A stretch of 27,870 nt of DNA from a virus. Its lineage: Duplodnaviria; Caudoviricetes. The stretch lies in IMG/VR virus record IMGVR_UViG_3300011338_000581, positions 1 through 27,870 of that record; one strand, written 5' to 3'. Position numbers and translations under genes: made by a program. A model generated the notes under the pieces. It was not told where the DNA came from. It did not search any database and saw only the letters and a list, made by a program, of their open reading frames with translations. Every line of letters begins with the position of its first letter. Within the stretch, counting starts at the first letter, position 1. Below are positions 1 through 27,870 of this stretch, in pieces.

Positions 1-232
1 TTGACGCAGTAGGATTTCCTGCAATTACAATACGTTGACCTTCACTGGTTGGGTTTGTAAACGCAGCTGAAAAAACACCTCGATATACACCGGGTGCGAT
101 GTAAAGAGTGTCCCCAGGATTGATACCCGTTGCGCCTATTGCCTTAGTTATTGTCTGCCAAGCTTGACCTGCCCCGGAACCTAAGCCTGTATTGGCATCA
201 TTACCATCAGTCCTAACATAATAAGTAGCCAT
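1..232 (-). CDS. Partial (runs off left edge) right-handed beta-helix / pectin-lyase-like protein, probable tailspike or depolymerase
   Basis: Not in the ORF track. ATG at 232 overlaps the upstream stop (TAATG). Manual translation MATYYVRTDGNDANTGLGSGAGQAWQTITKAIGATGINPGDTLYIAPGVYRG matches the YYVxxxGxDxNxG...W.TI..A...PGD...I.PG.Y N-terminus of DUF1565/beta-helix proteins. Confidence 0.75.
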   Translation of the reverse strand, partial: MATYYVRTDGNDANTGLGSGAGQAWQTITKAIGATGINPGDTLYIAPGVYRGVFSAAFTNPTSEGQRIVIAGNPTAS

Positions 233-459
233 TATTCAGCTGTCCCCGCTACTATCTGCTGTGCCATAATCACCGCAAACTGAGACACAATTCCATACTG
301 GAACTGCTCATCTTGAGTGACCCACCAGACATTGACGCTGGTTCCATCCTGCCCAAACGTACCTAAAATGTTCCCGTTGTCATCTTCAATGTCACCAAAT
401 ACACGCCAATCCGTAGAAGGCGCAGGTTCTTTTTCAATCCTAAAGTTTTGGAGGTTCAT
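232..459 (-). CDS. Hypothetical virion-associated protein, 75 aa
   Basis: Start and stop overlap both neighbours in the minus-strand operon. No recognisable motif. Confidence 0.7.
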   Translation of the reverse strand: MNLQNFRIEKEPAPSTDWRVFGDIEDDNGNILGTFGQDGTSVNVWWVTQDEQFQYGIVSQFAVIMAQQIVAGTAE

Positions 460-707
460 TTGCCCACCTTCAGACTGTTAGCCTGCACACCCTTGAACGG
501 CATCGTGAGGAAGCTCAGCGCAGCACTCATCGCAGCAGAGACACCAGCCGCAACAGCCTTGCTTCCGTACAGTGCCATCACTGCACCAAGCTCGGAGATG
601 TCGTGTGCTTCAGCTGTGCGAACGCCATCGCCGAAGACTGTCGAGAAGCTTGCCACGAATGCGATCAGAACGACCACCAATAACCTTGAAATACTGATAC
701 TACCCAT
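456..707 (-). CDS. Small two-TM membrane protein, holin-like
   Basis: Hydrophobic segments LLVVVLIAFVASFSTVF and AVAAGVSAAMSAALSFLTM, with a basic C-terminus. Holin role is inference. Confidence 0.55.
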   Translation of the reverse strand: MGSISISRLLVVVLIAFVASFSTVFGDGVRTAEAHDISELGAVMALYGSKAVAAGVSAAMSAALSFLTMPFKGVQANSLKVGK

Positions 708-909
708 GTCTAGCCTCCAATACTCTTACACGCTCACTAAGTTGAATCAAGTCACGCTTGATGTCGGTTAGGTCTCTCTCTGTCTGCTTTGCATCGTGTA
801 CAAGTAGCCTTATGTCAGACTTGATATCCCAGAGCATTTTATACAAACCACCGATTGCCGCTATCACTGGGATTGCAATTCCAACACCTACCTGTACCCA
901 ATCGCTCAT
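700..909 (-). CDS. Membrane-anchored coiled-coil protein (XhlA/holin-accessory-like)
   Basis: Probable start MSDWVQ at 909 (ATGA overlap with the stop at 906). N-terminal TM followed by a heptad coiled coil ending ERVRVLE. Confidence 0.6.
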   Translation of the reverse strand: MSDWVQVGVGIAIPVIAAIGGLYKMLWDIKSDIRLLVHDAKQTERDLTDIKRDLIQLSERVRVLEARHG

Positions 910-1271
910 GACACCCGCTCCACCAGACCGCAATGTTGTACTAGTAGTTCGGTCTGTCCAAAGTCTGTACCGATGACATCCCAGTAGCGGGAATCATCAC
1001 CAATCAAATACACCCGGTCTTGTGGCATCACATCAGCTGCAACGGCCACTATGAGTGTCCATTGCGCTGATGGCTGTATGCCACCACCAACGATGCTCTC
1101 GGTATCTGACTGGTTGGTTATACGGGCGTTGTACTCTGCTACCTTGCGCCATGTCTCAGTAGCACCACCACGCCCATCTTCGGTCAGCGTGAAGCGGTGT
1201 ATCTCTACACGGTCTTGGCACAAGTTACGCACCATGCCTGCCTGTATCGTCTGGCGCAGGATAGGGCTCAT
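906..1271 (-). CDS. Head-closure / head-tail joining protein (SPP1 gp16-like)
   Basis: DRVEIHR...DGRGG...TW...A...DRV...WDV pattern, and position after the head-tail adaptor. Confidence 0.75.
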   Translation of the reverse strand: MSPILRQTIQAGMVRNLCQDRVEIHRFTLTEDGRGGATETWRKVAEYNARITNQSDTESIVGGGIQPSAQWTLIVAVAADVMPQDRVYLIGDDSRYWDVIGTDFGQTELLVQHCGLVERVS

Positions 1272-1765
1272 GCGAAAGCCACCGGTCTGTATCTATCAGC
1301 CATGGTTAGACAGTGCTGCATAAGTTGCGAGAGCTTGACATCGCTTGTGCCTTCCTTGGCATCGATGTCTGCCGCTACTCTGGACGCTTTGATTAGCCAT
1401 GCCTGCCGGGTTGCCATGCGTACGTCGTAACGCTCAACATTGATGGAACCCATATCAACCCACATCAGGACAGGGTCTGACGTGCCATCGAGTACTGACC
1501 AGCCTTTGTACTGCGCTCCCGGATAGTCTGGGAACTCAGGCTCAGTGGTTGCGGTTGTGCCTGCTGTACGGCACTCGTATACCCGTCCGTTTGGCGTTGT
1601 AGGCACTACACGGTCACCGACAGCGTAAGTAGTCGCTGCTGTCCATGTAGTGAAGCGTGAAAAGGAATCCAAGATGGAGCCGATGTCGGTTGTAGACATC
1701 TGCGGGTAACTTTGAGCAGCCACAAATAAGGATACTTGTGCGATTGCCTCGGCTCTGGTCATCAT
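1268..1765 (-). CDS. Head-tail adaptor/connector with an inserted CBM5/12-like module
   Basis: First gene after the MCP. Helical termini (YDVRMATRQAWLIKA...SQLMQHCLTMADRY) flank WTAATTYAVGDRV...NGRVYEC. Confidence 0.65.
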   Translation of the reverse strand: MMTRAEAIAQVSLFVAAQSYPQMSTTDIGSILDSFSRFTTWTAATTYAVGDRVVPTTPNGRVYECRTAGTTATTEPEFPDYPGAQYKGWSVLDGTSDPVLMWVDMGSINVERYDVRMATRQAWLIKASRVAADIDAKEGTSDVKLSQLMQHCLTMADRYRPVAFA

Positions 1766-1782
1766 GCCCTAAGTATCCCACA
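1766..1782 (-). promoter_or_regulatory. TGTGGGATACT-N6-ATG motif, putative late extended -10 leaderless promoter (copy 3)
   Basis: AGTATCCCACA at 1772-1782, exactly 6 nt from ATG 1765 and just downstream of the MCP terminator. Confidence 0.7.
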
Positions 1783-1799
1783 CGGTATTTCCACGCACT

Positions 1800-1837
1800 A
1801 AAAACAAAAGACCCCCAGCACGTCTGCCGGAGGTCTT
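1800..1837 (-). terminator. Intrinsic terminator after major capsid gene
   Basis: Minus strand AAGACCTCCGGCA-GACG-TGCTGGGGGTCTT followed by TTGTTTT. Confidence 0.85.
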
Positions 1838-1858
1838 GATTGAAGGGCTACGCTAGGA

Positions 1859-3148
1859 TTATGTAGCGGACGAAGCACCAACGATAAGTGAACCAGGCAC
1901 ACGGGCGGATGCCGTAGCACTGACGTTACCGATGTCAAATGCACTGAAGGCATAACGCTCGGTTGCCTTGAATGCCAACGCATCCTCTTTGAAGTACTGC
2001 TGATCCGATACCTCGATGGTAACGGAGCGGCGGTCACCGAATGCCGTACCAACCGAGAGGTCACCAAGCAGGATGTATGGCGTGCTCGCTGCGAGGGTCT
2101 TCTGCATATTTTGCACGAACACGACATCATAGCCAAAGAGCTTAGGCTGTGCGCCAAAAGCCTGCTGGAGGTCAAGGATAGCGTTTCCGCTGAGTGCGTT
2201 GAGCAGAGGAGCGATGGCGTTGTACCAGATCTCCTTGTGCATATACCACTTGGCGTTAGCTGCGTAGGTTGGCAACCGTCCTACCATTGCAGACAGGTTG
2301 GTAAGCGTTGGAGCATACGTGATTGTCTGACCGGTCGTGAACTGCACGAGGGATGCGATGTTAGCCTTGGTGGCGTTCGCATTGTAGACAGCGTACAAAC
2401 ATCCGTCAATGCTGGTTGTGGCATCTACTGCATTGTTGAAAACAACACGGTCTTCTTCCTTAGCAAGCACGTAAGCCATGTCACGGGCAAGCGATGCGCC
2501 AAAGTCGATGATGCTGTCTTCTGCCAGTTCCTTGGAAACCTGTGTAAGAACAGCAGCCTTCTTAGCAGTCAGGCTGACCTGTGCAAAGGTCATGTCAGAC
2601 AGCGTGATGGCGGTGTTCTCACCCGGGTAGTAAACCGTGGTTGATGCAGTAGCGTTAGGTACACGGAGCGTGTCAGAACTCATCGGGTAGATGCGGCAGT
2701 TCTGACGAGCAATACCAAACTGCTCACGGAGGTAGATAAGGTCGCTGGACAGTGGATCTGGAACAGTAAAGCCACCAGCACTGTCTGTGCCTTCGTTAGC
2801 CTTGATGTGGTTCTTTACCCAGTCAGCAGCCTTGCGGTTGCCCATGATGGAACGTGCCCACTGGCCCCATTGATACGCCTTGTAGTTGCGCTCTTCGGAA
2901 GTATCACCAGGAAGCAGGTCTGTGATGCGCTTAGATACGCCACCGGACTTCCATGGCTTGTCTTCGACAGGAGCGGAAGCCACAGGAGCGGTAACTCCGA
3001 GGCTCTTGATGGTCTCGATGCGCTCTTCAATGCTCTTGGCTTCAGCCATTAGCGACTTGACCTGTGCAAGGTCACCATCACCGGAAGCAAGCTCCCGTGC
3101 GGTAGCAAGGACAGATTCCTTGCGGTTCTGCAATGTTTCGATTGTCAT
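1859..3148 (-). CDS. Major capsid protein, HK97 fold with N-terminal coiled-coil delta domain
   Basis: EGTDSAGGFTVP, F.QVSLTAKK.A....VSKELAEDS, KLFGYDV, LLGDL and F.ATER motifs. ATGA overlap with the protease gene. Confidence 0.95.
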   Translation of the reverse strand: MTIETLQNRKESVLATARELASGDGDLAQVKSLMAEAKSIEERIETIKSLGVTAPVASAPVEDKPWKSGGVSKRITDLLPGDTSEERNYKAYQWGQWARSIMGNRKAADWVKNHIKANEGTDSAGGFTVPDPLSSDLIYLREQFGIARQNCRIYPMSSDTLRVPNATASTTVYYPGENTAITLSDMTFAQVSLTAKKAAVLTQVSKELAEDSIIDFGASLARDMAYVLAKEEDRVVFNNAVDATTSIDGCLYAVYNANATKANIASLVQFTTGQTITYAPTLTNLSAMVGRLPTYAANAKWYMHKEIWYNAIAPLLNALSGNAILDLQQAFGAQPKLFGYDVVFVQNMQKTLAASTPYILLGDLSVGTAFGDRRSVTIEVSDQQYFKEDALAFKATERYAFSAFDIGNVSATASARVPGSLIVGASSAT

Positions 3149-4092
3149 AGTTGTGTTAGCAACTCCAAGCGGGCCAACAGTTCAGCTCGCTCATTAACGT
3201 GGGCTTTCGCCTCGACTACGAGATCCGGTTGCGTCTCTGGTTGGTCTGCGTCCCGCAGTGAATCCCAAACGACAGGGGCTAGCCGTTTAGCGGCTGACCG
3301 GCTAAGACCGACTGCATCCCGCAGCCGACGTTCTACACCCCGCAGGGAAGCGGGCTGAATACACTTAGCACCGTGCATGGCGTATAGCTGCTTTGCACGA
3401 TTAGCAAACTCATTGATGATTGCCTCTGCCATACTGGCATCTGCAACCATCCCGATACCTTCGGACATGGCTTCGTAATACGCTTCCATGCCTTCATGGA
3501 TTAGGTCAGCCTCTGCCATCTTGAAAAGCTCAGCGGCGTATTCTTCAGGGGATTGCTCTGGCATTGGCTCAGGCATCATCTCTTCTTCATCTTCCATCTC
3601 GCCCATGCCGTAGTACTCCTCCAAAGACTTGACGCTGTTACGGAACTCCGCAGGTGTCGGGGTAATCGATGCCTCAGCGATAGGCCAGCGGATGATTTCG
3701 GAAGCACCGCCCATGCTTTTGCGCTCAACCATGTGAGCGGCAGCACCGGAACTAAAACCCATCTTGCCTTGCTTGCAAAGCTTGGCGATCATCTTGCCGT
3801 ACTCGTCTGCCATGTCTAGTTGTGCTTCGTACCAAAGCCCCTCAGAATCCATCTTGATAAAGCCAGAGCCGATAGACTTCTTGCCTACCTGTGAATCCAT
3901 GCCGTGATGGTAGTAAACATTCAGCGGGACACGCTTGCCTTCTTCGAGTGGGAATCCGTAGTCGGTTGCCTTGGTGAAATAATCACCTTCAAGGTCGGTT
4001 GCCTTGGAATCTCCAAAGCGCACAAGGTATCCCTTGACATAACCAAGCCTATCGCTCTTGATGCCGTCTACGAATGATGTCAGCACGTCCAT
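3145..4092 (-). CDS. HK97-type prohead maturation protease
   Basis: Start MDVLTSF at 4092. D.EGDYF, YHH, GLWYEAQL, GFSSG and EASITPTPA motifs; acidic linker and C-terminal extension. Confidence 0.9.
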   Translation of the reverse strand: MDVLTSFVDGIKSDRLGYVKGYLVRFGDSKATDLEGDYFTKATDYGFPLEEGKRVPLNVYYHHGMDSQVGKKSIGSGFIKMDSEGLWYEAQLDMADEYGKMIAKLCKQGKMGFSSGAAAHMVERKSMGGASEIIRWPIAEASITPTPAEFRNSVKSLEEYYGMGEMEDEEEMMPEPMPEQSPEEYAAELFKMAEADLIHEGMEAYYEAMSEGIGMVADASMAEAIINEFANRAKQLYAMHGAKCIQPASLRGVERRLRDAVGLSRSAAKRLAPVVWDSLRDADQPETQPDLVVEAKAHVNERAELLARLELLTQL

Positions 4093-4109
4093 GGCGTAAG
4101 TATCCCACA
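4093..4109 (-). promoter_or_regulatory. TGTGGGATACT-N6-ATG motif (copy 2)
   Basis: AGTATCCCACA at 4099-4109, 6 nt from ATG 4092, with no SD. Confidence 0.7.
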
Positions 4110-4113
4110 CACC

Positions 4114-5190
4114 CTATATGAGCTCACGTAGAGGCCGTACACGGGTGTTAGGCCCCCAGTCTTGGTTTGGTATCACCTGCACGAAATCAGCAAGCGGTTT
4201 GCCTTCCATATACATGGCGTATCTTTGTGGCCCCATAATCGCCAACTTGTCACCTTCCGACAATCCAGCAAGGATACGCTCAGGTGTTGCTACCGGCGGG
4301 CGTGTGTCCGGAATAGAAGAATCCCCGGTAATCTCTGCCCATGACATCGTTACCGGAACCATGACGCATCTACAGTTAGGATGCGATGGCATGATTTCAT
4401 CTGTGGCCGAAAGCGTACCAGACAATGCCAGACAAGCCAGACAAACCCTGCTGTCCTGCGTGGCTTGCCGTCTGTATCCTTGCACCGCTGGGTTCTGTGT
4501 ATAGAGTTGCCGTTGTGCTTCACGGGCACTGCGGATCATCTCAGTACGGGCAATGGTCTCTGCACGTTGCCTGCCAATATCAGCTGCACGTCTTACACGC
4601 CTTGCTACTGTCCGTGGGCCTTCACCAAGCGAGATGCCCTGTACCAAAGCCATCTGCATAGCATCCGTGGTTACTTGGGGGATGGTGTCAAATAAGACAG
4701 CCAGAGGGCTACCATCGCCTGCGAACCCGACAAAGGCCTGCAAGGACTCATCAGGTAGGTTTGTCCATGAAGTACCAAGGGTAACGCCTGCGGGCTTTTT
4801 ACCCGCTGCCGTTTCCACAAGGCTTTGCGTTGCATCATTAGCAAGTATTGCGCTTTGGAGTTGACCATCTGCGGTTATCGTTGCTCCCTCGATGCTGAAC
4901 TTCTTCAGGTTGCGCCCAAGCTCTTCGATGTTGTCAATGATGCGTTGCCGCATCCAGAGTATGGTTTCGCTTGGGTCTTCACCGTTATCCATTCGCTCTT
5001 GGATACGACCTTCCAGCGCTTCCAGTTCATCGATGCTCGCCTTGGTAGCTGCCTTGTATGCGCGTTGCATCCGGGATATGGCTACGCCTTCACGCTCCAG
5101 CAAATCGTTGCGAAACTTTTGGCTGGCGGCATAGATTCTGCCCGTGCCGTCGTCTACCCGTTTGAGATGTTGCACATCTCGTACCCGTAA
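4114..5190 (-). CDS. MuF / SPP1 gp7-like minor head protein; start uncertain (GTG 5175 or entry by -1 frameshift at 5190-5196)
   Basis: RAETIARTE, DSRVCLACLAL.G and PSHPNCRC are MuF motifs. No C-terminal toxin extension. Confidence 0.9.
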   Translation of the reverse strand, partial: LRVRDVQHLKRVDDGTGRIYAASQKFRNDLLEREGVAISRMQRAYKAATKASIDELEALEGRIQERMDNGEDPSETILWMRQRIIDNIEELGRNLKKFSIEGATITADGQLQSAILANDATQSLVETAAGKKPAGVTLGTSWTNLPDESLQAFVGFAGDGSPLAVLFDTIPQVTTDAMQMALVQGISLGEGPRTVARRVRRAADIGRQRAETIARTEMIRSAREAQRQLYTQNPAVQGYRRQATQDSRVCLACLALSGTLSATDEIMPSHPNCRCVMVPVTMSWAEITGDSSIPDTRPPVATPERILAGLSEGDKLAIMGPQRYAMYMEGKPLADFVQVIPNQDWGPNTRVRPLRELI

Positions 5191-6878
5191 AAAGGGTGAG
5201 ACTTGTACACTACCCCCGGAGTGCAACAGTCAATGCTTTTGCCATCAGGCTGCATAGCGTCCCGCTTGGATGTAGCCCAGCGGAAGCCAGCATCACCGCC
5301 CCACAAGTCCCAAGCAACCCTACCGGGTGATGGGAACCCATCTTCACCTGCATTGAAGCCTTCAGCCTGCTTGTCTACTTCATGCCGGCTAAAGAAAGAG
5401 TACATCCGCAAGATGGTGTCTTCGCTCAGGTTCTCACCATTGACAATCTGGTTAGCCCTTGCCAAGCCTACCCTCGTGCCACCATCGAAACCTTCAGCCT
5501 TCCAGTCAAGCGCCCGCTGTGCTGCTTCCTTCATGCCGGCAGTTGGTCGTGCTTTCGTCTCGAATGAGCGGATCGCAGGGATAGGAGCATCGGTAGTCTG
5601 TACCGGGATGGCTTGCGGGTGTAGCTGCCCTTCATCCTCTGGCACGGCTTCAAGGCCGGCAATGCGCTTTGCTTCCGCACGGTCAATGATGCCAGCCTTG
5701 TACAGGCGCTCTGCCCGTTCGGCCTCAGCCGCTAGGTCATCAGCCAGCGCCCGCACGGTTTCAAGGTCGTACTGTACAAAGTCACCCTCTTGGGTCTCTG
5801 GGTACTCTGGCAGGAGGTCGGCTGTAATAGCATCAGCAAGGGTACGCAGGAGTGGCACCATGCCATCTTCCCACGCTGCCTGCTGGGCGCGCTCGTAGTT
5901 ACTGTAGGTGCTACGCTCCAAGCCTGAACCAAGCCCTAAAACCATCGGGTTTATGCCAAGGGCTGAACAGATACGCTCCTCCGGAACACGTCTCACTGAA
6001 TCTAGTGCAAGCTCTGACGGCGTAAGGCTTACCCGGTCAAGTTTGTATGCGCCGGTCATAACCACGATGCCACCGGAACCGTCCCCGGTTAGGTCTTCGT
6101 GAAGTTGGCGCTTCACCTGCCGTGCATCATCCATCGAGATATCAACGGTCTGGTCTTTGGCATCAGGGCCGACGATAAGCGATGGCATAGCACCGTTGGC
6201 AAGCAAGCCGTAAGCGGTAGTGCTTGCGGTGTTATCGGTGGCTATCTCGCGCAGTACAGCCATGACAGGACTTCGTCCTAACCGGATGTCCTGCGGGTCA
6301 CGGTTGTAGCGGATGTGGATGATGTCTGATACCGGGATATCAAAGGAGCGCCCATCCGTTGTGTAGACATAATGCGTCAACGGGTTTACACCGTTACCAA
6401 CCGGTCTAACCATGTCTTGCGGAAGGAACTGCAAAGCGGTCACCACGCCACGGGTTGTAGATCGAATCTTGCGGAGGTACGTGTTGCCGAATAACTTGTA
6501 GTCCTGAATGGCCCAGCCCCAGAAAAGGCTACCCATTATCATCGGATCAGGTTGAGCCATCAGCTTGATTACCGGATGGTCTTCAACAGGCTCGGCTTGT
6601 TGGCTATCTACCGGTCTGTAGTATTTCGGTGTGGCCTGCGGGTAGTTACGAACGTACCAGTCAATCGCGCTTGCCACGATGCCGTTTAGGCCAAGGTCAC
6701 CGGCTATGCGTGACCAGTCTTTGGTGCTTCCAGGAAGCGCACGGCGTAGCAATGTCTGCAGCTGACCGGAACCGTAACCGGTTAGGTAGATGTCCCGTGA
6801 CTGGGACAATGGAAACGGTAGTGCCTGTGTCGGGTTGGCTGCGGCTTTACGTCCTAGGAAGCGGTCAAAGATGCCCAT
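5154..6878 (-). CDS. Portal protein (HK97 family) with a C-terminal extra domain, 574 aa
   Basis: True start MGIFDRFL at 6878. GNTY, DIIHIR, GRSP, NGAMPS, ICSALGINPMVLG and YSN.E motifs; located after terL. Confidence 0.95.
   Translation of the reverse strand: MGIFDRFLGRKAAANPTQALPFPLSQSRDIYLTGYGSGQLQTLLRRALPGSTKDWSRIAGDLGLNGIVASAIDWYVRNYPQATPKYYRPVDSQQAEPVEDHPVIKLMAQPDPMIMGSLFWGWAIQDYKLFGNTYLRKIRSTTRGVVTALQFLPQDMVRPVGNGVNPLTHYVYTTDGRSFDIPVSDIIHIRYNRDPQDIRLGRSPVMAVLREIATDNTASTTAYGLLANGAMPSLIVGPDAKDQTVDISMDDARQVKRQLHEDLTGDGSGGIVVMTGAYKLDRVSLTPSELALDSVRRVPEERICSALGINPMVLGLGSGLERSTYSNYERAQQAAWEDGMVPLLRTLADAITADLLPEYPETQEGDFVQYDLETVRALADDLAAEAERAERLYKAGIIDRAEAKRIAGLEAVPEDEGQLHPQAIPVQTTDAPIPAIRSFETKARPTAGMKEAAQRALDWKAEGFDGGTRVGLARANQIVNGENLSEDTILRMYSFFSRHEVDKQAEGFNAGEDGFPSPGRVAWDLWGGDAGFRWATSKRDAMQPDGKSIDCCTPGVVYKSHPFYGYEMCNISNG
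5164..5196 (-). other. Candidate -1 programmed ribosomal frameshift signal (C CCU UUU plus hairpin)
   Basis: Heptamer at 5196-5190 is in the portal frame and its -1 frame is the MuF ORF. GAGATGT-GCA-ACATCTC stem starts 9 nt downstream. Confidence 0.65.
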
Positions 6879-6895
6879 GTTCCTAGTATCCCACA
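6879..6895 (-). promoter_or_regulatory. TGTGGGATACT-N6-ATG motif (copy 1)
   Basis: AGTATCCCACA at 6885-6895, 6 nt from portal ATG 6878 and directly after the moron terminator. Confidence 0.7.
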
Positions 6896-6896
6896 G

Positions 6897-6923
6897 AAAC
6901 AAAAAAGCCCCCTTTCGGGAGCC
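6897..6923 (-). terminator. Intrinsic terminator of the moron gene
   Basis: Minus strand GGCTCCC-GAAA-GGGGGCT followed by TTTTTGTTT. Confidence 0.8.
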
Positions 6924-6927
6924 TGTA

Positions 6928-7134
6928 TCAATAGCAATATGAGTATTTTTCATCTTTGCTAATCTCTTTAGCATATTCGACTGTTGATTCATATTGATCG
7001 ACTTCAGCCAAGATGTCTGCTTTTGTCTTGTCTTTGTAGTATCGGCACCACGCACAGAATCCATTTACATGAACAATAACAATAACGAACTCATCTTTTT
7101 CTTCAATGTACAAACTGTAGCGTGGCTTCTTCAT
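6928..7134 (-). CDS. Hypothetical 68-aa moron protein
   Basis: AT-rich ORF with its own GGAGATA RBS (7142-7148), promoter and terminator, lying between terL and portal. Confidence 0.75.
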   Translation of the reverse strand: MKKPRYSLYIEEKDEFVIVIVHVNGFCAWCRYYKDKTKADILAEVDQYESTVEYAKEISKDEKYSYCY

Positions 7135-7163
7135 ATCTATCTATCTCCCTGCTTGATGTCAAT

Positions 7164-7197
7164 AATATACACTCTAAGTATATACACGTCAAGTATA
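7164..7197 (-). promoter_or_regulatory. Sigma70-type promoter overlapped by two TATAC-N7-GTATA palindromes
   Basis: Minus strand TTGACG-17 nt-TATATT. Palindromes at 7166-7182 and 7181-7197. Confidence 0.75.
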
Positions 7198-7210
7198 TAA
7201 AAGATATATT

Positions 7211-8383
7211 TTAGACGGCACCCCAACCCTTGCGTTGTCCGATCACCTGCCAAGCGTACGCCATTGCGTCCACCACGTCATCATGCCTGCCAACAGGGAA
7301 GGATAGCAGTTCATCCTGCCAGTAAGGTGGCAGCCCTTCCACGTGTACCACCTGCCCTTGCTCGTACCGTGCTTCCAAAGGCCCAAAGCGGGTCACTTTG
7401 TCACGGTCTGGTCTGATGCCCCGGATAGGCAGTTTCGTGCGCCTCATGAGCTCTTGAACAACAGCGGCCTGATACTGCACCTGCTCAATGCCAATCATGG
7501 TTGGTTTCCACTTATCCGCCATGGCTTCGATGAACCGCAAGACGGAAGCAAAGTCAGCACGGGTACGGTTGACATCCAATACATATATCGTGCCATCCTC
7601 ACCACGGGACAGAGCAACCACAGCGGTGTAGTCTGCTTCCGCCTTGGTAGATATCGCAAGGTCAACACCAAGGTAGACCGGCAAGCCTTCAGGCGCATCG
7701 CCAAAGCGTAGCCACTCCCGCTTGATACGAGCGCCCGCAGCATCCACAAACTCCGCCAGATATTCTTGACGGAACGCTATGCTCGGCAGTGACTCCCCAG
7801 CCTTGTCTACTTCCAGCGGGTCAATCCAAGGGTTAGCTGTGGTAGGCATCTGCCATGACATCCAGTCTGGATCTACAGCGGCCATGGAGTGTAGGGTCTT
7901 GAAGTAGTTGGAGCCTTTAGGCGTGGAAAGAAAGAAAGCATCTCCCCGGTAATCGGTGAGCGTTGGGCGGATGGCTTCAGTCCAGGCTTGCTCTAAGTGC
8001 CTTGCCATTGCCGCCTCATCGATGATAACCCGCTTGTACTTACGGCCACGAGCAACTGTGCTTGGGTCATCAAGCGTCCAGTAATCAATAGCAGCCCCGG
8101 TTATCAGCTCAATGCGTGGTGCCGGTGTCTGCACAGCTCGCCTGATGACGGGCTGGTATATGCGCTTATGGTCGTTGTACGCTTCCTCCAGCAACCTGTA
8201 GGTAGGCGCAAACCAAGCGCACGGCAGACCATCACGCAGTACCGGATCAGATAGCAAGTTACCGCCGAGGGTGGTTTTTCCGAATCTTCTCCCGCAGGCA
8301 AGAACATTGAATCGCTTGGCTTCCCGTAGTATCACCTGCTGGGCTTCGTGTGGCCTTGGCAGAACTAGTCGAATGTCAGGCAA
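7211..8383 (-). CDS. terL: Terminase large subunit
   Basis: Walker A GRRFGKT, Walker B VIIDEAA, motif III STP, FRQEYLAEF, nuclease GVDLA and HDDVVDA. Confidence 0.97.
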   Translation of the reverse strand: MPDIRLVLPRPHEAQQVILREAKRFNVLACGRRFGKTTLGGNLLSDPVLRDGLPCAWFAPTYRLLEEAYNDHKRIYQPVIRRAVQTPAPRIELITGAAIDYWTLDDPSTVARGRKYKRVIIDEAAMARHLEQAWTEAIRPTLTDYRGDAFFLSTPKGSNYFKTLHSMAAVDPDWMSWQMPTTANPWIDPLEVDKAGESLPSIAFRQEYLAEFVDAAGARIKREWLRFGDAPEGLPVYLGVDLAISTKAEADYTAVVALSRGEDGTIYVLDVNRTRADFASVLRFIEAMADKWKPTMIGIEQVQYQAAVVQELMRRTKLPIRGIRPDRDKVTRFGPLEARYEQGQVVHVEGLPPYWQDELLSFPVGRHDDVVDAMAYAWQVIGQRKGWGAV

Positions 8384-9504
8384 GGCTGGTACGCTTTCTC
8401 AGCTGCAAGGATGCGGGCTTTTGCTATCTTGATGTAGTCTGCATCCATCTCGCATCCGATGAAGCGGAAGCCTTCAAGTACAGCACCACGCCCTGTAGAC
8501 CCTGAGCCGGTGAACGGGTCAAGCACGATACCGCCGGGAGGTGTAACCATACGGCACAAGTAACGCATCAGGTCGGTAGGCTTTACGGTTGGGTGGAAGT
8601 TTCGTGCCTCAGAATCGTTGCGCTGGTATGCCGTTTCGTTCCTTGTGTCTCTGCCGTCATGGCTGTACTGCCGTGCTTCCATCATCTCGCACCCATCGTC
8701 CCGGTCTTCCTTGCAGGCTTTAGGCGTGTAGAAAAATCGTGCCGCTTCCCCCATACCGCGCAGGACTTCTTCGCAACCATCATGCAGGACGTTAGCAGGC
8801 CACCTGCCTATGTGTGTGCTTTCCTCGCATCCGTTGAAGCCGCTAACAGGAGCAATGCTGTTGAAACTTCTACCGCGCTCTTTGGCGCAAGTTTTGATTT
8901 CTTCGTCACCTATCCGGCAACCGTCAATGTTGATTGCGCCTGTACCATATGCCTGCACGTTTTCTGCCACCGTGCCTTTGAAGGGCTTCCGTGCCATCGT
9001 TATAGGTTCCATGGCAGGTTTGAGTGCCGTACCCCAGCCCTGCCACTGCTTGGCTTCATCGGTCACTGGTGCTGGTGGTACATAACCTTTTGTTGGAATA
9101 GTCTTACTTATGTTTGGATTGTGGCTAGACCCGGCAACAGTGAAACCCTTGAATTCAGGTTTTAGAATTCCAGCCTGTCTATCAAATCCTTTGCTGACAT
9201 TCAATGACTTAGGGAACCCAGAGCCATACATCCATGCAATCATGTCCCGAATCTCAAACCCTGCATCTTCGATTCGTACCGCCATGCGGTGTTGTGTACG
9301 TGTCCCTGCAAACGCCAGCAGGTAACCTCCGGGCTTTAGTATCCGTAGGCATTGCTCCCATATCTCAACGCCTGGAACGTCATAGTCCCACCGCTTACCC
9401 ATGAAGGATAACCCGTACGGCGGATCCGTTACAACCGCATCAACGGAAGCGTCCGGCATGGTTCGTAAGATGTCTAAGCAGTTGCCGTGGTGTAGCTCAT
9501 GCAT
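8365..9504 (-). CDS. DNA N6-adenine/N4-cytosine methyltransferase (beta class)
   Basis: N-terminal DPPY catalytic motif, HPTVKP, and C-terminal LDPFTGSGSTG SAM-binding motif. Confidence 0.95.
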   Translation of the reverse strand: MHELHHGNCLDILRTMPDASVDAVVTDPPYGLSFMGKRWDYDVPGVEIWEQCLRILKPGGYLLAFAGTRTQHRMAVRIEDAGFEIRDMIAWMYGSGFPKSLNVSKGFDRQAGILKPEFKGFTVAGSSHNPNISKTIPTKGYVPPAPVTDEAKQWQGWGTALKPAMEPITMARKPFKGTVAENVQAYGTGAINIDGCRIGDEEIKTCAKERGRSFNSIAPVSGFNGCEESTHIGRWPANVLHDGCEEVLRGMGEAARFFYTPKACKEDRDDGCEMMEARQYSHDGRDTRNETAYQRNDSEARNFHPTVKPTDLMRYLCRMVTPPGGIVLDPFTGSGSTGRGAVLEGFRFIGCEMDADYIKIAKARILAAEKAYQPCLTFD

Positions 9505-9856
9505 TCGGTTTGTCTGCGTACTCCACGATGACCTTTACCGGGCTTCCGTCTGCCCCGGTCTGTTCTACCCTGCTAGACCACTCGGCCTTGTGCTTACGTT
9601 CAAGCCACCATGCCGCCGCTTGCCATGTCGTGTCAGCTGCTTTTTGAATGATGGCAACATTGCGTACCTCGGCATCGGACTCTGCCTTTTTAACAGCATC
9701 CGCAAATTCCGAATGGCTACGCAGCCAGTTTGCAAATGTGTCTTCGGAGATGCCTGCATATCCGCAGGATGCTCGGCGTGTATTGCCCGCTCTCAATGCT
9801 TGAATAATGCGGTCGGTTGTTTCCTGACCATACTTGGAAACTTTACCTGCCATCAT
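9497..9856 (-). CDS. terS: Probable terminase small subunit
   Basis: N-terminal HTH (ASCGYAGISEDTFANW), WQAAAWWLER, C-terminal TGADGSPV; lies upstream of terL. Confidence 0.7.
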   Translation of the reverse strand: MMAGKVSKYGQETTDRIIQALRAGNTRRASCGYAGISEDTFANWLRSHSEFADAVKKAESDAEVRNVAIIQKAADTTWQAAAWWLERKHKAEWSSRVEQTGADGSPVKVIVEYADKPNA

Positions 9857-10898
9857 TAGCCTCCAGTTTGTCCAGCCATTGCCATTGAATCTGCTCAGCG
9901 ATACGAGCCGTCATTACAGGAGGAACAGACATCCCGATTACATACTTTGGATGTGCATCCATGAAGTCGTAGTCTTGCGGAAACGTACCGCAGCACTTCA
10001 GTTCCCTGACACTCATAAATCTATTCCCATACACAACAGCAAGTGAATTGCCGTTTGATGCGGCAATGGTATTGCAGACATCATAGTCGTGTATAAAGAT
10101 TGAGTTGAAGTTTGATGTTTTACCTGTCAGACGCACATTTACATCAGCATATGACTTATCAGTTGATTGCCTATGCTTCCAAACATTCAAATCATATGCA
10201 GTCGGTTCTTTATATTGCCCGTCACCTTCGCGCCTTACTTGCCCAAAAGTAATAGGCTTATCATCAAAGTTGCACTTGAGTGCCGGAAGGTTTAAATCTG
10301 AGCGTCGAGCAATGAAAAACGAACGTTGCCGCTTCTGGGGAACTCCCATTGATGCTGCATTGAAAAGAAATACTTGAAGGTCATAACCTGCATCTTTGAA
10401 AGCTGCTTGTATTTCCTTTACGTAACCTTTAGCAGCGCCTTTGAGTAGACCGCTGACGTTCTCAGCCACTGCAACTTTAGGTCGTAGGCGCTTCACTAAA
10501 GCAATGTATTCAAAGAACAAATCATCAAGCCGTTGTTTTGCTTGACCTTCCCGGAATACTTTTTCTTTGCCCCAGTCTTTTTCACGATTACCAGCCGTGC
10601 TGAATGATGAGCATGGAGGCGAACCATCAAGGATGTCAAGGTTAAAGAGTTCAAGCGGGAGGTCTTCCCGCTTTCTAAACACTCGGATATCTTCTAAGAA
10701 CACCATCTTAGGGTTGTGATTCTTTTTGTATATCCTTGCCATCTGCGGATCAATCTCACAGATACCAAGCATTTCATATCCTGCTAACTTGTAGCCCATT
10801 GTAGATCCACCGCCACAAGCAAAAGTGCTAAAGACTTTGTAGCCGTTGCGAGGCATGATGTAGCCATCGGCTAGATTCCATTCATACGGATATTTCAT
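9843..10898 (-). CDS. DNA (cytosine-5) methyltransferase
   Basis: Motif I FACGGG, IV GSPPC, VI ENV, VIII QKRQR and X GMSVPP. Confidence 0.95.
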   Translation of the reverse strand: MKYPYEWNLADGYIMPRNGYKVFSTFACGGGSTMGYKLAGYEMLGICEIDPQMARIYKKNHNPKMVFLEDIRVFRKREDLPLELFNLDILDGSPPCSSFSTAGNREKDWGKEKVFREGQAKQRLDDLFFEYIALVKRLRPKVAVAENVSGLLKGAAKGYVKEIQAAFKDAGYDLQVFLFNAASMGVPQKRQRSFFIARRSDLNLPALKCNFDDKPITFGQVRREGDGQYKEPTAYDLNVWKHRQSTDKSYADVNVRLTGKTSNFNSIFIHDYDVCNTIAASNGNSLAVVYGNRFMSVRELKCCGTFPQDYDFMDAHPKYVIGMSVPPVMTARIAEQIQWQWLDKLEANDGR

Positions 10899-11416
10899 GG
10901 CTCAAACTCGAATCCACAACGAGGGCAAGACACAGCATCATCAGATAAGAGTTCATCTGGATCTATTTCTTTATTCGTTGCCTCGTAATCATCAACAGGT
11001 CCAGTAAGTGAACCTATCAAAGCATCGAGGTCATCTGCCGAGTATCCCGTACCATCAAGCCCTATCTGCGTATTGGAAAGTTCAGCCAGTATGTCGGTAA
11101 TCTTGGTTGTGTCATCTTGCCCGATGCGTGTTGTGCGGTTGTCAACTACAAGGATTCTCAGCTCTTCTTCGGGTGTAACGTCAACCCACTGCACAGGTAC
11201 GGTTTCCCATCCTAGAGCCTTTGCAGCCATCACCCTATGATTTCCCGCTAGGATGTGCTTAGTGGTCAGGTTAGCCACTACAGAGCCGTACCAACCATTG
11301 ACTGCTAGTGACTTCTTGATGGCATCTACATCACCGTGGTTAGCGTTGCGTGGATGATGCTTGAGCAGGTCAATAGCGACCTGCTCAATCTCCTTGTTGA
11401 TAACTCTATTTGCCAA
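10895..11416 (-). CDS. ParB/Sulfiredoxin-like domain protein with a C-terminal CxxC
   Basis: LKHHPRNAN, ILAGNHRVMAAKALG, DNR and CPRCG; TTG start with a GGAGATA RBS. Confidence 0.88.
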   Translation of the reverse strand: MANRVINKEIEQVAIDLLKHHPRNANHGDVDAIKKSLAVNGWYGSVVANLTTKHILAGNHRVMAAKALGWETVPVQWVDVTPEEELRILVVDNRTTRIGQDDTTKITDILAELSNTQIGLDGTGYSADDLDALIGSLTGPVDDYEATNKEIDPDELLSDDAVSCPRCGFEFEP

Positions 11417-11594
11417 GATTGGTATCTATCTCCTTCGCGGTTTCCCATACAAGGGCATCCCGCATCTGTTGTTCACTGATGCCTTGCTTTCGAGCCATCT
11501 TCCTCACATCGTTATACAGCCATCTAGTGTACATTTCGTTGTACACGGCAAGGCATCCCGCACCAAGCAGGACACCGAGTGCAAAGAGAATCAT
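11406..11594 (-). CDS. Small membrane-anchored hypothetical protein
   Basis: Start MILFALG by ATGA overlap at 11594; N-terminal hydrophobic helix. Confidence 0.65.
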   Translation of the reverse strand: MILFALGVLLGAGCLAVYNEMYTRWLYNDVRKMARKQGISEQQMRDALVWETAKEIDTNLGK

Positions 11595-11809
11595 CGGTTC
11601 ACCGTCCAATATGGGAGACGCTTATCAGCCGTAACGCGGCATCTTTCAACGATTACTTCTAATGTCTTTTCTCTTGAATCTTTTGTTATGCAAGCTACGA
11701 GTGCCATAAGGTAAAACCGGCACTTATTCACAATCTTAGACCACACCCACCAAGTAAGCGCACCAAGGCAAAGACTTTGCATATCAACTTGTGTAAAGTC
11801 CATCATCAT
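11591..11809 (-). CDS. Small hypothetical membrane protein
   Basis: ATGA-coupled at both ends; hydrophobic LCLGALTWWVW. Confidence 0.55.
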   Translation of the reverse strand: MMMDFTQVDMQSLCLGALTWWVWSKIVNKCRFYLMALVACITKDSREKTLEVIVERCRVTADKRLPYWTVNR

Positions 11810-12051
11810 TTGGTTTCTTCCCATATCGGTTCCCCGGTAATCGGATTGTACTTACCAATCATCCAGTCATCGGCGAATAGGTCACCAGCGGTAAGCCAGA
11901 TGACCGAGTTGTTTTCCTTGACCTCTGTACCCTCTGCAACGCTGAACACGTCCCAAAGTTCACTAAAGCGGAAGTGTAGCCCCTCTGGCCAGAAAGCCCG
12001 CCGTATGGGCTTCTCAGCGAGCAGGGCATCTAGTGCCTGGTTGTATTTCAT
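11806..12051 (-). CDS. DUF2829 / Tad2-like protein (copy 3)
   Basis: MKYNQALDALLAEKPIRRAFW...WLTAGDLFADDWMI fits the family pattern M.F..AL..LK.G..V.R..W...D.LA.DW.I. Confidence 0.72.
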   Translation of the reverse strand: MKYNQALDALLAEKPIRRAFWPEGLHFRFSELWDVFSVAEGTEVKENNSVIWLTAGDLFADDWMIGKYNPITGEPIWEETK

Positions 12052-12284
12052 TCTTTATCTCCCCAAGTCGCATCACCCGTCACCGGGTTGAAGCGTCCGA
12101 CAATCCAATCATCTGCCAGCAGGTCTGCCCCGGTAATCAAGCATGAAGCGTTTATGCATTCAATATCCTGCCCGCTAAACCCCATCCACATCTCACTAAA
12201 ACGGAGTAGCCGGTACTTATCCCATGCTAGCCGCCGGATAGGCCTGCCGAACTTCAGAGCCGTAAAGGCTTCCTCGATTCTCAC
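12048..12284 (-). CDS. DUF2829 / Tad2-like protein (copy 2)
   Basis: GTG start at 12284 (GTGA overlap). EAFTALKFGRPIRRLAW...ITGADLLADDWIV. Confidence 0.72.
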   Translation of the reverse strand: MRIEEAFTALKFGRPIRRLAWDKYRLLRFSEMWMGFSGQDIECINASCLITGADLLADDWIVGRFNPVTGDATWGDKE

Positions 12285-12712
12285 TTTACTATCACCCAAT
12301 CAGCTGCCATTATGTCAGCACCACGAAAGTAAGCAGGCCCGGCATGGTGCCGGTTTCCTGCACCGTCGAGTTTATACATAACCAACTGCCCGTGACTGAT
12401 GGCGTAGTGAAGCCTAGCGCCATCCCTGCAAAGGTATCTGCCTTCTTTAAGGTGAACCATTGCCCCGCTGAAAGACATCCGGCATTGCGGGTGCTTGGTC
12501 TCAGGTGCAAAGGCAGCAATCGGAGCGGTACACAGTTGCTGGTATCCAAGGCTTGTAGCGTAAGCGTGTAGCTCAGGGTTACGGATCCACTTCTCGACGC
12601 TCTGCCGCCTAACGATGCTGTCAGCGTTAGACCAGTTGCCGGTCTCGCTAAAGATTTCCATCGCTTGCCGGATGCGCTCTTTCTTCTCTTCGAGACTAAA
12701 CGCTAGCGCCAT
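12281..12712 (-). CDS. HTH-like N-terminal domain fused to a DUF2829 / Tad2-like domain (copy 1)
   Basis: N-terminal FSLEEK...VRRQSVEKWIR resembles an IS-type HTH. C-terminal MSFSGAMVHLKEGRYLCRDG...ADIMAADWVIV. Confidence 0.68.
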   Translation of the reverse strand: MALAFSLEEKKERIRQAMEIFSETGNWSNADSIVRRQSVEKWIRNPELHAYATSLGYQQLCTAPIAAFAPETKHPQCRMSFSGAMVHLKEGRYLCRDGARLHYAISHGQLVMYKLDGAGNRHHAGPAYFRGADIMAADWVIVK

Positions 12713-12935
12713 TATTTATCTCCTCGGCTTCCTTGGCTATGCGATCCGCAAAGGCCACATCTTTGGTTGCCACGTAAGCCATGTACCAGAGCGCCTTGAT
12801 GGCATCGTCTGTAGCCGTTCCCTTGTGTGGGCATCGTTGCAGGTATTTGACAACGTTCCCTGCAGCAAAGTCCAGCCCCCAGTCGTCTATGACGCTGAGG
12901 GCTTGAATCTTGGTTGTTCGGTAATGACCGGTCAA
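12696..12935 (-). CDS. DUF3310 (SaV-like) protein
   Basis: HY...I....VI...F..GNVVKYL.R..HKG...DD..KALWY. Confidence 0.88.
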   Translation of the reverse strand: MTGHYRTTKIQALSVIDDWGLDFAAGNVVKYLQRCPHKGTATDDAIKALWYMAYVATKDVAFADRIAKEAEEINNGASV

Positions 12936-13273
12936 ACCGCCACCGCTTTGCTCTGTTTAGACATCATGCGATCGATGTTGTAGCTCACTGCCCAGATGTC
13001 AGCAAGCACGTCGGCTACCTTCAGGTTGCCAATCCAGAATGGATTCTGAATACAATCGCCGAACCAGTTATTGCAGTCAAAGATGCCGGTGTCTTCACCG
13101 GTCATAGCAACCATCAGGTGCAGGTCACCCTTGGTCATATGAATCTCGCTATGGTCGCTTGATACCTGAATCTGCAGCGGGCAATCGATTACACCGAAAG
13201 GCTCAACCCGGTTGATGGTCTGCTGTGCAAGGTCGGTTATAACCTCAGCGATTGTCTTAGTTGTTTCTGTCAT
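12932..13273 (-). CDS. Hypothetical protein
   Basis: Start MTETTK at 13273 after a GGAGATA RBS (13279-13285). Confidence 0.7.
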   Translation of the reverse strand: MTETTKTIAEVITDLAQQTINRVEPFGVIDCPLQIQVSSDHSEIHMTKGDLHLMVAMTGEDTGIFDCNNWFGDCIQNPFWIGNLKVADVLADIWAVSYNIDRMMSKQSKAVAV

Positions 13274-13294
13274 CTTTTTATCTCCCAAAGTAAC

Positions 13295-13348
13295 TGGGGA
13301 GGCTTTCACCTCCCCATCGAATATATACCCGTATCTACTCGCCTTCAA
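13295..13348 (-). promoter_or_regulatory. Putative promoter (TTGAAG-17-TATATT) followed by a GC hairpin
   Basis: -35 at 13343-13348, -10 at 13320-13325. TGGGGAGG-TGAAAG-CCTCCCCA at 13295-13316 is either a 5' stabiliser or a weak terminator. Confidence 0.55.
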
Positions 13349-13826
13349 ACGGATCCGAAATGTCATCAACCACTACAGCCTTGCGGAGCGGTTTTGTAGC
13401 TGCAACCTTTACCGGTTTCACGGTTTCGATCATGTTGGTGTATTCACCGTTGAGTTTTTGCCGTGTACCGACTACAACCTGCCATTGACCAGATTTGAGT
13501 GCGTTGATGTCAAGTGCGGCATATTGGTTACGGTCAAGGTGCTTGCCGAGCATCGAGTCTAAAAGAATCGTGAGCTTGGCTTTTTCATTGCCGTATGCGG
13601 TCTTTGTAAACTGGACAAACCGGAAGGGTTGCCCGTCATCATCGCCTACCTCGGTAGTCTCAAAAACAAACTTGTAGTTTGCTTCCAGGACTGTCGGATC
13701 ATCAAACGATTTGCCTTGTACTGCTTCGATGTCAATCAAGGCGCAGATGTAAACACCTGACTCAGCGACTGAGAACTTCTTACCAGTTCCTTCGCTGTAC
13801 GAACCATGCTGTGCAAAGAATCCCAT
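13335..13826 (-). CDS. Probable phage ssDNA-binding (OB-fold) protein
   Basis: G.Y...LIDI....G...F, K.KL..LL.S.LG and an acidic DDISDPFEGE tail; replication-module context. Confidence 0.6.
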   Translation of the reverse strand: MGFFAQHGSYSEGTGKKFSVAESGVYICALIDIEAVQGKSFDDPTVLEANYKFVFETTEVGDDDGQPFRFVQFTKTAYGNEKAKLTILLDSMLGKHLDRNQYAALDINALKSGQWQVVVGTRQKLNGEYTNMIETVKPVKVAATKPLRKAVVVDDISDPFEGE

Positions 13827-13875
13827 TACTTACTCCTTCGAGCCATCCGGCTCTTCACGGCACTATTGCCACATC

Positions 13876-13905
13876 AATATATACCCTAGCGGTATAAAGT
13901 GTCAA
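13876..13905 (-). promoter_or_regulatory. Sigma70-type promoter with a TATAC-N7-GTATA operator
   Basis: TTGACA (13900-13905)-18-TATATT (13876-13881); palindrome at 13880-13896. Confidence 0.72.
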
Positions 13906-13908
13906 ACA

Positions 13909-14280
13909 TTATTTTGTGATTCGCATTTGCGGCACTTCAAGGTCTCCATAAATCCATGTTGGATATGGAGTATTTTCACCAATCTCATGTGTCTCTGGAA
14001 TCATCAAAAACTCGTCATACATCAAACTATCAAGACGGCAGAACGAACCACGAGCGCCATCGCACTCAACCATCAGGACGGTGTCTCCATCAAGTACTAG
14101 ATGTGTTTCAAAGTCTCGCCGCATTGCCCAGCGGTGCAAAGCCAAGCGGCCACCAGCTTCAAGCCAAGCAATAGCCAAGTCAAGCAGGTATTCGTACTTT
14201 TTGCCGTTCTGCTTACGATCCAGTTCAGCACGTTGTTTCAGCTGACTCCATGTCAAAAACTCAAGATCCATTGTTTTCAT
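13909..14280 (-). CDS. Hypothetical protein, 123 aa
   Basis: ORF in operon orientation with no recognisable motif. Confidence 0.6.
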   Translation of the reverse strand: MKTMDLEFLTWSQLKQRAELDRKQNGKKYEYLLDLAIAWLEAGGRLALHRWAMRRDFETHLVLDGDTVLMVECDGARGSFCRLDSLMYDEFLMIPETHEIGENTPYPTWIYGDLEVPQMRITK

Positions 14281-14289
14281 TCTTTCTAG

Positions 14290-14445
14290 GCGATGCAGTT
14301 CCCCGCTTCATGCGGGGGAACTGTTTCGCTCTTTTAACTACCCCTCCAGCCCTCTGTTTCGGGCTGGGGGGAGAGAGTCTGAGAGAGGGGGGATTTATCA
14401 CCTGTTCCATTTCTCTATACTTAAGAGGAACGGGTCAAGGGAACA
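14290..14445. other. Non-coding multi-hairpin region, candidate replication origin
   Basis: Three inverted repeats and recurring GGAAC/GTTCC immediately downstream of the helicase. Confidence 0.45.
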
Positions 14446-14447
14446 CG

Positions 14448-15797
14448 TCAAAACATACTAAACGGGCTGTAGTATTTGGCTCCTCTCTGGCCACTTGTAG
14501 CCTTCAACATTGATTCATTTTCCAAGCCTTGCAGTGCCTTGACTACATCGGCTTTACGCTTCTTGATGCCTTCAGATATCTGCTGGCTGGTCTGTCCCGG
14601 CTTCTCTGAGATGTAGTCCAGGATAGCTTGTTCGAGTGTCTTTTCTTCCTTGCCATCTATCCGCCTGATTTCTAAATCTGTTTCAGAGTTGGCATGAATC
14701 CGGAACTCGAAGTTTAGTTGATTCTCAAATGGGCTACGCCGTTGCTTCACGGTCTTGACCGTGTAGTGTCCTTCCTTGTTTTCGATTGACAGCACGGTTT
14801 CTGCCTGCGCGGCTATCTCTACTGCCCCACGCATACTTTCGTGCCCCAGTGAGCCCGTAGCGCCCTTACGGGCATGGTGTAGAACCACCAGCGCCGCACC
14901 TGCATCCGTTATCTTTTTGAAGTGCTGGTAAAGTTGCGACATTTCCGAGTTGCTATTCTCATCAAGGTTGTGTACCCGGACGAAAGTATCAACGATGACA
15001 ATGTCTATACCCTTCTCCTTGACAAAGTCTACGATGTCGATAAGGTCATCCGGATCCGTAAACTTTATGTTCTCATTGACGAATGAATGCAGCCCTCGGC
15101 AAGCATCCGGATAGAGCAAGTGAAACCTGTTGTTGTACTCACCTACGCCCATCTCTTCATTGACATATAGAATCTTTGATACGACGCAGGGAGCAAGGCT
15201 CATCCACATTCCGCCACACTGAGCAGCTCGCACAAGGTCTGCCGCCATCCAAGACTTACCGCTACTTGGTGGGCCTGCAAAGTAATGGATGGCTTGCCGT
15301 GCTATGACGTGCGGGACAATCCACTCGGTATCCCGGCTCTTAGCCGCTTCCTCCTGGAGTCTGTCCCAGTCCCAAGGTATCTTTTTCTTGCGTGGTTCTT
15401 TCACCTCTACCGCCTTAGCGCGGTCTGCTAGTAAGTCCTTAACGGCTACCTCTTTCGTGTACATCTCGCGTACGCTTAGTGACCATTCAGCCCAAGCGCG
15501 GGAAACCTTGTCTTCGACTTCATGCGGAAGGAGCGGCGGATCGCAATGCTTTAGGTTCCAGTCCTGAGCGAATGAAACCGCTAGGTCATAGTGAAACTGT
15601 CGCTCCCGCAGATAGCCAACCATCGCGGTAACGGCATTGTCTCTGCCGCCATAAGGCCCGCCACCTTCCGGATGTTGCTGCATAAGCTTATGATGCGTGT
15701 ATTCAGCATCGGAAGCGCTGCCGTTGTACTCACCACGCTCTGCCCGTGGCTTACGCTTTGGAGTAGCGTCTAACTCGTCAAACCATTCATCTGCCAA
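14448..15797 (-). CDS. PriCT-1 + AAA_25 (RepA/SF4-like) helicase with a C-terminal HTH
   Basis: GGRDNA..AMVGYL...WN...CDPPL (PriCT), Walker A GPPSSGKS, Walker B IVIVDT, DENSN, LHHARK and RG. Likely TTG start at 15797. Confidence 0.88.
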   Translation of the reverse strand: MADEWFDELDATPKRKPRAERGEYNGSASDAEYTHHKLMQQHPEGGGPYGGRDNAVTAMVGYLRERQFHYDLAVSFAQDWNLKHCDPPLLPHEVEDKVSRAWAEWSLSVREMYTKEVAVKDLLADRAKAVEVKEPRKKKIPWDWDRLQEEAAKSRDTEWIVPHVIARQAIHYFAGPPSSGKSWMAADLVRAAQCGGMWMSLAPCVVSKILYVNEEMGVGEYNNRFHLLYPDACRGLHSFVNENIKFTDPDDLIDIVDFVKEKGIDIVIVDTFVRVHNLDENSNSEMSQLYQHFKKITDAGAALVVLHHARKGATGSLGHESMRGAVEIAAQAETVLSIENKEGHYTVKTVKQRRSPFENQLNFEFRIHANSETDLEIRRIDGKEEKTLEQAILDYISEKPGQTSQQISEGIKKRKADVVKALQGLENESMLKATSGQRGAKYYSPFSMF

Positions 15798-16659
15798 AGT
15801 AGTAGTCCATAATCTCGGGCAAGTCGGCCCGCACAATCGTAAGTAGGAATGACCATCGTGCATCAGCTTTGCTTTTTATGCAAGCCTGCTCGAGTTCAAG
15901 GAAAAAGGTATCAAGGCATCCGGTGTAGCGTCCGGAAGCGTGGCGAATCATAGGACTTGCGTGTCCCAGCTCGCCAGCCTTAGCGGAAGCCAGCAGGGCA
16001 TCAAGCCGTGCATCGCCAAACTCCGCAACTATCAAGGATTCCTTGTAGGTTGGCTTCATGCCGCCACCCTTCAAAAGCGTTACCGCCTTAGGGTTGTCCG
16101 GGTCTTTCCAGTTGATGGTTCCCGCCACGCGCAGGATGCGATCAACGTTAGCAACGTTATCGGTGCCGGGTAGTATCTTGTCTGCAAAGTCACGAATGCG
16201 ATACTCAAGCGTGGTTCGCTCCTTCACTGAGCCGCAAGCCTTCGGGCTGGATAACATCTTGTAGCCGTGCCAACCGTTGCCGCTTGCTACGACAATGTCG
16301 CAGGTGTCAAGTAATACTTGACTACTGGCACCCGGTACTTTGTTGTCAAGGTCAATCCAGACGGTGCCTACCTGCTCGATGGAATCTTTACCGAGCTTGC
16401 GTCCTGGCCCTTCAGGTGCAGCCCTTGGACAGACACCAACGTACACATCGTAACCACGTATCGCAAGGCTGATGATGTGCTGGGTTAGGGCTTGACCCTC
16501 TTCACCCCGCAGGCAATGCGGAAGCCGGTAGGTGGTTCGGTTAGCGTGGGGCTTGACCTTGCTTAAAGGTCGGAGTTCAATGAAGCCGTCTTGATACGGC
16601 TTGAAAAGATGCCGGAGAAAGGCGATAGCCTGACCCGCATCCGTGGCAGGAGTTGCCAT
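15787..16659 (-). CDS. RepB-like archaeo-eukaryotic primase domain protein
   Basis: DVYVGV.PR, WIDLD, SGNGWHGY and RILRVAGT.NWK. Confidence 0.85.
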   Translation of the reverse strand: MATPATDAGQAIAFLRHLFKPYQDGFIELRPLSKVKPHANRTTYRLPHCLRGEEGQALTQHIISLAIRGYDVYVGVCPRAAPEGPGRKLGKDSIEQVGTVWIDLDNKVPGASSQVLLDTCDIVVASGNGWHGYKMLSSPKACGSVKERTTLEYRIRDFADKILPGTDNVANVDRILRVAGTINWKDPDNPKAVTLLKGGGMKPTYKESLIVAEFGDARLDALLASAKAGELGHASPMIRHASGRYTGCLDTFFLELEQACIKSKADARWSFLLTIVRADLPEIMDYYFGR

Positions 16660-16766
16660 GGGTGATACCTATAATTTCCTTCAAGATACCTACCTCAGGG
16701 AACCCCCAGGGATCAGCTGGGGGCTGGCATAGCCAAACCTTGAAGGATAGGTTCATCCCTATTATA
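16660..16766 (-). other. Highly structured intergenic element upstream of primase, preceded by TATAAT
   Basis: Nested inverted repeats TCCTTCAAG/CTTGAAGGA, ACCTAT/ATAGGT, CCCCCAG/CTGGGGG and TGGC/GCCA. Confidence 0.6.
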
Positions 16767-17121
16767 CATCAAAGGTAAACCCAACGTGTTCGGCTATCGC
16801 TTGTGCGGCATCGTGCCAAGAGTAAGCAACCACGAACTTATACCCGTGTGGTTCCAATGCTTCACGGAAGGTAACCTGTCCGGGTGTCAATCTACCCTTG
16901 CCTGCCTTCATCTCGATGTATAGACCCGGTAAAGGAGCAGGTAGGAAAATGTCCCAGACACCCGCTTTTACCCCCATGGCCTTGAACTTTGCAGCTGTAC
17001 GCGGGTCTCTGTAGCCACCGTTAGGGCAATGGTAGATGGTTGCAAGCTCAGGGTGTTTAGTCTGCATCAAGCGTACCCAAGTAATCAAGGCTATCTGCTC
17101 GCGGTCTTCAAGATGCTTCAT
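16762..17121 (-). CDS. VRR-NUC domain nuclease / Holliday junction resolvase
   Basis: E...Q, HCPNGG, GVKAGVWD and LYIEMK...G.LT..Q (PD-(D/E)xK). Confidence 0.92.
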   Translation of the reverse strand: MKHLEDREQIALITWVRLMQTKHPELATIYHCPNGGYRDPRTAAKFKAMGVKAGVWDIFLPAPLPGLYIEMKAGKGRLTPGQVTFREALEPHGYKFVVAYSWHDAAQAIAEHVGFTFDV

Positions 17122-17929
17122 GTATGGTTCTCAACTCTGCTAGTGCCTTGTGGATGCGCTCCTTGACCACTGCCGCAGGAACCCTGTACCTACTGGCTAC
17201 CATGTGGACGGTCTGCGGTACACGCCCATCAAGCCCAAGGTGTAGGGCAATCATTTGCCGGGTCTCGTCATCAAGAGCGCCTAAAGCCGTCATCAGCGTA
17301 CCGCCTTCAGACTCTGAGAAATACTCATCCTCTGCCGACATTGTAGATCCGAATATCGCCGTGTCACCTAGCACAAGTTGGGAACCTTGTACCGGGGTCT
17401 CGATTGACATAGGCTCGATGCCGGATGCCGTGCGGCATATCTCGATGGTTTCGATGGTCATCCCAGAACGTTCGGAAAGTTCTTCATCGGTTGGTGGCCT
17501 GCGTAGCTCCAACTCTAGGATGACATAGAACCGCTTCAGTTTGTGCCACTTGACCAAGGCGTGTTCGGCTATCCGGATGGTTCTGTATTGGTTGCTTTGG
17601 TACCGTCTAAGCTTCTGGTACAGCCACGGGTGCGCGTAAGTACTGAACCGCAAGCCACGCTCAGGTTCCCACTTTTCGATCGCACGAATCAAGCCCTCAA
17701 CGCAGTATTGGCAGGCATCCGTGAAGTGTTCCTTGTGCTTGATGACCTTGCATACCTCGCGGATGAAGGCATAGTTATGACGGATCATAGCGTCAAAGCA
17801 ATCATCTTTATGAATGCCGTTAGCCCAGCCGTAGTGCAGCAGAATCATTTCCTCGTGAGACAACAAACGCTCCGGTGCCTTGGATAGAGCCCGGAGCGTC
17901 TGCCGAATAATGCTTGGTCTTACTGTCAA
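17108..17929 (-). CDS. Phage-encoded sigma70-family RNA polymerase sigma factor (RpoD-like regions 2-4)
   Basis: GLIRAIEKWEPERGLRFSTYA..W, RTIRI, L.R.PTDEELS, SIETPV, and a region-4-like I.L..GLDG...T...VA...ERI.KAL..LR. Confidence 0.9.
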   Translation of the reverse strand: MTVRPSIIRQTLRALSKAPERLLSHEEMILLHYGWANGIHKDDCFDAMIRHNYAFIREVCKVIKHKEHFTDACQYCVEGLIRAIEKWEPERGLRFSTYAHPWLYQKLRRYQSNQYRTIRIAEHALVKWHKLKRFYVILELELRRPPTDEELSERSGMTIETIEICRTASGIEPMSIETPVQGSQLVLGDTAIFGSTMSAEDEYFSESEGGTLMTALGALDDETRQMIALHLGLDGRVPQTVHMVASRYRVPAAVVKERIHKALAELRTIHEAS

Positions 17930-18234
17930 CGCACCCCCTGTGCTTTGAGTATAGCGGGCTTAGTCTCCAGTTCGTACCGCAGTGCGTCCTTAGCTGCGGC
18001 AATCATCGCCAGCAAAAGCAGGACAGATACACCACAGATAACACCTGCCCGAATGGAATCCCGGATTGCACGGTTACGGCTCAGGTAGGCTGCCCTGTGG
18101 GCTTCCAGAGCATAGTTCCGCTCACGTACCTGTCGTGCTTGCTCCTGCTGGTCTTTCCACTCTGCCATACGGCAAGCCGTACACACTCGGTCTGTATCCA
18201 CTACGTTTCCCGCACAGTCGTTGCAACGTTGCAT
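17926..18234 (-). CDS. Zn-ribbon plus transmembrane hypothetical protein
   Basis: CNDC...CTAC, a coiled coil, and TM GVICGVSVLLLLAMIAAA. Confidence 0.7.
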   Translation of the reverse strand: MQRCNDCAGNVVDTDRVCTACRMAEWKDQQEQARQVRERNYALEAHRAAYLSRNRAIRDSIRAGVICGVSVLLLLAMIAAAKDALRYELETKPAILKAQGVR

Positions 18235-18254
18235 CGTCTTTTTCTCCCTAACCT

Positions 18255-18476
18255 TTAGTTGTCGAATGTTTCTGTCTCAACGGTCGGTTTGATCCGACTC
18301 TTTCGGCGAATAGTTAGCAATCGCGCCAAGTCTTCCTCTGCCATGTCCATGGCTTCAGCAAGCTTGGTCAAGTTGCTTGCGTGTGGCGTCTTCTTCCCTG
18401 CCATCCAGTCACTGACCTGCGGCTGAGTTGCACCGATACGTTTAGCCAGTTCTTGCTGGCTCAATCCTCTAATCAT
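18255..18476 (-). CDS. XRE/Cro-like HTH transcriptional regulator
   Basis: RGLSQQELAKRIGATQPQVSDWMAGKKTP....KLAEAM. Confidence 0.93.
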   Translation of the reverse strand: MIRGLSQQELAKRIGATQPQVSDWMAGKKTPHASNLTKLAEAMDMAEEDLARLLTIRRKSRIKPTVETETFDN

Positions 18477-18577
18477 GTTCCATATATACCATATGTATAT
18501 ACTTCCCTGTCAAATGTTTGACATTATATATCTAGTGTGTATAATAGTGATGTGCCACGGGGTACAGGAGATAAGAG
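18477..18577. promoter_or_regulatory. Divergent early promoter region with operator-like palindromes
   Basis: + strand TTGACA (18518-18523)-16-TATAAT (18540-18545); - strand TTGACA (18508-18513). Near-matches to TATAC-N7-GTATA at 18483-18501 and 18527-18543. Confidence 0.82.
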
Positions 18578-18823
18578 ATGAAAGAACAAGCGATCAAGAT
18601 GGTTGAAGAGATGACGGCGGAAGGTGCAATCCTTCAGCTGCACAGCCCATCAGGTCAACACGATATGGATGACATCGAGGCAATCGAGGCAATCCAGATG
18701 ACGCGCGACAATATCCGCATCAGCGGTAGCACCATCATCTTCGGTAACGGTGAAGTCAGCATCACTATTGAAGACCAGGACGACTACAACGCAGACGCAT
18801 CCAACCACGTAACGGGAGAATAG
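18578..18823 (+). CDS. Small acidic hypothetical early protein
   Basis: First gene after a consensus promoter; RBS GGAGATA at 18567-18573. Confidence 0.78.
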   Translation: MKEQAIKMVEEMTAEGAILQLHSPSGQHDMDDIEAIEAIQMTRDNIRISGSTIIFGNGEVSITIEDQDDYNADASNHVTGE

Positions 18824-18825
18824 AT

Positions 18826-19089
18826 ATGAGCGCAGATGACTGGCTTGGTGTTTACATACCAAGCAACCTACTCGGTAGGGTTGATTATTACTCTGATGGT
18901 GGCAACGGTTACAAGTGCGGTTCGGTCTTTGCGATGAAGCATGAAGAGACAGCAAACTACATCATGAGCAACCGTGACAGCGAGCTTGCAAAGCACTTTG
19001 AAGATGACGGCGGCATTGATCTAGACAACCGGTCTGAAGTAATCAAGCATATTCAGTACGTCAACGAAAGTATGGGAGAAGAGATTTAG
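18826..19089 (+). CDS. Small acidic hypothetical early protein
   Basis: RBS GGGAGA; contiguous with the operon. Confidence 0.75.
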   Translation: MSADDWLGVYIPSNLLGRVDYYSDGGNGYKCGSVFAMKHEETANYIMSNRDSELAKHFEDDGGIDLDNRSEVIKHIQYVNESMGEEI

Positions 19090-19090
19090 A

Positions 19091-19582
19091 ATGACAACAT
19101 CGGAAACAATAGGGGCAATAGCCCCTGCACTTATCAAGGCACAAAGCCAGATGCAAGGCATCACCAAGGAGGGTAAGAACCCTGCTTTCCGCTCCAAGTA
19201 TGTGACCTTGGATTCCATCTTGGACACCTTGCGCCCTATCCTGACATCAAACGGCTTGATGCTGACGCAGGGTAGCCAGCAACCGGAGACCATGCAGGCA
19301 GTAACCGTAGAATCGCGCATCATCCACACAAGCGGTGAATGGATCAGTACCACGGTAACCATCCCGGTAACCAAGCCGGATGCTCACGGACTGGGTTCAG
19401 CTCTTACTTATGGCCGCCGGTATTCTGTGTCCGCCCTGCTCGCAATATCAGCAGATGAGGATGATGATGCCAACGAGGCGGTAAAGCCTCAGGAATCGTT
19501 CCGTAGAGGCCCACAGGGCAACATTGTTATTGATGAACCGGTAAGACCAGCACCGGGGAGACCACTGGGAGGAAATAGATAA
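19091..19582 (+). CDS. erf: ERF-family ssDNA-annealing recombinase
   Basis: AL.KAQ...K...NP.F.SKY..LD.I, H.SGEW and GSALTYGRRY...I.ADEDDD.N. Confidence 0.93.
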   Translation: MTTSETIGAIAPALIKAQSQMQGITKEGKNPAFRSKYVTLDSILDTLRPILTSNGLMLTQGSQQPETMQAVTVESRIIHTSGEWISTTVTIPVTKPDAHGLGSALTYGRRYSVSALLAISADEDDDANEAVKPQESFRRGPQGNIVIDEPVRPAPGRPLGGNR

Positions 19583-20148
19583 TGGGATTTGACATTATAG
19601 ACGGCGAGTTGTGGGACGAAGAAACCGGCGAGTATGCTGGGCCTGCGTCCGGTTGGATCAAGGGCAACGAGTCACCTGAAGACCTCGCGCTCTTGGTCAT
19701 GCGAAAGCGCATGGACATCGAGGCAGCCATCCAAGGCGAAAAGGATAAGCTCAACGCCATCACCAACAATATTGCCAAGATGTTGGGCAGGCACGTTGCA
19801 CGGCTTGAATGGCTGGAGACACAGTACAACGCCCAGCTGCAGGAATACGCAATATCTCAACTACCGCGCAAGGCTGATGGTAGCCTGAAGGGTAAGACCT
19901 GGACGTGCCCATTCGGCTCTATTGGCTTCCGCACGATAGCCCCTAGGGTTGCCGTGGAGTCTGAGGATACAGCCTTGGCATGGGCGCGGAAGAACTGCCC
20001 GGCTGCCATCAAGATAAAAGAATCCATCTTGGTTAGCCAACTTCCAGACCCGATCAAGAGCGCCATGCTTGAGCATCCAGCGGATGCCCTAAAGGCTGGC
20101 TTTGTGGTTCATCCGGAAGCGCAAGCAGTAACCATCAAGACGGTATAA
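19582..20148 (+). CDS. Mu Gam / siphovirus Gp157-like protein
   Basis: Coiled coil followed by KTWTCPFGSIGFR...AL.WA; adjacent to erf. Confidence 0.7.
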   Translation: MGFDIIDGELWDEETGEYAGPASGWIKGNESPEDLALLVMRKRMDIEAAIQGEKDKLNAITNNIAKMLGRHVARLEWLETQYNAQLQEYAISQLPRKADGSLKGKTWTCPFGSIGFRTIAPRVAVESEDTALAWARKNCPAAIKIKESILVSQLPDPIKSAMLEHPADALKAGFVVHPEAQAVTIKTV

Positions 20149-20204
20149 TCCTAGCACCCGCAAGGGAAACCAAAAACAACAACTGGATGCCGGAACTGAT
20201 GAGG

Positions 20205-20237
20205 AAAGACCCGATCTAAAACATCGGGTCTTTTTTC
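20205..20237 (+). terminator. Intrinsic terminator between convergent operons (possibly bidirectional)
   Basis: AAGACCCGAT-CTAAAAC-ATCGGGTCTT followed by TTTT. Confidence 0.88.
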
Positions 20238-20239
20238 GT

Positions 20240-20776
20240 CTACCAGTCAATCGCTACAAAGCCACCGTTGCTTCCAAGCTCGCGCCATGCTCTGGCTTTG
20301 CGGTAGACACCGTCACCCTCCCGCGTTACCTTGTCTTCATCTTCCATCTCAGGTGAGGTGTTGCCCTCAACGGTCTTGACCCCCCAAGGAAAAACACCGG
20401 TCACGATACCAATATGAGCAAGCCGGTTCAAAGGTGCAAACCAGAAGCAGATGAGGTCACCGATGCGTACCTTGCTTGGGTCGGCTTCCGCATCCTTCAC
20501 GGGTAGCCAGTTCTTGGTACGTCTTGCCCAGTTGCCATGATCGGGGCAGTAAGCCGAACGCGGCCAGTCTGCCGGGATGTCAAGGGCTAAGTCATGAGCT
20601 GCATTGCGTAGCCTGTAGACCACAAAGGCAGCACACCACGGGCTACCGGGTGGAACAGGTGGAGTGGTTGAGGCTTGGTAGATTTCTACCGCCTTGCCGC
20701 GATTGTCCCCGGTCTCCTGCACACCGATATTATCGATGGCTTCCTTAGCTGCACGTAAAGCGATAGGTCGTGACAT
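20240..20776 (-). CDS. CHAP-domain peptidoglycan hydrolase (endolysin)
   Basis: PWCAAFV (catalytic Cys), GDLICF, HIGIV (His) and TVEGNT. Confidence 0.9.
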   Translation of the reverse strand: MSRPIALRAAKEAIDNIGVQETGDNRGKAVEIYQASTTPPVPPGSPWCAAFVVYRLRNAAHDLALDIPADWPRSAYCPDHGNWARRTKNWLPVKDAEADPSKVRIGDLICFWFAPLNRLAHIGIVTGVFPWGVKTVEGNTSPEMEDEDKVTREGDGVYRKARAWRELGSNGGFVAIDW

Positions 20777-20862
20777 GATATATTTCCTTTGTCGATCTTA
20801 TCTCCCGACACGGTGGGCAGTCCTCCTCGGTTGCTGTTCCTGCTGCCCACCACCCCTTTTTT
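20776..20862 (+). ncRNA. Candidate ~72-nt two-hairpin small RNA with anti-SD loops
   Basis: TGaTATATT extended -10 (20776-20784), stems TGTCG/CGACA and GGTGGGCAG/CTGCCCACC, and a T6 run at 20857-20862. Confidence 0.45.
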
Positions 20863-20863
20863 C

Positions 20864-23770
20864 TTAGGCGTAAGTTCTACCGCCATCCACTGACCTAACA
20901 ACCGTGATGCCATTACTCTGGTGGTTGTACACAATATAAAGGTCATCTAGCCGCTCATATATTGAGATTGAGTCATTAGCCACATTGTTGGTAACAACCG
21001 TTGTGGCGGCCATTACAACAGTCCCTGAAGCATCTAGAATCTTGCTTTGGATATCACTTCCAGATGTGCGCCAGATGTATATCTCCTGCCCTTGGTTATC
21101 AACCACTAGAGCCGGATGCGATCCGCTTGCATTTATAACCGTTGCCACGCTTACCGTCCCTCCATCATCACCTGTGTAGTACCGCTTGAGTCCACCGGCT
21201 TCCTCGGTAAAGATGATTGTTCCAAAGTCTGCATCACGCCGGAGACATCGAATCGCAAGGTCGGTCACCCCGGTAATCGTTGTCGGTATCTCAACGTAGT
21301 CGGTTGCTAGTGGCCCGTTAGCTCGCCACAAAGATACATCACCACTCACAACCGTTGCATAGAAATGTTCATAGACTGGATTCCTATCAGCTGAGAAAAC
21401 GTGCTCTGTTGGTGATGGATTCTTGAATACAAAGCGATACGACTTGTTCACAAATAGCGGGTCAGGGTCACCGCTGTTCTGAGCCAGGCATATGGTGTTG
21501 TGGTTCTTTTGCCCAAGCCCCATAGGTTGCGCGGTGTAATACCTGCCAAGGATGTCAGATACACCAAGGCCACGAACACCCCCGGTTGAATCAAGCACGA
21601 GTTGAACGGTTTCAGCTTCAATCGGATCTGCATCAGTGGCAAGTACAAGACCAGCCGAGCGCCCACGCTGGTAGGAAACGGCACCAATAGACAACCATAG
21701 GCTACCAGCATCGTCCTGCTCAAAGACATCGAGCATATCTGGTACAAAGTCACCATTGATAGAGCGGAAGTATGTCTGCGCTAACACGTCGGCTTCTGGC
21801 CCATCGTCGCTCTGGTCTGTCTCGACCCAGTTCTTTATCTCGGCTGAACCACCTACAGTCTTGAATGTCGTACCGCCTAACCAATAGGCATGACCACTGG
21901 TGCTGTTTGCATACCCATTACGTATATAACTTACGCTCGTAAGTGGTGTGCTTGCGCTTGCCGTGTATCCTTGATGGCGCTTCACTGTTCCATCTACCGC
22001 GTTGATTGCATCGACAAAGTTTGCAATGGTACTTATGGTGTTGGTTGCCGGGCTTGACTGCCAAACCGCCCAGCCTTCCTCGGTCATACTGTTACCTTGG
22101 CAGTCTGCAATGAAGTGCCGGTTTGTCGTAAAGGTATTGCCTGCGTACGTAGTGAACTGCTGTTTGTTCCATGCTCTGGCTGGCATCCAGTAGCCCTTGG
22201 TGTAGTCAGAGTCTGGATTCTGTACTACAAGTTTGATGTCACCCATAACCAAGCCGGTATGCCCTAGTGATATCTGCGTAATGCGGGTCACTCCCCAGTA
22301 ATCACCATCTTCCATTTGAGCAGCATTATTAGGGTCGGACGGGTTCATCCTTGGATACGGATGGTCGGTTTCATCGAGGGTTGATGTTTTGTTCTGAGGA
22401 CTGCATAGGTCAAGGTAGACATCAATAAAGGCTGTACTGTTGGTGCTTACCTCCCATGACTTTGTCATATTGTTTGGTTGATAAAGAACACTTATCGTGC
22501 CGTTATGAGTTGTCCCGCTTGGTGCTTTTATCTGCACCTTCATATATCGGTATGAGTTCAACCCAAAGCCGGGAGCGGTGAAGCTTCGCGTATCTGTAAT
22601 GGATCCGATTGAAACGTTAGTCTCATCTGCTTGAATAACCGATGCGCCAGGGAATGACCAACCACGGAAGGACATCTTTGTATTCGTGCTGTCATCACCT
22701 AGTGCCGTCAGGCTTGCCGCTTTGATGTCTGCATAGATGCTGGTAGGTATGGTGTTGACGGTCTGGCTATTGCTTTGTGTAACCGTACCGCTGCCATTGA
22801 ATGATTGTATGGTGGTCTGCACATACGTATTGAGAAACGCCGCATCCTCTTGAAACTGCCCAGCAGTAGCCACGATGTCGCGGTAGCCGGTAGGAAGGTC
22901 AAAGCCAGTGATGCGCACGTCAAGGTCATCGTAATAGTTGAGGTTGTAGCTGCGAATCCTACCCTTCATCCGCATCAACCGCCTAAGCGTCATGTTAGTT
23001 GTACCGGTGATGTTGGCTCCCGGTTGAGTGACACCAAAGCCGGTTACAACATACTGCGTTGCTGTTGCAACTTGAGAAAAGTAAGAGTGGCTGTATCCGG
23101 GGACACTGCTTACAAGGCTCACAAGGTTACACAATCCCGGTGATAGGGTTAGTGTCTGGGCTACCGTGGTGTTGTTCCACATCCGCAACCCTACGCGCAA
23201 ATCCCACGTCATAGCGGAGGCACTACCGATAGCCCCTGAGCTCGTCTTTGTCTGCCCGTTGATTACAATCTTAGCGGTAGCAGTACCGCCGATGTTACTG
23301 GTCTCGTATGAGTCGTAAGTGATGTCAGGGTAATCGGATCCTGCACCACCGAAAGCCGCTTGTGTGATGTCCCAGTAGACGGTGCTTTCATCTACCGTCC
23401 CTGTCCAGTCGATGTTCAATGCCCCAACGTTTACACTGATTCCGATGAGCGCATTAGCAGCCGTACCTGTGCCGGACTGGAGAACAAAAGTACTTGTGCT
23501 TGTTGCTCCGAATCCGTTATTGGTCATCACAGAAGCGCGTACTTCCCATGACCATGTTGTAGTACCAAAGCCAGACGTGCTGCCAAATCCAAAGATAAGA
23601 ACGCTCCCTGATTGTTGGTTTGAACCAAAGGTAAGGGTGCCGAACTGTGGCCCGTAGATTTCAAGATCATCTGGGGTAGGAACATCAGACGGGAAAACAT
23701 GAACCCGTAGATTGCTCGATAGTGAACAGGTAACTTCACTCTTACGGGAGCGGTCTATATAAACTGCCAT
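20864..23770 (-). CDS. Large minor tail / tail-tip protein (~968 aa)
   Basis: Start MAVYIDRS at 23770 (TAATG overlap). S/T/G-rich beta-type composition, second gene after the TMP, BNR-like SVDGGRT at the C-terminus. Confidence 0.7.
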   Translation of the reverse strand: MAVYIDRSRKSEVTCSLSSNLRVHVFPSDVPTPDDLEIYGPQFGTLTFGSNQQSGSVLIFGFGSTSGFGTTTWSWEVRASVMTNNGFGATSTSTFVLQSGTGTAANALIGISVNVGALNIDWTGTVDESTVYWDITQAAFGGAGSDYPDITYDSYETSNIGGTATAKIVINGQTKTSSGAIGSASAMTWDLRVGLRMWNNTTVAQTLTLSPGLCNLVSLVSSVPGYSHSYFSQVATATQYVVTGFGVTQPGANITGTTNMTLRRLMRMKGRIRSYNLNYYDDLDVRITGFDLPTGYRDIVATAGQFQEDAAFLNTYVQTTIQSFNGSGTVTQSNSQTVNTIPTSIYADIKAASLTALGDDSTNTKMSFRGWSFPGASVIQADETNVSIGSITDTRSFTAPGFGLNSYRYMKVQIKAPSGTTHNGTISVLYQPNNMTKSWEVSTNSTAFIDVYLDLCSPQNKTSTLDETDHPYPRMNPSDPNNAAQMEDGDYWGVTRITQISLGHTGLVMGDIKLVVQNPDSDYTKGYWMPARAWNKQQFTTYAGNTFTTNRHFIADCQGNSMTEEGWAVWQSSPATNTISTIANFVDAINAVDGTVKRHQGYTASASTPLTSVSYIRNGYANSTSGHAYWLGGTTFKTVGGSAEIKNWVETDQSDDGPEADVLAQTYFRSINGDFVPDMLDVFEQDDAGSLWLSIGAVSYQRGRSAGLVLATDADPIEAETVQLVLDSTGGVRGLGVSDILGRYYTAQPMGLGQKNHNTICLAQNSGDPDPLFVNKSYRFVFKNPSPTEHVFSADRNPVYEHFYATVVSGDVSLWRANGPLATDYVEIPTTITGVTDLAIRCLRRDADFGTIIFTEEAGGLKRYYTGDDGGTVSVATVINASGSHPALVVDNQGQEIYIWRTSGSDIQSKILDASGTVVMAATTVVTNNVANDSISIYERLDDLYIVYNHQSNGITVVRSVDGGRTYA

Positions 23771-26118
23771 TACCCACCCGGCCCCGGTACATAAGTGGTT
23801 ACACCCGATTTGTATATACCCTTGTATACACACTGCCGGAGCGTAAAGGTGTTATCGGTAACCTGCTCCTTGATGAACTGCATCTGCGGGATGCTGACAA
23901 CCTGATAAGTGCCAAGAACCTCCGGTGGGTCAAGCGGATTATTTGGGTCTGACTCTTCAAGAATCTCAACCACATCACCAATCCAGACCACGTTTAGATG
24001 GTTATTGACATCAAGGTAAGTCAGGAGGTCAGACTCCCACTCGATGAGCTGCCGCCCATTTATGAGCCGGTCACCAAGAAGTTCGGCTGCCTGATCTACA
24101 GCGTTTTGACTGGTTAGGGATGGTTCACTCAAGATGTACTCAACTGGCCGTCCTCGCCAGTTCTGTGGCCTTGCAGATGGTGCATAGGTTGGGTCTTGGC
24201 TGTTTACATCAACGTACGCAAAGTTGTAGAGCAGTTGGTTGGTTTTAGGGTCTGCGCCAATCACGGCAATCTGGTTTGCTTCCGGTGATTCAAAGTAGCG
24301 CTTCATGTTACGAACCGTGCGCTTTGCTCCCTGAGCTGCTGTATACGAACCGTATGCAATGGCATCATAAGTAGACTGGTAAAGGGTAACGGCGATGGCA
24401 TTACCTACGCTTGCCGGGTCTGAGATTGCAAGCATATAACCACCCACCGGGGTACCGAGCGCCGTAGGCTTCCAGCCCATAAAGAAGTTGGCTAGATAGG
24501 TATCACGGAACTGCTGAAGGACACCACCGGGGTAGTCTCCACGCTTAGGTATGAAGGCATAGCCAGCCTTGGATATCTCTGCGCTCTGCGGCACGGTAAA
24601 AGTACTACTGTGATTCTGCTGTAGGTAGATTGCCGGATCATATCCAGCCATCGGCATGATGTTGTAGAACACTTCACCAATCGAATCACCATCAAGCGGT
24701 ATAGACTCTTGACACATAGAAACATCAAAGTCACCAAAGCGGTCTTCACCACTATAGCGGAGCAGGCTAAACTGCGGGCCACCCTCGCCCGGTTCATAGA
24801 TGATTTCTGGTGGGCTTAGTGTTCCACGGAATAGGTCTACCCATTGTTTTGTTGCATGGTTTGACTTCAGCTGTATTGCAATCGGTCTGTCACCGGTAAT
24901 GGTTGGCTGAGATACACCAAGGTCAATCAACCTCTTTACACGGGTGGTCATCTCAAGACCGGTTCTGCCATCTTCACCAAGCGATAGGCTCAAAGATTCT
25001 ACGGCTGTTGTGATGTCTACCTGATGCCCTAGCGCCGTGCTTGAGTAATCCGGATCCATCCAACCATCAGAGCAGTACAACCCGCTATTGGTACCACCGG
25101 ATGCAGCAGTATAGGCAACCTTGACGCGTACGTTCTTCCGTGTGCCGTTAGGTACAAACGCAGGGTATCCAGCAACGTCTTCCACGATGGAAGCGGTTAG
25201 CGTTGGGTAGGTAGCACCCTGACCAAAGTACTCATGATACGTCTGGAAAGTTGGCGTGTTCCAATCCCCAACCGTTGGGGCATAGCGGAACACCTTAGGG
25301 GCACCAAGGATGTAACCAGACTGCTCAAAGAAACACCGTGCACACTGGAAGGTAATCTTGCCGTTAGGAACCACAACACTAAACGTGCCAGCAGGAAGGA
25401 TTGGTGCAGTAGCAATATCGTTTGGGTAGTCGAGATTCTCAAACGTATGGCTTAGACACGTCCCGTTATCTGTCCAAATCAAAAGCTCACGACCACGGAA
25501 GGGTATCAATAAAACGTTGACGTACTTTTGTGCCGGGTTGAAGATACTTGTGTATGTCCTGGCGCTCGAAAAGTTGGAACCTGAGCGGTCGTATTCTTTT
25601 TGCAGCACACCGTTGCGGAAGATAGCAATGGAACCATTGTCTCTAAATTTGACCTGTACGCTGAAGTTATTGGGCGCAGACCCACCAGCACCAACGTTGT
25701 AGCCAAGCACCAAGAAAACATCATCACCAGATTCCTGCACACTGTTCCGGTAATACTTGAAGTACATCGGACAATTAGCCGGGAGTGCCGTAGTAAGGTT
25801 GATAGGGTTGGTCGATGTCGATAGCTGCTTGAGCCCTTTATCGTTGACACTCTTGGATATCGCTAACTGATGCCACTTGGCAATGTCTGTGCCTGTAAAG
25901 TCACTGATGCCGTATCTAGCGTAGTTGCCAGTAAAGGTGGACTTCCATGCGGTTGTAAGCGGTAGAGGCTTCAGCATGACCGTAGATGTACAAGGGTCAA
26001 TCCAAACGTTCTCGGACTTTGTGTAGTCCCATGTACTACCGTCAGCACCAACAGCAAGCCTACCCTTGTATGGGCGTGGCTCGCTGATGTCCATGATTAC
26101 CCGCATCTGTCCTGCCAT
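23770..26118 (-). CDS. Minor tail / baseplate hub-like protein
   Basis: Directly follows the tape measure (TAATG overlap). C-terminal L.SQ.....AA..L...GDVV pattern typical of hub/Tal proteins. Confidence 0.7.
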   Translation of the reverse strand: MAGQMRVIMDISEPRPYKGRLAVGADGSTWDYTKSENVWIDPCTSTVMLKPLPLTTAWKSTFTGNYARYGISDFTGTDIAKWHQLAISKSVNDKGLKQLSTSTNPINLTTALPANCPMYFKYYRNSVQESGDDVFLVLGYNVGAGGSAPNNFSVQVKFRDNGSIAIFRNGVLQKEYDRSGSNFSSARTYTSIFNPAQKYVNVLLIPFRGRELLIWTDNGTCLSHTFENLDYPNDIATAPILPAGTFSVVVPNGKITFQCARCFFEQSGYILGAPKVFRYAPTVGDWNTPTFQTYHEYFGQGATYPTLTASIVEDVAGYPAFVPNGTRKNVRVKVAYTAASGGTNSGLYCSDGWMDPDYSSTALGHQVDITTAVESLSLSLGEDGRTGLEMTTRVKRLIDLGVSQPTITGDRPIAIQLKSNHATKQWVDLFRGTLSPPEIIYEPGEGGPQFSLLRYSGEDRFGDFDVSMCQESIPLDGDSIGEVFYNIMPMAGYDPAIYLQQNHSSTFTVPQSAEISKAGYAFIPKRGDYPGGVLQQFRDTYLANFFMGWKPTALGTPVGGYMLAISDPASVGNAIAVTLYQSTYDAIAYGSYTAAQGAKRTVRNMKRYFESPEANQIAVIGADPKTNQLLYNFAYVDVNSQDPTYAPSARPQNWRGRPVEYILSEPSLTSQNAVDQAAELLGDRLINGRQLIEWESDLLTYLDVNNHLNVVWIGDVVEILEESDPNNPLDPPEVLGTYQVVSIPQMQFIKEQVTDNTFTLRQCVYKGIYKSGVTTYVPGPGG

Positions 26119-27716
26119 TAGCGCACCGGCATTCCCTGTCCACCATTAACGGCGAACAGTATATTGTTTTGAATCATGTCTTTGATACCACGGGTTACCA
26201 TCGTGTCTCCCCGGATTGGCTTGACCTTGGTTATCTCACTACGGTATTGCATACCCATACCTGCAAGCTCTGCACCAGTGATGCCTAAGCGTCCCATCTC
26301 ACCACCGCCGAGCGTCTGCCGTCGGAGATCTAACAGGTCGGCTGACTTCTTGGTATTGGATTCAATCTTTTGAAGATGACTTTTCACATCCTTGGTATCT
26401 TTGTCCTGCTTCATCTTTGACTCAGCACCAAAGGGTAACAAAGCACGGGCAGCGTTTACCGTTGCGCCAGTTTTTTTGGCTTCGAGAGCAAAACGGAATG
26501 TCTCGAAATCCTTCATGACGTTTCCGGTTTCGCCTGTAGTTTTGCCAGTGACATCTAGTAATCGAAATGGTGCGGTCAATAGTGTTGCACTACGTGAACC
26601 AATCCGTTGTAGGCTTCCAAGGAACGTCTGATCTTTACTTACTGCGTTCCATTCTTTGATTATATATGACAAGTTTCGTGGCAGAACATTTGCCATAGAT
26701 GCCAACACGGCAAGTATATCTAAGAAAACAGACTTTACATCACCACCAATACCAGCCAACTCTTTTAGTGGTTTCATCATCTGCTCTGCAAAAAGTTGTG
26801 GGAACTGACTATCTGAAATTGTCTTGAATATCTCACCTATGCCAATCAAAAAGGGCTTCAGCGCATTGTTTGTAGTCTCACCGAATGACCGCTGAATCAT
26901 CTGCATGGAGTCGGTAATCGTTGCTTCCATGGCTTGCGTGGTTTCAGCTGACTTCTTTATAGCACCGGAAAACTTCTCATTGATAATGCGTTCAAAGGCA
27001 AGCATCGTTTGTTCTGCGGAGCTGATAAGGCTTCCTTGATTATCAAACTTGATTCCTTGTTTTCGCAGGTCTCCTTTGCTTACACCCATTGCCCCCATGG
27101 TTTCAAGTTCAGGAAGTTGCCCCTGCTTTAGCATATTGAAGCCACGGACATACTGCATTAGTTTCTCTTGATCGGCTCCCATTGCCTGACCAAGTTTTGT
27201 AATCATCGGAAGGACACGTTCGACGTTCTGACCAAAGGCGGCAAGGTTGACCATTGCCATCTCAAGTTGTTGAGTCGTGAACATAGAAGGCCCGGCTTCC
27301 TTAGCGGCTAACGCAAGCATCTCCTGCGCTCTTGATGCCGACCCGGTCAAACCTTCAAGCCGTGCTTTCATGGCTTCAAACTCGATGCCAGCTGCACGGC
27401 TATTGAATAACATCTGATATGAGGCTACCGATATAGATGTCAAGGCTGCGGCATAAGCGGCAAAGGCAACTACACCAGCACCAGCAATACCTATGCCTGC
27501 GGCCATTGCAGGGGAAAGGCTGGCGTACGCTTTGCCAACGTTTGATAAAGCATTGGATACATTGATGCCTGCAATCTCAAAGTCATCAAATGGCTTCTTG
27601 GCATCCTTGGCGGCAGCCCCGGTTTTCTTTAGTTCTTTCTCGGTGTCGTTGAGTTTCCGTTTGACTTCATCGCCACCTTGAGCCGAAAGTTTTACCACGA
27701 GTTCTGCGACTGTCAT
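26118..27716 (-). CDS. Tail tape measure protein
   Basis: MTVAEL.VKL N-terminus, FE.....LEGLTGS...A.EML......PSMF tape-measure domain, Ala/Gly-rich helical composition. Confidence 0.9.
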   Translation of the reverse strand: MTVAELVVKLSAQGGDEVKRKLNDTEKELKKTGAAAKDAKKPFDDFEIAGINVSNALSNVGKAYASLSPAMAAGIGIAGAGVVAFAAYAAALTSISVASYQMLFNSRAAGIEFEAMKARLEGLTGSASRAQEMLALAAKEAGPSMFTTQQLEMAMVNLAAFGQNVERVLPMITKLGQAMGADQEKLMQYVRGFNMLKQGQLPELETMGAMGVSKGDLRKQGIKFDNQGSLISSAEQTMLAFERIINEKFSGAIKKSAETTQAMEATITDSMQMIQRSFGETTNNALKPFLIGIGEIFKTISDSQFPQLFAEQMMKPLKELAGIGGDVKSVFLDILAVLASMANVLPRNLSYIIKEWNAVSKDQTFLGSLQRIGSRSATLLTAPFRLLDVTGKTTGETGNVMKDFETFRFALEAKKTGATVNAARALLPFGAESKMKQDKDTKDVKSHLQKIESNTKKSADLLDLRRQTLGGGEMGRLGITGAELAGMGMQYRSEITKVKPIRGDTMVTRGIKDMIQNNILFAVNGGQGMPVR

Positions 27717-27870
27717 AGCACCCTACCTTGTAGACTTTTGATGAGGGCTTCCCACCGTGCATTGTCCATCTTGTCTTGATGCCTGCCAGCCCAGACCACT
27801 TCGTATACCTGCCCCATAGATAAATCAAGCTCGGAAGGATGCCGACCTAACCTGTTCACGGAGTAGTGGA
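27713..27870 (-). CDS. Partial ORF, probable tail assembly chaperone C-terminal (gpT-like) segment
   Basis: Manual translation HYSVNRLGRHPSELDLSMGQVYEVVWAGRHQDKMDNARWEALIKSLQGRVL*; ATGA overlap with the TMP start. Confidence 0.6.
   Translation of the reverse strand, partial: HYSVNRLGRHPSELDLSMGQVYEVVWAGRHQDKMDNARWEALIKSLQGRVL

Follow-up and report, generated by a model that had tools for sequence, protein, structure and literature searches.

Head module and the portal-MuF junction

The window (the whole stretch of DNA that was analysed; 27,870 bases of a virus record) carries a head module on the minus strand. The genes and signals that are needed for the description of the junction are as follows.

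Minus strand: head module in the order terminase, portal, MuF, prohead protease, HK97-type capsid
5154..6878, minus strand: portal gene (HK97-type, PF04860 match), 574 aa from the ATG at 6878; stop codon TAG at 5156-5154
5268..5552, minus strand: domain of about 100 aa (phrog_2859, function unknown) near the portal C-terminus, flanked by the portal body and the slip site
5190..5196, minus strand: slippery heptamer C CCU UUU in the portal frame, kept in relatives
4114..5196, minus strand: MuF (PF04233), 360 codons in the -1 frame, counted from the slip site
3145..4092, minus strand: prohead protease (PF04586); lies downstream of MuF and has a promoter-like motif of its own
6885..6893, minus strand: promoter-like TGGGATACT; its distance to the portal ATG is exactly 6 nt

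The MuF gene directly follows the portal gene, as in the MuF1 / SPP1 gp7 family, and its match to PF04233 scored 57.6 bits (cut-off, 29.6). The portal codons on the minus strand are CAC (5198-5196), CCT (5195-5193), TTT (5192-5190), and TAC (5189-5187) at the slip site, and 11 sense codons stand between the heptamer codons and the portal stop. The -1 frame at the site (CCC TTT TTA CGG) is the MuF ORF, which is open to 4114. The first-pass annotation of this DNA had proposed a -1 frameshift at this heptamer (5196-5190, 12 codons before the portal stop); its coordinates, its assignment of the -1 frame to MuF, the 7-bp hairpin that it placed 9 nt downstream (5180-5164), and its lengths of the products (574 aa for the portal protein and 921 aa for the predicted portal-MuF fusion) were all reproduced.

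The sequence TGGGATACT lies six bases before the ATG of the portal gene, of the protease gene, and of the gene at 1765, and we infer a leaderless start for the portal. Among 120 complete heptamer loci, the motif was found at the portal start with the same spacing in 119, and it never occurred in the junction or in MuF; MuF would thus depend on the portal transcript.

Collection of related loci

Related loci were collected by MuF protein similarity, and not by the slip motif. A MuF match was obtained for 312 loci, 285 of which also had a portal match, and these gave 185 distinct junctions; the 27 loci that were dropped (no portal match) were cut at a contig end or too distant. Junctions with more than 70% MuF identity were classed as close (153 junctions, which are related and hence not independent events), and the 22 distant junctions with the heptamer have 37-53% MuF identity. 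Near-identical DNA was present in riverine and freshwater metagenome runs. Annotated phage records numbered only 17 (identity, 27-37%), and the host look-up through MuF returned only distant relatives (about 30% identity; eight genome loci, five of them Chloroflexota), while an Atlas search named no host. Neither the sequence search nor the fold search gave a solved MuF structure. Several relatives have long C-terminal extensions on MuF.

Conservation of the slippery heptamer

In-frame heptamers that follow the pattern X XXY YYZ (Y = A/T) were found six times in the 6109 codons of the 13 long ORFs of the window, and only one of them lies in the portal gene. Since this is about one per 1000 codons, a single heptamer is weak evidence, and the case rests on conservation. 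The alignment of relatives, which had been suggested as a check on the frameshift, bore it out: 175 of the 185 distinct junctions (MuF identity down to 37%) have MuF in the -1 frame and C CCT TTY in that of the portal, and the MuF ORF was open in the -1 frame from the site in all 175. A sequencing or assembly error was ruled out, because the phase was the same in these 175 distinct junctions. The Phe codon of the heptamer was TTT in 168 and TTC in seven, both of which are permitted by the slip rule. In a later scan for more loci, three of four had the portal-MuF pair, and all three had the heptamer. A scan with the motif gave 32 matches, almost all of them to loci already in the set, and 28 of the 32 held up in a strict check of both frames; this pattern was built from the same loci and is therefore not independent support. 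According to the available text of PMC4066793, motifs of the H_HH.U_UU.Y type belong to the most efficient ones in E. coli.

Synonymous choice was examined at four-fold columns with 132 portal genes that were less than 95% identical, all classed as heptamer-bearing. The CCT of the heptamer was the sole column with a single codon among 116 conserved four-fold columns of the portal; the other 115 vary, and the 20 other Pro columns use three to four codons each. CCT persists in the GC-rich clades, where it accounts for 7% of Pro codons. The codon before CCT encodes His, Asn, Ser, Arg, Ile, or Asp, and its third base is always C. The heptamer site is conserved beyond the need of the protein.

These data bear on the explanation that no recoding takes place and that the motif is kept only by constraint on the portal C-terminal peptide, together with the overlapping MuF peptide. 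Past the site, the portal-frame tail is indeed conserved, its Gly and Tyr codons varying synonymously. However, the third base before the Pro codon stays C under six different amino acids, and the -1 frame is closed by a stop within three codons upstream of the site in 54 of the 175 heptamer junctions, so that overlap cannot fix the heptamer bases. Moreover, Pro-Phe with other codons and no MuF start was found in none of the 185 junctions (none of the 10 non-heptamer junctions has Pro-Phe here with other codons), and this explanation leaves no route to MuF codons 10-41. We regard it as scarcely credible.

Candidate initiation codons of MuF

Two further features concern the place at which MuF translation could begin independently.

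5173..5175, minus strand: GTG proposed by the first-pass annotation as the MuF start; present in 1 of the 153 close junctions, the one identical to the window
5068..5097, minus strand: first in-frame MuF ATG (5070) and the block of low synonymous variation (codons 33-40) before it

The earlier statement that MuF has no ATG near its start, and that the GTG at 5175 has no SD of note, was correct; the GTG is not the sole candidate, however, as the TTG at 5226 is also in the MuF frame of the window. Neither codon is conserved, and both were rejected as the true MuF start. An ATG is often found at -10; it was likewise rejected, as in most cases a stop comes after it at -3. Between the heptamer and codon 25, ATG, GTG, and TTG were absent in 152 of the 153 close junctions, and in 71 of the 153 they were absent from the whole open stretch. 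The search for homologues with a conserved MuF start gave a divided answer: the close relatives had none, whereas seven distant lineages that lack the heptamer have their own ATG, and GTG or ATG stands at the +4 codon in 14 of the 22 distant junctions.

Coding selection acts on MuF before its first ATG: codons 14-41, which lie past the portal stop and before this ATG, showed 91% amino-acid conservation with normal synonymous diversity (ratio, 1.18 for codons 14-31). At codons 10-12, which precede the portal stop, the variation is synonymous in the -1 frame and non-synonymous in the portal frame, which places the entry into the -1 frame between about codon -2 and codon 10, that is, at the place of the heptamer. 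In the AlphaFold model of MuF, residues 1-13 form a disordered linker and residues 18-70 a confidently predicted helix, and the same helix opens MuF in the relatives with a separate gene and in those with a fused one. A start at the codon-42 ATG would cut the modelled helix in half.

It could still be supposed that MuF is made only separately, from ATG 5070, from a near-cognate codon, or from the +4 GTG of the GC-rich clade through translational coupling, and that the heptamer is kept for some other reason. In accordance with this, the codon-42 ATG is present without change in 96 of 96 close sequences, and before it stand codons 33-40, the least variable synonymous block outside the slip site (ratio, 0.32); four codons after the site, GTG is found in 13 and ATG in one of the 22 distant junctions (TTG at +2 or +3 in two more), and starts of this kind are used by gene callers; and the seven distant relatives mentioned above do start MuF on their own ATG. 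However, codons 14-41, upstream of that ATG, are under coding selection and make up half of the predicted helix, and such a route would leave the invariant CCT without an explanation. In addition, the codon-42 Met is missing in several distant loci, the +4 codon is GTA, ATA, or TTA in the close clade, and no SD of note precedes ATG 5070, as was the case for GTG 5175. We therefore consider a purely separate start improbable. In the GC-rich distant clade, a coupled separate MuF start may operate beside the frameshift, and more generally a minor separate start may exist on top of it. Gene callers mis-start this MuF, giving versions of 318-380 aa.

Hairpins and SD-like element around the heptamer

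The heptamer is flanked by the following elements.

5164..5180, minus strand: 3' hairpin of 7 bp, 9 nt after the heptamer, covarying in close relatives
5206..5225, minus strand: 5' hairpin with a 6-bp stem and an 8-nt loop; compensatory changes are seen both from clade to clade and inside clades
5212..5217, minus strand: SD-like GGGGGT in the loop of the 5' hairpin (GAGGT or GGAGGT in distant clades)

The site of the 3' hairpin folds, yet the wider 80-nt region is no stabler than its shuffles (z, -0.72). In close relatives, C-G was exchanged for A-U in 12 of 44 variants (0 of 500 shuffles), and 83% of the cells were paired and 17% unpaired (slid controls, 21-38%). The expectation that this hairpin would be conserved, as a 3' stimulatory structure 4-10 nt after the heptamer, was borne out by compensatory changes among close relatives and failed in the distant clades, where it is not kept in position and other hairpins of mixed strength are found (weak in L275 and L294). 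RNAalifold did not recover the 3' hairpin in the consensus of 30 close sequences, and it gave no long-range structure or pseudoknot between the site and the low-variation block.

The 5' hairpin, which had not been described in the first-pass annotation, ends 9 nt before the heptamer. Three pairs of its stem change on both sides, with 40 double-change cells (0 of 500 shuffles; slid controls lower); 30 of 47 variants were aligned for this test, the shifted L275 and L294 being left out, and the counts are due mostly to the division into two clades. The 5' hairpin is better kept than the 3' hairpin. The SD-like element precedes the heptamer by 15 nt in 173 of the 175 junctions and, as GGAGG, by 13 nt in the other two; in the deepest clade it is another stem that carries GGAGG at 13 nt, even though the encoded peptide is unrelated. 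The available text of PMC5009743 gives 9-14 nt for the stimulation of -1 shifts by an SD, by which the 15-nt spacing here is marginal, and it is near the edge of the 6-17 nt used in the study of PMC4066793, as far as the accessible part of that paper goes. The whole recoding signal is about 70 nt long.

A conserved hairpin 5' of a pyrimidine run could also be seen as a sign of transcript slippage, in which RNA polymerase would add an extra U on the C3U5 run with the aid of the nascent 5' hairpin and so give the same fusion. Hairpin-assisted transcript slippage is known from insertion sequences. The U run is, however, only five long and goes down to three in 7 of the 175 junctions (those with TTC), as the ribosomal X XXY YYZ rule allows; the phase to the portal codons is always kept; and the hairpin ends 9 nt short of the heptamer. 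Among the indels listed for assembled contigs of relatives (three RNA runs and one DNA run; contigs drop rare forms), none was at the U run. We judge this origin of the fusion to be very improbable.

Junctions without the heptamer

The 10 of 185 junctions that lack the heptamer comprise seven with a separate MuF ATG, two in-frame fusions, and one other (L228).

L081-L083, L225-L227, L284: MuF has an ATG of its own, at the portal stop or next to it
L254, L295: in-frame portal-MuF fusions
P0064, P0070-P0072: further in-frame fusion proteins (36-42% identity)

In L228, MuF is in the +1 phase and has no start codon; a search for relatives of this locus found none. In a quick tree, the states cluster, and L081/L083 (separate start) form a long branch inside a heptamer clade, which hints, as far as a quick tree goes, at interconversion of the separate-start and heptamer states.

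Proposed mechanism

Taken together, the conservation of the site and the coding selection downstream of it make it highly probable that a programmed -1 ribosomal frameshift at the end of the portal gene yields a portal-MuF fusion. A ribosome whose P site holds Pro and whose A site holds Phe would slip back by one base, with tandem slippage of tRNA-Pro from CCU to CCC and of tRNA-Phe from UUU to UUU. The putative stimulators are the SD-like loop, 15 nt before the heptamer, and, for the close clade only, the 3' hairpin. A fraction of the ribosomes would shift, so that MuF would become the C-terminal tail of some portal subunits; fused and plain subunits could then co-assemble in the portal ring and carry a few copies of MuF into the prohead.

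The prohead protease might subsequently free MuF at a conserved Lys of the linker, for which the candidate site is as follows.

5158..5163, minus strand: conserved Lys (then Arg) in the MuF linker, a putative prohead-protease cut site

HK97-type proteases probably cleave after Lys. In 173 of the 175 junctions a Lys precedes the MuF helix motif by 7-9 residues, and Lys residues are present in the same linker of the fused and of most separate MuF forms. A literature search on prohead-protease specificity gave nothing on HK97-type cut sites, and the release of MuF is therefore the weakest step of the scheme. Similar Lys-Ser motifs occur at likely maturation points of the capsid protein and the protease.

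A broader claim would combine four parts: the frameshift as the only route to MuF in this group, a wider role of such frameshifting, as a means by which tailed phages in general load a defined number of MuF molecules into the head, a shift rate governed by the new 5' hairpin with its SD in the loop at a fixed distance, and release by the protease at the conserved lysine. As a whole we advance it only tentatively and think it rather doubtful.

Comparison with known systems

The comparisons below refer to the available portions of the cited papers. As in the -1 shift of the G/GT tail chaperones of lambda and other long-tailed phages (PMC5009743), an X XXY YYZ heptamer lies near the end of a morphogenesis gene; in lambda, the minority product with a C-terminal extension sets the ratio of two proteins (PMC5009743). 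In contrast to G/GT, the pair here consists of the head proteins portal and MuF, and not of tail chaperones encoded before the tape measure gene, and its products are predicted virion components, while those of lambda are transient chaperones. The extensions in T3, T7, A2, A118, PSA, and SPP1 (gp17.1*) (PMC5009743, PMC6316719) resemble the present case in that some of the copies of a virion protein gain a domain through recoding; those domains are mostly Ig-like surface domains on major proteins, whereas here a whole internal head protein (PF04233), which other phages encode as a gene of its own, would be added to the portal.

The -1 signals of dnaX and of IS911/IS3 (PMC4066793, PMC5009743) also have an SD-like element upstream and a 3' structure downstream of the heptamer. 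They differ from ours in the heptamer (A AAA AAG there, C CCU UUY here) and in the SD-like element, which is here at 15 nt instead of 9-14 nt and in the loop of a covarying 5' hairpin. This covarying 5' hairpin with an SD-like loop at fixed spacing is what is new here.

In SPP1 (gp6/gp7), as in the window, the MuF gene is directly after the portal gene (PMC6316719, PMC5576092, PMC7302621); gp7 binds the portal and is packaged in one to two copies (PMC5576092, PMC6316719). The proposed co-assembly would fit this portal binding and low copy number. In-frame portal-MuF fusions are described in Microbacterium clusters EA/EB (PMC6316719, PMC5576092, PMC7302621), and such fusions also occur among the relatives found in this study. 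Compared with SPP1 and with the genetic fusions, the link predicted here would be covalent but partial, by recoding, and so would represent a third state, intermediate between separate genes and a complete fusion.

Our search of the full-text literature, from which subscription journals are largely absent, found no description of a portal-MuF frameshift, nor was there one in the available text of PMC7911831, PMC7302621, PMC4066793, PMC6316719, PMC3483164, PMC10732093, or PMC10052503. In the accessible portions of PMC5009743 and PMC3711429 the word "portal" does not occur, and in that of PMC5576092 "frameshift" does not.

Implications for the phage head module

To our knowledge, frameshifts in phage head modules are known only for capsid extensions. 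If the reading given here is true, a conserved recoding event would be added to this module, together with a mechanism for how a few copies of MuF get to the portal vertex. In many phages, MuF proteins carry polymorphic toxins or other cargo, as the available part of PMC5576092 describes, and the rate of the shift could therefore set the dose of the cargo. Within a single family, the partial fusion would then be an intermediate state that links separate genes with full portal-MuF fusions.

Proposed slip site, portal tail and L228 junction

At the proposed -1 slip site itself, a small stem can be folded from ACCC/GGGT around the U run (5200-5183); it was predicted in the consensus of the close relatives and is stronger in the GC-rich clade. 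The zero-frame tail of the portal (5198-5175), with its FYG-type motif, resembled the N-termini (MFYD..., MYYG...) of MuFs that have a start of their own in distant relatives (loci L284, L081, and L227), a likeness hinting at a short targeting peptide. In the related locus L228 (1125-1180; a single contig), MuF lay in the +1 phase to the portal without a start codon, and the portal end read AGG TTT CGA AGG TAA. These codons may allow a +1 slip; alternatively, the locus may be an in-frame fusion with an assembly error. Relatives of L228 were sought and none was found.

Further heptamers in the window included in-frame C CCA AAY sites (n = 2) in an ORF of 782 aa:

25426 and 23947, minus strand, in ORF 26118-23770

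Domains of portal and MuF

An unnamed viral domain of about 100 aa, flanked by Lys-Ala and Lys-Ser motifs, was absent from some relatives (e.g., L077):

5552-5268, phrog_2859, inside the portal C-terminus

Among the close relatives, and leaving the slip site aside, synonymous diversity was lowest at MuF codons 33-40 (5097-5074), where a structure was sought and none was found. In close MuF relatives (P0003-P0005, P0037, P0001, and P0042), either an insertion labelled as intein-type by Pfam (PF14890) adjoins the HPNCRC motif, or the C-terminus bears a variable extension about 300 aa long.

Promoter-like motif before three genes

The motif TGGGATACT-N6-ATG occurred at:

6893-6876, minus strand, before the portal gene
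4107-4090, minus strand, before the protease gene
1780-1763, minus strand, before the 1765 gene

The form TGGGATA(A/C)T-N6-ATG was kept in distant clades. The motif is likely a late promoter, which would yield leaderless mRNAs, and its reader is perhaps the phage's own sigma-70-like factor (17929-17108).

Follow-up and report, generated by a model that had tools for sequence, protein, structure and literature searches.

A conserved antisense element upstream of a phage endolysin gene as a candidate small RNA against the ribosome binding sites of the phage's own early genes

On the strand opposite to the late operon of the phage analyzed here, directly upstream of the endolysin gene, a conserved structured unit was identified that is apparently undescribed (positions 20776–20862). 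Its function is a prediction: a trans-acting small RNA directed against ribosome binding sites (RBS), which would damp the translation of early and middle genes of the phage itself, is the reading to which the sequence comparisons give somewhat better than an even chance.

Genome organization and putative host

The analyzed stretch of DNA, in the following called the window, comprises the 27,870 nt of the virus record, which is 91% complete. A single, long leftward operon leads from an HTH gene via a sigma factor gene, replication genes, methylases, the terminase and the portal gene to the head genes, and it continues round the genome into the tail genes and a CHAP endolysin. The rightward operon is short and contains two unknown genes, Erf and a Gam-like gene. 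As an early-operon promoter, a perfect match to the sigma-70 consensus TTGACA-16-TATAAT was found at 18518–18545 on the + strand.

The endolysin gene (20240–20776, − strand, ATG at 20776) was assigned via PHROGs (endolysin) and Pfam (CHAP domain). For the late-operon gene upstream of it (20864–23770, − strand), no PHROGs or Pfam family was matched; it has homologues in all related records compared and likely encodes a tail protein. The gap between its stop at 20864 and the endolysin ATG measures 87 nt and is filled by the element. An integrase or resolvase could not be found in five complete records, which fits a lytic role. A Tad2-like (anti-Thoeris) domain was detected at the Pfam cut-off (25.9 vs. 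25 bits) in the product of 11806–12051 on the − strand, a gene that has a GGAGATAA RBS and a paralogue at 12048–12299.

The search in GTDB resulted in matches to an Armatimonadia bin (54%) and a Chthonomonadaceae bin (33%), as well as weak matches to Parapedobacter. Further matches, on short contigs in an Actinomycetota bin and an archaeal bin, are probably misbinned phage. The best hint at the host is Armatimonadota, as homologues of the endolysin (54%) and the Gam-like protein (41%) are located on a single contig of the Armatimonadia bin. The capsid protein of cultured phages is less than 60% identical to that of the window. The Armatimonadia contig carrying an endolysin homologue (G010, contig C8) also contains, near a Gam-like gene, an ORF of 4289 aa without Pfam match (L227, 1667–14536, + strand).

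Sequence, fold and conservation of the element

The element begins with an extended −10-like promoter sequence, TGaTATATT (TGATATATT, 20776–20784, + strand), which overlies the endolysin start codon and the spacer of its RBS. On the same strand, hairpin 1 (GUCG/CGAC, 20791–20809) follows from the predicted +1 at G20791, and its loop (20795–20805) contains the putative anti-RBS seed UUAUCUCC at 20798–20805. Hairpin 2 (20812–20851) has a 9-bp stem (GGTGGGCAG at 20812–20820, CTGCCCACC at 20843–20851) and a variable, CU-rich loop. The + strand (81 nt) folds into these two hairpins with −24.8 kcal/mol (z −4.4; 0 of 200 shuffles), and the minus strand folds too (z −2.6). A search of the window against Rfam 15 gave no match at the gathering score, and at E ≤ 10 none of the matches overlaps 20776–20862.

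To collect relatives, the endolysin was used as a query, which resulted in 47 loci in IMG/VR. Two were left out, L011, whose contig ends in the gap, and L047, with 54% identity and a different context; the window and the other 45 loci are referred to as lineage A (n = 46, of which 44 are distinct and two are from one contig). The order TATA(T/C)T, 6 nt, G, hairpin 1, linker, hairpin 2 was found in 46 of 46 sequences. The −10 box reads TATATT in 42 and TATACT in four of them, and a TG precedes it in 42. While the distance from the predicted +1 to the endolysin ATG is either 15 or 18 nt and the six spacer bases vary, the spacing from the box over 6 nt to the G is fixed in all 46 sequences, as predicted for a promoter with G20791 as +1. 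The extended −10 signal on the + strand, which had been proposed in the preliminary description, is thus kept in the relatives together with its spacing. An own promoter, as a trans-acting anti-RBS small RNA would have, is indicated by this conservation, and G20791 is the presumed rather than a mapped transcription start.

The coordinates in the preliminary description all turned out to be exact when the sequence was re-read. Its hairpin 1 (TGTCG 20790–20794/CGACA 20806–20810) contained an additional outer pair, T20790–A20810. The sequence is correct, but this pair is not kept in relatives, for which reason hairpin 1 most likely starts at G20791. Similarly, the tail ACCCC-U6 (ACCCC-T6 in the DNA, 20852–20862) is present as described, but it is a weak, non-canonical 3′ end and not a canonical terminator: the terminator scan listed none here, and a run of at least five T after stem 2 is found in 14 of the 46 sequences.

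The check for covariation gave a clear result for stem 2, in which 99.1% of the cells of 26 aligned sequences are paired and three pairs are doubly changed (13 cells; 0 of 500 shuffles). In stem 1, a compensated insertion (GUCAG/CUGAC) occurs in 8 of 46 sequences. Loops that change among relatives would have spoken against the element, and loop 1 keeps TTATCTCC and likewise the seed UUAUCUCC in 46 of 46 sequences. The interpretation of loop 2 as a generic seed for AGGAGGA had to be given up: the loop varies, TCCTCCT is present in 5 of 46 sequences only, and the sole constant part is CUCC(C/U) in 44 of 46. Within lineage A, loop 2 does not track the early RBSs of its own genome (6 vs. 6.7 expected, p = 0.72), nor does the variable end of loop 1 (8 vs. 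8.8 expected, p = 0.71), and no covariation was detected between loop 2 and a second RNA near 20156 (p = 0.38). A conserved ORF for a small protein was not found: 1 of 46 sequences has an ATG within the body of the RNA, and an overlapping 57-aa frame on the + strand, open over 50 codons in 26 of 46, begins upstream of the predicted +1.

A metagenome search gave 69 further matches, 66 of them adjoining an endolysin; its pattern included the −10 box, so that these matches are no test of promoter conservation. With a pattern for hairpin 1, 44 stretches were found in IMG/VR, of which the eight new ones were rejected as chance matches since they possess neither a second hairpin nor the neighbouring genes. 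A covariance model (R1) found copies from lineage A only, among 26 sources, which is weak evidence of non-homology, stem 1 being off by one column in the model. All eight sequencing runs listed consist of contigs; in four of them, relatives span the region, but strand, start and level cannot be read from contigs.

Two further features were observed around the element. In lineages A, B and F (L010, L018, L026, L037, L115, L150), arrays of short palindromes, e.g., GAACTTGTAAG...CTTACAAGTT and GTTCCATTTTGGAAC, adjoin the endolysin, and their number and order differ among relatives. A second candidate small RNA is located after the Gam-like gene (20144–20238, + strand), with a TATAAT over the stop codon, 6 nt, an A, a CCC-GCAA-GGG hairpin, the A/C-rich strand AACAACAAC followed by a strong terminator. 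Of the 46 lineage-A sequences, 40 contain a related stretch, mostly after TA(T/G/A)A(A/C)T. A role as a sponge or as a decoy for a protein is conceivable for this candidate RNA.

Predicted targets in the window and in lineage A

Loop 1 is an exact 10-nt complement of GGAGATAAGA (18567–18576, + strand), the RBS of the first early gene in the rightward operon (18578–18823), as the preliminary description had stated. GGAGATAAGA occurs once in the window, with an expected count of about 0.05, and the predicted duplex reaches −13.4 kcal/mol with the opening cost included. The 7–9 nt matches reported for further RBSs are present as well. On the − strand, the predicted targets are GGGAGATAA at 13278–13286 (gene starting at 13270) and at 12055–12063 (gene 11806–12051, with the Tad2-like domain at cut-off score), GGAGATAA at 12716–12723 (gene 12281–12712), GGGAGATA at 7142–7149 (small gene 6928–7134 between terminase and portal) and, more weakly, GGAGATA at 11427–11433 (ParB-like gene with a TTG start). 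On both strands of the window taken together, GGAGATA has eight copies: six at RBSs, one in the element and one in the tail gene.

The seed UUAUCUCC complements GGAGAUAA, an extended RBS common to many early-operon starts. For a count, 180 rightward-operon ORFs with a GGAG/GAGG start were taken from 41 loci and clustered by BLAST. GGAGATAA precedes 92 of the 180 starts, distributed over 15 protein clusters, with 23 of 25 starts in one first-gene cluster and 18 of 27 for Erf. Many early genes escape, e.g., the Gam-like genes with 2 of 37, and this speaks against the main reading. In the window, the starts of the sigma factor, primase and helicase genes escape the seed match, so any switch would be partial; helicase or primase starts are matched by the lineages' own seeds in lineages B, C, D and E.

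Two Armatimonadota bins served as proxies for the host, although they may not be the host's. GGAGATAA-N1-6-ATG occurs four times in the 27.9 kb of the phage, whereas six copies were counted in the 3.3 Mb of one bin and 19 (control 15) in the 4.8 Mb of the other. As far as the proxies show, the motif is therefore a signature of the phage rather than an RBS common in the host. The predicted target is a phage-specific extended RBS instead of a generic Shine-Dalgarno (SD) sequence. The preliminary description had suggested that the RNA occludes SD-led mRNAs of phage and host in trans. The comparison supports the pairing of loop 1 with the phage's own early and middle RBSs, while the host part is not supported, as the motif is rare in the proxies. 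The same rarity makes it very unlikely that the element is a general anti-SD RNA shutting down host translation, for which the constant CUCC(C/U) of loop 2 could be cited, a sequence that found no phage target and could act on host mRNAs.

Matching seeds and RBSs in distant lineages

Distant phages, with endolysins of about 45–60% identity, were reached by alignment-based search. Many of them contain an antisense RNA-like unit at the same gap that cannot be aligned to lineage A. In these units, a TA-A-T-type box is followed after 6 nt by what is usually a purine, then by CU-rich sequence as a single strand or in a loop, and by a strong hairpin; their position in the gap is kept in seven lineages. 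The −10 box of lineage E is located on the other side of the SD, which indicates that the box is more than an AT-rich spacer.

Seeds picked by eye match RBSs of their own lineage: CCUAAUCCU and AGGATTAGG in lineage B, GUACUCUUCUC and GAGGAGAGTAC in lineage C, ACCUCCUG and CAGGAGGT in lineage D, and GUUCUAUCCCUU and AAGGGATAGAAC in lineage E. Using whole records and gene starts from a simple caller script of our own, the hand-picked seeds matched 43 of 189 own early/middle starts, 8 of 183 late starts and 5 of 1060 early/middle starts of other lineages.

Since these seeds had been picked by eye, a choice-free test was run, in which the best 12-nt window per RNA was scored by exact 8-mer complements at −18 to −1 of the starts. 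The genomes are related and pooled counts thus overstate independence, for which reason the permutation tests take one genome per lineage. In the 5 × 5 matrix of RNAs and genomes, the diagonal reads 5, 3, 3, 3 and 4 and the off-diagonal values are 0–1 (p = 1/120); for the 7 × 7 matrix of all seven lineages, p = 1/5040 was obtained. The score of 5 for the window RNA was reached by none of 4286 other windows of its own genome and by 2 of 1000 shuffles. In total, 10 of 16 RNAs score at least 3 in their own genome. No 8-mer enrichment was detected for six of the 16 (B_G013, B_G014, C_G021, F_G017, F_G018 and G_G019; three of the records are incomplete). Read by eye, the loop of lineage F has a 7-nt match (GGAAGGA) to the RBSs of Erf and helicase. 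An energy-based target test was not significant for lineage B.

The seed is hence complementary to RBSs of distant mRNAs beyond chance, the pairing itself being predicted, and it is likely that each lineage has its own pair of seed and RBS, in which loop and target change together. The repeated words could also result from homogenisation of RBSs at the junctions of mosaic genomes, the loops being captured copies without regulatory pairing. The early operon is indeed mosaic, with unrelated genes behind the same RBS, and G005, G023 and G024 repeat RBS-like words without a clear matching RNA. However, the copies in the loops lie behind −10 boxes of fixed spacing, in covarying hairpins and in RNAs of several lineages that cannot be aligned, so this origin is regarded as quite improbable. 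A reverse-strand cassette of three small genes was observed within the late region of G002 (C1, 15887–16556, − strand), one gene of which strongly matches the seed of lineage C.

Phages without the gap RNA

Among five phages without the gap RNA, the result is clear for G011, consists of a 7-nt match in G022, is weak in G023 and G024, and is negative in G005. G011, which has no gap before its endolysin, had been chosen as a negative control. GGAGAACAACA-ATG is common to three of its genes, and a fourth copy is present as the complement. This complement precedes the portal gene on the strand of the late operon, after TTGACG-17-TATAAC and before a hairpin with a U-tail. The putative RNA is complementary to the shared RBS over 11–12 nt and is joint top among 10,114 windows. 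A blind scan for promoter plus seed revealed a second G011 RNA with the layout of lineage A, i.e., a hairpin from +1, a UCUCC loop and a terminator. In the genomes having a gap RNA, the blind scan placed it first or joint first in 10 of 16. The two G011 candidates lie at about 4375–4470 on the + strand and at about 26190–26280 on the − strand of contig C1, each with a sigma-70-type promoter and a terminator.

Since in G011 it is the late mRNA that bears the complement, and the endolysin gene lies far from it, these RNAs are explained neither by a protein site on the mRNA strand nor by a role in cis only. This bears on a cis-antisense regulator of the endolysin leader, which would delay lysis and of which the trans matches would be a by-product. 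It would agree with the position kept in seven lineages, including F and G without 8-mer target enrichment, with a predicted +1 at 15–18 nt from the AUG and with PAK_P4as15 as a precedent (PMC12197685). Yet such a regulator needs no likeness to other RBSs, whereas the seeds match lineage-specific RBSs, and the matching RNAs of G011 are far from the endolysin, one of them on the sense strand. A role in cis as the whole explanation is therefore considered rather improbable.

Further units were observed in the other phages. In G022, TATACT, 6 nt, a small hairpin with the loop UUCUCCAG and a terminator are located just after the endolysin (C1, 11557–11628, + strand), and this candidate has a 7-nt complement to the phage's own GGAGAAC RBSs. 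G023 (C1, 21250–21339) and G024 (C1, 17781–17886) contain antisense units on the − strand with TATACT in the RBS spacer, a CU-rich strand and a strong hairpin, which precede a probable replication gene rather than the endolysin.

Working strand

G–U pairs on the proposed RNA strand were found in L001, in the stem of lineage C and, three of them, in L247, the latter two read by eye. After the last hairpin, a U-tail is present on this strand in lineages B, C, D and F, and a U-tail after a hairpin was likewise found in G011. In five of six loop types, the first pair inside loop 1 is G–U on the mRNA strand, which counts against the proposed strand. The wobble-direction test for lineage A is limited by a core that lacks C and by the fact that an A>G change reinforces an ordinary SD as well.

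Alternatively, the late mRNA might be the working strand, with GGA-rich loops bound by a protein that also reads early RBSs, be it CsrA-type, a RegB-like nuclease or a translational repressor. The folding of the minus strand (z −2.6) and a GGA in loop 2 of 46 of 46 sequences are consistent with this. The binding consensus of CsrA is ANGGA in short hairpin loops. CsrA-type sites on the minus strand, suggested in the preliminary description, were not confirmed, as ANGGA is present in loop 1 of just 8 and in loop 2 of 13 of the 46 sequences. RegB reads GGA plus an A-rich tail (PMC1702504), but no CsrA- or RegB-like gene was named by the PHROGs and Pfam scans. Furthermore, the promoter, as well as the U-tails in lineages B, C, D and F, are on the opposite strand, and the late strand of G011 bears the complement and not the motif. 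In view of this, a protein site on the mRNA strand is held to be highly improbable.

Escape of late genes and timing

A late-promoter-like sequence, GTGGGATACT, was found on the − strand before the portal ATG (6885–6894), where the mRNA is likely leaderless, before the gene upstream of the major capsid gene (4099–4108) and before gene 1268–1765 (1772–1781). In the window and four lineage-A relatives, GTGGGATA(C/G/A)T is located 5–7 nt before these three ATGs, and in lineage E before two of them; GTGGGATACT was also seen in G022–G024. We infer that this motif is a phage-sigma promoter giving leaderless head mRNAs, the likely reader being the sigma-70-family factor of the phage (17108–17929, − strand). 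Many other late genes are stop-start coupled. An escape of the head genes, as had been proposed, agrees with the motif at 5–7 nt before the ATG and with the seed matches at early/middle (43/189) compared with late starts (8/183).

The −10 box of the element always has a T at −12, where the late motif has a G. For this reason, host sigma-70 is a likelier reader of the RNA promoter than the phage sigma factor, and the RNA would accumulate from early on. A build-up from early on thus seems more likely than a late switch-on.

Proposed mechanism

From the conservation, covariation, complementarity and lineage match seen in the comparison, we infer transcription, start site, repression and timing as follows. 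An RNA of roughly 70 nt would likely be transcribed from G20791, probably by the host RNA polymerase from the start of infection, as suggested by the T at −12. Loop 1 would pair with GGAGAUAA of early and middle genes and block ribosome loading, so that GGAGATAAG-led mRNAs would be repressed, and with the build-up of the folded RNA early and middle translation would be damped. The head genes would escape because they appear to be leaderless or coupled to the preceding gene. The pair of seed and RBS would be private to each lineage. The SD of the endolysin, AAGGA (20785–20789), is the complement of the discriminator of the RNA promoter and a possible cis target. As the RNA is fully antisense to the gap between tail and endolysin gene and ends 15–18 nt short of the endolysin AUG, it may also restrain the endolysin, which would then be held until late mRNA outnumbers the RNA.

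A different use of the same pairing would be the exclusion of kin, in which a stable RNA silences the early genes of later-arriving phages with the same RBS code and the codes diverge to escape. Seeds and RBSs are private to lineages, the target found most regularly is the first early gene (23 of 25 starts in one cluster), a host-type promoter would act early, and the heteroimmunity of c4 in P1 and P7 offers a precedent (PMC12197685). On the other hand, there is no sign of lasting lysogeny, given the five complete records without integrase or resolvase, and the code is constant in lineage A (46 of 46), so that close kin do not escape each other. Exclusion as the main role is considered unlikely.

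In a wider interpretation, which has in our view about an even chance, a clade of phages of roughly 30 kb uses a private early RBS as a postcode together with a matching small RNA. Lock and key would be rewritten together in each lineage, the RNA gene would have arisen at more than one locus, and the RNA would be an RNA-only counterpart of RegB that sets the shift from early to late and maybe excludes phages with the same code. A phage RNA appears to address a whole class of the phage's mRNAs via a shared, lineage-specific RBS, and selection for such pairing could explain why RBS motifs are repeated in mosaic genomes of phages. It also suggests a route for finding such RNAs, namely the most shared RBS word and then its complement behind a promoter. 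The natural cognate and non-cognate pairs of seed and RBS are directly testable in E. coli reporters and could supply orthogonal sRNA/RBS pairs for synthetic biology.

Comparison with known systems

CU-rich anti-SD loops on hairpins are found in Cuckoo (αr14) and in RsaE and RNAIII of S. aureus, with a near-generic CCUCC/UCCC motif. CU-rich anti-SD hairpin loops are present here, too, without an Rfam match. By the tests run, the element appears to be a member of none of the systems compared. A phage RNA co-varying with an RBS that is private to the early genes of the same phage was not found in the literature searched, which covered few subscription papers. For the phage sRNAs described in the part of a 2025 review considered here, the targets are a single phage operon or genes of the host (PMC12197685). 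In Fremin et al. 2023 (PMC10690425), the text available contains neither 'Shine-Dalgarno' nor 'endolysin', and the motifs of the element are absent from three of its supplements, although the RNA may still be among the 10,006 candidates of that study.

AbcR1/AbcR2 (αr15) and NfeR1 of Alphaproteobacteria pair at the RBS of several mRNAs via an anti-SD seed in the 5′ loop (PMC8844928). The element resembles them as a short hairpin RNA with a predicted single-stranded anti-SD seed in its 5′ loop. Unlike AbcR1/AbcR2, it is phage-encoded, and its seed (UUAUCUCC, compared with CUCCUCCC in AbcR1; PMC8844928) spans the SD and the spacer of a motif that is private to the lineage and located on mRNAs of the phage itself. 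No match to the AbcR1/αr15 family in sequence or structure was found in the Rfam 15 search of the window.

The phage RNA c4 of P1 and P7 blocks an RBS in trans by loop seeds and controls the ant operon (PMC12197685). Loop seeds that block RBSs in trans are predicted here as well, and sequence differences, which lead to phage-specific control in c4, would do so here, too. In contrast to c4 with its ant operon, many unrelated early genes share the site here, and no integrase was found; membership in the c4 family is supported neither by an Rfam match nor by an antirepressor named among the 37 window proteins. PAK_P4as15 is antisense to an endolysin gene region, and a delay of lysis was proposed for it (PMC12197685). 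It has about 550 nt and acts in cis only, whereas the RNA predicted here has about 70 nt, is structured and contains predicted trans seeds.

The RegB nuclease of T4 inactivates early mRNAs post-transcriptionally via an RBS signature of GGAG plus an A-rich part, while late mRNAs are spared (PMC1702504; PMC3014915). RegB, as a nuclease, is a protein and uses S1 as its cofactor; in the phages described here, an RNA would take the part of the reader, with a signature that would vary between lineages.
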